The notes under the pieces: model-generated | Databases searched by the model: none | What the model was told of the DNA's origin: nothing | Seen by the model: only the letters and a program-made list of their open reading frames with translations | Shown: piece after piece, positions 1 to 64,000 of the stretch | Layout of the letters: every line of letters begins with the position of its first letter | Numbering within the stretch: the first letter of the stretch is position 1 | Program-made: the position numbers and the translations under genes | Assembly: GCA_964252035.1 (NCBI GenBank) | Contig: OZ176204.1 | DNA from: Podarcis erhardii | Lineage: Eukaryota | Length of the DNA stretch: 64,000 nt | Reading direction: 5' to 3' (one strand)

Positions 1-173
1 TCAAAATCAATGCCACATCGCTGATTAAATCTGAATTAAAATAAAGCCGAGATAAGCCCAATTTTTCACACCATCTATGTAGAAGAATTTTATGATGCTG
101 TTCCACTAGTTAGGATTACATATATTCTCACTCTACAGAGGTTTCTATTAGATAACTTCAAATAAGCCATTTA

Positions 174-263
174 TGGTGCAAGCTTATTCATGTTTACTCA
201 AAAGAAAGCTCCATTGACCTAAGTGGATCTTACTCCCAGGTAAGTGCACAAAGAATTACAGCC
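174..263. repeat. About 90-nt short interspersed element (caatcct...ttactcccaggtaag...aggattgcagcc family)
   Basis: Similar copies at 23301-23385, 25024-25118, 35935-36060, 47927-48232 and 61313-61405. Confidence 0.6.
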
Positions 264-1024
264 ATCTTCCAAGCATATTCTTTTCTATCTTACCTTAAAA
301 CATTTATAGGCCACCTTTAAGAGTAAAACCTCTCCCAAGGCTGCTTTCCACCATAAAATATTAAATACAATAAACATTATCACGCACTAATAAAACCAGC
401 AGAAAAGCAAATACATCTCACCCAGAACACAGCTGAAGCCAAAGTCAATCATAGCTACAGCCAGAGACTATTTGTTTTTGAACTAATTTGTGTTCTTTAA
501 AAACAACGAAGCATCCTGCAATTATAATTACACATAAGTAGTTTGTTAACATTCTGTTACTTAATAATGTATTAACATTCCGTTTTCCTCCTTCTTAATG
601 GTTTGTTTTATTTACACGCATTAACTAATTATTTTATTAGAGGCGTAAACTAATTAGGTTTAAAACAAATTAACAGGAGTTATGGAACAAAGGGAATGGC
701 TCGATTCGGAATCATGGCAAACCACAGTGAAGGAAGCTAAGGAATCAGTCATGATTGCGCCAGCCCCAGATCAGGAGCCAAACATGTTAAAGGCAACTGG
801 GTGACTTAGCATTGCTGAAGCAATCACCATAGATGACAGCGACATGAAAGGGCAGACAAAAGCTGAATGCAGAAAGGGCAGTAAAAGGATACGAAGTTCC
901 TCAAGTTTAGAAGGTAATTCAGTAGCATCACAGAATTCAAATCAGGATGAGAACGACATCTGAGTTAATGGAAAATAAAACTTCCTGGGTTGGGTCTAAC
1001 TAACACAGAAACTAAAAAAACACG

Positions 1025-1385
1025 AACAGGATATGGACAGTGCAAATTACACCCAATAAAGAAGAATGGATTAAGCAAAGTGATGGAATATGCTGAATCA
1101 GCAAAGTTAACAGCTAAAATAAGAGAACTTAATGATGATTGCTTTATTGAAGAATGGAAGCCTTTTCTGGGTTACTTAAAGAAATATTATAACGTGATGA
1201 AACCGTGAGCAGGATTTGAACTATAAACAACAGAGAGAATTAGGGATTACTGTGTTAGGGTGCAGCAAAGGGATAGAAAAGAAGAACATCATGGGAAATG
1301 GGATGGGAAGTCGATAATATGAAAGGAAAATTCATTATGTATTGGAACTTTATGTGCAATATGTGGAAATTTTAAAAAAGAAACA
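1025..1385 (+). mobile_element. L1-type LINE 3' fragment (ORF2 C-terminus and 3' UTR)
   Basis: Frameshifted KEEWIK/KVMEYAESAKLTAKIRELNDDCFIEEWKPFLGYLKKYY resembles the squamate L1 ORF2 C-terminus. Ends in an A-rich tail. Confidence 0.75.
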
Positions 1386-2208
1386 AATTAGACCCTTGAC
1401 TTGAACAGAAGAAAACATGCTCTCTTGCAGTTCCATCTGCCCTGACTGGGGTATCTTAGATTAGAAGCCGAGGGTGTTGCCAATAACAGTATTTCTCCTT
1501 AGGTGCAATTTAGAGAGACTGGTTGCCTTAGGTCACATCTATGCACTGTTCATTCACATTATTTTGTACATTTGAGTTACATCCAAGAGATCAGGGAGGG
1601 CAACTGAAACATCTGGTGGAGCATCATGGAGCATCAAAAAAAGTATCCAGGGGAAAAAACACAATAGAAAAAGATAAAATAGCCCTTCCTAGGGTATAAA
1701 GCAGCTATATATAAAAGAAATGTGTGTGTTGTAATCCATAAACTCGTTTTCATTGAATTCTGCAGCAAGTCCTTGCTCATTTCGGTGGACAAACAACATT
1801 TTTTCCTCTCTGCACTTTTCTGGGCAAGAATAAAGCTAATGTGGAATTGCTGTTTTGATACCTCAGCACTTCTCAGTGCTACTCTGAAAGTACGAACGAC
1901 TAATATATGTGCACAATGCGCACCAGAGAACGGGAACAAATATTCATATTTATGATTTGGCTTTTTCTTGCCAACAGGCTGTAAGCTTGGTTGCTTTGAA
2001 ATGAGAGAAATTTCCTAACACACATTATTAGTGCAAACTGTATTTGTGTGTAGGTGGGGAGATTCAGGTAAACCTCTGCCAACTACTTAGACATTACTCT
2101 TCTACTGTGAACATCCCAGTGGAAAGTGGAAAGGCAAGCATATAGGTAAGCATTTTGATAAGCACCTCTATAGCACAGTGAGAGCCAGGTGCTGGTGTCC
2201 CATAGCTC

Positions 2209-2515
2209 TGTGGCAGAGCACATGTCTGTGTTGGAATATAGCTCCGTTCCACCTTAAAAAGGGAACAGGCTGTTGTGTGTTACATGCCTGTTTACTTCCT
2301 GCTCGCTGGGAGTTTCCGTTTTGTATATAGCTTTCGTTCTGGCTGTTTTTCCTGGACATGGAGGCAAGCAGTCATGTTTTTCCTTTGTTCTGATCTACGT
2401 TGAATAAAGCTGTAAATATGTTCTCCTGTCTGAATCTTCCATTGTGGAGACTGCTAAAAGGATGTGAATGAGTCTTAGAATGTCTCTGAGACTCATGTCG
2501 CTAATTGACTGATAC
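2209..2515 (+). mobile_element. LTR-like remnant 1
   Basis: Begins TGT, has a TATA-like tatatag and AATAAA (gaataaagctgtaaata) followed by a U5-like segment. Ends uncertain. Confidence 0.45.
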
Positions 2516-3318
2516 TGTTCCACGGGAGACCGGTGATCGTCCGGAGATGATTGGGGCCTGCCTGATGGCTCCGTCTCCCTGGCAGTATTCCAACAGTCTG
2601 TATGTAGGCAGTCCTGTGTTCCATCCTTGCTATCTCTAGATAAAACTCAGAAAGAATCTTGTCTGAAACCTTGTAGTCACTGTCAGCAAGTGTTGTTGCA
2701 GGAACCCCCCCTCCCCCCGAATCATTCAGTTTGTACAAACACAACACATACACACTCATATGCAACGCTTCATTTAATGAAACTTCCCTGAACGTACCAA
2801 CACGTCCGCAGTGAGCCCTACCCAGTTGGCATGCCAAGCTTGATGGTCCTAGACAGAAGATCATTACACTCACAAAGGACCTGCATATGGAAGTGGATTC
2901 AGTATGGACTGAAACAAAGGACAGTGACCAGCCCTTCCCTCTGGGGGCAGGAAACAGTGAACTCCTCTTTATCCTCAGGAATGTAATCATGGGGAGGGGG
3001 AAAGGAGGAACCGGACAGGTGACAAGACACTCAGGTTACCACCACAACTCCTCCCTGAACCCCCCCCCCCTTTGTGATGTGTCAATGATGTAGTCATGAT
3101 GTAGTCTTAGGGGTGTAGCATGGGGGATTAGTAGCTAATAAAAGCTGGGGTCTTCTTTTGTTCAGGGCTTCCATCTTGTTTCACCAGGTGGCAGGTGGGA
3201 GTCCTGTCGCGACAGTCTTCAATAAAGACCAAGCCTACTGGCTGCTGTTTTGCTCTGGTATTCCTGGCTGGTGCCCTTGTTTTTTGTCCAAGGGAGCCCT
3301 CAGATTTCTCCGTTAACA
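2516..3318 (+). mobile_element. Solo LTR-like element 2 (Gypsy/ERV type)
   Basis: TGTT...TAACA termini with imperfect inverted ends (TGTTCCACGGGAG / CTCCGTTAACA), TATA-like taataaaagc, then AATAAA about 95 nt before the 3' end. No TSD found. Confidence 0.6.
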
Positions 3319-3425
3319 GTGTAAACACTACTGATGTAGATGTTCCAATGGTCTGACTAGGTATACGACAACTACGGTAATTACATTCCTAGAAGGGCTC
3401 TAAAGATGCTTTGCTATTTCTATTG

Positions 3426-3566
3426 TAGAACCATAGAGTTGGAAGGGACCACAAGGATCACCTAGTTCAACCCCTTGCAATGCAGGAATCTTTTTGCCCA
3501 ACGTGGGGCTCAAACTCATGACTCTTGAGATTAAGAGTCACATGCTCTACTGGCTGAGCTATCCTG
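3426..3566 (-). mobile_element. tRNA-Lys(CTT)-derived SINE with CR1-like 3' tail
   Basis: Minus strand gatagctcagccagtagagcatgtgactcttaatctcaagagtcatgagtttgagccccacgttgggc resembles tRNA-Lys. Tail ends in the CR1-type ...cccttccaactctatggttcta. Confidence 0.8.
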
Positions 3567-3788
3567 CAGGGCTTGGTAGAGTATAGAGCTGCTCTTTAAT
3601 ATAAAGAAACTTACTAAAATGCCCTTATCAAATAGTTTTGATGCAAAATAAGCTAAGCACCTCTAGTTTAAAGATAGACAAACTGTAAGGGAAAAAACAC
3701 CCCATATTGCCATCATTTAAGGATTTATTATTATTATTTTAAACACCCTCAGTGTTAATAAAATGATAAGGACAAAACATGTACTTAC

Positions 3789-3903
3789 TGGAAAGAACTG
3801 TAGTGAGGAAGATATAGTCAGAAAAGGAGATCAAACCGCATTCTCCAAGTGCATAAAAGATGCTGTCCTCATCTGCAAACTTTTCACGTTCCTGGGAGAT
3901 TCT
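3789..3903 (-). CDS. MICU1: MICU1 exon 6: [38 protein letters not shown](T)
   Basis: Acceptor aaaatAG|AGA ATC, donor TCC A|gtaagt. 115 nt, phase 0 to 1. Confidence 0.97.
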
Positions 3904-5003
3904 CTATTTTAAGCAATCAAAAGCACGATGTTCCCAAGAGAAGAAAAATAAACTCAGTTTAAAAAGCCAGGAGTTAAAACAAGACCACATCTTTTACACT
4001 TTTAATATTGTTGCCTCTACCCATCCCTTTCCCTAAATAAACCCCCTCCTATTGTCATTCTAGATAACTTTTCCAGCCTTTAAATTTGTCAGTTGTTTCT
4101 TGAAGATTAAGATAAGAATCAAGCTTTATTCTCTATCTTACAACACACATTTCAACCCAGAAGAGTCAACTCAAATGGCACCTCACTGTTCCCTCCCACC
4201 AGCCTAATTGTTTGCAAAATGCTAAGGTATTCTAAGGGCTCTTTATTGCCATTCTTTATATAGTAGGCACAAGGAATTTCACTGTCAGTTTCGTGTTTCT
4301 GTTAAAATAAAAAAAAGTAACATATTAGTACTTGGGATTGAGGGCCCCTGCTTTGAATAAGCAAAACAACAACCCTTTCAGCAAAGTTTCTTACAGCAAC
4401 TACTTCAGTTGCAATGCAGGTTTGATACAGACCCAAGGATGCCCCTCTCTGAACCATGGTAATTAAATTGGGAGCAGGCTGCAGGAGTTATGGTAAACAA
4501 TGGTTTGGGTTACATGTACACTGATACAAACCATGGTTAATGCTAACCATGGTTCTCCTGAAACTAGAAATTGTAACAATGGCATGAAGTAGGTTTGCAG
4601 AACATAGCTTCATGAGTTAGTCTCAACTGTTGTTTGCATCACTGCACATTCAATGCAAAACCCTTGTTAACCCTAGAAATGGAAAGGAGAGGAAAAGTTG
4701 CTACAATGAGAGAAAGAAGTAGGATACACCTATGCTTCACTCCTGATCTCCGCACCATGGTTAAGATATCAACAACATCACATCTGAACTGGACTTTGGT
4801 GAAATAAAGCACACTTATGGTCATTGTACTGCAGACCACACAAGTGTTCTCCCTTTACCCTACCACACATACAAGATAAATTGCTGAACTCAAGAGCGCT
4901 AAACCATTTTGACAACTGAAGATTTAAAGGCTGAAAAGTATGCACAAAGTGGGTTAGAGGTTGGGTTCTAAATTTACTAGTTCAGAAGTATTAAAAGACA
5001 TCT

Positions 5004-5006
<3 letters not shown>

Positions 5007-5038
<32 letters not shown>
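5007..5038. repeat. (AC)16 microsatellite
   Basis: Direct reading. Confidence 0.95.
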
Positions 5039-5041
<3 letters not shown>

Positions 5042-8000
5042 AAAGAAAAGTATTAAAGGACGGAGTGGAGTTGTGGTTAATGTGTATGAAAACATGCAGG
5101 CACAGAAGCACCGAAATAGCAAGCTTAAGTTTAGGAACAATACTAGGGAACAAAGAGAGACACCACCAACAGCACACCAGGGGGCAGTTATACAACTGTC
5201 CCCTATCTGTTACCTCTGTCTAGCGAGGATCCCATCATATACAAGATAAAGGAAAGACAATTTGTTAAGCAATGACACTTAAAGCACATCGAAAGCACAT
5301 CAAAAACATTGCAGCATCTTTTGATCTGTTACTTTTGAAGACCTAAGGAAAATTTGGAGCAATTAACCAGTCCTGGTTACTGTATGTTCTTAATTAAGAA
5401 ATGTAGACAAGAGCCCCAGGAGACACCATCTCTTGAGGTTCAGATGCCTATGAAGGTTTTCATCCCAGTTCTGTCTTGCAAAGCTCATTGTATTTAAATT
5501 GGAAACAGTCCATTGAATTTAGATAAAAGTTAGGCATTATCTGGTCCGCAAAGTTACAGCGGAAAACAGTAATCACACTGATTAAAAACTGCAAGTTCTA
5601 ATTAAAGCCAAAATCTACTAGGCTTACACAAATGTGCACACAGTTCTTATTTTGTCAATGAGAGACTGCAAAAATGTCAAATGAGAAATCGTTAACAATA
5701 ATCTGAAACATTTAACAGTGCAAACACTTTTAGGGAATATCAGAATGCATCCTAATGCTAAGGGTACATTTTCAATAAACAAATGGTTTTTGCCTTACCA
5801 ATACCATTTTGATACTGCTTCGAAAACAAGTAACATTGTGAAAAAGTTTTACACGGGCTCATAATTAACTTATTAATTATGTTAATGCTGTATATTTACT
5901 TCTTTACCTGAGATAGTTTGCAGATTTTGCATCTTTTATAGCATGTATTTAAGTAACCAATGCAGTATTTATGATCCAAGTAACTCCCATTTTAACACCA
6001 AACGTTAGATGAAGACTATGTGCTATCAGTGATATATGGGAATACAATCACAGTATCACACATTTGGACTACGAGAATTTCAGGACCCTGATGTTTATCT
6101 TAAGATTAAAGTTCTGGAAACATGCATTTATGAACAAATTCCAGTGTTCTATTTTTTGGGGGGGTGGGGGAAGGTCTGGGATCTCTTTAGATAAACACAA
6201 ATGCATGGCCACATCAAGAAATCGCTGACGTTCCCCCCCTGGATGGCAGACCCCGTGCCATTTGACAAACTACTTCCAAAGCTCCCGCCTCAGTTTCAAG
6301 CAAGGTTTACCATGCAGAATGGAAGGCTGAAATTCAAGAAACTCTTGTAAGGCCCCTTGGACACATGGAACTAGTCCCAAGGTTCCTAGGATCCAAGCCA
6401 AGAATTTGACCCATCCATATTGATTAGCCATTGCTACTGCAATTCACTTTAAAGAAGGATCACGGCTGTGATTGGTTGGACCTCACATTCTTAGATGAGG
6501 CTCTGGGCAGATTTCCCACAATGCAATTAGCTTGGCATTCCCCCTCTATTTTATTATGTATCTTAAAGACTTAAGAATTTAGACAGTTATGATCCTAAAT
6601 AGACTTAACTTACCAGTCTCCTTTCCAAAAGGATTTTCTCATAAAGTGTATTTGCTGATTTAGCAAAACCATTGTGTTGTTATCGTTTTTAAAGGGGGTG
6701 TAGTTTCAAAATTAAAGCATTCAAAACACTTTCAACTTCCATGTTGCACTTCTAGAAAGTTTACATGTGAATGAAACTTAAGGGGAAACCACCTCAATAA
6801 TTATAATACACTTTCCTGTTCTGGATAACTTTTAAAATATACATAGTGAATGCGGGGTGGGGGGTGGGGTTGGTTAGAATGGGTTAAATCTATTTTACGA
6901 AACCATTAGACTAGGAAAAGAACCATATTCACCCAAAACTATTGAGAATTTTTTTAATGTCAGACTTCCACTGGAATTCATTATAGAATTTTCCCCTGCA
7001 CTGAGAGCAATAGCTATTGATAGATAATTAGTATTTAAACATGCAAGATGCACATTTGTGTTATAGTCCTGAATACCACTGAGTGAGCTTCCTATTCCCT
7101 CTGCAATTCTGTATATTAATTCTACAGGCATAAAATCAATCGCTCAAGTGCACTCCATTAAAATGCATCTTCTCTTGTGTATAAAACTGAGTTCTATGAA
7201 TCTCAACACCACCCTCCCCCAATGATATTTGCTGCTGCTCTTTCTTGCTGCACAATGCGTTGTTACATTTGAAGGAATCCAATGCAAGGTATTTAAAAAG
7301 CAAACTCAACATGCAAATGGAGATAGGGGGAAAAGCAGTAAGTGGTATTTTGTTAGTGTTAATATACCAGCCTCCTCGCCTTATCACCAGTATGAATAAT
7401 ATTAAAATAACTTCAGCACAACCCTCACATGGTATGCCCTTTTTGCAACTGGATGCTAAATTAATTTCCAGCATCCAAAGCTAATTTAGTTTATTTGTCA
7501 AAATTAAGAAAGGAGTAAACACTTTATTATATGAAGCTCCCACTTGCTTTGGATATATTGCTCCAAAAGACCCTGGCTAGGAAAGGCAGTTTAGCCTACT
7601 GAAAAATGATGAATTAATCAAATCAATAGGGCTTGTTCAGAGTGTTGATCGAAGTTCACAACTCAGATAAGGTGGAGAAAATGCACAATTCATTAGGACA
7701 GAGATTATTTACAATAACATTTCTGGAGTTGAGACATCCTGTTAGCCACAAGCATACAAGGCAAACATAGAGACTTCGGCATACTTCAGTTAAATATATA
7801 TATATATATCACCACAAGCAAGAATATGCATATACAGAAGAAGTGAACAATTCAGTTTCCACCAAATAGATTTAGTCCATCGGCTAAGTGAACAATCAAA
7901 GCAATGCTTCTTGCAGATGTTGCTGTACATGAACCATGCAGGAGAAGTGAATAACTATGACAAAACAGAACAGCCCATCTGTCAAAAGGACAGCAAGAAA

Positions 8001-8373
8001 GACTGTGAATACCCATTTTGCCCAATGGGTTGAATCACGGAAGGCAATACTTCTACGTATTTATCTTCCGGAGTACTATGATAATGTTGCATCTAATAAA
8101 ACAGAAAAGAAATCCACATGTGTGCTATTGAATTCATTTCAGAAAGTCATGATATGAGGGGAAATGTTGCTAGGACTGGCCCTCTTTGAGAATGAGGTAG
8201 GACAAATGTTTTTCTTTCCATCCCTAAGAACTTGGAAGTACAGGAGTTCCTCTAGCTTCCTGCTTATGTTGGAAGAAAGAAACAGCAAATGCATTGTCAC
8301 AATAGCAGAAACCTGTGGGTAATTCTACACTGGGCATATTTCACAATCATAGGATCAGGCTTACTGTCTGGAC

Positions 8374-8613
8374 CAGGGGTAGGCAAACTAAGGCCCGGAG
8401 GCCAGATGCAGCCCAATCGCCTTCTCAATCCGGCCCGCGGATGGTCCAGGAATCAGTGTGTTTTTACATGAGTAGAAAGTGTCCTTTTATTTAAAATGCA
8501 TCTCTGGGTTATAGGAATTCATTCATTATTTCCCCCCCAAAATATAGTCCAGCCCACCACATGGTCTGAGGGACAGTGGACTGGCCCCCGCTAAAAAAGT
8601 TTGCTGACCCCTG
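8374..8613. mobile_element. Non-autonomous hAT element (MITE)
   Basis: TIRs CAGGGGT...ACCCCTG and a perfect 8-bp TSD gtctggac (8366-8373 and 8614-8621). Confidence 0.9.
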
Positions 8614-10689
8614 GTCTGGACCATTCAAGTCAAAAGGAGTTAAGATGTTTACAGAAGGGGAAATGGATCCACCCACTCACGTACCGTATATATGGGATAT
8701 TCTGTTTTACTTCCTGTATCCCTATAGGTCTAAGGGGCATTATACCATGTAAAACCATGAGTCCATCTTGCCCTGTCTTATCTAGCTATACAGACTAGTA
8801 GAGGCAACCCAGGGTTTCACTACTTAAATATTCACTGGCCAAACAGGAGTTGGTAGAGATGCTTTATTGTTTCTATTCATGTGGCTGTTGAAAGGCAAGA
8901 TAGATAGATGTGTTCACTTGAACAAAGAAATATTTGCAGAGACAGTGTCCTCTGTATTGAGGAAGAAAATGCCTGACCTAGTTTAAAGTAGGATTGCCAC
9001 TTTTAACTCAACCAAATTAATGACAGCCAGGTCCACCACCACATGAATGGAGCAATATGAGGATGACACCCGAAGGCCTTATTGTAAAGCACAGTCAAGT
9101 GGTTTGACTTCTTAGGATTACTGAACACCGGCTAAAAAACAACAGCCCACCAATGTCTAATAGACTGGGATCTTCCTACCCAGCAATTTCAATTGTCAGA
9201 ACAGATATAACATGGTGTTATGGGCTGGATTCAACTAAACAGTTGTGCTAGTGACAGCAAGCACAAGTCCTGTTAGTGGAACAGGGCTTCACCTCCACAC
9301 TGTGCGCCCCCCAATCAGCTTGACAAGGGCTGTGGGGGTGTGGGGGATACCTCCAGAAATTGTTCCTTCTGAAAAGCAAATAATGTTTGCACTGATAGAA
9401 CACATGAATCTCCACAGCACTGTCCAATCAATAATGTACTCTGATTTATTAGTTTGTTTTTAAAACATACTTGGCAGAACACATATTTGAAGTGGAAGGC
9501 AAGACAGGTGATAGTTCTGGGGTGGGGATATCTGGCCTTCTGAGAAAACGTGAGTCAAACTTTGCCCTTAATATATGCTTTTGACTCATAGTTCCCCAAC
9601 TATAAACACACTAAAATTATAAGCAGGTGGCAATCTTAGTTCAAAAGTCACTAGCATGAATTTCAATAGCTTGGCTAAACCCAGAATAGTACTTTGCTCA
9701 GTAGCATTTGTGCACCCCAGTTAGACAATTATTTCTCTGTTAAGTCATGTAAAACTGACCATTGGTATTGCGACATGAAAGAAGGAGGTGAATGTTCAGT
9801 GATGTTATCCATGCCACTAATGCTTATGCTTCAATACCATTTTTCTGTGTGTGAAAATAAGTGATAATCTTAAGCAATCATTGCATAGCTTCCTTCTCCA
9901 AATCTAAACAATATATGCTACAGAAGTTTCCCCTCAATTCTTAATAATTTGGATCTCATTGTGCATTCTTTCAGATTAAAGAAGCTGTATAATCTTTTTT
10001 CTTTTCTTTTTTTTGCGGGGGGGATGAATGCTTAAGATTCTGTGTGTTTTGAGTTTGCTGTAATGCCATTCTCTTTCAGTCCCCGTTGACCACATCCAGT
10101 TTTCCTAACTGCACAATATTACAGAATTCGATGTTCTTTCCATTTCATTGGCAGCTCAGGCAGCTAAGCACATATTTGGGAATAGTTTGCATTCAACTTA
10201 ATGTGAATTGTTCCTGAGTAAATATGCATAGGAGTAGGCTGAAAAGATCTGGGAGAAAATAATGTATTTTAAAACGTTAGGTCTTCACTAGTTCAGTTCA
10301 GCGAAGACTTGCCAGGAAAGAGGCATCCCAAGTTTCTATAAGCGTGTTTAAGAAGAGACTGCATCTTTACCTGTAACGTCTTACTAAAGAGTGAACATCC
10401 ATTTCTGCTTGCTACTTGACTAAACACTAAATTCAGGCAAGGAAAGCAGTTATCCTTTCCCAAGAAGATGCATAACACCTTTTCAATTAATACACTGTAT
10501 CATTTAGTAATTCATACAGAGAGACACCTTAAATGTTCCTCTGGCTCCTTAGTTCTGTGATGCGATGTGATGTTTTAATGGGTGTTAATTAAAATGTGTT
10601 AGCTAAATATTTCTTTAAAAAATATCACCTTTTTGGGGGACTAGACTTTGCCTGTGCAAGTACACTTCATGGCCACACTTGGATAACTA

Positions 10690-10858
10690 CCGTATTTTTT
10701 GCACCATAACACTCACTTTTTTCCTCCTAGAAAGTAAGGGGAAATGTCTGTGCGTGTTATGGAGGGAATGCCTACGGGTGGCATGCCTACGGATTTTCCT
10801 CCTCTAAAAACTATGTGCGTGTTATGGGCGGGTGCGTGTTATAGAGTGAAAAATACGG
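10690..10858. mobile_element. Tc1-mariner/pogo (Tigger-like) MITE
   Basis: TIRs CCGTATTTTT...AAAAATACGG with TA on both sides. Confidence 0.85.
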
Positions 10859-11398
10859 TATGTTTATTGTGAAAGGAATGAGTCCAAGCAAAGCTCAGGC
10901 TTAGGCGCCCCCCTCACGCCCATCCAGTGTGGCCAAAGGGACACGACTGGAAAACTTTGTTTCCAGTTTCATTTAATCATGGTTTAGTGCATATGCTTTG
11001 AACCTCCATTTCCTCCAGCCAGCATGGCCAATGTTCAGGAAAGATAGGAACTGTAGTCCAAAACATCTGAAAGACATGACATCTTATTGATCTTATTGCA
11101 AAAAACAAACAAAGAAACAAAGAAACACAACCAAGTTTCAGAACCCAAAGTTTGGACCTGGTTTGTTTGGACCTAGGTTTGTCCCTATCACAACTTGCAG
11201 CCATTACATATCATGGTCTACTTGAGTGGTTTTAACTCTTTTAATTTAAATTACAAAGTTTTTAATTAATTTATCTCATTTAATTAGACAAACTTATGTT
11301 TAGACAATGGTATGTTGAGATAATCGTATCAGTTTAACAAGTCAAGATGCAAGCAAACATTTTTGCCTATGTGGCACAAACAATCGAAACCAACAAGA

Positions 11399-11400
<2 letters not shown>

Positions 11401-11447
<47 letters not shown>

Positions 11448-11732
11448 TCATTATTTGTACCCCTCCCATTTGACTGGGTTTCCCCAGCCACTCTGGGCAG
11501 CTTCCAGCATATGTAAAAACACAGTAAAACATTAATCTTTCAAAAGCTTCCCTATACAGGGCTGCCTTCAGATGTTTCCTAAATGTTATATAATGATCCT
11601 TAACATCTGATGGGAGGGCGTTCCACAGGGCAGGTGCCACTACTGAGATGGCCCTCTGCCTGGCTCCCTGTAGCTTCACTTCTCGCAGTGAGGGAACCGC
11701 CAGAAGGCCCTCAGTGCTGGATCTCAGTGTCC
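11401..11732 (-). mobile_element. L2 LINE 3' fragment with (ATT)n tail
   Basis: Translates to AISVVAPALWNALPSDV..FRKHLKAAL (L2 C-terminal motif). Tail microsatellite at 11401-11447. Confidence 0.85.
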
Positions 11733-13504
11733 AATTTATCACCTTCTCATTTTGTCAGAAACAGGAAACTACAGTTCAGAACAAGTCAGGCAATTAAGGC
11801 AACTTAATCTGAACAGGGAAATTCTCTATTCATAGTAATCTATGTGTATTTAAAGATGTTTCAAATGTGTTAAAAAAAGCTGGAGGGACAAGCAGGCCCC
11901 AGGGTTATTTTAAGAAGTTAATTAAGGAGCTTGTTGGTTTTCCAAAAATGCAAGCAAACACTGTATGTTCTGGTAGCATTTGGGTTTAGCTTAATGTATA
12001 CATGCTTATTTTGTAGAAGTTTTTAATTCTAAAAGATAACTTCTATCAGATTGTTGCTGTTATTTTTCTAAGATTGCATTTGCTGTTTTATGGTGTAATT
12101 TTGAGGTTTTAATTATTGAACTCAGCCTTGATGTTTTTTGGAAAAGCAGGATTAAAAAAATAGACCAAATAAGTAAATTCACACTCATTTAAAAATACTA
12201 CTCAGATATAGGACAGCTCTTACTAAAAGCAGCTCTTAAGGAATTCCTATGTAATTACACAATTTTTTTTAAAAAAGAAAGAATTCCAATGATCTGTGAC
12301 CAAGATATTTAATTTGGAGAGATCCACAGCAGACTCACCACATCAGGCAATGAATCCTTGCATCTAATTTTAAGAAATAAGAAATCCCAAGTCAGAGTCT
12401 CTGCTGCTAAGCACAGCTAGAGAAGCATGATGAGGTAACTGAATCCCTAGTGAATCTCAGATACCGAGGTCAGATTACATCTTGCCTATCCCTAAATTCT
12501 ACCCATAGCAACAATAAGTCCAAACTAAAAAAAAATTGAACAGGGTGGGAGCACATGGTATTTGGATCAAGTTGTGCTTTACTTTAGCTGTAAAATTATT
12601 TAAGAGAAACAAACCTTCATATGAAGTATCACAGCTTTTGAAGCCCTTTCTTCACTGATAAAAACTACTAGTTAAGCACCGGCCCAATGCAAGTCGAAAA
12701 ACTGGAACTATCCCACAAAAATGTGAATATTGATCATTTTAAGCCAGAGGGATTTGCTTATCCCACTGGAACAACAAAACTATTTCTAAAGGTATCAGAA
12801 CCCTAATCTACCTTTCCCTTTAAAAATTGAGTTCATTAAAGGTAGAACTTTAACTGGTGGTCTTCAGAGGCTAGAAAGAGAAATGTACATGTACCCACCC
12901 TTACAGCAACAGAATAAATATCCATCACCATTATTATTATTTTTAAAAAAGCTGCACCTGAAATGCAAGACTAGCATTCTACAGTCAAGAGGAAAAACGA
13001 AACAAGACACCAATGTCCCAAGACCCCTTCACAGGCAGCAGGAACCGAGCATGCAAGGGCAGAACCCTTGCAAAGAAAGCGAGAAGAGCCTCTTTAAAAA
13101 GGACAGAATATATTTTGCATTCCCCATTACAGGTCTCTCTGAGCATTCGCAAATGGTTCTTGCACTTCCGTTCAAACAAACTATTTCTCGCACCATCATA
13201 TCGCCATAGTTTATTCTTTCATTATATATCTGCTCACAATGCTGGATGCAGTTTTAAATCTAAAGTGCTTATAAAACAAAAATCCATGCAGAAAAAAGAC
13301 ATGTGGTTTCTTAACGTATTTTTATGTATCAGAGACTGGAAGGTGAATGGCAGAATTGTCACTGAGCCCTGTACCATTTCACTGGAAAGGCTACTAAATT
13401 TATCATGCCAGGCTTCCACAGCTGCTGTGCTTTGGTGTGCATTCTCTATTTGCCTAGGGGGCCATGGCTGGACCAGATCACCAGCAAACTGAGTGCAGTG
13501 TAAT

Positions 13505-14130
13505 AGAACTCACCCTTGCAGAAGCCAAACCGGTTCTACTTCAACAAGACTTGTTCTTCTAGACACTTGGTACTCCACTCTTTAATAATGTTTTTCCTAA
13601 ACTTCCCTGGAACAGATGCTACACTAACCAGCTTGAAATCTCCTGGGTGCCTATTTAAAAATCGGTATTACATCAACTAGTTTCCAGTCTTCAGGGACTG
13701 ATCTTAGGTGGGATGTGACATAGTTTTGTTAGAGGACTGGCCATTTCACACTTGAAGAACTCTTTTAAGAACTCTTGAGTAGAATCCACTCAGACCCAGA
13801 TTTGCCAGCTTTTTATTTTGTCAATAAGGCAAGCTTAGTTCCTTGTCATCACTATTTGCCTCAGTTCCTCAGAAGCCCTTCCTGGGAAGTTAGTTTAGAC
13901 ACAGAGATATGCCTTATATCTTCCGCTGTGAAGAAAGATGCAGATAATTCATTCAGCTTCTCTGCTATCTCCTCATCTTCCTTTAGCACACCTTTGACTC
14001 CCTTGTCATCCAAACACCCAATTACCTTCCTAGCTGGTCTCCTGCTAATAATGCATATTAAAATAAATGTTGTTGGTCTTTATGTTTTTAGCAAGGTGCA
14101 CAGCCTTACAGCCTTTCTGTCAAAGTTTGT
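13505..14130 (-). mobile_element. CR1 LINE ORF2 fragment, degraded
   Basis: Frameshifted CR1 motifs on the minus strand: KGVLKEDEEIAEKLNE..ASFFTAED, VPEDWKL, SVASVPGK, GFCKG. Confidence 0.85.
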
Positions 14131-16303
14131 GTTCCTTTTTGTTCTCATTTGGACAAAACTTTCAATTTCTGATTGCATTTCTAATTGCAATTCAGTGCTT
14201 GTCAGTACAGATATTCAGATGTCAGCTAACGAAAGAGCCTCTCATAACAGACTTCCAAAAGTCTTCAAGTGCTACAGAGGTAATGCCCTATTTGCTTAGA
14301 GCATAATCCTTCATATTAAAGAAAGAAGTTCCTCAGGGGAATGTTCTGTCACAGCTTCCTCAAGAATACACATGCTTGTCAAGAGAGGCAACTCAACACA
14401 GTGCTGCTTCAATTTGAATCTGTGCAGCCTTATTTAAGAGAATTCATCAGCATGCCGGACGCTTCTCACTTGAAAAATCCCCCAAAGGAATTAGAAGTGC
14501 ATTCCAGGCATAAACATCAGCAAATGTAAGAGTTGGAAAGCTTTATAAAATGATCACTGCATTTAATTAGAAGCATATTTTTGTCATTATCCTGCTTTTT
14601 CCTCAGTTCCCTCAGTACCTTTCAGTTAAAATCATGAGGTGAGAAGCACAGGGAATGCATTTTAATAAGCTGAAGTATTAACTGCAGTCAGACAGGCTTT
14701 AACACTCTATTTACCTAAGGGAGACCCATCCTTGACAAGTGTCTACACTATTGATTACACGGAATAAGTTATACAAAACAGGTAAATCAATATATCTGAT
14801 TAGCTCACTCCTCATTCATGCAATGTGCTACCTTTCAGAATGCACATAGCTCAGTCTCTCTTGGTCACCACCTAGCCAGGTGGGAAAGGGCCCCACTACC
14901 AGCCTCACCCATGTGATTCCAGAGTTTCTAATGTTAGTGAAATTGTGTGGATGTGACTCCTGAGATGATGAGGGAACACAGGACTTTGGGATCCTACCAT
15001 GGGATGAGAGAAGAGCAAATTTAGGGTTATACTGAATGCATCCTTGCATTTAATGTGCAGGGTGTTTTGTTTTTTTAAATGCAAATTACATAAACTGGGA
15101 GGGCTGGTTGTTTTTGAGATCACAGGCAGACATCATTTATCTGCAGTGGGAGAAAGTCCCCCATTGGCACTAGTTCAATACCAGCTTTGGAAGGGATTTT
15201 CTGCAGGACCACAGCAGAGGAAGAAAGCCTGAAATTCCCCTTCCCAATTTGCTCTGCATTATGGCACACATAATTTTGTGTTTTTTTAAACAAAAAACTG
15301 CACATTAAATTTCTAAGATGTAACACTGATCACAAATTAGCCTTCCTCAAACATCAGTTTTGGACTATCATTAGCCCCAGTCCATTCAGCTAATGACCAT
15401 GCTGACTGGGGTGGATGTTAGTTGTAATCCTACACAACCGGAGAGCACTAGATTGGTAAAGCCTGGTATAAACCAATATGCAATATGTGGGTTTGCGAGA
15501 AATGGGAATCCCTTCCCTGCCCTAGGAGGAGAGGAACAAAATGGGAGAGTGCTTGAACTGTGTACTTCTCATACAGAAGCTAATTTTCCTAATCATAGTT
15601 ATGGCTACTGATGCATGCTAACACAGCGATTATCATGTCTAGCTCAGCCCAAACACACCTCGTTTTGGAAGGCATGGTTGACTCTCTCCTGACACAGATC
15701 AGAGGTAGCTATCTCAAGGAAACTGATAATGTAAGCTGATCCTCTATCACTCAGTTATGTTGAACGGAATTCAGTCACCTGTTCCATCTTCAAGTAGTTT
15801 GTGGCAGATAGATTAAGATAGCTTCAAAGTACAGGGATATGTGGTGAGAATTAGTTTACGCATAAAATTTGGAATTTTAATGTAAATATACCCATAGGCA
15901 AATACCTCCCATTCACACAAAATATAAATTAAATATTTGTGAAAAACAGATTTGCCTCACTCTCTTATGAATAGAAAGATAATTGTTTGATTTTATTAAA
16001 CCAAAATGGAAAAAATCAACCATTGCTGCTCAGTAAAAAACGATCACAAAAAGGAGAAGAAATTTAATGTAGCACCTAGTTGGTTTACCAAACGTTAAGT
16101 AATTCTGCGTTGAATTGACTTACGGTAATACTGAACTCTTGCGACAACTTTTTTGTTGGGGAAAGTTAAGTCTCCATGTTTTTAGATTTCAAATGATGAA
16201 AGCCAACAGTTTCTTTAAGGTAATGGGGGAAATAAGAAATATATACTGTCCCTTTTAAAAAGAGGTGCACATATGGGATCTGAAGCACAAATTGGTTGAA
16301 GCA

Positions 16304-16308
16304 CATGC
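16304..16308 (-). promoter_or_regulatory. RBFOX-type GCAUG motif at +15 to +19 downstream of the micro-exon
   Basis: Minus strand gtactgacttgtcaGCATGtgctt. Downstream GCAUG is the canonical RBFOX enhancer position. Function is inferred. Confidence 0.5.
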
Positions 16309-16322
16309 TGACAAGTCAGTAC

Positions 16323-16334
16323 CTGCCAAAAATC
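16323..16334 (-). CDS. MICU1: MICU1 12-nt alternative micro-exon (DFWQ), counterpart of the MICU1.1 EFWQ micro-exon
   Basis: cctaacctttccccctctcatcAG|GAT TTT TGG CAG|GTactg. Phase 0/0, lies between exons 5 and 6, with a long pyrimidine tract and a CTAAC branch-point candidate. Confidence 0.85.
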
Positions 16335-17151
16335 CTGATGAGAGGGGGAAAGGTTAGGAAGAAAGGGAAGAAAATGAGCAAAGGTTTGGTTATAGAAACA
16401 AAAAGAAAACAAAAACAAAATAATTACAAACTGTACATCATTAGAGGAACCACAGAATAAAACAAATAAAGAAAAAAACCCAATTCATGTCTCAGGAACA
16501 AGATACTGCTGCACACCTTAGAACCAAGAAATAAAAGGAGGCACAAATGGTCAGTGAGTTACCTGCCAAAACATAATAAAAATTAAAATTAGTAGTTACT
16601 AAATTAAAGGGAAAGAGAAAGAAAGACTTCCATAATTCCATCAGTTTATGCCAACAAAACCAATATGCCACAAAGCTTTGACAAGAGCTGGGAAGTGGTA
16701 GAAGGGAGGCTGCTCACAGATATAAAACAATGTTTGGAAGAGCCTACAGCATCTTTATATTGCAAGCACAAACCCTTAACAATATATTTCCTTATGCTTA
16801 AAAAGAGATGAGTCTTCCCTGATGGGCAACATCTGTATTGGGCCTGAGGCACAAACCAATTAACCACTGCAGTTAAAAATTAATGGCTAACCCCAGGTTA
16901 AAATCTAAGATCCAAATATATCACAGGCAGCTGTCCAAGTCCTCCTGTAGGACTAACATCCTAGGAATGAGCGCTAACAGCTGAACTTGAAGTGGACTGT
17001 AAAGGGCACAGGCACGTTTTTTGTCAATCAATACTTTTTCCTGGAAGATAGAATGGCCTAGTTCACATATAAGCCAAACCATGAGCGTGAAGGGCTCCCG
17101 GACAGATTGCAGGTGCTTTGCTGCTCCTCAATCCTGGCGCTCCACTGAAGT

Positions 17152-17330
17152 GAGCTAAGCCATGGTGTGACTCAGTGTGTTGTCCATGCTTGAGGTTCAT
17201 CTCCTTCCAAACAAGCCACCAGCTGTAAGCACGGTTTATTTTTGGGTTACAGCTGGTGGCTTGTTTGGAGTAAGGCAAACCATAAGTCTGGGTTTAGGAG
17301 ACATGCTGAAGTCAAACCATGCCTTAGCTC
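17152..17330. mobile_element. Palindromic (foldback) MITE-like element
   Basis: Outer arms gagctaagccatggt / aaccatgccttagctc, and a perfect inner 23-bp inverted repeat (17206-17228 and 17247-17269). Confidence 0.65.
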
Positions 17331-19308
17331 ACAAAAGCAGCAGCAAGAACTGAGAAGGAATGAAGTGCCCACGATCTCCTCTCTGAGAGCCAGCACACTC
17401 ATGCTCAGCCTTTCATGTACACTGAGCTATGGAAGCAGTATGTCAACTGCTGATCCTTTTCAAGCTGCTGTATATTGTAAAGGCAAAAGCAGCAGTTTCA
17501 TACATATTGACATGCACGCCTCATGACTAATGCATTCCGGATTTGGGTTTTCCATGCCCAAGAAGCCACCCTAAATCAATCAGAACAATTTGCTGAAGCA
17601 AACAGCAAACAAAGACGTCTGGAACTTGACTGAGGGAGGGAGAGCAAATGCCCGCTGTATATTCCATTGTGGAAAAATACGTTCTTTTAGGCAGCCCAAT
17701 GGAATTTCTCACAGGTTATGTCCTTAACAGTTCGAATTTTCTGTCAACGGTGTGGTACAGTAAATAAATATGCAAAGAACCACCTGACAGAGCACATCTG
17801 TCACAAAAAAGGTCATCAAAAAGAGCTGAAACAATTATGCAGCACAAATTCAGATTATCTGGATAGATTCAGTAGGATTGGTGGCATTATATATATATGC
17901 ACATAAATAAAAACAGATCTGTAGCAAGATCTGAAATTTCAGAACAGCCAGTCCGCAGGGGCAAGAAAATATGCTTAGTGTCTATTATTGCAATGTCAGT
18001 TAGCCAACTTGCCTTCAGGCATATCCTTGTCCGCAACACTATAAGCAGCAGGGTAGACTATTGCAGTCAATATTATATTCAAAACAGTCATAAACAAAGT
18101 CTTGATCACATCCCAGGATAACCAAGAAATAGAAGGCTGTACAAATTAAGGTGTGTGGCTTTGCAGAGAGGATTAATGCCCTATTCTCCAGGCCCACCCA
18201 TATTCCTGCCATCACTGCTGTGCCCGACAGCAGCTTAAACTGAGAGCAGCTCAGTCCAAGCCAGAGTTACTATTGCCAAGTCAAAAAGAGTCCATCCTCC
18301 TCTTCAGCTGGCCAGGAGCAGAGGCAGATGGTGACACCATCCCATGTGTGCAATGAGCAAAGTGGGACGGGAAGGAAGAGACCAGTTCCACACCCTACGG
18401 CTGCACAGCTTGGCGGAGAAAGATGGTTCCCCTCCCCTCCGGAGGCAGGCTGGTGGGAATGGCACTCCATCTCCAGACTGAGCAGAGCGGGCCTGCCTCT
18501 GAAGAAAGAGGGGGGGGGGAGCGGCCAAAGCTGTATTCTGGATGTCAGCTCTTAAAAGCACAGCAGCAACTGTGCACTTCATTATAGGTCAGCCCAGTAA
18601 TGAGACAAAGCAGGAAAGCAGTAAGCAAATTTGCCTTTGCCTGAGAGTGCTGCTCAATGAAATAAAGAGCAGGAGGGACAAGGAGGCAAATGCAGCTTTG
18701 GAATTCTGCATCTCTTTCTTATATATACAGTGAAAGAAGTTAAAAAGAGCTTGGGGAGGGGAATTCCACCTTCCCATTGATGGTATTTGGAGTTTAAAAG
18801 TTCAATTTAACACTGAATCACTGTGGGAGGAACATGTTTTACCCTAGATATAATATTGCGAACAAAGCTATGTTTCCTGCAGGAAATACATGATTTGAGA
18901 GGAAAGATCCTAGTCCTAACTAAGATGGAGAATGCAACAAGCTGTGCTTGCTCTTGTGTGTCAGCAGTGGAGACACAAAGGATGTCTGCTCTCCCAAGGT
19001 GAGGAGGAAGGAGAAAATGAGGTCAGCAACTGCAAGAGTATCCGTCTAGCCTGAAGGAAGGGCAGCACAGGTAAAAGGGCAGTCTAAGCAGCTTGGAGGT
19101 TCCTTTCTCTTTCCCCATGCAGATGCATCAACCTCCAGCGCAAGCTGACTTGCATCCAACACCCATTTGATTTTTAAGAGACATAAAGATTTCACACACT
19201 GAATTTCTATCACAGGTGAAAAGAACACCACTCAGGTGAAATTATCCCGAATGAGAAAGGAAAGTGCCAACTTTGCCACAACTATTCTTTGGAAGCTGCA
19301 GCTAAGTA

Positions 19309-19665
19309 CAGTGGTGCCTCGCAAGACGAAATTAATCCGTTCCGTGAGGCTCTTCGTCTAGCGGTTTTTTTGTCTTGCGAAGCAAGCCCATTGACAGCTT
19401 AGCGGATTAGCGCTATTAGCGGTTTAGCGGCATTTAGCGGATCAGCTGATAAGCGGCTTATCAGCGGATCAGCTGATAAGCGGCTTAGGGCTTAGGAAAA
19501 GGGGGGGGGGAGGGAAAAAAACCCCGCAGGAACTCGCAAGACATTTTCATCTTGCAAAGCAAGCCCATAGGGAAATTCGTTTTGCGAAGCGCCTCCAAAA
19601 CGGAAAACCCTTTCGTCTAGCGGGTTTTCCGTCTTGCGAGGCGTTCGTCTTGCGGGGCACCACTG
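19309..19665 (+). mobile_element. pogo/Tigger-like MITE, family B (CAGTGGTGCCTCGCAAGACG)
   Basis: About 22-bp TIRs, TA TSD, internal TTAGCGG-like tandem core. Second copy at 60569-60921. Confidence 0.9.
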
Positions 19666-20016
19666 TATTAAAATTAACTGTGCTAAATCAGATCAAAGAT
19701 CCACCTAGACCAGCATTCTGTTCTCACAGCAGCCAGCTAGATGCCTATGGGAAGAGCTAGAGCTCTGTTTTTTATTCTTAGATATGATTCTACATTCTTG
19801 GTGCTGCGCAAGCCGGGCCAAGAGAGGCTGTTTAGAATCTCAAATTTAGTCCCCTTCTCCGTGGTGGCCCATAAAAATTCCCTGCTATAATCACCTCCAA
19901 AATTAACACAGCTTTGCTTACTGCTAGACAGTTTCACAGACAGAGAAGAGAAAATAAACATTTCCTTAGTAGCTAAAATGGTAATTAGCATGCACCCACA
20001 GGTTTAAGAATCTCAC

Positions 20017-20060
20017 CTTCCCATCATAGCGTTTCACCACAAACTGATCAAGTCCGAGGT
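20017..20060 (-). CDS. MICU1: MICU1 exon 5: (N)LGLDQFVVKRYDGK
   Basis: Acceptor ttgtttcttttAG|AC CTC, donor AAG|gtgaga. 44 nt, phase 1 to 0. Confidence 0.96.
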
Positions 20061-21479
20061 CTAAAAGAAACAAGAGAAAAGCAAAGGTTTTATGTAGCAC
20101 GGATTGAATGTTATGAAATATATTCACAAGGTTCAAACACATTAAGCTCTAACCAACCAAAACAAAGAAAGTACAGGAAAGCTCAGCTTAATAGTAGCTT
20201 CATTTTATATCTTATGAAATGTGTACAGATCTGGGGAATAGTAGCTATAGCTATATCAAGACGTAATGGTGGTGCCACACCTTGCTTCTCTTAGAACTTA
20301 ATACACAAGTTATTAATATCTCTACCCTTCCCTACTACCTTATACATTAACCTCCGTCCTTCAATATTTATACTGCCTTAAGCAACAGATGCCATTAACA
20401 GATTTCAAAATTGCCAGCAAACTTTAAGTAACATTCATTTCATACAAGCTGAAAGCAAACGATGGTCTATGAGCTCCAAACTAAGTGGGTAGAAAAGGTA
20501 AATTTGAAAGATGCTGAAGGGAGAAGACAGTAATCAATAGTTAATCTTACAGAAGGAGATGAAACTAAGGAGCAGATGCAGCAGTAGATAAAGGTACTAG
20601 AAATGTTGCAGTAACCTGCCATTTGCCACCATGAAATACAGTGCACACAAAATGGTGTGCTGTGGGGGAGCAAGACCAAATGGGTTATATTCACCATTTG
20701 CAGCCTTGAAGCTTCCAGCATGGACTCAATCCATTATACCAGCGTTCTACTTGCAGTAGCTAAATTGAGGAAGAAGCCATGCACGGCATTTCCCCCATCA
20801 CTGCAATCAAGACGCAATGAACTGGAACCTCAGAACCAGGAAGAAAAATAGCAGCCGGAACTATTCTGCAAATGCCCGCAAAAGAGCTTATGCATGTGTT
20901 CAAACAGTGCTGTAATATGTAGGCACTATAAGCCATTCTCGTGCTTTTGCTTGAAGCTGTTCTGCTTGCGCAAGAGGGTCCACATCATCTTAGGATGTAA
21001 TTTTACCTTTTCCAATCAACAGTCGAGCGTCAGATGTAAAAGAGCCTTCCTTAAGCAGAGTTAACTCCGCAACAGATTGTCAGTGGTTCCATGTGTTTTG
21101 TTACACAGAAGGGTGGGCAAATGACTTTATCGGTCAGATTTAAGGGTGAAAAACTTGCTTAAACACATACAAAATTCAGCTGAATCCCAGAATGAATCAA
21201 TTGTTTTTATTACGGTTCAACCCTAATTAAAGCTAGAAGCCAGGACAGAAAGCTTTGAACAACAAAATATGATGAGGTGTTTGAGAATCTCTCATACTAG
21301 AAAATCACAGGTAGTTATTAACATTGAATTATGGACCAGTAATCAGAGGAAGAGAGATGAAAGACTTAAAATGATTGGAAAGTTTGACATTGCCTTTGTT
21401 TGTTTGTTTGATGAAATTTATACACTGCTTGATTGGGGGGGAAATGCCTCAAAGCAGTTTACAAAAAGATAAAACTATA

Positions 21480-21660
21480 CAAAAGTTAAAATATTAAAAT
21501 AGATTAAAATTACTTCAACTTTCTAAGCATCTGCGTAGGCTTGCCTAAACAAAAATGTTTTTAGCAGGTGCCGAAAAGAATACAGTGAAGACACCTGCTG
21601 GATCTCAATAGGCAGGGAGTTCCAAAGTGCACAGAGCACTGTTAAGAAACTGACAGCTCC
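21480..21660 (-). mobile_element. L2 3' remnant
   Basis: gcttgcctaaacaaaaatgtttttagcagg...ggcagggagttccaaag matches the reverse of an L2 3' end. Confidence 0.6.
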
Positions 21661-21698
21661 TAAATTGCTATTCCTCTTTACTATATTACATCCTGTTT

Positions 21699-22174
21699 GT
21701 TGTTGTTGTTTAGTCGTTTAGTCATGTCCGACTCTTCGTGACCCCATGGACCAGAGCACGCCAGGCACTCCTGTCTTCCACTGCCTCCCGCAGTTTGGTC
21801 AGACTCATGCTGGTAGCTTCGAGAACACTGTCCAACCATCTCGTCCTCTGTTGTCCCCTTCTCCTCGTGCCCTCCATCTTTCCCAACATCAGGGTCTTTT
21901 CAAGGGAGTCTTCTCTTCTCATGAGGTGGCCAAAGTATTGGAGCCTCAGCTTCTCGATCTGTCCTTCCAATGAGCACTCAGGGCTAATTTCCTTAAGAAT
22001 GGATGTGTTTGATTTTCTTGCAGTCCACGGGACTCTCAAGAGTCTCCTCCAGCACCATAATTCAAAAGCATCAATTCTTCGGCGATCAGCCTTCTTTATG
22101 GTCCAGCTTTCACTTCCATACATCACTACTGGGAAAACCATGGCTTGCTTTCACTATACGGACCTTTGTTGGCA
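21699..22174 (-). mobile_element. RTE-BovB LINE, 5'-truncated 3' end
   Basis: ORF MVFPVVMYGSESWTIKKADRRRIDAFELWCWRRLLRVPWTAR...HGVTKSRT, a (CAA)n tail, and a perfect 11-bp TSD acatcctgttt (21688-21698 and 22175-22185). Confidence 0.95.
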
Positions 22175-23109
22175 ACATCCTGTTTAGTACAACCCTAAAT
22201 GTTAGCAGATTTTGTATGGGAGAAAGAAGCAGCAAGGATCAATTCTGAGATACTGTGGAAGAAGTAGTTTATGAATAAGTTATATTACTATAAACTTAAC
22301 TCACATAAATAGTTATTGACTGATTTAAGACTTGATGTGGTATAAACAGCATGGGACCTCTGCAACATTGGAAACTTCAATAAGGTCCAGGAAGGGAAGA
22401 GAGAAAACAATTCAGTGAGGATAAACTAATCCACTGAGCAAATACACTCCAACTGAGAAAAACAGAATGTAGAACCAGCTATGTTTGAGACAAAAATGCG
22501 TGTTAAGAATTTCAATTTAAACCAACAACCTGGTCTGTTTGTTATGTGAGAAGAATATGATCTGTATACGTAGAATAATTTGATTCACAGAATATGAGAA
22601 GATAGATTACCACCCTGCATATTTTGTTCTGTGTTATCACCATTGCCTACAAAATCAGACATTTCATTATTCATAGCTAAGAGAGAAGATAGGACTCATA
22701 TGGAACAGCCATATTTGGCAAGATGCTTGCTAATGCCCATTTAAGCACTAAAATGTCTAAAATACAATCTACTACACTATTAGAAAGACAAGGGATGCCA
22801 ATTAAGTTTTTTGATGGCCAAATTTTACACATTTAAACACAAAAATGGGAATATATTCTTGAAATATGGAATGATTTTCATGAAGATTAAATTCAAACAC
22901 ATGGCAGTATAAGATTATTAATCATAGCCATTAAATCATAAAAAAGACCTCAGAATGACACCTACAGAATGGCTATGGAGAACTCTTACATTCATGGTGG
23001 ATATGTCTTCCAGTTGAAAGATCTTGGTAGATATTTTAGAAGTAATACACCAGATCTTAAGGCAGCAGAACCCAGTGGTAGTTTTGATGAAATGGTTGAA
23101 CAAATAATG

Positions 23110-23152
23110 GCTGGGGGAAACCCAGCCAGATGGGCGGGATATAAATAATAAA

Positions 23153-23187
<35 letters not shown>
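23110..23187 (+). mobile_element. L2 extreme 3' tail with (ATT)n
   Basis: ggctgggggaaacccagccagatgggcgggatataaataataaa followed by (ATT)n at 23153-23187. Same terminus as the 11401 copy, opposite orientation. Confidence 0.75.
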
Positions 23188-24829
23188 GCTCCACCACTAT
23201 TCATGAGCCATGTGTGTATGCAGCACCAATTCCGTGCTACTCAAACATCTCTCCATTATGTGTTTAGTTTCCAAACTGGCATATTATGGTTAACATCTAG
23301 GGCTGCAATCTTAACACCACTTACCTGGGAGTAAGCGCTATTGAATTCAATTGGACTACTTTTGAATAGACATGGTGAGGATTACTACCCAAGCCAGAAC
23401 TGGTAACCAACCATAGGCATGCATATTCAGTCTATTTGTATTTTATTTATTTTCTTTCTATATACACATATACAAAAAGAATTCCAGATGAAATTTTTAA
23501 TAATGACATTGTCGTCTTATTACTCAAGACTGGCAAGATGTGAGGAACAGGGAGAGATGGGGAAATCAGCAGCCGTTGATCAGCAAGGCAGATATATATC
23601 ACTGCCACCTGTTTATGAGTAAACATGATAAAATGCTTCCCATATATTCAGAAGTTCATAATGGTCATAGTGCAGGAAACAGAGTTATTAATCAACTCAG
23701 AAGATCTCTGAGACTCTCCTAAGCCAAGGCAATAAAATCTCCACTGTCATCAGCTTCATAAGCTGAGGAAAAAAGTTATAAGACTGTCAAGCAGTGCATT
23801 CGATTTGTGGATGCTGTGCTGAAGAACAATCACCTGAGTACACTGGCTTTTTTTTTTTTTTAAATACTTTTGCATATCCAAAGACACACGCTTTTAATGG
23901 TAATTTAAGTTGAACGGGAGAGTTAAGCACCTGCTTGAATCTCTCCCACTGAAATCAATGGGTTCTGACTTGATAAGGTCTAAAGAATTTGTGCTAAGTT
24001 TATTGCTATTTTATACAATGCCCTCTATGCATTTTGCAAAAAAGAACAAGTTTCTACCCCAAGCAGCTTACAATTAAAAACCCCCAGACAAAATGGAGCC
24101 AAACGGAGGAGAGGGCAACTGAGAAGAATTTGTGGTTATTTCAGTCGCACATGCTTAGGCTTAGTAGGATATTGGAATTTGGGGTTTGTTCCAAAAGCAT
24201 AATGGAAAATAAGGTTTGTTTGATGATGCTCTTGTAAGCACATGAGTCGCCGATAAACTAGGCCCACGTAGTCCTGAATTTTGTTTTAACAGTGGTCCAC
24301 CTCACATGGTACTCACGTGGTATGGCAAAAGACTTTCCCAGATGTCATGTTCCCAGCATCTGGTATTCATAAATATATTCCCTCTGTACAGCAAAATGCC
24401 ATTTACCTATCATGAATAATTGCTGCTGATAGTCCTGCCCTACCACTAGATTTGTCTAAATCTTTTAAAAGAAAAACAAATTTTAATATGGAATGCTTTT
24501 TATAGCACATGAGGGACAAAAAGTGCCCTCTTGTCATTTTAAGCAGCAATGCCATTTCTTAAAATCCTTAGGTTGGCTTCATGTATGTGCCTGGAACCTA
24601 CACGAGCTTCTTCTCCTTACCTTCAACCCCTTCCATGGCCTTGTCCCTCCTCATAACTCACCGCCTACAGACCAAGACCTCCCTAAGTTTGACTTTTGCT
24701 TGTCCAGTCCACATTAGTGCAAAGGTCTCCTGTTCCCTCAAATGACTTATCTGCCGCTTTTAAAATTATATTTATATCTCACGTTTCTTTGAGGTAGTAC
24801 ACATGGTTCACCCCATGTTCTATTTTAAC

Positions 24830-24960
24830 TTTCCAACAACCCTGTCAGGTAGGTTTGGCTGAGAGACGGTGACTTGCCCAAGATCACCCCAGTCAGCTGC
24901 AATACCGAGCAGGATTTGAACCTTGGTCTCCCAGGTTCAACACTCTAGCCAAACTGGCTT
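24830..24960 (-). mobile_element. Old tRNA/CORE-type (MIR-like) SINE remnant
   Basis: caacaaccctgtcaggtagg...gacttgcccaagatcacccag...ggatttgaacc pattern. Similar remnants at 28680-28805 and 46700-46870. Confidence 0.55.
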
Positions 24961-26849
24961 CATATCTATGTGGGACTGCCTCTGCACAAGGCCACGGGTC
25001 TTGCTTTACTCATGAAACCCACCTTTACAGCACAATCCTACACATATCTACATGGAAGACAGATCCATTATGTCTCATAAGCCTTCCTTCCAGGTAAGAG
25101 TGGATAGCACTGCAGCCTAAATGCATTTGCTTGGATATTGTAGGGTTTTCAATATGACACTTACCCAACAGGGTAATTAGAAGGATGAATATGTGAGTAT
25201 CATAAAATACTTCATATACTTAGTACCACGGAAATTAAATTTCTGTATTCTGCCATCAAACAAGTTCTAAAGAACGTTTATTTTTAAAACAGCTACTTCT
25301 GCCCAAGATATATAGTCTTTAGGGAATGTGCATAGTTCACATAAAGCATACTAAACAAAACTACTGTAGTCTGAAGTGAATTAAAATGCATTACTAACAC
25401 ACTGCACTTTCATAAGCTTAAAAAAATATGACAGCAGTTGGGTCAGATATTTCAATTTACTGGCTTCTCCTTAGAAATGCTTAAGTAGAGATCAACAGGT
25501 ATACAGGAGGTTTCAGAGAAACTACTTGGCAATGATCCTTTCACAAGAGTTATTCAAAATCCATCAGACAGTAACCCCAGGTCACTAACAACCTGTGTTT
25601 TACATAGTAAAGAGCCCCTCTCAGATCTTAATTACTTCCCGTAAGCATCCCTTCCCTCCTAATACCTGCTCCCTCACATTTTCTCTCAGTAAAGCCTGTC
25701 ATTATTCTGTAATAACTTACCTCTAACCATATGTCTGGAGCAATTGCACTGTCTCGAGACAAAACGGCTAATGTCTGTATGTTTCAATATGGGTTGCACC
25801 AGCAAAGTATTTCAAGGACCAATTAGCTCCACACAAGCAAAGCCAAGAATCTCACAAACCTCATTTAACCCTCCTGATTTGGGAGAGAGAGAGAACTTCT
25901 CAACTGGGAGAAATTGTCAGCACTTGAAGTCTGAGCAAAATGTAGACTGGGGGAAGTTTTCCTGGAGTGCACCTCCATGTTATCCATGTGGAGCAGATAT
26001 AATGTAGTGGCTAAGGGACTTGAACTATACTGTATAGAAGTTCCTGGGTGCAACCCCCAGTTGGTCTTATGTAAGTCCACCCTTTTTCAGCCTCTGCTCT
26101 CCACCCATCTGTCATTTGAGGATAACATTACTGGCCTAGCTTACAGGGGTGCTGGTATATGTTTTAAAAACCCCCAGATAAAATATGTGAAGCTCTTTGA
26201 AGCTTTGCATCTTTTAGGTCTACATAAAACTGTATGAAGAGTCTTTTCTCTTTGCAACACAATCTCATGAATTTGTTCTATAATAGCCACTGGAGAATGT
26301 TTCTTGTTTTTTCCTTTAATTTGTTTTTGGAAGGGCATATTCTAAGATGTTTTTGTCACCTGAGCAGCCAAGCCTAGAGATTAGGGATGGCCTACAGTTT
26401 TCATAAATTTAGATTCCCCCCTCCCAACAACTTCCATTATGACAGGGAAGCACCCACTTATATTTCATGGTAGCCTTAAGCTAAAAGCAAAATTATGAGT
26501 TGAAAGTCTGCATAATTAGCTTCTATTTCCATCTACTCCAAGCTCTGTCTTCAGGGGAGAAATTTGTTTCTGCTACTTCAACTTTTCAGTATTCCCTGCA
26601 ATTAAGTTGCCCCCTCAACAGCACCCAACACTGTGGGGAGGCCCTTCAGTACCTAAGACGAAACCAAAGAAGCTGAAAATTAAATCATCATTCCTGAGCC
26701 TCATTTCAGGAAGAAATAGCCAGAGCCAATATCTCTATATAGAAAGTTGACAAATGAAATAAGCCAATCAACCTTTTAAACGGATTACAATAACCAAGAA
26801 TTCACTTCTGCATAATCACATATACTTGCTGTCATTATATACAAGGTCA

Positions 26850-27017
<168 letters not shown>

Positions 27018-28844
27018 CTAAAAATATAGAGAAAGAGAACATCAGATCCCCCCCATTCAAACAGCACAACGATTTGCTTTGACACGTGTAGGTAATTCCA
27101 TATACAACCCCTGCAAAATGCTAACCAATAAAACAACTTACTGTGCTACATATAGAAAAGGGAATGATTTAGTGATGGGCAGACCCAACCAAACACTTTG
27201 GTTCTTCACTTTTCTTTGGGTCCTTTATCACTATAGTCTCTTCTAAGCCCTCAAGCATGATAATTTCAACAAGTCTTTATTGGTCTGTGACCAAAATCAT
27301 TCATTCAATATAGTATACGTCAGTAAAAAGTATTTGCCTCTGTTCCAGTAGTGTGTCATTTAATAATAACCAGCAAAACTGCCATTGTGACAGGCAGGGG
27401 GTGTTGAGAAGGCTGTGTATGTCTAAATAATGGGGACACATGGCACATATACATGATACAGAAATCATCCACTTATATGGGAAACATATTGGGGGCTAAA
27501 CTTGCTCCCTCTTCCTGATGGCCACCATGTCTGGGACAGGTTGCAGGTTCACACCCATCTCAGCTGTGCCAGGATTGTGTTCACTGGCCATGCTAGAGTG
27601 TGACTGAACGGTCAGAACTAGTTATTGAAATGTTGCATTTTGAACACTAAATGTTGTGGTCCTTGCAAACACACCCCTTTATAACTCATTTAATTCCATT
27701 TATGAATGGCTTCCCATCAAATATTCTGAATCAATATAATAATAAAAATCACCAGCAATATAAGAAACAATGTCAAATATATTTAAAAAAATCAAATCCA
27801 ATTCAGGTACACAGCCTGGGATAAAAACTTTATTTATAACTATTGTTGGAAAAAAATAAAAAGGTGACTGTCTGATACATAACAGAACAGATTTCGTTAC
27901 CCAGTTCCTATACTGAGTCAAACAGATTTCCCTAAGGCCATTCATCAAATTCATGGCATGTGTGAAAGGGGTGCATCCCCCACGCAGACACATGATTACT
28001 TTGCCACATTAGGCCTTTAATCAACCAAACGGCCTTTTTTCAAAATGCTCTCACTTTCAAATGTCCATCTCCACCAGGATTTGCTTTAAGAACTCTGGTT
28101 AGGGGCAGAGTGAAAGTGCTTGACTATTTCACAGAAAGTGGGGAGGAGGGGAGTGACTATGCAAACAGGTCATCAGAAAACTACCTTCAGTCAATACTCT
28201 ACAGTATATTTTAAAGAAATTCAATTCAAGGCACATAGCAGCAGAGCAAAACCACCTGAAAGTTCAGCTTACATCAGCTTCCCATCTTTTGCATTCTTAA
28301 TAAACTGCAGCTTAAGGTCAGACAAATCAACTGAAAAAGGAAGCAAGTGCTAACAACTCTTCCAGCTGTTTATCTTAATTTAGCATGGATCTAAGCCTGG
28401 CTAAATTTTGAAAAATAGGACAGGGAAAAGCTGACACAGCAATTTCATGACCAATTGCAGTATCTGAAGTCCTCTGTAGCCTAGTTGTGCTTTCTCACTG
28501 CTGTTAAAATCCAAATCATTCCACGTTACGGATTATACACACCTTATGCAACAATTTGATTCAAAACTTTGAAGGAACATGAGTAAGAATCTGCCTGCTG
28601 TTGTCACTTACTGCAGTCGTACCCTACCTCTCCTTCAAATAACTCAGGACACTGTACATGGGACATTCTCTATTTTTTGCTCACAACACCCAGTGAGGTA
28701 GAGTTAGGCAGAGAGGTCTTGGCTGGTGCAAGGTCATCATGTGAACATCATGGCAGAGCAGGAACTTCATCCCAGATCCTTGCAGTCTAAGTGTGACACA
28801 CTATTGTCTACAATGGCTTCTTGTATGCCTGAAGGAGTGTCTCC

Positions 28845-29384
28845 ACCTCCATCATTCAGCCTGGACACTGAGATCCAGCACCAAGGGCCTTCTGGCAGTT
28901 TCCTCACTGCAAGAAATGAAGCTACAGGGAACCAGGTAGAGGGCCTTCTTGGTAGTGGCACCTACCCTATGGAACACCCTCCCATCAGATGTCAAGGAGA
29001 TTATATAACCTTTAGAAGACATGTGAAGGCAGCCCTGTATAGAGATGCTTTCTATTTTTTTATCGGTTTAATGTTTTATTATGTTTTTATATACAGTGGT
29101 ACCTCGGGTTACATACGCTTCAGGTTACAGACGCTTCAGGTTACAGACTCCGCTAACCCAGAAATATTACCTTGGGTTAAGAACTTTGCTTCAGGATGAG
29201 AACAGAAATCGTGCTCCGGCAGCGCAGCGGCAGCAGGAGGCCCCATTAGCTAAAGTTAAGAGTTTCAGGTTAAGAATGGACCTCTAGAACGAATTAAGTT
29301 CTTAACCCGAGGTACCACTGTATGTTGGAAGCTGCCCAGAGTGGCAGTCAGAAGGGTGGGGTACAAGCAATAAATTATAATAAT
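28845..29384 (+). mobile_element. L2 3' fragment interrupted by a MITE
   Basis: About 88% identical by hand alignment to the reverse complement of 11546-11732. The L2 3' sequence resumes after the MITE at 29321. Confidence 0.85.
29094..29320 (+). mobile_element. pogo/Tigger-like MITE, family A (CAGTGGTACCTCGGGTT)
   Basis: TIRs CAGTGGTACCTCGGGTT / AACCCGAGGTACCACTG and TA TSD. Confidence 0.92.
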
Positions 29385-29705
29385 CAGCGCGCTTCTCCCG
29401 AGCGCCAGCCTCCAAACCAGGTCGGGGAACAGTGGGAAGATGCGCTGCGCCTCCCCGCTGTCCCCCGAGCTTGTGGGCTGCAGGCTGCTGCCTGCAAGCC
29501 TTGCGAGCCCATGGGAACTCCCGCCGGGCTAGCAAGGCTTGAGGATAGCTTCCTGAAGCCTGGAGAGCGAGAGGGGTTGGTGCGCACCGACCCCTCTCGC
29601 TCTCCAGGCTTCAGCGAAAGCCTGCATTCGCCCCATAGGGCGCACACACATTTCCCCTTCATTTTTGGAGGGGAAAAAGTGCGTCCTATAGGGCGAAAAA
29701 TACGG
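29385..29705. mobile_element. Tigger-like MITE, one end missing
   Basis: Right TIR gtgcgtcctatagggcgaaaaatacgg followed by TA, related to the 10690 family. CpG-rich interior. Confidence 0.75.
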
Positions 29706-29764
29706 TACCTAAATGAGAAGGAAAGCAATGAGTATGCAACATACATTTTACTGGAAAAGCAACC

Positions 29765-29870
29765 ATAGATGTTGCTGAACTACAACTCCCGTCAGTTCCA
29801 GCAAGCATGGCCAGGGATGATGAAAGTCATAGTTCACCAATATCTAGAGAACCAATGGTTGCCCACATCT
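29765..29870. mobile_element. Short hAT-like MITE (gaactacaactcccatcagcccc family)
   Basis: Shared core with copies at about 10950-11070, 49831-49960, 53110-53208 and 53800-53890. Confidence 0.6.
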
Positions 29871-32790
29871 GCCTTAGTGCAATTATGTGCCCTAGAATCC
29901 ACTGGAGTTCCATAGCAGACCATGCAGAAAAGGTTTCTGAAAGGCTGAGGAGCTTGAAGAGAAAAATGGCTGCTAACTTAAAACCCACACAGCCTGTCCC
30001 ATTTAAAAATGTTTCATTTGGCTCACAGAATCTTTAGGAAGACAATGTGCAAAGCCAAGAGTGGGGTGCCAGCAATCTGAAGTTCCATGCTGCACTGTAA
30101 TGGCAGAGATAAGTTGACATTTATTTTCATTTGGCAGCTTCCTGCAGTGCTCTAATGGGTAACGGGGTTAAAGAAAGATGCTCTAACATCTCACCTTTTG
30201 GCAGTGCTCTGAGAGCACAACTGTTACTTCAAAATAAAGGGACTGTGGGCAACTCTGCTGGACCACAGAGGGCAACAGAAGGGGCACAATGCACAGCCAC
30301 CATCTGTTGTGCTATTTTAACACTTGAAAAATAAACCTGAAACAAGATCAAACTCATAAGGGATATTTCAGTCTTCATAAAGTGACAGAAACTTGGCTTT
30401 GGGTATTTGTACCTTCTGCATCTGCAGCTCTTTCAGACAATCCAAAAAGGTTAACATACAATCAGTTGCTTAATCAACAGAAGCCACCAGAGGCACAAGC
30501 AGACCTTGTTAAAATATATTCATGCTACAATTTTAATATCAAAACAAGAGTAATAGTTTATCACAGGATCACAGTGAAGAAAGGGTAACTTAAAAAGTAA
30601 GCACGACCAAGAGAAAAACATGACAGACTATAGACTCCTTGACTTCCAACATCAATGGAACAGTTAGATCAGCACCATTTGAACCACCCAGACCAGAAAT
30701 ATTCCTCATTTTCAGACTCAGGGCTTACTTTTAATCCTAACTTCCAACAGTGGAACCATTTTATTTATTTGACTGTATATATCGCTGTTTCTCTGACTGT
30801 CTGCTGATACTAGTAAAATGAATATTATGCTATGTACTGCTCCCATTTGGTATATATAATGGATCAAGACAGGTGACTGCATTTTTGAACTCTCCTTTTG
30901 TTATGGCTACGGATAATTTGGGGGTGTTCCCTATAAGACTGCCATGATGAAGTCCTCCACTTCAAAATTTACTACAGCATCATCAGCTACAAGTTTATTA
31001 GTTCATTTTACCATAATAATGATTTTAGTAATATGTTGTAGACAGCTCCATGGTCATTCAGGGCAGTCCAACTAAAGAAAAACTTTATCCCTCCCTACTA
31101 CAGTTTTATTGACAATATCCTGGGAATTGTGGAGAGGGAGAAAGAGAGAATGATTAATACTATGGCACAAAATGCCCGGTCAGTTTTGGGGGTTCTTCCA
31201 ATGGTTTGAATTGCCACAGCCTACATATGTTTAACATATCAAATCAATTTATACCAAATATGTTTCTTGAGATTTCCTTTCTTCATGCAGAATTTTTAAC
31301 CAAAATGCAATCATACCAATAAACCAGGTATCAACAATTCACCTCCAAAATTTATTAAGAGAGAAGACTCCCCCAGCTAATTCTAGCTGCTCAGATTTAC
31401 TGGCTAGGAAGGTTGCTCTTCTGGCAAATAAAAACAGAGAAACATGGATGTATCAAAAGTGTTTTTGATTTTTAAGTATTTGTAAAAACTCAGCCATTTC
31501 TGATCACCGTATTTCAGCAAAATGGAAATCAAAAGTCCAGTAACTGTCAAAACAGAATAAAATAAAGGATTCCTCAGAGACAAATTCCCTTAACTAAAAA
31601 AGAGAAGCCTCATCATATTATCACCCATAGGGCAGTAATACTTGGAGGAGCTAATAACTTTTCCCAGACATTACAGAAAAGTCCTACTGCTATATAGAAC
31701 TATTTCCCCCCAAAAGAATTACTACCCTCACACCATTCATATTTCTTTTTACTGGTCATTAACCCTCAGTCACATCTGCACCTTTCCCTTCTCCTGGTGT
31801 TCCGAAGACTCAAGCGAAGTGGTTCACAACAAGTTGTCAGTCCCTGAGTTATTCGTACATGAACAAGTCGCAAGGATTTATCTGACAAAGGAACTATTAT
31901 ATTCTCACTTCCTTCACTACCGAGTCGCACTCCAACATGCCTCGCATGTCAGCTTTGATTTACTCGGCCATTTTTAATTGCCTTCTTTAATGGTATCAAG
32001 ACAGAAATGGTTTCCAAGCCCTAAAGCTTAAAACAGATTTCATCTCCCTGCAACCCTCCTTTTTAGGTATATCACAATCATAAAACAGTTTGCTGTCGAT
32101 TGCTCCACATATAAATTCATTAGCCTACCAAGAATGCCAGGACACCCGAGAAGCTCTTCTGCATAGATAAAAGCACACATCCAAAGCACACATTCTCCCC
32201 TAGGATGCAATGAAAGAGCAAAGAGCCTTTGGATGTGTATCTCGAACAGCAACACACCACACAGAACCTAACTGCGGTTTATTTGCAATGGGGCAGAAGT
32301 ACGTTCCTTTCAAAGACAAACACATCCATTAGTTCTTGGCCAATGAAACACCAGCTCACACCTGAGCTCTGGTTCAGATAAAATACTAAACTAATTAGAA
32401 TTACACCCAAACAAGGTCCGAAAGAAGCTCTTTGAATCCCAGTCATAATTTTCTATTGATCCAGAATCGTATAAACCACCAACAAATTGGTAGTGAGACA
32501 AATGGGACAAAAAGCTTTCTATTAATGACTGCCTTAAGAATGACCCAAGAAGAGACATGCAGAGCAGATGGAGACCCGTGTCATTCCATATGTGGTTGGT
32601 TTCTAACCTGCTATCTGTCCCAGCCAGTATGACTAGCGTGAAATGAGCTGTGGTCTACCAGATCTCCTATCCCTGTTTTACATTTCTACACACACCTCAG
32701 CAACTGAAGACCACAACAATTTCACACCTCTTGATGGTATAACTGACTGCAGTTTAATGCAAAATATTCCAGTGCAACAAGAATACATAC

Positions 32791-32977
32791 CTTACGGTCC
32801 CGAAATCCAGACCGCTGCTTCTTCTTCTTTTCTTCGACCGGAGCATCTTCATCGCTTGACTCAACAGCTTTCCCATCATCACTTCCTTCATTCACTACTT
32901 CTTCTCTGTTCTTCATCTTCTCACCAGGCTCTGCCCTTATATCATGTTTCACAGATGATGGTGCTTCTGCATGGGCT
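32791..32977 (-). CDS. MICU1: MICU1 exon 3 (variable linker and polybasic KKKKQRSGFRDRK)
   Basis: Acceptor ttgttttctctcAG|A GCC CAT, donor AAG|gtatgt. 187 nt, phase 2 to 0. The AG|A junction restores Arg. Confidence 0.96.
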
Positions 32978-34986
32978 CTGAGAGAAAACAAGAAGGAAGT
33001 GTGAAGCAAGAACATCTGATCTTTTAAAATGCCTGTCAGATTGTATTTTTGAAAAGCTACAAATTCAACAAGAACTTTGCAATTAGATCCTTCCTCAGAG
33101 AAGTGAAAACCTTGTTCTAGGTACCCAACAAGCACCTTCTGCATTTAAGGAACGTTAGCCCGACATGCAACCCTTAAAAGCTAAATAGGATTTCTTAGTG
33201 CAAGGTGGACCTAAAAGATAATAACCTGATCAGTGCCAGTACTAAAGGAGAAGATGTTGATTGCATTCAGACAATAGCCTGTGGCTTCAAAAACCATGAT
33301 TTATAAAGCTATAGCTGAGTATCACGGCTATGCGCTCCTCAGACCTCCACTCTTCCTATGCCAGCTTTGGCCTAGATCTCCATGCCAAAGTAGGTACAGG
33401 GTGGGAGAACGGAGAAGCATGGCATTCAACTAAGGCTTTACAAATCATGGTTTATGAAGCAGTGGCTCAGCATCCAATGTAGCGACTGAATAAAGATAAC
33501 TGAAAAGTCACTTAACGAGCAACCTAAAGGTTTTCCCCCAAAACAGCAGCACCCAATGCCAACATTTTACACCCAATATCCACTCACCATGTATACCTTA
33601 AATGGCACATACAAAACTTCCAAGGTCAGAAGCAATAAATAAATCTCACTATAAGTTTAAAACTCCCTGGCACGATGATTGAAAACACACAATTCTACCG
33701 ACCCCAGTGAATGGGAACTGTTATACTGGTGCATATAATATCAACAGCATCCAACAGTCTCACTGAATGTCTTCAAAAGTGGTGGAATAAGTTTCAGAGC
33801 AGTTCTTTCATTCAATTGAAACAATATTTTATAACTGCCTACACAATGGGCATTTTCCTGACTGTGACTTCCATGGGAATGATGGAATTAGGTTGCTAGA
33901 TGTAATAAACTTTCTCTTGCCTCCTTTTCTTAGAGTTTCCAAATACCATATCCTTTGCTAGGGGAAAAGCAGATAGTGTATATTGTACAATAAATAGATG
34001 AATGCTGTATATTGTACAAGTAAAGATTTTTCAAAAATCATTTTTTAAAGGGAAATGCAGCGCAGTGTCTCTCTTTCGACTCCACTGAACCCAAGTAACT
34101 AAAATGTACTGAAATTACTTTTTTCTGGGGTTTTTTTCCAGAATATTGACTGAGTCCACATTATTAAGTGAATTTCACACTTCCTCATTTGCTCTACTGT
34201 ATGATGAAAGGGAGAGGGCACTAGTGCTTTCTCCCCAGAAAAATATTGATCAGAAAATGCTTCTGACACAAGCCCGAAAATTCTCTGCCCCAAAATAAAC
34301 AAGCAGTTAAAGCAATAAAGGAAGGATCATAAAAATTGGTTTTGCCTTCAGAACTGCAGCGTTCACAACAAACAACCTGCTCAGCCTCCGCTCTGTTGAT
34401 TTATTTTTGATCCCCAACAAGTGATGAACTGGACTGCATTCCTTTCCTTTATGAAGCCGCAGAACTTGTAGTGCAAAGGATTGATGATAATGGTAACTGA
34501 AGCTCCTTGGCCATAAGCTATGAGACGGGAACCCAAATGCATGGCACAGGGAGTCTCTGCTTTGCAAACGCAATTCCTGATACCATCAGGAGGTGGAAAG
34601 TTAAGCGCTCAAAGTTATTTCGCAGCACAATCCTATGCATGTCTATGCTGAAGAGCATGCCTGGGAAACTCCAACTTTCTATATTTTGGGGGAGCAAGAA
34701 AGGACATTTATTACACTAAATAAACAGGGCACTTTGTAGAGTAAGATGAGCAAGAAAGGTTCCTGTCCAGAAGCGCTTTCAATCTAAATTTCAACAGAAA
34801 GTAGGATGGGACAGAGAAAAGAAAAAAAAAATAAAGGAGCAAAAATTTGTGAATTCAAGTTTAGTTTTGGGGAGAGGGGGCTTAAAGCCTTAAAGCCAAA
34901 CCTTCATGGGAAGAGCGAGTCTTTTGGTACCACACTGGTGTTCTTGAAGGAAGGAAGCTCTATAGACAACCAATAGCAAGGGAATA

Positions 34987-35232
34987 CAGCCATACTTCGG
35001 GTTAAAGTAGCTTCGGGTTGAGCGTTTTTGGGTTGCGCTCTGCAGCGACCCAGAAGTAACGGAACATGTTACTTCCGGGTTTCGTCGCTTGTGCATGCGT
35101 AGACGCTCAAAATGTTGTCGCGTGCATGCGCAGACGTGGCAAATTGTGACCCACGCAGACGCGGGTCGCATTCGCTTCAGGATGCGAACAGGGCTCCAGA
35201 ACGGATCCCGTTCACATCCAGAGGTACCACTG
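34987..35232 (+). mobile_element. pogo/Tigger-like MITE, family C
   Basis: Degenerate left TIR cagccatacttcgggtt, intact right TIR ccagaggtaccactg, TA on both sides, CpG-rich interior. Confidence 0.85.
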
Positions 35233-38200
35233 TATGGGCAGAGTCATTTAAGGGTACAGAATACAGGGCTAGGTAAGAAACGGGCATTGGGATTTTAAAT
35301 AGGAGAGACATTCCTCAATATACTGTGCTATTTTCACAAATAGATTTTCAAGTCTGACCTAGAATCAACTCCGATTTTTAGGGTATAGATGTACACATAG
35401 CCACACACACACAAAGCTTCCATTAAAATGCAACAGAGGGATCATGCGCTCTCAGTCTGAGAAATCACAAGGAAGCCATGAAGAACAAGGCTGTCTCCCA
35501 GGAGTGATGGCCTCTCAAGTCCAGCTCTTCACACATATTTCCTCATTGCAAATATATGAATTTTAAACAGATTTAAGACCGGGGGGAAACTAGGACATCT
35601 GCTTCAGTAGAGGAAAAACCCATACACCCATTTCTCTTCATGCTAGCTGCTGATCAACCTCTGACACGTAGTGTATGTGACAGACTTGAAAGCACTAATA
35701 AATTAAAGCACTCTGCAGAACACTAGGGAAGTATTAAATCACAGAGAAATGCTGCCAGCGTCCTTTAAACAAAGTCACCATTATGAATGCAAATTAACAT
35801 ACGCCTAGGTTATAATGATAAAACAGCAAAGCATCTACAATAATGTAAATCATAAAAATTTATGAAGCTTCTGCTGAGAAGTAGTGTTATTGGCTCATAA
35901 GGTGCTGGGCAAAGCAATATAGGAAAACCAGATTTACAGTGAAATCCTATTCATATCTCCTTGGAAGTACATTCCAACATGTTCTGAATGTGCAGCCTAA
36001 GTCTGCAATCCTATACCCAGTTTCCTGGGAGTAAGACCTACTGAATAGGACCTCAGTGCAAACATTTGCAGCACAATGCAGTTAATCACCTGCATGAATT
36101 TGCCCACACATCTGTTAGTACCAAAAAGAGAGAACCTCTATTTTAAGAAAATTAATTATTTAGGAATCTAGGCAATTATATGAGTGTCGGGGATGGGGAG
36201 GGAAGCTTATCTGAATGAGTTTGTTAAAAGAGTAATTCCACATATGTGGCTATCTCTACATTTTTAATACTCTTATAAAACCAACAAACTTGTAATTGAA
36301 AACATTGGGAACATTATGCAGTTAATAATCAATCTTTGATCTGCTTTACAATACATCTCACATTATTGACTACCTACAAAATATGACTTATGCAGCCATA
36401 TTGTCGCTTCAGCAAACATGACCCAGAGCACTTGTTCTGGACTCCAACTTCACTACTGGGCATCGTTAATAATGACATGAAGACTTGCTATTGCACAGTT
36501 TTGATCAGGGTATTCCAGAGTTTGGCTCGTTATCACATCAGCAGAAACACAGAGAGACTCTATAATAGTACTTTCTACAGTCTCTATTTTTATCTGTCTT
36601 TTTCACCGGTGACAATAATAATGGAAGGTAAAGTATTGCAGCCAGATCATAAAGCTTATGCATCAGAAATTATGGCAATTATTGTCCCTATATTGCAGTG
36701 GGAGGCTAAGAGATATTTGCTTATCTAAGGACAATTTCACTCAGGCTCAGGCAGAGGTGAGATGCAAATGGGGGCCTATCTGGTTCACAACCAACTCTCT
36801 TAACCACATCTTCCTATCAGCCCCAAGGTAAGTTCATTAATAGGTATCCCCATAAAATGGGACAAGAACAGTGAGCATTCAGTCACCAGCCAGGCCTCTT
36901 TTTTAATGAGGCTTTAATTTAATTTAATTTTCAAAAAGATCTACAGAAAAGGGTGAAGTGATCATGGAGGCTCATAGGAACCGTGCCAGGAGTTTTAAAT
37001 AGGAATACGGTGCAGCTTCTGACTGATAGAGGATGTAAATTCTTCCTTGCACCAAAGTGATAAAAGCCCATAAGTGCATTAAAACATGAAAACTCTTTGT
37101 CCAAGAGGAAAGTGCTCATTCTTCAAATCCAAACAGAGCTGCACTTGCCAGGACAGTATCAAAAAGCCGCACAAGGGGCCCAATTGCCTTGCAAATAGGC
37201 AAAACACAAGGGAAACTCACTGCGTGTCAATTGGGCCCATAAAAAGGACAAGTTGCTATTCAATTGTGTTTTGTCTTCTGCAGAATGCTGTACTCAGGCT
37301 GGCATGGAGGAAAAAATTCTAATATGTATTCTTGGGAGATATTAAACATGTCAAATCCACAACTGGGCAATATCTGTTTTAGCACTAAAGTGTCACAGTA
37401 TTGTGAAAATCTACAATTCGCTCTGAGAAATGAGAGCTGGCTGTGTAGCTCCTCTGGAGAACATTTACCACCACTGGGGAATGCTTTAAAATACAAATAG
37501 TATATAGTGTGCACCATGATTTCCTCTCCAGGTTTACTCCATAGGACAACTTTTTCCACCCAGCGATATGTGTTTTTAGTTTAGTTCCTAGTCCAATAGG
37601 AGAATGAGAAAACAGTATTTTGAATCTGAAAATTGAAAAAGAGGACAAACCACTACCACAATCTGTTTCCCTATCCTTTATTGCCTTTGAAAACACTTGT
37701 ATCAGCCATCAGCAAGCCCTCTGCATACTGACTTCTCTGATGATGTACAAATCTAGGCATGAAGGCTATACTCTGCCTCCAGGAACCTCTGAATATCAGT
37801 TTGATGGGAAAGAACAGTTGCTGAGCTATTGTGCTCTTGAGGTTCCCAGAGGCATCTGGCTGGTCACTGCAAGAAACAGGATCTGGACTACACAAACCTT
37901 TGTTCTAATCTAGCAGATCTCTGATGTCCGTGTAAGACAGAAACCCTGCAAGGTGCCATATATGCAAGGGCATATCAGAATTTCTATGCACATACAATCT
38001 TGCCTAGTTCATTTGGGACACTGTGGGGCTCCTATTTGATCTTTCTCTTGCCACACAATACTAAAAGGGAAGCTCAAACCATTACTACAATCATTTTGGG
38101 GATCTACTCTGCCTGAGGTTCTACTGTTCTACTTCTCTCAGTATGTTGCTTTGCGAGGATTTGGCCCCGAAAAGAGATTAATAAGAAACAGGAATGAACT

Positions 38201-41200
38201 GATCTCCTTGCTGATACCTTCAAGAGACCACAGAGTTTCCCTGAACACAAAAGTCTACAGTATTAAATAAGACCCTTGAATTCTGAAACTCTCTTCCCAA
38301 CAGCACTTACCAAATAGAGACCACAGGCATTCCTTAGCATTCATCTTTCCACCACCAGTCCCTTGTCCAGGCCCACTCACTGGTGACAAGAGATTTGGAG
38401 GACATCCCTGAGTAGCCCCCACCTGCTCCTCGCTGGGATTGCCCATTCACTTGAGGTGGGAACTGGAATATATTTCTAATCTACTCCCAGTAGAGACAAC
38501 TATGTAGGGGATGGGGATGAAGTAACTGAATTCCTGCCTGTGTGCATAGAAGATGACTGAAACATGATTTATATGAAATGGGGATGGCAAGGCCACTTTG
38601 CCAAGTATGCTGGATTTTCAGAGATATATGCTCAGACTATGGCATTTCCCAAAAGATTTATATCTGTATCATATTACTGGGAATGGAAATTCCCTTACAC
38701 TGTACCATATAAAACTATCAAATGTGCAGTAGCCCTTCTGCTCATTAGGCATTTTTAAACTGTTTCCTGCTGACAAAGACATGCTAATACAGAGCTGGCT
38801 GATGATGAGTCTAAAGTACATATACCAGGATGTTAAAAGCTTAGCTAGTTAATTTGAGCAATAAAACCATCCTTTACTCACTTTGAACCACAATATTATC
38901 CCCGGAAAACAGTCATTATGCTGTTACCTCTGCTCTGCTGTCCACAGTTTGCAAACATACATTTTCAAAGCTCATCAGCTACCATTGGCATTGACTTTTT
39001 ATGAGGTACACGTTTGGACTATGAGCACTAACATAGCATTACAGAATTATATAGAACGGATTTCATTGGCAATTGTGGAATTAGAATTGCAAACTGGTGT
39101 GCCACCTAGTAACTTTAAAACCTGTACTTTGAGGGTGAAGATGAGAACCACCTATTCTCCATTAATATTTTTATGTTGTTTTTAGTTTGTGGATTTAAGT
39201 TCTTATACAGCAACTAAATACTTTAAATGATGAGTTTCAGTCCCTAATTTCTTCTGTGAGGTACCAAAAACTTGCTGTGCAAATTTTTTCATCCAAGGGA
39301 TGGCACAACATACCTTCCTATGAGATCTGGAGGTGATACAGAATTCTATTATAAGGACTCTTTTCCATGCACAAAGCAAACAAGTGGAAATTGGGGCAGT
39401 ATTCTTGCTCCATCAGCACAAGGACTTATGCTTGTACAAGAGAACTTCCCCCTCCTCCCCTCTGCACCCCCTAAACATGTTCTAGGGTTCCAACAACCCT
39501 CCAGAGCAGTTTTAGGAAGAGCTCAGGCCCGCACAGCGAGAGGAGGAAAAGAAAAGTTCTGTTGTGCAAGTGGAAAGCCTTGTGGTGACAGAACAGGTTA
39601 GTTGGTTAAGTCCTGTCCTTCTAAGCAACTTTAACCTACGTTGCCCAGAATCAAAACTTATCATACAGGATTAAAACATGTTCTGAACCTGAAAACCTGT
39701 TTTACCCACCTGCCTGTATAACTGGGTTGGTACACATACAATGGCAAACCAAGGTTTACTCTTACCTGAGTAAGCCTTTGGCTTGTATGCTCTGTTGTTC
39801 CCTAAATGCTGCACCTATCTTGCTCAAACCAAAAGGTGACACTACATCTGGCAAAATCTGGTTTGCTCTTGTCCACCCAAAACAGAATAGGAAACCACAT
39901 TCAAATCATGGTTTCCAAGTCTGGCTCAGAAGGCCAGCGCAAGCCATTGTTTGCTCACTAAGATGTAGCACAAACAAACAAAAATAAAAGAATAAGAGCA
40001 CAGGAGGAATGGGACCACATCAGCCCAAGGTCCACACAAGTAACACCAAATTCACAGTGAACCAGTTATATATATGTGACAGCTCTGACCAGTGAATCAA
40101 TCTGCAGGATTTCAAAGTAAAGGAGTTAAAATTTAGGACAGTAAACAAGAAGAGGAAGTCTGTGCCTTGCCTATAGGAACACACTTCCTAAAGTAAGGCA
40201 GAAACAGCAGAACCCCAGTTGACTTTCAAGTACTATAGCAGGATTTTCTGTTTCTTCCCAATCTAGATTCATCTCCTACTTGCAAATGTACAACAGTGCC
40301 ACACAGCTCATTAGTCACCACCTGGATGCACAAAAACAACCTTGCTTTTAACACGGCATGTTAAATTATGCAATTATGCCACTGCCTTAAATGCCTGTGC
40401 AGTTGCACTGAAGAGCCTTGCTCACACACCTACACAATAATTAGCGATGTCAGAGCAAGACCGTAAACAAATTTGCCCAAGTCTGTTTGACTGAAAGCCA
40501 CAGGCAGCCTAGGGATTTCCTCCTTGCCTCTCTCAAAGTACATTCGGATTTTCAAGGGGAGAGCCTAGGTCACAAGAGTACCCAACAGTGTGTTGGGAAA
40601 GACACACACATTTTCTGTAATGGGCCACATTCCCTTAAGGGTAATCTGTTGGGAGCCCCATGTTTCTTTCTATCGCTTCCTTCTCTCCCTCCTTCCCTCC
40701 TTCTCTCTTCCTTCTCACCCAGTTGCAGGAAAGGTGGATCAGTCTGAACTGATCCCTGTTGAAATTAGGCAGAGGGTTGCATATGTGCCTAGGGCCATAT
40801 TTTGCCCAACTCTACAATAGTGGGATTAATGCAATGTAACAGTGTGATTACTAAAATGAAAGCGTGGGGAACTTTTTCCAGCCCGAGGTCTGCACTCTCT
40901 TGCGGGCAACTTTCCAGGAGCTGTGTGTCAGTGATGGGCAGGGCCAGGATGAGCAAAACAACTGCTGCGACTCCTACCTTTGTATGTTTAGCTACATTCC
41001 AATCATACTAAAGCCGGAGGCCACACACACCAGGAACACCCTCTTCTATCCAGGAAAGTACGACACATGTCAGGCAGGCAAAAGCACGTGAGGAGGGTGC
41101 AGATGAAAAATATATATATAAAGGGCTAAACAGGAAGGCTTGGAAAGCTGCATTTCACCTATGGGAGCAGTGGTTCCTCATCAGACCACTTTCTGTATAT

Positions 41201-44200
41201 AAAAAAGAGTAAGTCGTAGCTAAGATGGAGATTCTGAAACACAGACCAATATCTAATAATAATAAAAAGATCTGAGCTAGTGGGGTGAAGGAGAAAGAAT
41301 AGCAGAGTTCATCACCTGGTCATGAGAGGGACAAAAGATCAGTAGTAGAGCAATTATGCACAGGCAGAATATTTCAGGTTCAATCCACGGCATTGCCAAT
41401 GGAAAGGATCCCTGGTAGCAAGGCAGGGTAAGACTTCCGCTGATACCTTATAAAACTTCAACCAATTGGAATATATAGTACTGCATCCACAAGGAAGGGC
41501 CAAATTTCAGTAACAGAGCACCTGCTTTTGATACAGCCTTCTGGGTCAATCCCCAGCAACTCCAGGTATGACTGGGCCAGGAAATCTGGGAGAGCTGCTG
41601 CCAGACAATACTCAATTTGGACCACTAGACATACCCAGGGTCTCAAGTAATCATGCAACAACTTCACAGAATGCCATGCAAAATTTATATAAATATTAGC
41701 CAAGCATTTCAACTTGCACACAAAACTGCCATCCTGTAAGAACTCTATAAAAGTGAAAATTTGGGAGAGCAAATTTTCACGAATACTGGAGAACTGAAGT
41801 ATGTAAACCACCCAAGTATAACAACATATTTGCTTTTACAAAGACAGAAAGAGGAACAGTCCTGCAATGAATGGTAAGCAAAGCATTATCTAATATCATG
41901 TTATTCAAATCAGCAGCTTCTCCCAGCAATAGTAAATGGTAGAGAATTGTAGGAACTACTTGCTCAGCCCTCACACTCACTCAAATTGTGACATGTACCA
42001 ACACATGGATTTAAACATCTACACTATGCAAATCATAAGACTTTAAAATATGATGGTGATGGAAGCTTTCCCTGCCTCCCAAACAGGTTAAAAAAATGCA
42101 AGAAATATTGTGGGGAGGAAAACCCATCTGCCATAAATCTGGCATAAACTGATGGGCTGTTGTAGCAGAAATAGAGATGGAAAATGTCTCAGTTAAAGAG
42201 GAAGGACAGTGGTATTTTCTAGGAGGAGGAGGAATGGAGGTGGAGAAGTGTCAGATTTTCCAAACAGAGAGAATATTTACTAAACATTCTGCTCTACTAT
42301 GAAAATCATTCAAACTAAGACCCAGTCAGATGTAACAGTCACCATCTCTTAACCAGAACCAGGAGAGGATGTTGTGAGAGTTCCTTTCTTTCCTCCAACA
42401 GATGGATTATCTTCTTCTTTTACTCCCCTCAACATAGGAATTTTCTTCCTGTCTCCCTTTTGACACTAAATCATAGTATATATGTACTGGTGTTAATTCT
42501 TCTCATAGGTAACTTGAAACTACAGTTTGAAGGAGGTTTTCACATTTTGGTTACTGCAGGTGTCCCCTTAAAACCAAAAACAAAAAGGGGGGGAGAAACC
42601 ATGCATTAGAAGGGAAGAGGGGGAGAATCTCATAATACCCTGTTCTGATAGCTACACAGTTCAAAGAGCAGGTACATTGCACCCACACCAAACCAATGTT
42701 ATTGATAACTTTTCACTACAGGTTTATCACTGGCCTCGCTGTACGTTATCCTCACACATAGCCAGGCAAGGAAAGTGTCTGCAAAAGCCATGCAGTTACT
42801 CACGATATAGTTATAGGTTATTTCCTGGATTATTCTGGACAAATACAATTAACCTCACAAGGCCAGATACACAAGCCACAGGACAACACAATTAAATGCA
42901 GGCAGCGGTAGATGACCAATTGTTTTGGAAAAACAGATGCTACTGATGCTCGCTAGTGGACCAGATGTAAATCATGCTGTGCTTGTGCATGTGTCGCAAG
43001 CAGACATTATAATTTTAAGAACTGTACAGATAAGAGCAATATAGGGATCCTTACTTCGGAAAAGCCTATAAATTCAACTCCCCAGATGTGTAATAAAAAT
43101 CTAATAAAGCCACCAAAGAAACAAATTAGCCAGTTTCCCAGAGGCTGCATGCAGATGTTCGGAGGCAATGCAGCTGAGATAGATGCCAGCCATCTGCAGA
43201 ATGCACAACGATGGGAAGCCAATGCTAAAATGAGTTGCAAATACTCAAGATTTACTGAAATCAATGCATTGTAGGGGTGTGCAACTGTTTGATTGCAGCT
43301 CTCACATATTTGTTATGCTTTGATCAATCTGGAGTTTTTGTTTACGAGCCTTTCAATCACTCTGCTTCCAGCTTCCCTTGGCAACTGGCAGCAGCATACT
43401 GTTTACTTTTAATAGGCAGAAGACGTATTTGCCACACAGGCTTCAAAGGGACACAGTGCCAGCTGATTCATAGTGGAATGTCTTTAGCAAGCCAAGATCA
43501 TAAGCATATTTTCCGACAGGTCAGAGTGCAACAAGCTTGACTTTATCCTCACAATTCACAACAGCAAAAGCAGCAGGATGAATTGAGGCAAGAGGAAAAC
43601 TCCTCTGGTTTGGAAGATACAGGTAAGGAAGGAGGTCAAAAAGGAAAATAGGGTTTAATTGATTTCATGAGCAAATCTCCACGTTTGATCCAAAGAGATG
43701 CCTTATGTAGCATTAAGCCTTCTGGAGGGATCAACATTTAGTACCACTGAGTTTCTTAGCATGATTGTGGCTCCCTAAACAGGATTTACCAACAGCCACC
43801 AGTTTAGAAGTTGTTTCCCATGTTATCCACCAGAGGGTGCCCGTGCTGCTCTAGAAAAACCAACAGACAGAATTAAAAACGATGTTTAAGTTCCTGAGTT
43901 TGGAGTTCAAAGAAAATTCATTTACCACTAATACATGGGGCATGGACATTTTCATCTTAGAATTACTTGCAGCAGTTTCCTTGCTTCAAGTGAAGAAACT
44001 GGCGTGGCACAATTACTACACCTCAAAGCATACTTCATTCTAATAATAAAACACCAATTATGCTACTGATTTCCGAATGAGTCATTAAAGCATGCACAGC
44101 CATAAATATTCAAATGCGCCTAATAAAATCCCTCTGCCTGACAAGCAATTCCTATCTGTTGAGTCAGATGCAATTGTGCCACACGGAGAGATGACTTTTT

Positions 44201-45906
44201 ATTTTCCTTTGCCAATGTATGAGTTAGTCTCTTGCCCTCAGCTATTCAACAGAAATAAGGGAAGCTAAGTTACTAACACGACTTTAGGACTTTAGACTTT
44301 GGGATGTCCTCCAATCCTCTTTGAACTCAGGAAGAACCTATACACCAACACTTGAACCACCTATACAGATTCTTTAGTCTTGTCAGTTTTCTATTTAATT
44401 TGGGGGAAGAGAAAGAATATTTACTCAAAGTTTATACTTGTAGCAACTCTGAGGAAGCTCCACATTACTAGCTCAGGGCAAGTAAATTGGACAGGATTCT
44501 GCAGGCACAGAACAATATTACTAAACTAGAGACAACCATCAACTGTATCTGGAAAATAACCATACGAGGGACCAGCTCACACACATCAGCTTTTGAAGGG
44601 AAGATAAGTGCCTATGACCCAGGCTTGCAAATAGCCACTGGCCTGGGTCACTTGTGATGAGCAGGACTCACTTCCAGGGTGCTCTCAGGTCATCTACACA
44701 CCCCAAGTGTACACATGGCTGGGAAAGTCAGAAATGTTTGTGGTCTATTGAGAATGGCTTTAAAAGGCTGCTAATAAGGTGTATGGTCGACATATTCTGA
44801 GCAGTCAACTACAACATCCAACTATATGTCCGCCAAATGCCTCCCTATGTTTTTAGGACCATGCTGTTCACTAAGAAGAACACAACTGTCAGGCAGATGC
44901 CTACCGGGCATGCAACATATGCATTAATATTCAAAACAAGGCTTGGAGGAGTGAATGTGTTACAGAAAATCTAGCCCACAGAGAACAAGCCTTCCTTAGT
45001 CACTGCTTGAAAATCTCAAGAAGCCCTAACACTTAATGAAGCCTTCTTCCAGCCCAATAGTATTGGAGATTGGGAGAAGCTAGGGAATTGAAGAAAAACT
45101 GCAGCTGTAGACATGGAACTGAGGCAAGGATAAATGCCTTCTAGCAATGAACAAGCTAGATGGAAGATTAGTATGCCTGTCAATGTTCAAGAGCCTTAAT
45201 TTCCATTTATAGAAAAAATTGCCCTCCACTGTAAAGTTTAATTGCTCTCACCTCAGCCTCATATAGCTTGTAAAAGTAGATCTCTCAATATCCATGTTCC
45301 TAGGTTACTTCTATTGCCATTATGAAACCTTAAGGGTGGGTTGGGGGAGTCTGCTCTGAAACTGCATCATGTAACCTCTACAGATGTCTTTCCATTCATG
45401 AAAGACAACTCCCATTTCAGCCAACCAGAATGTTAGAAATGTTTTCCCTAGATGGGTTAAGAACTGCAAGTGTCATTTTGTCAGCAACTTCTGTTGCCCA
45501 TCAACAGACTCTGTATTTGCAGCTGGTAATGACTAGGCACCTTTACCACTGATACAACAATTGTCTAGGCAGAAAGCTGTCTGGGAAGAACTTCTAAAAG
45601 CATCACATCTTAACTTTAGCCTTGCCAAGCTCCTGTCCCACAGCTTCCCCTCCTAGAAAACCTTGTTAAGCTACAACTGGGAAAGCATTATTGTTCAGCC
45701 TGGTGCAGAAAAGACTTTTGACTCAAGCACTGCATAGAAAACCATGCCCAATCTTTCTATGCCGGGGAGAGGAATGTTTTTCAGCCGCAGGGCTACATTT
45801 CTTTCTGGGCAACCTTCCAAGGGCCACATGCCAGGAGTGGGTGAGGCTAAAAGCAAAAATGGGGCAACAAATGTAAGTTTTACCTTTGTATAGTAGGCTT
45901 GTTTCA

Positions 45907-45949
45907 ATGCGTGTGTGTGCGCGCGCACACACACACACACACACACACA
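45907..45949. repeat. Compound (GT)4(GC)4(AC)11 microsatellite
   Basis: 43 nt of perfect purine-pyrimidine alternation. Confidence 0.95.
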
Positions 45950-46029
45950 GAGCTTTCCACCCTCCAACCAGACAAAAAAAGGCATTATCTGACTCCAAGG
46001 ACACAGTCCACCCAGGAGAAAACATTCAC

Positions 46030-46630
46030 TGTGTGAAGCAGGGCCAGTGAGGGATGCAGCCTGGGAAGAGTTCTGGGAAGACAGACAGAGAGGCATTCGA
46101 CCCCCAGGCCTGAAGTTCCTCACCAATGCTCTGTGTGATCTGGACACAGAGTCAGGGGCTGCAGAGGCCCCAGGTGGGGAGCTGGGTCTGGGTCAGAGCA
46201 AAGAGCTGACTGTGGAAGATAGCGGGTCCACTGCACCTGAGACAGTTGGATAGGAACCTACCAGACCACCTGGGCTCATACGGCCAGAACCTGGATTCTC
46301 ACAGACATCTTCTCCTGAGTCAGAAGGACCAGATAACTCCCAAAACGCACCACCACTCTGGCAGCACTGGAAGCTGTGAAAAAAAGGAGTGCCCATCTTC
46401 AGGGCCAGAGGGCTGGCCCTTTGAGGCTCTGAAGTTCTCTCAACGGGAAGCAGGCTGGAGACAGAGGTATGAAAGGCCTCAGCCCGGTGTCTCAACCTTT
46501 GTTGCAGCCAGCTGCTCACTCGGAGCTGTCCGTGGTCCAGCACCCTTCCTGCTTTCTCCTATGGGTTCCAGCACAAGACCAGAATCCAACAGTGCCTTTG
46601 ATCTTCCAGCTGGAAGATCACGGCCTGACT
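46030..46630 (+). mobile_element. LTR-like GC-rich element
   Basis: Abrupt GC-rich block starting TGT and ending ...cggcctgac. No TSD found. Confidence 0.4.
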
Positions 46631-47990
46631 TAAGGTGAACTGCAACAGTAACACTACAACCAGCATACAGTCGCAAAGAGAATGTGCTCCACGTTGGAGA
46701 AAGTCCCTGGCTCAAGTCTCACTTGTGCTATGTGCTTACGGAAGACCACTGCACTCTAAGCCTCAGCCTGTGTGCCCCACCATAAGAACACAGAGTTCAT
46801 AATAGCGCCCTACCTTATAAGGTAGCAGTAAAGACTATTGAGAATGATTGGGTAGCATGTTGAGGATTTGGGGGAAAAGACTAGATGTAGTATTTCTTGA
46901 GTAGCCATGCAGTCTGCTCATGCAGATTTTAAAAGCTGAATCCATGTATCTTTACAGCAGATCCATGGCACAGTTAATCTGCAAATGGGTCTTTGGCAAC
47001 AAGTTTTGAAATCACAAAGCCAGGCACCTGTACTGTGCTTTACCCTCGGGATTAGTTAGAGAGCACAAATGTTGATGCGTGAGGATGCCCATGCAGCTGA
47101 AGTTAATTTCTATCGTGAACACACTTTCTGATCCAGATTCACAAGCAATACTAATCCCTGGGAAACCAAGAGGAAGGAAGAAATACACACCACACCAAGG
47201 TAGTTAAAAGAAGTGTTTTCCCCAAGAAGCCATTAGAGTTGTTGTAGAAAAGCCCACAAAGCCAATTCATCTTCAGGCACAAAGGGATGGGCCCCCTGCA
47301 GTGGACAAGGATTACTATAATGGGCCTTCTCATTGAACTCTTGATTAAGTGCCACAGCTCTAGAAATAGACTACTCAAGGTTAACTGGAATATTGGAAGC
47401 CACACACTCCTTATTAGTGTCACATATCATCACAGTCTGTGCAATGCAAGGGAAGTTTTGAAAAAAAGAAGAAGCAAAACCACTATCCTCCCACCCCTGA
47501 GGAGGTTGCAGTTTTGCAGCGCAGCAAGGATTCATATACCAATGAAAGCATATTTGCTTAACTAATTGAAGGAAAACAAGCACTGTGTTATATTGCCTCT
47601 GCAGTGGGTGAACTTCCCTGATAGAATATTTATACAAAGCCTCACTTTGAATTAGTTACTGTTCCCAATTAGAAGGATCCCCCTCCTGAAGTTTACATAA
47701 CCTTGAGAGGCTTCTGACTTTACCTTCAGGTGTTTAAACAAGTGCTTGAGAATTCCTTTTTCTTTATTCCCATTTCTATTAGATTTGCCTCTGTCCTATC
47801 ATGACCCCTAACATAGACAAGGAAGGTCCTCTTAATGCTAACACGAATCAGGACCACAAGAGATTTCATATTGGCTGCTCAACTGTGGAATTCCCTTCCC
47901 TTAGAATCAAAATCCAAGGTCCCTAAGGCTGCAATCCTAAGCATAGTTAGGAAATCCCACTGAACCGAGCAAGGCTTGCTTCTGTGTATA

Positions 47991-48216
47991 CAGTAGTACC
48001 TCGGGTTACAGACGCTTCAGGTTACAGACGCCACTAACCCAGAAATAGTACCTTGGGTTAAGAACTTTGCTTCAGGATGAGAACAGAAATTGTGCAGCGG
48101 TGGCGAAGCGGCAGCAGGAGGCCCCATTAGCTAAAGTGGTACCTCAGGTTAAGAACAGTTTCAGGTTAAGAACGGACCTCCAGAACGAATTAAGTTCTTA
48201 ACCAGAGGTACCACTG
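47991..48216 (+). mobile_element. pogo/Tigger-like MITE, family A, nested in a caatcct/aggattg element
   Basis: TIRs and TA TSD. The host element flanks read ggctgcaatcctaagca ... tgcttaggattg. Confidence 0.92.
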
Positions 48217-48922
48217 TACGTGCTTAGGATTGAACCCAGAGTCTTCCAAAATAATGAAATGAAACTGGTTTTTTTGACCAGGGTAAGAGGTGTGTTTAAA
48301 TATGATAAATTTGGGCAGTGATTTTTCCAAGTGGATTACAGCAAAGAGAAAGTGAGGAGCAGTGAAATAGCACCTTAGTCCTTTCCCAACCTCAAATAAA
48401 GGGCCACATCTTCCCCTTCCACTGCCAGAGATATCATTGCTTCCACAACTCTTCTCTAAGTTGGAAACTGGGACTAGGTAGCATCTCTGCAGGCAGGGAA
48501 GCATATTTGGCTCGAAGATGCCTGTGGCATTAACAATAAGCAAATTGCTTCCCAGTCAAGTTACAGAAGGAGCTATTTCCAAGAAAAACCAGCAACTGTA
48601 CTTAGCCACTATGCAGGTCAGAGCCAACATGCTGCTTCAAGTGGTTTCAGAATACTATACAAGAGGATAAGAAAATGCCCTTAAAACCATTCAAGCATAT
48701 TTGACAAGAGTTTCCTTCGGCTTGCCCAACTCAATGACGAAAATACACTGGACATAAAGAAGTGACTGAAAGATTAGCACTTCAGATATGTAGCCCATAT
48801 TATCAGTGCCATTCTGCACATGGGACAAGCCTCCTATACCTTTTCTTTGTCACACGAAAAGGGAGAAGTATGCAATAGTCTTGCAGTTGTGACTTCTCTC
48901 CTTTATGCAGCTAACTAATAAG

Positions 48923-49115
48923 CAGTGGCGGAGATTCATGCTCCAGCACCAGGGGGCGGAGAGCAGGCGGGGGTGGGGCTGGTGTGCGCCCCGGGGGCGT
49001 GGTGCATGTCCTGGGGCACCCAGCGCAGGCAGGGGGGCAGGCGCGATGGCACCCCACCGGGATCGCGCTGCCAGGGGCGGTGCACTCCCCCTGCACTCCT
49101 CTTCCTTCGGCAGTG
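48923..49115. mobile_element. GC/CpG-rich hAT-like MITE
   Basis: Perfect 8-bp TSD ctaataag (48915-48922 and 49116-49123) and imperfect TIRs CAGTGGCGGAG / cttcggcagtg. Confidence 0.8.
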
Positions 49116-49544
49116 CTAATAAGATTGCTTATTACACAGGTAGTCTGGCAACAGATGGCCAGTCTTGATGCATTTTTTAAAAAATTATCAACTCTGAAAT
49201 ATATCTTCTTCAAAGCTTTTGAACTATACATGCTGCTTTTGTGTTTATTAGCATAAAATAGCTCTTTTTTATTTATTTTAAAAAAGCACACCATACAGCC
49301 AGCTTGGAAAGGGTGGTAATTGAAGGGATGTGGAGCACAACCCTGGTAGCTACTGGACCTGCTCCTTTCTTTGTCAGCTCAAATAGAGCAAAAAGAATGG
49401 CAGCTGCACTGCGCAAGCAAGGAGCAAGATTTGTTCAAAATCAGCTTAATGGCCACTACAAACAGTAATTTGTTATCAAAGCAACAGCCTGAAGTTTAGT
49501 TTTGAAAGTCAAAGAGAGCTGCAATGGCAGTTCAAAGCACTTAC

Positions 49545-49705
49545 CTTTTCCAAAGAAGTCCAGCACTTGCTGTTACAGCTGTTGTCCCTACAAAAGCCAC
49601 CATCATGAGCCTACGCCGGCCGTGGAGGGAATGCGCTGTTCCATAGTGACGTCTAGAAATGGCAGCTAAACCTGCTGCGGCAGGGAGAAGGCGGAAGCGC
49701 AACAT
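49545..49705 (-). CDS. MICU1: MICU1 exon 2 (start codon, mitochondrial targeting peptide and TM segment): MLRFRLLPAAAGLAAISRRHYGTAHSLHGRRRLMMVAFVGTTAVTASAGLLWK(R)
   Basis: Pyrimidine tract tctttgcttttctccccAG, 1 nt of UTR (G at 49706), then ATG at 49705-49703. Donor AAAAG|gtaagt at 49544. 161 coding nt, phase 2. Confidence 0.96.
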
Positions 49706-49977
49706 CCTGGGGAGAAAAGCAAAGAGTGCAATGAGAAGGGAACCACGGCGAGAGCTGAATATTTGCATTTTAACTGTCTAATCAGGTGTCTTTCAGGGGA
49801 CAGGGGACCACATGCATGTGCAGCCACTAAGTTCAGGAGTGGGGAACCTGTAATCCTCTAGATATTTCTTAGTTTCAACTTCCATCAGCCCCAGCCAGCA
49901 TAGCCAAATGTCAGGGATGATGGGTGTTGTAGTCCAACAGAATGTGGAGGGCCATCACCTACGCTAGGTCGTAAACA

Positions 49978-50523
49978 GGCCAAAATGGGGAAGCTGAACT
50001 GCAAGTCACAACAGCAGCGGGACAAGGGTTGGACGGAAAACTGGGGGAGATCCAGAAGAGGAGGGAATCCTGCAGCAAAACCAGTCAGAGGCTGAGGTCT
50101 GGGACGTAGATCCCATCTAAAAGATGGAGGCTGGACTGAGGATGTAGGCAATGCTGCTTCAAAGGATAATGCTGACAAGCAAGGAGAGGAGGAGCAGGAA
50201 GGTAGACTGACAAGCTTCTCCACATGGGGCAAGGCCAAGAAGCCACAGAAAGACTAGAGCCTACTAACACAGAACCTGGACCTGGAAGCATGAATGGGTG
50301 GGCAGGCAGGACAGCACGGCTTCTATAGCCTCTATAGCCTCAGAGAGGGGAAGCCAGTGGTTCACAGCCTAAGAGGATCCCAGCTTGAATCTTGGCATTA
50401 TGAATTCTTAGCCTACATTGCACAGGTGCTGGTTGCAGCATCTGCTATGAAGTCAGAAATTCTGACCCTAATCTAGTGGCACACATTTCTGTCTAGCACT
50501 CGTGTCAGGACCCTGCTATTACA
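49978..50523 (+). mobile_element. LTR-like element
   Basis: Purine-rich block with abrupt boundaries ending ...ccctgctattaca. Composition similar to the 46030 element. Confidence 0.35.
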
Positions 50524-51444
50524 ATGGTGAATCATCAAGCACTTCACAAGGCAGGCAGAGGTACTATTCAAGCACTTCTCTCTCCCAAGATGGAGAGACA
50601 AGACCCCAGTGTGCAATTATCAAGTCTTTGTTAAGCCTCCAGGCCTCAGGAGCTCACAGCCTCAACAAATGATGACTTTTGAAAATTCCACTGTGCATGT
50701 TTTGACTCTCAAAGAACACTTATTTTCATTTTGCGTATTGCATCTTTTCAAAGCATTAAAGCAGATCATTTTGCCTAAGTTTCAGTTCTAGGTAAGGTGG
50801 GGGGAGGAGAACAGCAATTCAGTTGAGGCGGCCTGTCTAAGGAGTGTAAAAACCTAAATTTGGCTACTACTGTCTATTGGGATTCATCTGTAATTAATAC
50901 TTTCCTTTTAGAAAAGCTCATCTTTTAGAACCAACAAAAATTAACCCAATGACCAGATGCAGTGGAAAGCTGGCTATTGACCTAAGTGGTATTTAAACAT
51001 GAAATCTTTAAAGTGGAAACATCGTGTCCAAGCACAATCAACAACCTATTTAAGAGGCACCTGTGGGAACTGCAAAAATGGAAACAGTTGAAATAATAAT
51101 GACTCCGGTATGTAAGTACCTTTACTGTACTATGAGGCATGGTGTTTCCATCTTGCTGAATACCCATAGGTGTCAGACTTTTAAATAGCAATCCTAATGG
51201 ACATGGTTTACTGAAATTCTTTATGTGGGAAATACACAAGTGAATTTGCTGCCTTTTCCGAAATATGCCTCTTTTTACTGAACAGAAACTTTGCCAATAT
51301 TTCCAAGATAAAAATGAGGCCACTGTCACACCCTCAGGCCCAAGGTACACAAAAAGTTTACTAGCATATTAACCATGCTTAGGACTGTAACTGTGAATGT
51401 GCAACAAAGCACTGCCTTCTTGTCCAAATTCCCTCCTCTCTCCT

Positions 51445-51660
51445 GGAGAGCTAGCGTGGTGTAGTGGTTAAGAGCGGTAGACTCGTAATCTGGTGAACGG
51501 GGTTTGCATCCCCGCTCCTCCACATGCAGCTGCTGGGTGACCTTGGGCTAATCACACTTCTCTGAAGCTCTCAGCCTCATTCACCTCACAGAGTGTTTGT
51601 TGTGGGGGAGGAAGGGAAAGGAGATTGTTAGCCGCTTTGAGACTCCTTTGTTAAAGCGGG

Positions 51661-51709
<49 letters not shown>

Positions 51710-52236
51710 TTTTTATTTATACCCCACCCTCCCCAGCCAAGGCCGGGCTCAGAGCGGCTTACAAGCAATAATAAAAACAAGTTGAATGATTACAACTTAA
51801 AAACAACATTAAAATACAACATTAAAATATTTAAACATTAAAATATTAAAATATAGCCTCGTCGTAGGAGGAGAAGGAAAGGAAAAAAGAAAGAGAGGGA
51901 GGGAATCAAATTGGCTCCAAGCCAAAGGCCAGGCGGAACAACTCCGTCTTACAGGCCCTGCGGAAAGAAATCAGATCCTGCAGGGCCCTGGTCTCATGAG
52001 GCAGAGAGTTCCACCAGGCCGGAGCCAGAGTTGAAAAGGCCCTGGCTCTGGTTGAAGCCAATCTAACTTCCTTAGGGCCCGAGACCACTAGGGTGTTGCT
52101 ATTTATGGACCTTGAGGCTCTCCGTGGGGCATACCGGGAGAGGCGGTCTCGTAGGTACGAGGGTCCTAGGCCGTGAAGGGCTTTAAAGGTCAAAAGCAGC
52201 AAATATCAAATCCAAACTCTTCTTCTTCTTCTTCTT
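51445..52236 (+). mobile_element. Squam3-type tRNA-derived SINE split by an L2 insertion
   Basis: Head ggagagctagcgtggtgtagtggttaagagc (A box), body to aaagcggg at 51660. The tail caaatccaaactc(ttc)n resumes at 52207. Confidence 0.85.
51665..52202 (-). mobile_element. L2 LINE 3' fragment, different subfamily from the 11401 copy
   Basis: ORF LLLTFKALHGLGPSYLRDRL...RAFSTLAPAWWNSLP...FRRACKTELF, (ATT)15 tail, flanked by atat at 51661-51664 and 52203-52206. Confidence 0.92.
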
Positions 52237-52239
52237 TTC

Positions 52240-52585
52240 ATCATCACTAACCATAATGACTATTAGCATCACCAGCATCAAAGTCAACACTGCCTTCATC
52301 CCAATTCACAGGCCAGTTTACAATATAAAAACACAAAAATACGTATCATAATGACGAACATTAACAATACCCCCACAGACAGTTGAAAAGGCCATAGACT
52401 TAATTAGCCAAAGGCCCGGTTTAAGAAGAAGGTTTTTGCCTGGTGATTAAAGATATATAATGAAAGCGTCTAGTGAACCTTCCTGGGAAGAACATTCTAC
52501 AAATGAGGAACCATTGCAGAAAAGGCCTGTTCTCCTGTGGCCACCCCTCTGGACCTCTCACAGAGAAAGCACAAAATTAAGGGCC
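52240..52585 (-). mobile_element. Older L2 3' remnant
   Basis: aagaagaaggtttttgcctgg...ttctacaaatgaggaaccattgcagaaaaggcc matches the reverse of an L2 3' region. Confidence 0.6.
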
Positions 52586-54282
52586 TTGGATCGGTGTATT
52601 TTGTGTCTGTGACATGCAGAACTAAAAGACTATTATCCAGTAGTTAAACAGATTACTTCAATTGCATCTGTCCTGAAAGCCCTGGTGCAAACTAGATGGA
52701 CCGCTTTAACTATGTCTCCACTACTCAACCACCTATGGAGAAAGTCAAGGAAGAGTTATGATCAAGGAAATTACCCGACTAAAATGGAGACATACAGCTG
52801 TCTCCCATCATAAAAAGCCTTGAGAATGAGAGAAATTGTGAGAGCTAAGCAAAGGCACTTCAAGCAAAGGGAAAAGCCACACAATTCCACAAGCTAAATG
52901 GACACCTGGCAGAAGAAAACAAGTTGCTAGATGAGAGAAAAGAGGAGGCGAAAGTGAAAAAACACAGCTGCTCACAGCTCTCAAATTGTTCATGTTTCCA
53001 TCTGGAACATGAAACGTCCCCTTTATTCACCAAATGTCTCCTTCATTCTGTCCCCTCAAACCTCAATGTTTGCTCCTAACATTTGTGTTTGAAGGGACTG
53101 CAAAGCACTGGAGGGGACCTACATTGTTGAACTCCCATCAGCCCCAGCCAGCATGGCCAATGGCCAGGGATGAACAAGATTTGGAGGGTCACGGGTTCCC
53201 CATTCCTGCAGCAGAACCTTGAAGTTCAAGCTCTTGTGTTGAATGAAACCTATGCCAGATGAATTTTAATTATGATATGAAGGAAACAGAATTTAAAAGG
53301 TTCCGCCGTTTTGCGAGGGAGATTTTATTTTTTTTAAGGCAAGCGTCTTAATCAGACAGTGAGCTGAGTCAGTAGCATGCTATTTTTAAAATCAGTTTTA
53401 TGCACAAAATTTTATTCACATGCAGCATTTTTCAGTAGGCTTCTGTCTCTCTCCAATTTGTTCATTCTTCATCATAGGCCTGACAATATATTATGCACTC
53501 TTGGCCTCTTTAGCACAGCTACTTGGCAGGCAGATCTGCACTTTATAAGATTACTTTTTAAGACTTGCAATAATACCAAAGCCCCTATTGCCTTTGAAGT
53601 CAACACTGGCAAGCTAAGTTAACAGAAGACCATTGCCCACGCATGCTTTTTATCTGACAGCTGCAGACTCAATTTCCCTTCTCTAAAAATATGCTTGTAA
53701 TATGGTGATATACGCTTGTGCTCATGCATGTACACAGGGGAGTAATAAGGTAAGCATTGCTGACAATTGTCCAAAATGTTCATAGTACATAAAGTCTGGG
53801 GAGTGTTAGCAGTCTTCCCCAACCTGGTGCTCTCCAGATTTCTTTTCAAACTACTCCCTTCATCCCTCACCACTGGCTACCACTGGGTCACAGTGCTAGA
53901 AACTCAGATACTGTATATAAGCTAGGCGCCATAGGGCTCATTAAACCAGGGTTACAGTCACCAAAATGGAATGTCTAGTTGCCATTTTCGGGCCAAAGAG
54001 CTCGAAAGTCGTATTTTTCAGTGTGACTTTTGGGTGCCTGAAATTCATTCTGATTGTGCAGATAAAATATAACAGAAAGAATTCTACAGGTTGTGTCGCT
54101 AGTGTGTGAAAACAGTCAAGATCCAAGGATCCCTAGACACGCACCTCCAGATGAAGAAGATATCACACGCCATCCTGGGACCTGAGCATCTTCACTTGGT
54201 CGCAAGTGGCCAATAGCTAAGTGCAAAATGTGCTTGGTGCCTGGCAAATTTTGAATGCTTATGGGTCACAAGATGTAGCCAC

Positions 54283-54415
54283 CTCGCCAAAGCTATGGGG
54301 GATCTGGGTCTAGTCAGCGCCTGGATGGGAAATGGCACAGGAATTCTATGTATGCCACCTTGAATTCCATGTTGGAAGAAAAGAGGGATGCAAATGTCCT
54401 AAATACAGCAATAAA
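54283..54415 (+). mobile_element. Degenerate 5S rRNA-derived SINE (SINE3-like)
   Basis: aagctatgggggatctgggtctagtcagcgcctggatggga resembles the 5S box A-IE-box C region (AAGCTAAGCAGGGTCGGGCCTGGTTAGTACTTGGATGGGA). A-rich tail follows. Confidence 0.5.
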
Positions 54416-56877
54416 AAAATCTTGCCAATCTGCTTAGCCAGGGTGAAAAAGCAGAAGCAGGCTGCAGGATTGCTTGATCCTTCTCCTTTGGCAGAACTCA
54501 TTTACTCTTGCAGAGTCTGACCATGCTTAGAGCTGGGTTCTCTCTTAAGCTAGCATCTGAAACCAACCGAGGTGTCAGATCATCGGATAAGCAGAACTCT
54601 GGTTAATTAACTACAGTTCACACCAATGTCATGTAACAGCTAGTCAGTAATGGCCTAAAGGGGGGATTTGCACTCCAGATGATGTAAGGAAGGAGCATGT
54701 TATCTTGCAGCCTGCACCCAATTACCGGTACTTGAGCATGATTAAGCAATTGGGCAGCCTTACATCTGAACTAGCCCAGGCAGTTTATTGCCAGAGATAC
54801 ACATACACACATACCCTAGGAAGTCATAACGAACACCCACCACAAGCAAAATTATCATAAGTAGACCATGAAAAAACTGAACAAGCTTAGCGCAAGTGAT
54901 CTTCCCCATGCAGGAAAGAAAGAACACAGCAGCAGAAAGGGCTAACTGTGGGGAAAGCCAATAATTTTTGAATGGAACAGCCCCCAGAGATGCTACGTTA
55001 GGCCCATTACTAAACTAGGTCCTTTGAATCGAAAAATGAAAGAGCCCCTGAGCAGCAGCTGGTGCGTTGTTTTCTAAAGAGGCAAAGCTCGCCCCTGCCC
55101 ATTGAGAAGCTGTTGCATTCTTTTCTAGCAAGGCTCATGCCCCTGCACTGCAGTTTTTGCAGGCAGCCTTGTTTGGTCAGCATCGGAGATCAGAATCGAA
55201 AAACGCATTACAGCGGAGCAAATCAAAGCAGCTTCTCTGAAGGGAGGGAAAGTCAGGTACAAAATAAAGGGAGGCAGCATTCTCGTCTTCAGCAGCCTCC
55301 TCAAACCTGGTGTGTACAGAAAGGATGCAACTTTTGCATGGGGCTTAATTCTTGAAGAAGTGGAGACGCAGGGCTCAGGTCATACCTGCTGACCAACTGG
55401 GAGGGGGCATCTTTCTCTGGGACCATTGAAGCAAGGTATACCTACAGAAACCCTATAAAGTAGATAACGCAGAAATGGAATGTCAACCAGTGAGTTTAGT
55501 GTCTGAATGAGGACCTGAACTCATGTCTCTCCAGTCCAAGCACAGCACTCCATTTATTTACTGTTATTCAATTTTTTATATCCCTTCTTTCTAATGTGTT
55601 TGTATTAGTGTAACAAATAAGCATCAAAATGCTAAAATCCAAAGCACACACAAACACAGTATAACAACCAAACCACATTAAAACCAAGCTTAGCAAATTA
55701 AAAGCCCTGAACAAGGTTCACCACATAAAACTGACCAGCATGCCAAAAGCACCTGACCAGCATGCCAAAAGCTGGTTGACCAAGAACATTTCCAGCAAAC
55801 AGTGTAAAGTGGTGAGGAAAAAGTTACGTATCCTCTAAATTGTACATTTCTAAGTACTAGGAACACAGCAGTGATGGTGGATAGTAGCAGAGAGAAACCA
55901 ACAAGGCTGGTTAAGAATCAATATAAAGAGCTAATTTTAAAAAGTCAAGGAATACTTGTGCTCTCCAAGCAGTATTTAGCCTCAGTGTATAAACTGGCTG
56001 AGATCAATAGTCAACTTCTAGGCAGCTCAAAACAGGTCAAGAGAGGCATGCCCGTCGTTCTTTCTTCCACCTGTGCTTCATCCCTGCTGAGATTTGGGGA
56101 TTTGCAGAGCAGGGAGAAGAAGTTAGTTTTAGTCAGAATAACTGGGCTAAAAAATCCAGGTTTTGAAGAACAGAAACAAAAATTAAAATCAAACTTGTCC
56201 TCTTCCAGGGTTTCAAGAAATGGTAGCATTTGAATGGCTTCTGCTTGTAAAAGAGCAGGTGGTTTAGAGAAGGCTCTAAGCATGCAAGCCTACATGCAGT
56301 GGGGGACAGAATCACATTCCACACACCTGCTTCCTTGCCCCATCTCTGGACCCACTAGATGTCCAGTGCATTTGATAAAATATTTGCATAGGATCTATGC
56401 AACAGAATTGTTCCTTGGGAATTATTTTCATTAATGACCACATAATCCAGTATCTTAACAATTTCATTCACCACTGTTGTCCTGGCGAGTGCCACAAGTC
56501 CAGATCCACCTCCACAGCCTGGAGCTGCAAGTGGGAGAATGACCACAGCACCACTCCCAAATGTTTTTGAATTAAGTGTGTGACTTGGCTATGTGGTCCA
56601 TCACTCTGTTCTGGCTCCAGGGGGTGGGATGTAACAGAGATGCCTTGGTACCATACTCCCTAGGTGCCCCAAGTAGCCAACAAACACAAAGCCAAGGCAA
56701 ACCCAGTTTTCCCTTCCTGCTTCTGAGCTTGGAGTTGAAGGTGGCAGCAGGGAAATGTCACTGACATCACACTGTGTTTCACAGGTGCACCGTCAAGGAG
56801 AACATGTCCACTGCTTAGTGGTCCACAAAGTTTGGCTTGCTCTTCACTTTTAATTTCACTCTTAATCACTCTTGATA

Positions 56878-56940
56878 ATACTATACTATACTATACTATA
56901 CTATACTATACTATACTATACTATACTATACTATACTATA
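56878..56940. repeat. (CTATA)12 pentanucleotide microsatellite
   Basis: Direct reading. Confidence 0.97.
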
Positions 56941-57696
56941 CACATGGATATTCAACTTGCAAAATATAGGTGGCTATTGTGGAGTTTGGGGAAAAGACAA
57001 ATAGAGAGGAATGAACTTGCTCAGTGTCCCACAAAAAGCTCAATAATTTTTGTCCTGGTATTGCACTGCACCAACAGTTCATCTAGCCCAGTATTATCAG
57101 GCACAGGTTTTCCCCATCCCTACTTCCAGGGATCTCAACACTACATCTCTCTTTTCATCTATTCAAAATTCAGAATAGCATTGCCCGCTAGGTTTAATAA
57201 AGCATTAAATATTCTCCTCATTTTAAAGCTCATAACCAGTGACAGATCAGAGAAGATGATCACTGTACATTAGGTGCCCCCAAGAGAGCTAATCAGCAAT
57301 ACTAGATGCTGTGTGCAATATACACTTTCGGAAAAGTACATTCTCATCTCAGTTAGAATTCACAAGCCAATTAGTGTCAGCAGGGAGAAAAAGCAAAAAG
57401 TATGCAAGGCTGTTAAAAAGAATGTTAACGCCATTAAAAAACAACAACCCAAATACTGCATTTAAGAAAATGTTCTGTGTTTCTCGCCAATTTTAATTGC
57501 TTTGCAGCCATATGCAAGTTTCCTTCTGAAATGCAAGCTTACAAAGTTTCTAGCCCTCACAGCTAGGGAAAACTGGGCAAGCAGGACGGCGGTCTGAAAA
57601 AGTAATCAGAGGATAAGAAGAAGATCTATACTGTATAGTATAAGTTCCAGTCAGGTCTCTTCATTAGACCTCACATGCACTTTTAAGGCCTTAGGC

Positions 57697-57900
57697 CAGA
57701 GCTTTCTAAACCTTTCATGTTGGTGACACTTTTTAGACATGCATCATGTTGCAACACAGTAATTCAGTTTAACTAGCAAACCGGAGGTTAAACTAACCCC
57801 TTTCCAGCCCTGGGAGGAGTGTGGTGATCATCCGTGTGACACATTTACACTCTGCAGCTGGCACACTAACAGGTCGTGACAGACAGTTTGGAAAGCTCTG
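57697..57900. mobile_element. hAT MITE
   Basis: TIRs CAGAGCTTTCTAAAC / GTTTGGAAAGCTCTG and degenerate 8-bp TSD ccttaggc / ccttgtgc. Confidence 0.8.
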
Positions 57901-60568
57901 CCTTGTGCACTTCCAGACTGTTATTTTGTGGACAGAATTTAGCTGCATACCAGCAAATTCAAGCTGTGCATTTAAAGTGCATTTGATGATCTTGCCCAAG
58001 AAACTTGCTTCCAAAAACAGCCTCTGGACTTTTTGAGATAAGGAAAGTGATGGGAAAATGTGCTGGAAACTGTGGGGTAACAATGCAATGTCTTTAAACT
58101 TCTCCGCAAATCAGGATGAACGCTCAATAAGCAGGTAATCTGGAAGCGACCTTCATACGGCAGGATATGCACAATTTATTTTATTGTGAGTGCTGAAAAT
58201 AGTGTGTTTGTGTCTTCCCAGGTTTCTGGTTCTAACCTTGTGTAGAGGTTCTAACCTCTACCTATTTCTGCCAAGCAAAATAGCCTCTCCCCTAACAATA
58301 CAAGGGTGAAGTAGCTGAAAAAGAGCACAACTTTGTGGATTATCCTGTGATGCTCTTATGCCAGTTGCACTACCATTCTGCCTGCTAGAAAAACACAACT
58401 CCACCAACTCCAAAGCAAATGGGGTAGGATCAGGGTAGGAAAATCCATGGCTGTTTTAGCTTTCATAGCTGACCGAGATGGCACAAAGCTGGAGTAGCTG
58501 CAAATGAGACAACATGACTCTCAAACAAAGGAAACAGAATCTGTGACCCAACTGAAGACAGGTGATCATGCACAGGTGCATAGCCTTTTGATTTATGGTG
58601 GAGTATTTTCAAAGAAAAGGCAGGGGAGGGGGGGAAAGCAGGATAACAGGCAAGGAAAGCAAACAACACAGCATCTGCTGTATCCCGTTCAACCACCACA
58701 ATGGTCAAGCCTTTCAAGATTTACATGTGGCGTTTCCGTGAAGCAATCCAAGTTTTAATATCTTTTTCAGTATTGGTCAGTTTCAAGTGGAGCAAGTCAA
58801 ACCTGCACCCAAACTCCATTGTGCAGGTACCACAAATGAGAATTAACTGCACATTCACATGAAATGGGGCAGCAGCATAGAGGCACTGATATAATGTATT
58901 TGTAGAAGGCAGCAGCAACAACAGAAACCAACTGCAGGAGAGCTAATTTAGCTATGATGTGGACATCCAACACTTGCAATTCACAGATCTCAACCTTCAG
59001 CACAGCAATTCATGTGTCTGAGTGGGCAGCAGTGGGCAAGACAGATTGTCGCTGCTGGTTAAGTTGCCCAGAGCTGTCTTTCCCAGGACTGCTTCACTGC
59101 CGCCTTCACTCACCTTGACATTTTTTTCCAGCATCACTAGGTAAAAGATTGCCCACAGTGCTTGCATTATTAATCTGAATTACATTTCTGAAGATGATGA
59201 AATTTTGTACCAGCATAATTTCTTTGATGGTGCTGAAGCTAATATTTCATCATACTAATTCCAACCAAGGGGGAAAGCCTGAAAGCCATCACTCCAGCTA
59301 AGTCACTGCCTGATCCCCATCAGAAACCCATGCCACTACCACCCCACAACTAATCCCCCCCCCAGCTATTATATGCATAGCCTTGCCTCCTGTCATCAGC
59401 CTCTGCCCCAGGCATGAGATCTAAAATGACAGATGCCAAGATTTTATTCATCCTTTCACCTAGGACAACTTATTATCTCCTTGGGTCCAGCAGATTCTGC
59501 TGTGGCCTTGAGGGGACACCTTTCCTAGAGAACACCTGCTCTGAAAACCAGCAGCTCCAAATGCATAATGCAATTAAACCTAAATTATATAAGAAGACAA
59601 ACAGGCTCAAGAGCCCTAGTGCTATTTCCATCTCTCTCAGTAAAGCACTGCATCAGTCAGCCAACAAAACTCGGATTGATTGACATAAGTGAGAACACAA
59701 GTATGCTACCCCCTTTTTTTTTTTGGCTAAAACATATTAAGGATCAGGTTATCTAAACTCAAGTCACATGGATGTAGCACCAATTAGAAAGGCAAGACCT
59801 TCAAGGCACTATGTAATTAACATTGCTGATAACCATTCAAATCAAAGTAATATGCAGCTACTTCTTACAATGCCCACCTGAAATTTATTAGCTGTAATTA
59901 GGGATGCTAGAGGATTCTGACGAAAACACAAACAGAAGCGAAAATTGCTGGCATTTGCTAATTCATCCTATGCCTGAAATGGAAATTGATCAAGCAAATA
60001 CCAAATGGAAATTGCTGCTGTTGTTTTCAGTCCACAAACAATATGTAATTCATGACTCCCCTGTTTCCAATTGAATCATGTTTCCTTTGCATTGAAAAGA
60101 ATGCTACGGAAACAATTGCATCATTAATTGCATTAAATTTGTAACTTACATAAATGACATAAATAATAACAAAGTACATTAAATAGAGGACAGTGAGACA
60201 AAAAAGGTAGCATTTGGGGGGAAACAAACTGCAGCAGAACAGAAACAGCGCTGATTGTGACAAAGGCCAGTCGGATTGGAAACTGTTGCATTCTTACACC
60301 CACAGCTTATTTCCCACAGTCCACCACTCTATTTAAAACACAATCACAGAGCCCATTACTGCCAATAAGCTTGAGCCACATTGGCGTACTCTAAGTTAAG
60401 TCCATCACTGCCTACGCAAACAGTCCACTCTTCAAATGCTCCCCAATATTGGGGGGGGGGGTAATAAATGTTGGCTGATCTGGCCAGGTTGCTAGGGATT
60501 ACAACTAGACAATGCATGTGAACTAAACACTTGAAAGCACTCTACAAAGGCTAAGTAGCATTGCATTA

Positions 60569-60921
60569 CAGTGGTGCCTCGCAAGACAAAAAGAATCCGT
60601 TCCGCGATTCTCTTTGTCTAGCGGTTTTTTCGTCTTGCGAAGCAAGCCCATTGACAGCTTAGCAGATTAGCGCTATTAGCAGTCTAGCAGCTTTTAGCGA
60701 TCAGCTGTTAAGCGGCTTATCAGTGGAACAGCTGATAAGCGGCTTAGCGGCTTAGGGAAGGGGGGAAAGTGAAAAAAACCCGCAGGAACTCGCAAGATTT
60801 TTTCGTCTTGTGAAGCAACCCCATAGAGAAATTCGTTTAGCAAAGCGCCTCCAAAACGGAAAACCCTTTCGTCTAGCAGGTTTTCCGTCTTGCGAGGTGT
60901 TCGTCTTGCGGGGCACCACTG
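60569..60921 (+). mobile_element. pogo/Tigger-like MITE, family B
   Basis: Paralog of 19309-19665 in the same orientation, TA TSD. Confidence 0.9.
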
Positions 60922-63283
60922 TATTATGATGATTAAGATTAATCACGGGGCTAAATCCAACTCTCAGTAAAAATAAAAATGCATTTCCATGTACCTGCCT
61001 TACAGCTCAACCTTCTTTTTCCATGTTAAAGAACAGAGAAGCAGAAGAAGAGTAAATGTGTTCCATGTTTAAAAACAAGACTGAGTTCCACAACTGCTTC
61101 AGTATTTACCAGAATTACTGTTAATCAGGATAAGACAATGGGCCAAGTCTTCACAGCAAGCCCCAACTCTGTTCACTGCCTCAGAACCCTGTTGAACTCA
61201 AGTGCCATTTCCATGCAGCACTTTAAGCTGAGGTTGTTCATCCTTGCTGGAGGTGCAATTCAAGCATACAACAGTTTTCCAGCATAGCTAAAATCACTTC
61301 CAAATTAAACAGCCTAATCTCATACACATTTCTACTGAGAAGCAGAGTCCTACTGAGTTTTATGGGACTTACTCCCAAGTTTAGGGGCTACAGGATAGCA
61401 GCCTAAACCTCAATTTCTTTCATTTTGCAGGGCCAGGCATAAGACAGGATTAGTTTTGTATTATACCTTGTGATCCTTTGCTTCTGTGAGAAAAGCTAAG
61501 TCAACAAGAGATGTCTGCCTTACCACTAACTTTTTTTTTGTATTTAAGGAGTGTAATTCATTATGTTTACTAAATAGCAACCCTGCAAATTCTACTTTTG
61601 AAGGAGCTAATTTACTATTAAACTGAGCCATGTGGCACCAAGACAATTAGCATGACTATAGAGTGGCAATGCTATATTAAAGACAAAACAGTAAAGAATA
61701 TCTGAATAAACCTTGCATATGCTTTCTTCCATAAGTAACAGGTGTTTTATTATTTCTAATTAAACCTTTTACGCTTATACGATTTTTAAAATGATGAATT
61801 TTTACACAGGACTCATTCTTCTCATCCAAACAGCTAAGCACTTATTTATAATTTCTTGAAGACAAATCCAGCCAACATGATGAAAATCAAATTATCGATC
61901 AAGAAAAAAAGTAATTAATGTACAAAATCTATATCCCATTTTCTGACTAAGCCTCGCAAATAATGGATTCAAGCTCACTCAGTAAATCTTCTTATTCACA
62001 AAGCAATTTTCAACCCAGAGGAAGCAAGGTTTCCTCTGCAATCCTAAGCACAGACCAAAAAGCAGGCAATGTCCAATGATCTCTACGTCTGTAAAATGGT
62101 GCAGAATTGCATTGGAAGCTGGAATCGTGCAGAATCAAACAAAAAACCTTCATTAGCAATGTAACCACTTCAGACACTCTTGCGAACAGTGGGTATGCTG
62201 TTAAGAGTTAAATACAGATCAAAGAAGCAGAATTTATGTCTTTAAATTGCAGTCTTGAGTAGGCTTGAAAAGTTGCTGTAGCTAGCAAGTGCTATGAGTG
62301 TATGTCTGAGGAAAATTGAGCAAGTCGGAAAGAAAGAGAAGAGAAAAAATGAAAGACGTTTAATATACCATTGATTTCATGAAGAGTGAATGTATTGATG
62401 GTGCTGTGAATAGATGTGTGTCGATCTGAACTTTTTCTATGATTTATTACTGTAGGTCCTGGCATGAGTAAAAAGGTTGGAATAACTTAATATGACAAGA
62501 GAACCTTCGTTATGAACTTTATTGACCCTGGTACTACCAGTCTGACCTCAAGATGTGTCCTGGAAGGCATTCAGAAGACAATTATCATATGTAAAGATCA
62601 TCATATGTAAACCTAGCTCCCATTAAAATCTACTTAACATCTGAATGGATGTCATTATTCTTATTCTTATTTATTAAATTTATATACCACCCTTTATCTG
62701 CAGATCACAAGAAAATGTCAGGACCCAAAGGCATTCTGGGTAAATTAGGAGAGTAACTACTACTGCTGTATTTCTCTTACTAATGGCAGCAATATTTTCT
62801 TTAATCAAAACAAAACAGCTCCAGCAGGCCTCCTGTGTCCCTGCATGCCAGATAATGGGCAATCTACAAAAGCATGCCATCATGAGGCTTACATTGCTTG
62901 GCACATGAAGGAGACTGAGGTGATAGTCTCCTGGACCACACTACTGCAGACTTCAGGTGGGGGTGAATGATCTCTGAAAGTCCTTCACATGCAACCATTT
63001 CCCTGCAAGGAGCAGCTCAGAACCTGCCTGGCCCACTTCCTTCTCTGTTAGTTCTCCATTTTTAGCAATGTGAAGTTTGTTTTTTAAACGTAGGGAGATA
63101 TTTTTAGAAAATTATTGTGGCACTTGTACTCTGAAGCAGGACACCCCAGAACTCCATTATAGTCTCACGATTCGGTCGCCGCATTTCACATGTATAGTCC
63201 AGGCCTTAATGCTTCCTGCAAAGACAGAGCTGAATTGTGTCACGTTTTAATGATGGAAAGCTACTCCAAGCACAAATCTGTTA

Positions 63284-63501
63284 CAGTGGTACCTCGGGTT
63301 GAGAGCTTAATTTGTTCTGGAGGTTCGTTCTTAACCTGAAACTGTTCTTAACCTGAGGTACCACTTTAGCTAATGGGGCCTCCTGCTGCTGCAGCGCCAC
63401 AATTTCTGTTCTCATCCTGAAGCAAAGTTCTTAACCTGAGGTACTAATTCTGGGTTAGCGGAGTCTGTAACCTGAAGCGTATGTAACCCGAGGTACCACT
63501 G
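63284..63501 (-). mobile_element. pogo/Tigger-like MITE, family A, inverted relative to the 29094 and 47991 copies
   Basis: Reverse complement aligns along its whole length to 47991-48216. Left TA intact, right TT. Confidence 0.92.
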
Positions 63502-63606
63502 TTTTTTCATTTTAAAATATCTAAGGATACTCCCCTGTAAAAATTTAGCCAATCCATCCCAAAATAACCCTTACAAGTTCATTGCTATTGATGCCCCCAA
63601 TAAAAT

Positions 63607-63630
63607 TCTCTCTCTCTCTCTCTCTCTCTC
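63607..63630. repeat. (TC)12 microsatellite
   Basis: Direct reading. Confidence 0.95.
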
Positions 63631-63929
63631 TGTGCAAATCACAGAAGGAAGAAGCAGGAGCTGCAGAAAAGCCACAAGGGACTTTCTTACTAAACCTGGC
63701 AAATAATACATTCCATTTCTTTAATCTTTGGTCAGGAAGAGGGAGGACCTTCATTCTCTCTATACAAGATTGATAGCGATGGATTCTGGTCTGGGGAAGA
63801 ATCTGCCCACTTGTCTCCCCAAGGAGCTGAAGAAGAAATTTATTAGTCTACATTTATTTATTTCTCTTAGTCACTTACTACAAAAGGCCTGGAAGCAACT
63901 ATTGTTTTAATATTGTGTTATCTACCTTG

Positions 63930-64000
63930 CACTTATTTATTTTATTTCTATAGTGCCCTTCATAAGGATCACGAGCTGGTTTACAATATAAAAACCACAA
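63930..64000 (-). mobile_element. L2-like 3' terminus cut by the window edge
   Basis: ttatttattttatttctatagtgcccttcat...gagctggtttacaatataaaaa is a typical reversed L2 end. Confidence 0.5.

What the first reader, a model, noticed from the sequence alone, without database searches (positions are those of the whole stretch)
16323..16334. Reptile counterpart of the muscle MICU1.1 micro-exon (DFWQ)
Seen: a 12-nt phase-0 exon GAT TTT TGG CAG with canonical AG/GT, inside the 16-kb intron between exons 5 and 6 and invisible to the ORF track as an exon. Established: mammalian skeletal muscle includes a 12-nt micro-exon (EFWQ) at this junction, giving MICU1.1, which has higher Ca2+ affinity and boosts mitochondrial Ca2+ uptake. 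Inference: the switch is at least as old as the amniote ancestor, with a conservative E>D change. Gene models for non-model genomes often miss such exons. It matters for ectotherm muscle energetics.
Basis: partly seen in the sequence, partly recalled or inferred. Interest (0 to 1): 0.8.

Follow-up and report, generated by a model that had tools for sequence, protein, structure and literature searches.

The report
Lizard MICU1 muscle-type micro-exon, already known
The 12-base DFWQ segment is a genuine, deeply conserved alternative micro-exon of the lizard MICU1 gene (the counterpart of the mammalian MICU1.1 exon), but the same exon is already annotated in other lizards, snakes, turtles, birds, frogs and fish, so it is an ordinary annotation gap, not a discovery.

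Summary
On the minus strand, 16334..16323 reads GATTTTTGGCAG (DFWQ) between AG and GT. It is in phase 0 and lies in the 16,113-nt MICU1 intron between the exon ending ..YDGK and the exon starting RISQERE.

The bare form is trivial: 47 open AG-N12-GT sites occur in this intron. A [DE]FWQ site with AG/GT is expected only 6e-5 times, and this site ranks first of the 47 for both splice signals.

Its flanks are 87-92% identical to two snakes, 72-73% to zebra finch and 61-67% to Xenopus, against about 50% in control intron. A GCATG (RBFOX motif) sits 15-22 nt downstream in all six species compared.

DFWQ isoforms are already annotated in Lacerta agilis, Anolis, Pogona, Sceloporus, Sphaerodactylus and Crotalus, and in turtles, birds, frogs, fish and many mammals. 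So D is the widespread, probably ancestral residue and mouse E looks derived. The exon predates amniotes.

The window matches Podarcis MICU1 at 209/209 residues. The Podarcis RefSeq protein seen here lacks the exon, so this is a local annotation gap.

A second micro-exon (TE, 5219..5214) is also present and conserved. Tissue-specific inclusion in this lizard was not testable.

The parts
16323..16334 (-). MICU1 micro-exon 5' (12 nt, GATTTTTGGCAG = DFWQ), phase 0
   Evidence: Read directly. It is the only [DE]FWQ 12-mer in the window. It is identical in Protobothrops and Python, and differs only at synonymous sites in finch, Xenopus and Stegastes. The same insert is annotated in many vertebrate MICU1 proteins.
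16335..16395 (-). 3' splice region: AG (16336-16335), polypyrimidine tract, CTAAC branch site (16357-16353, branch A 16354)
   Evidence: 17 of 20 pyrimidines, ranked first of 47 candidates. The 60 nt upstream are 89-92% identical to snakes, 73% to finch and 61% to Xenopus, against 51-58% in control intron.
16243..16322 (-). 5' splice site GT (16322-16321; CAG|GTACTG) and conserved downstream intron, including GCATG (16308..16304, +15), a candidate RBFOX binding site
   Evidence: GCATG lies at +15 in lizard, both snakes and finch, at +16 in Xenopus and at +22 in Stegastes. The 80 nt downstream are 87% identical to snakes, 72% to finch and 67% to Xenopus. RBFOX2 dependence of the mouse exon is reported in PMC8909990.
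16240..16538 (-). Whole conserved block around the micro-exon (lizard versus pit viper)
   Evidence: blastn of intron 5 against Protobothrops intron 5 gives 303 nt at 79.5%, E 7e-65. Against Python it gives 331 nt at 80.7%. It is one of the two strongest intronic blocks.
20017..20060 (-). MICU1 exon 5 (..N-LGLDQFVVKRYDGK), upstream constitutive exon
3789..3903 (-). MICU1 exon 6 ([38 protein letters not shown]), downstream constitutive exon
   Evidence: It aligns to human MICU1 residues 180-217 of PDB 6k7y_I at E 3e-17.
5214..5219 (-). Second micro-exon 5'' (6 nt, ACAGAG = TE), with AG at 5221-5220 and GT at 5213-5212
   Evidence: It is the only AG-N6-GT in the intron that encodes TE. Its flanks are near-identical in snakes, finch and Xenopus: 60 nt at 90% to Xenopus and 106 nt at 85% to finch. 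The Protobothrops gene model P0009 uses this exon. The human 5'' exon (TE) is described in PMC8909990.
26855..27017 (-). MICU1 exon 4 ([16 protein letters not shown]...NEKQPE)
   Evidence: It was used as the query, which gave 319 hits at E<=1e-10.
32791..32977 (-). MICU1 exon 3 (AHAEAPSS...KKKKQRSGFRDRK)
49545..49707 (-). MICU1 exon 2, with the start codon at 49705 (MLRFRLLPAAAG...LLWKR)
   Evidence: The 5' boundary is approximate (cag|G before the ATG).

Best explanation
The segment is the lizard orthologue of MICU1 alternative micro-exon 5'. MICU1 is the Ca2+-sensing regulator of the mitochondrial calcium uniporter.

When the exon is spliced in between exon 5 (..YDGK) and exon 6 (RISQERE..), it adds DFWQ. 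The product is the MICU1.1-type isoform. In mouse this isoform binds Ca2+ more tightly and opens the uniporter at lower Ca2+.

A second 6-nt micro-exon (TE) lies 11.1 kb further down the same intron. The two together allow four isoforms: none, DFWQ, TE and DFWQTE. Three of these plus the plain form are annotated in the closely related Lacerta agilis and in Crotalus tigris.

Shown here:
- the exon, its reading frame and its strong splice signals;
- orthology, from conserved flanking intron across squamates, a bird, a frog and a fish;
- its use in public gene models of many vertebrates, including six squamate genera.

Inferred:
- inclusion is regulated rather than constitutive, because the annotated Podarcis protein skips it;
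- RBFOX proteins binding the conserved GCAUG about 15 nt downstream promote inclusion in muscle and neurons, as RBFOX2 does for the mouse exon;
- DFWQ has the same biochemical effect as mouse EFWQ.

An AlphaFold model of the Lacerta DFWQ isoform places the insert at the N-terminal start of the helix that opens exon 6. Confidence there is only moderate (pLDDT about 63).
For: Sequence and frame.

Non-chance: an expected 6e-5 occurrences per intron, and rank 1 of 47 for both splice signals.

Host gene is MICU1: PDB hits at E 1e-17, and 209/209 identity to Podarcis MICU1.

Conservation:
- Lizard versus Xenopus intron 5 gives only two intronic HSPs, the two micro-exon blocks. Lizard versus finch gives four, including both.
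- Flank identity is 87-92% to snakes, 72-73% to finch and 61-67% to Xenopus, against 48-58% in controls.
- Exon differences between species are all synonymous.

Annotated use: among the top 120 relatives, DFWQ appears 38 times, DFWQTE 34 times and TE 28 times. The insert is present in Anolis A0A803TPS8 (..YDGK-DFWQ-RISQ..), Lacerta agilis X1/X2/X3, Sceloporus X3, Pogona X1, Sphaerodactylus X1/X2 and Crotalus tigris X1/X2.

Regulation: GCATG lies at +15 to +22 in six species, and RBFOX2 knock-down abolishes MICU1.1 in C2C12 cells (PMC8909990).

Function of the mammalian isoform: PMC8909990, PMC7575740 and PMC8224590.

Structure.
Against: The Logan-derived fragments retrieved with the insert looked mammalian, and the one intron-retaining DFWQ product was a chicken UniRef entry.

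The Podarcis RefSeq protein lacks the exon. That is compatible with weak or tissue-restricted inclusion, but also with simple omission from the model.

The 5' splice site is only moderate: it mismatches the consensus at +4 to +6.

The isoforms in other reptiles are computational gene models, and I could not inspect their RNA support.

The effect of D versus E on Ca2+ affinity is unknown. How EFWQ acts structurally is stated to be unresolved (PMC7575740).
Confidence: 0.88

Rival explanations
1. It is a conserved relic. The sequence is orthologous to the micro-exon but is no longer spliced into mRNA in this lizard lineage, as the single micro-exon-less Podarcis RefSeq protein might suggest.
For: The Podarcis muralis/raffonei and Zootoca vivipara proteins retrieved lack both inserts. 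No squamate transcript contigs with the insert were found.
Against: AG, GT, the polypyrimidine tract, the branch site, the reading frame and the downstream GCATG are all intact. They are identical or nearly identical to those of snakes whose models use the exon. Lacerta agilis, at 208/209 residues identical, has X1/X2 isoforms with DFWQ. A disused 12-nt exon would not keep 87-92% flank identity over squamate divergence.
Confidence: 0.05
2. It is a conserved non-coding intronic element, such as an enhancer or a splicing silencer, that only by accident reads as an exon.
For: Other blocks of the same intron are conserved without being known exons, for example 13134..12856.
Against: Substitutions inside the 12 nt are only synonymous, while the flanks drift. 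The splice dinucleotides are invariant in six species. The exon is incorporated in dozens of independent vertebrate protein records. Retrieved products also read ..DGK-DFWQ or ..DGK-EFWQ and then continue into the downstream intron (P0366 chicken, P0379, P0386).
Confidence: 0.02
3. It is a chance AG-N12-GT match with no biological meaning.
For: 47 open AG-N12-GT sites exist in this intron.
Against: The expected number of [DE]FWQ sites with AG/GT is 6e-5. The site ranks first for both splice signals. It coincides with the conservation peak.
Confidence: 0.001

Closest known systems
Mouse/human MICU1 exon 5' (MICU1.1 isoform; Vecellio Reane et al. 2016 Mol Cell; PMC8909990)
   Same: Same gene, same junction (after ..DGK and before [KR]ISQERE, about aa 180), same 12-nt length and phase 0, and the same FWQ core. 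There is a GCAUG downstream, consistent with the RBFOX2 dependence shown in C2C12 cells.
   Different: The first residue is D (GAT) rather than the E reported for mouse. Tissue pattern and biochemical effect are untested in reptiles.
Annotated DFWQ isoforms of other sauropsids (Lacerta agilis X1/X2, Anolis carolinensis A0A803TPS8, Sceloporus undulatus X3, Pogona vitticeps X1, Sphaerodactylus townsendi X1/X2, Crotalus tigris X1/X2, Dermochelys X2, Gallus gallus X4)
   Same: The inserted peptide is identical, and in squamates so are the flanking residues (..FVVKRYDGK-DFWQ-(TE)[14 protein letters not shown]..).
   Different: None at the protein level. The Podarcis protein record retrieved here simply lacks the isoform.
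Human MICU1 exon 5'' (6 nt, TE; MICU1.2 and MICU1.3; PMC8909990)
   Same: The window holds AG|ACAGAG|GT at 5219..5214 in the same intron, downstream of exon 5'. It encodes TE and has strongly conserved flanks.
   Different: It is not the finding itself.
Zebrafish micu1 conserved microexons (DreEX0046514, DreEX6103867; PMC13281805)
   Same: Two micro-exons in micu1 are described as conserved, and a teleost locus (Stegastes) shows the same DFWQ and TE layout.
   Different: In zebrafish neurons their inclusion depends on srrm3. Here no conserved UGC lies close to the 3' splice site, and a conserved RBFOX motif is the clearest cis signal.

Membership tests
MICU1 exon 5' micro-exon (MICU1.1-type isoform) | The host gene is the MICU1 orthologue | tested here: met
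   Five exons in the window translate to MICU1. They are 209/209 identical to the Podarcis MICU1 RefSeq protein. Exon 6 matches human MICU1 PDB chains at E 1e-17.
MICU1 exon 5' micro-exon (MICU1.1-type isoform) | Lies in the intron between the exon ending ..DGK and the exon beginning [KR]ISQERE (about aa 180) | tested here: met
   Exon 5 ends at 20017 and exon 6 starts at 3903. The micro-exon is at 16334..16323, 3,682 nt into the intron.
MICU1 exon 5' micro-exon (MICU1.1-type isoform) | 12 nt, phase 0, encoding xFWQ | tested here: met
   GAT TTT TGG CAG = DFWQ. Mouse has EFWQ (PMC8909990). DFWQ is the commonest annotated form.
MICU1 exon 5' micro-exon (MICU1.1-type isoform) | Functional splice signals | tested here: met
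   AG and GT are present. The tract has 17 of 20 pyrimidines, a CTAAC branch site lies at about -20, and the 5' splice site matches 6 of 9. The site ranks 1 of 47 candidates. This is a consensus comparison only, not a splicing assay.
MICU1 exon 5' micro-exon (MICU1.1-type isoform) | Orthology shown by conserved flanking intron | tested here: met
   87-92% (snakes), 72-73% (finch) and 61-67% (Xenopus), against about 50% in control intron.
MICU1 exon 5' micro-exon (MICU1.1-type isoform) | RBFOX2-dependent inclusion | tested here: inconclusive
   A GCATG is conserved at +15 to +22 in six species, which is consistent with RBFOX control. Binding and dependence cannot be tested with these tools.
MICU1 exon 5' micro-exon (MICU1.1-type isoform) | Included in mRNA, predominantly in skeletal muscle and also in brain | not testable with these tools
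   No RNA data for this species were available. The only evidence is computational isoforms in related squamates.
MICU1 exon 5' micro-exon (MICU1.1-type isoform) | Raises the Ca2+ affinity of MICU1 and lowers the uniporter activation threshold | not testable with these tools
   This is known for the mouse EFWQ form only (PMC8909990, PMC7575740).
MICU1 exon 5'' micro-exon (TE; MICU1.2/1.3) | 6-nt exon encoding TE between exon 5' and exon 6, with conserved flanks | tested here: met
   AG|ACAGAG|GT at 5219..5214. It is the only TE-coding AG-N6-GT in the intron. Its flanks are conserved to Xenopus (60 nt at 90%). It is used in the Protobothrops model P0009.
SRRM3/SRRM4 (eMIC)-dependent neural microexon | UGC motif close upstream of the 3' splice site | tested here: inconclusive
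   The nearest TGC is at -46. It is present in squamates but not in finch. Zebrafish micu1 microexons are srrm3-dependent (PMC13281805). The typical UGC position is recalled from my own knowledge, not checked here.

The most novel reading that the evidence does not exclude
The DFWQ exon, the TE exon and their conserved intronic flanks, with a position-fixed GCAUG, may form one splicing switch at least as old as bony vertebrates.

On this reading D is the ancestral residue and the E studied in mouse is a derived substitution. In lizards the DFWQ isoform would be the predominant skeletal-muscle MICU1, as MICU1.1 is in mouse.

The open literature searched here never mentions DFWQ. The D/E polarity and the reptile tissue pattern therefore appear undescribed, although the exon itself is described as well conserved.
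Probability: 0.5. Interest if true: 0.25.

Novelty: already known. Interest (0 to 1): 0.14.

Why it matters
The finding has little weight as a discovery. MICU1.1 is described as 'well-conserved among species' (PMC8224590), and the exon is already in gene models of all vertebrate classes sampled.

Three practical points remain:
- The Podarcis MICU1 model seen here lacks two conserved micro-exons. It could be corrected by adding up to three isoforms.
- The residue studied in mouse (E) is the minority state. Biochemical conclusions about the insert would be better tested on DFWQ too.
- The tightly conserved flanks, with a fixed GCAUG, give a clean comparative handle on how a 12-nt exon is recognised.

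Tried and rejected
- A Markov-simulation estimate of chance timed out. It was replaced by an analytical expectation.
The 12-mer is preceded by TT, not AG. The nearest upstream AG opens on an in-frame TAA. The local alignment of the two 260-nt regions is no better than shuffles (74 of 500 reach its score). The motif is absent from Protobothrops, and the region is not aligned to either snake. I rejected it as a second exon or a duplication.
- Fetching the Crotalus tigris locus failed because the gene range is 181 kb. Gallus X4 and Coturnix X2 are not on record, because only the longest product of a gene is indexed. Protobothrops, Python, Taeniopygia, Xenopus and Stegastes loci were used instead.
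- A search for squamate transcript contigs carrying the insert returned none.
- A search for a lizard counterpart of the archosaur 22-aa alternative exon (Gallus X1, Crocodylus X3) gave only weak matches, best E 0.2.
- A structural comparison with the insert-less isoform and a fold search were not run. The model around the insert is of only moderate confidence, so they were unlikely to settle the mechanism.

Full report
**Observation**

The + strand at 16323..16334 reads CTGCCAAAAATC. On the minus strand this is GATTTTTGGCAG, coding D-F-W-Q. It is preceded by AG (16336-16335) and followed by GT (16322-16321).

The window carries the 5' half of a MICU1 gene on the minus strand:
- exon 2, with the ATG at 49705;
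- exon 3, 32977..32791;
- exon 4, 27017..26855;
- exon 5, 20060..20017, ending ..YDGK;
- exon 6, 3903..3789, starting RISQERE.

Exon 6 aligns to residues 180-217 of full-length human MICU1 in the PDB at E 3e-17. Intron 5 is 16,113 nt and both of its junctions are phase 0, so a 12-nt insert preserves the frame.

**Is it more than chance?**

The bare form is not. The intron holds 55 AG-N12-GT sites, and 47 of them have no in-frame stop. The content is what matters. A 12-mer coding [DE]FWQ is expected 0.017 times in this intron, and 6e-5 times with the AG/GT flanks. It occurs exactly once in the 64-kb window.

Among the 47 open candidates this site ranks first for both signals:
- polypyrimidine content: 17 of the 20 bases before the AG;
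- 5' splice-site match: CAG|GTACTG, 6 of 9.

A consensus CTAAC branch site lies about 20 nt upstream.

**Orthology and conservation**

I fetched MICU1 loci from five species:
- L001, Protobothrops mucrosquamatus;
- L005, Python bivittatus;
- L002, Taeniopygia guttata;
- L004, Xenopus laevis;
- L003, Stegastes partitus.

Every one has AG|GAYTTYTGGCAG|GTA in the same intron. The differences inside the exon are all synonymous (GAT/GAC, TTT/TTC).

blastn of the lizard intron against each orthologous intron gives the following:

| Comparison | Intronic HSPs | Micro-exon block |
|---|---|---|
| Lizard vs snakes | a handful | 16538..16240; 303 nt at 79.5% (Protobothrops), 331 nt at 80.7% (Python) |
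| Lizard vs finch | four, including both micro-exon blocks | 164 nt at 75.6% |
| Lizard vs Xenopus | two: the DFWQ block and the second micro-exon block | 114 nt at 72% |

Against the snakes, the DFWQ block and the block around the second micro-exon are the two strongest intronic matches.

Flank identity to the window, with control intron stretches for comparison:

| Species | 60 nt upstream | 80 nt downstream | Controls |
|---|---|---|---|
| Protobothrops | 89% | 87% | 53-54% |
| Python | 92% | 87% | 53-58% |
| Taeniopygia | 73% | 72% | 48-53% |
| Xenopus | 61% | 67% | 51-52% |

**Regulatory signal**

A GCATG lies 15 nt downstream of the exon in the lizard, both snakes and the finch. It lies at +16 in Xenopus and at +22 in Stegastes. 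In C2C12 myotubes, RBFOX2 silencing completely blocks production of MICU1.1 (PMC8909990).

From my own knowledge, RBFOX sites just downstream of an alternative exon generally promote its inclusion. I therefore infer RBFOX-driven inclusion in muscle and neurons. This is an inference from a conserved motif, not a demonstration.

**What is already known**

The literature describes the following:
- exon 5' encodes EFWQ after aa 181 and is 'highly conserved' (PMC8909990);
- zebrafish micu1 carries two 'conserved microexons' that depend on srrm3 in neurons (PMC13281805).

Public protein records settle the novelty question. Among the top 120 relatives of a DFWQ-containing query, the insert at this junction is DFWQ in 38, DFWQTE in 34 and TE in 28. 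The query itself carried D, so the ranking favours D-bearing hits. The DFWQ records span teleosts, gar, bowfin, coelacanth, Xenopus, Bufo, turtles, birds, squamates, echidna, bats, pangolin, pig, guinea pig, marmot, a capuchin and carnivores.

In squamates the insert is annotated in these records:
- Anolis carolinensis UniProt A0A803TPS8, which reads ..YDGK-DFWQ-RISQ.., exactly the predicted junction;
- Lacerta agilis X1 (DFWQTE), X2 (DFWQ) and X3 (TE);
- Sceloporus undulatus X3;
- Pogona vitticeps X1;
- Sphaerodactylus townsendi X1/X2;
- Crotalus tigris X1/X2.

First, D is the widespread state and by parsimony the ancestral one, so the E reported for mouse looks derived rather than the reverse. 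Second, the exon dates at least to the bony-vertebrate ancestor, not merely the amniote ancestor. No paper in the searched library mentions DFWQ with MICU1, so this polarity seems not to have been remarked on. It is a minor point.

**Which genome, and is the exon annotated there?**

The five exons compared are 209/209 identical to the RefSeq protein shared by Podarcis muralis and P. raffonei. They are 208/209 identical to Lacerta agilis. The window is therefore from a Podarcis-like lacertid.

That Podarcis protein reads ..YDGK-RISQ.. and its name carries no 'isoform' label. By NCBI naming convention (my own knowledge) this suggests a single annotated product.

**Companion micro-exon**

Human MICU1 also has a 6-nt exon 5'' encoding TE, which gives MICU1.2 and MICU1.3. 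The lizard intron has exactly one AG-N6-GT that codes TE. It is AG|ACAGAG|GT at 5219..5214, 11.1 kb downstream of the DFWQ exon and 1.3 kb upstream of exon 6.

Its flanks are almost invariant between lizard, snakes, finch and Xenopus: 60 nt at 90% to Xenopus and 106 nt at 85% to finch. The Protobothrops gene model P0009 uses it.

**Mechanism**

- Shown: a frame-preserving, splice-competent, orthologous micro-exon that many vertebrate gene models include.
- Taken from the literature: the mammalian insert raises the Ca2+ affinity of MICU1 and lowers the activation threshold of the uniporter. How it does so is stated to be unresolved (PMC7575740).
- Inferred: the lizard DFWQ isoform behaves the same way and is included under RBFOX control.

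An AlphaFold2 model of Lacerta agilis X2 (38-sequence alignment, mean pLDDT 68) places DFWQ at residues 186-189. That is the N-terminal start of helix 185-198, directly after the short strand FVVK. Local pLDDT is about 63, so this is only a weak indication that the insert extends that helix by about one turn.

**Not testable here**

I could not test transcript inclusion or tissue specificity in this lizard, RBFOX dependence, or the biochemical effect of D versus E.

**Verdict**

The exon is already known and widely annotated, also in close relatives. The proposed E>D direction and the 'amniote' age are not supported. Interest is low.

Noticed in passing
window 5214..5219 (minus strand), flanks 5328..4905: A second MICU1 micro-exon (6 nt, ACAGAG = TE) with AG/GT, the counterpart of human exon 5''. 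Its flanks are near-identical in snakes, finch and Xenopus, and a Protobothrops gene model uses it. The Podarcis protein record seen here lacks it too.
   Followed up: yes
It has no AG acceptor, the nearest upstream AG opens on an in-frame TAA, it is absent from Protobothrops and the region does not align to either snake, and the surrounding similarity is no better than shuffles. It is probably a chance or lineage-specific pseudo-site.
   Followed up: yes
window 12856..13134 (minus strand): A conserved intronic block with no evident exon: 75-76% identity to both snakes and 68% to finch. It contains invariant stretches (CTGCTGCCTG, TGCATTTCAGGTGC, ATTTCTCTTTC) and a TGCATG in lizard and finch. 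It could be a distal splicing or transcriptional regulatory element. Smaller conserved blocks lie at 14642..14483 and 10179..9752.
   Followed up: partly
L002:34082 (zebra finch) and proteins P0348, P0297: Archosaurs have a further 22-aa alternative exon at the same junction (Gallus X1 IRVKFSSKLLAELIPNLQPPAM, and Crocodylus X3), about 330 nt upstream of the TE exon. No convincing counterpart exists in the lizard intron (best tblastn E 0.2).
   Followed up: partly
proteins P0444, P0446, P0455, P0456: The Podarcis muralis/raffonei and Zootoca vivipara MICU1 records carry neither micro-exon. Lacerta agilis, at 208/209 residues identical, has isoforms with DFWQTE, DFWQ and TE. Annotation is therefore inconsistent within one lizard family.
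   Followed up: partly
window 21722..22141 (minus strand); 11329..11742 (-), 28726..29199 (+), 51906..52202 (-): Interspersed-repeat ORFs lie inside MICU1 introns. One is a fragment that looks derived from a LINE reverse transcriptase (..YGSESWTIKKADRRRIDAFELWCWRRLLRVPWTARKSN..). Three others are copies of a repeat translating to ..APALWNALP..VK... These are judged by eye only.
   Followed up: no
window ~48000..50500: G+C rises to 0.47 around the ATG exon of MICU1 (49705). An acceptor-like cag|G lies just before the ATG, which suggests a non-coding exon 1 further upstream, as in human.
   Followed up: no

Follow-up and report, generated by a model that had tools for sequence, protein, structure and literature searches.

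The window analysed here is a stretch of 64 kb, and its minus strand represents part of the MICU1 gene (Table 1). The exon 3 peptide was compared with annotated MICU1 proteins. It was identical in Podarcis muralis and P. raffonei, and the identity was 97% in Lacerta agilis and 92% in Zootoca. Intron 5 is 16 kb long and holds the micro-exons 5' (DFWQ) and 5'' (TE). About 40 nt on each side of the TE micro-exon were nearly identical in Python and Protobothrops, and its fish counterpart was ACGGAG. GCATG, the RBFOX motif, was located 14 nt 3' of the DFWQ micro-exon, at 16308-16304 on the minus strand.

Table 1. Positions of the MICU1 exons, the shadow copy of micro-exon 5' and the neighbouring conserved blocks in the window
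Feature	Position	Strand	Remarks
MICU1 exon 3	ends near 32791	-	
MICU1 exon 4	~27014-26853	-	
MICU1 exon 5 (…LGLDQFVVKRYDGK)	20060-20017	-	phase 0 at end; donor AAG/GTGAGA
Conserved intronic block TTTTGTTGGCATAAACTG, upstream of shadow	16640-16662	-	three-way identity 0.83
Acceptor-like pyrimidine tract ending TAG (AG at 16600/16599)	16599-16630	-	pyrimidine fraction 0.90
Pseudo-exon, 36 nt TAACTACTAATTTTAATTTTTATTATGTTTTGGCAG, ending ATGTTTTGGCAG	16563-16598	-	between AG at 16600/16599 and GTAACT
Shadow 12-mer TTTTGGCAG/GTA	16560-16571	-	exact match to true micro-exon junction
Donor-like hexamer GTAACT after CAG	16557-16562	-	8.66 bits by crude weight matrix
Conserved intronic block CTTTTATTTnTTGnTTCTAAGGnGTnCAGCAG…TTCCTGA, downstream of shadow	16490-16535	-	three-way identity 0.78
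MICU1 micro-exon 5' GATTTTTGGCAG (DFWQ)	16334-16323	-	12 nt; weak donor GTACTG
MICU1 micro-exon 5'' ACAGAG (TE)	5219-5214	-	6 nt; flanks ...cgctag/ and /gtaacag
MICU1 exon 6	~3900-3790	-	

Both micro-exons are known from mammals. Micro-exon 5' encodes EFWQ in mammals and gives the MICU1.1 isoform, and exon 5'' (TE, 6 nt) gives MICU1.2 and MICU1.3 (PMC8909990). Inclusion of exon 5' in humans is driven by RBFOX2, and QKI, PTB and MBNL sites have been predicted for the micro-exon (PMC8909990). Among 389 MICU1 proteins, those of squamates carried only four kinds of insert between …KRYDGK and (K/R)ISQEREKF, namely none, DFWQ, TE or DFWQTE. These are the same four combinations as human MICU1, MICU1.1, MICU1.2 and MICU1.3 (PMC8909990). 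DFWQ isoforms were annotated in many squamates, birds, turtles, frogs and fish.

Several other elements were observed around the micro-exon. A small inverted repeat, CTGAC-TT-GTCAG, lies directly 3' of the true micro-exon donor at 16304-16319 on the minus strand and runs into GCATG. It was retained in both snakes (python has TTGAC, where U·G can still pair) and was absent from the bird. Another inverted repeat, at 17184-17291, has 45-nt arms that are 78% complementary and an 18-nt loop. It gave weak microRNA-precursor-like Rfam matches, the best of which reached 30.5 bits against a gathering score of 97. The segment at 19243-19806 is a high-copy repeat, probably a short interspersed element. 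Its summed contig depth ran from thousands into tens of thousands in each of the four sequencing runs, compared to 0-8 in the remaining intron.

An earlier note on this DNA had described a shadow copy of the DFWQ micro-exon, exactly 240 nt upstream of it. The quoted sequence and coordinates proved correct, since ATGTTTTGGCAG is located at 16574-16563 on the minus strand and GTAACT follows at 16562-16557. The shared word is the 12-mer TTTTGGCAGGTA, which is composed of the last nine exon bases of the micro-exon and the first three bases of the intron behind it. It was found at 16571-16560 and 16331-16320, and these were the only two matches in the 64 kb when both strands were searched with at most one mismatch. 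The 240-nt distance between the two 12-mers was exact. As this equals 80 codons, the shadow and the true micro-exon stand in the same reading register. CTGAC and ttgtgc had also been named as motifs common to the two copies. Both motifs were present in both copies, but they were out of register. CTGAC was positioned at +4 in the true micro-exon and at +9 in the shadow, and the TTGTGC match (ATTTGTGCYTC) showed a spacing of 256 instead of 240.

On the minus strand, the order of the elements was the pyrimidine tract ctttctttctctttcccttt, aatttAG, the 36 nt TAACTACTAATTTTAATTTTTATTATGTTTTGGCAG and then GTAACTCACTGACCATTTGTGCC. Read in the phase in which exon 5 ends, the first codon of the 36-nt unit is TAA, as had been proposed, and a TAG stands in frame just before it. 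ACTAAT-N2-TAAT, which is a branch-point or QKI-like arrangement, was contained in the unit. By direct reading, its interior was U/A-rich and lacked a purine-rich enhancer. No AG was located immediately 5' of the 12 bases of the shadow.

Candidates of other kinds were tried at this site. An Rfam search at the shadow gave no RNA family match, and the 391-nt region folded no better than its shuffled versions (z 0.35). These results spoke against an intronic RNA gene or a stable structure, and both were rejected. A role of the shadow as branch point of the true micro-exon was also rejected, because several AGs lie between the two sites and the AG-free zone before the micro-exon acceptor is 96 nt.

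The strength of the splice signals was then compared. Donors were scored using a crude weight matrix of classical 5' splice-site frequencies, and the figures are approximate. The shadow donor CAG/GTAACT scored 8.66 bits and was 6th among the 880 GT sites of intron 5. The true micro-exon donor CAG/GTACTG scored 4.50 bits and was 73rd of the same 880 sites, which confirmed the earlier statement that the shadow has the better donor. The exon 5 donor scored 10.79 with the same matrix. The pyrimidine fraction of the shadow acceptor tract (0.90) was in the top five of 996 intron-5 AG sites and equal to that of the true micro-exon. When the shadow's own values were used as cut-offs, the 64-kb sense strand gave two acceptor-donor pairs at exon-like spacing, the real exon 5 and the shadow. 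Since these were the sole pairs, the splicing machinery should notice the shadow. There were 11 acceptors and 35 donors at these cut-offs, from which about 1.2 chance pairs were expected in 64 kb. This meant that the shadow was a good pseudo-exon and not a statistical anomaly. A same-strand twin within 300 nt was found for 0.27% of the non-repetitive 12-mer positions of the window. Based on this rate, the chance that at least one of the ~20 words that overlap the micro-exon has such a twin was ~1-6%, judged post hoc.

Comparative analysis was conducted with the loci of Python bivittatus (L001), Protobothrops mucrosquamatus (L002), a fish (L003) and the bird Chlamydotis (L006). The loci were found via a search with exon 4 alone, which gave partial MICU1 gene models. 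The lizard side of the comparison consisted of the window and its near relatives, and the Gekko kuhli locus, with its 10-kb flank, stops at exon 5. A word search for genomic contigs of other lizards with a spurious open reading frame spanning the true micro-exon gave no match. A metagenome scan for a squamate-conserved 22-mer adjoining the micro-exon also gave no match.

Lizard and snakes were clearly homologous over a region that extends from ~330 nt before the micro-exon to 80 nt behind it. At the true micro-exon, the three-way identity was 12/12, with 0.90 for the acceptor flank and 0.83 for the downstream part including GCATG. At the shadow, the three-way squamate identity was 0.30 in the pyrimidine tract and 0.44 across the 36 nt, and the 21 nt after the donor had 0.14. 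The shadow thus sits in a conservation trough, where tract and 36 nt show 0.30-0.44, between the two blocks of ~0.8 listed in Table 1. The snake homologues of its 12-mer were TTGTAGCAGGCA and TTGTTGCAGGCA, in which 9 of the 12 positions were retained. The core read TTATGTTTTGGCAG/GTAACTC in the lizard, TTATATTGTAGCAG/GCAACTC in Python and TGATATTGTTGCAG/GCAACTT in Protobothrops, and GCAGGYAACT was common to lizard and snakes. The donor GT was GC in both snakes (CAG/GCAACT), and the donor T was the sole change in a 9-mer that was otherwise conserved at 8/9. One position of the 12-mer differed across all three species, being G in the lizard, A in python and T in Protobothrops. The lizard ATG was ATA in both snakes, and TTTTGG was TTGTAG or TTGTTG. 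In the snakes, gaps or unlike sequence stood opposite the lizard acceptor AG and a large part of the 36 nt, and a TA-rich stretch replaced the pyrimidine tract in Protobothrops. A second donor-like site, AAG/GTGTGC, was found at 16516 on the minus strand, inside the downstream block and 46 nt past the shadow donor. It scored 8.32 bits, and the snakes read AAGGAGTTC there, without GT.

A counterpart of the shadow was also sought in the bird and the fish. None was recognisable in these two loci, and the true micro-exon was the only match. TTYTGGCAGGT gave one match per locus in the two snakes, the bird and the fish. Cross-species alignment had been suggested in the earlier note as a way to check the element. 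Run on the two snakes, the bird and the fish, it went against the proposal, as the splice dinucleotides were not kept and no bird or fish counterpart was found.

Further observations were made on the bird side. In a stretch that resembles the 16490-16535 block by eye, the bird has TAG/GTACCT, and the bird alignment upstream is unreliable. In the Chlamydotis locus (45061-45069 and 45205-45213), GTACCTGCC, 136 nt upstream, was the perfect reverse complement of GGCAGGTAC, which comprises the micro-exon end and the donor there. Pairing of the two would form a 9-bp stem, which is absent from lizard and snakes and could mask the micro-exon 5' splice site in Chlamydotis. The crocodile and many birds are annotated with an alternative exon of 22-23 residues (I[RQL]VKFSSKLLAELIPNLQ…) between exons 5 and 6 (proteins P0300, P0304, P0309, P0313-P0317 and P0321). 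This exon occurred in no squamate product. The bird locus did not show it either in the 5.9 kb that separate exon 5 from the micro-exon, and for this reason homology of the shadow with the archosaur exon was rejected.

Transcript evidence was taken from the contigs of four runs, whose RNA nature was a guess and in which rare forms are dropped. In X1, X13 and X14, the depth of exon 5 was 43, 14 and 42, respectively, compared to 0-8 for the intron, which was RNA-like. The contigs of the four runs, taken as RNA on a guess, contained no joint at 16599/16598 or 16563/16562 and none that linked 20017 to one of these sites. The missing joints are an absence of support and not a refutation, since a decay-targeted form would be rare. 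X1 (organism A, ~2% diverged) contained a 682-nt contig covering 16256-16926, which spans the shadow and the true micro-exon and is colinear with the genome over both. A contig of 171 nt in X15 (organism D), covering 16550-16709, was colinear as well and ran 13 nt past the shadow donor. It was the only unique contig of X15 in a 4.2-kb stretch. Because X15 had no exon 5 coverage, this contig was probably derived from DNA.

The shadow donor was intact in two close relatives, and conservation within ~2% divergence is uninformative on constraint. Organism A carried nine extra bases, CTAAATCTC (minus strand), after donor position +7, at 16555/16556 of the window. They matched ATAAATGTC of python, found directly after AACTC, and were absent from the window's species and organism D. 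This match indicated that nine nucleotides were recently deleted in the window's species and in organism D and that the spacing is not constrained. It also meant that CTGAC lies so close to the shadow donor because of this deletion.

The flanks of the two copies were aligned with each other. Free local alignment of 150-nt flanks, with random intron pairs 240 nt apart as background, gave p values of 0.17 upstream and 0.10 downstream. Alignment within a ±20 band gave marginal values (p 0.02-0.14, with 0.02-0.05 for 60-nt flanks). Since the flanks lacked significant alignment, a duplication could not be demonstrated. The 9/12 retained in the snakes makes an old relic possible.

Based on the above results, we consider the shadow to be a lineage-specific pseudo-exon, that is, a cryptic splice-site pair in the regulatory intron of the micro-exon, and its resemblance to the micro-exon to be due to chance or at most a relict, with a probability of roughly 0.6. 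Here we infer non-use or neutrality in addition to the sequence, the signal strength and the non-conservation that were directly observed. All the tests of function in this analysis came out negative or silent. A good acceptor-like and a good donor-like site may have been paired by chance in the weakly constrained gap between the conserved regulatory blocks. The 12-base identity would most likely have been reached via few substitutions, or via retention, on the short, partly conserved core GCAGGYAACT. The shadow probably has no regular function. At most, the 36 nt might be included rarely as a cryptic exon, and the TAA-stopped transcript would be removed by nonsense-mediated decay. One point counts against the pseudo-exon reading, as a 12-mer twin so near the micro-exon is expected by chance in only a few percent of cases.

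The main rival is a working poison or decoy exon specific to lacertids or lizards. U2AF and U1 would assemble on the 36-nt unit, and the outcome would be a TAA-ended, decay-targeted MICU1 transcript or a competition with the weak sites of DFWQ that tunes its inclusion. The acceptor and the donor, each in the top 1% of the intron by the crude scores, the uniqueness of the pair besides exon 5 in the 64 kb at those cut-offs, the perfect bipartite ACTAAT-N2-TAAT motif and the donor intact in two close relatives argue for this idea, as does the location in the regulatory intron region of a micro-exon controlled by RBFOX2 (PMC8909990). However, the splice dinucleotides were not retained in the snakes, the segment was not recognisable in the bird and no junction was present in the contigs of the four runs, insofar as these are RNA. 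The U/A-rich interior without a purine-rich enhancer and the 9-nt indel just past the donor among close relatives are further points against it, and the donor conservation within ~2% divergence tells nothing of constraint. We therefore regard this reading as unlikely. The earlier note had suggested a poison exon as well. Its splice signals and premature stop were present, but GT and acceptor were not kept in the snakes, the interior reached an identity of 0.44 and no junction was seen. The more specific idea, in which the 36-nt decoy or poison exon evolved in lacertids by mimicking the DFWQ exon end and donor and competes with the micro-exon or diverts transcripts to decay, appears improbable. 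The shadow could also be what is left of an old tandem duplication that included the micro-exon and its flanks. In this case, the upstream copy would have decayed, with loss of both acceptor and reading frame, and would still resemble the exon end and donor. This would be compatible with the pseudo-exon reading. The element order was the same in both copies (pyrimidine tract, TTTTGGCAG/GTA, CTGAC, ATTTGTGCYTC), the banded 60-nt flank alignments were marginally above background (p 0.02-0.05), and the 9/12 match of the snakes to the micro-exon junction suggests that some of the resemblance may predate the lizard-snake split. However, the unrestricted alignments were not significant (p 0.10-0.17), the motif spacings were unequal (+4 and +9; 240 and 256), the proximity of CTGAC stems from the recent 9-nt deletion, and the bird and the fish showed no second copy. 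In addition, pyrimidine tracts and CAG/GTA are generic splice-signal sequences. Such an origin is rather doubtful.

Two other readings of the earlier note were found to be unlikely. In one of them, the shadow is a zero-length recursive site, so that exon 5 would be joined at 16562, regenerating AAG/GTAACT, and the remaining intron would be removed in a second step. The tract …TTATTATGTTTTGGCAG/GTAACT has the required motif, a pyrimidine tract with CAG and then GT, and a TACTAAT branch-point-like motif was located 26 nt upstream of CAG/GTAACT together with a U-rich tract. However, GT was GC in both snakes, the tract was only 0.75 pyrimidine with GG at -5/-4, and the first step would remove just 3.7 kb of the 16-kb intron. 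No joint between exon 5 (20017) and 16562 was found in the contigs of the four runs, again guessed to be RNA. A recursive site is thus very improbable. The other reading, which has hardly any probability, takes the shadow as the end of an alternative first exon, where ATG TTT TGG CAG would open a truncated MICU1 without a targeting peptide. The ATG shares the reading frame of exon 6, and the sole unique contig of X15 in the 4.2-kb stretch covers 16550-16709. However, this contig runs 13 nt beyond the donor and is more likely DNA. The ATG is ATA in both snakes and has a poor context, with T at -3 and +4. The G+C content around the site is ~0.40, and the 200 nt upstream were not conserved. The last of the four readings in the note was a decoy donor or a relic of a local duplication. 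The decoy donor or relic, possibly dead, fits the evidence and is the only part of the four readings that does so. The duplication itself is not demonstrable, because the flanks gave no significant alignment. The note also knew of no description of such a paired element in MICU1. Full-text searches of the literature for MICU1 combined with poison exon, with cryptic exon or with microexon yielded no account of a paired or decoy element.

The shadow was compared with known systems. Like MICU1 exon 5', it has the same intron, strand and frame register, the same last nine exon and first three intron bases, and an upstream pyrimidine tract. Unlike exon 5', it has no AG directly before its 12 bases and no GCATG downstream, and the unit that does have an acceptor is 36 nt long and starts with a stop codon. 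Exon 5' is identical at 12/12 in the snakes and occurs from fish to birds. In contrast, the shadow was not conserved beyond close relatives and appeared in no annotated isoform. The TE micro-exon is a second alternative micro-exon of this intron. However, it is located 11 kb downstream of DFWQ and not upstream, its sequence ACAGAG is unrelated, and it is conserved with snakes and fish. Intronic pseudo-exons are reportedly decoy splice-site pairs that are normally ignored. The shadow resembles them in its good acceptor and donor at exon-like spacing, its enhancer-poor interior and the absence of any sign of use or conservation. It differs from them in that it is unusually short (36 nt) and high-scoring and lies beside a regulated micro-exon whose junction it mimics. 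Decay-inducing cassette exons are said to occur in SR-protein genes, and like such poison exons the shadow would place a stop codon in frame, well ahead of the last exon junction. The known regulated examples are, as a rule, highly conserved and observed in RNA. In contrast, the shadow was neither highly conserved nor seen in RNA, as far as the contigs of the four runs represent it. Known vertebrate recursive sites reportedly occur in very long introns. The shadow shares with them the juxtaposition of 3' and 5' splice-site motifs (CAG/GTAACT). However, its intron is short, its tract is weak and its GT was not kept in the snakes.

Were the shadow in use, the DFWQ micro-exon would be one of the rare micro-exons controlled by a decoy that mimics them, and this would be relevant to the tuning of mitochondrial calcium uptake in muscle. 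A lacertid decoy or poison exon, if true, would place the MICU1.1-type isoform of muscle and brain under a further, lineage-specific level of control. As by-products, the analysis gave a map of the blocks conserved in the intron around the DFWQ micro-exon of squamates and the position of the TE micro-exon in the window, and squamate annotation was found to show the same four isoform combinations as in humans. The evidence on the shadow points instead to one more intronic pseudo-exon, which suggests that very good splice-site look-alikes arise beside regulated exons.
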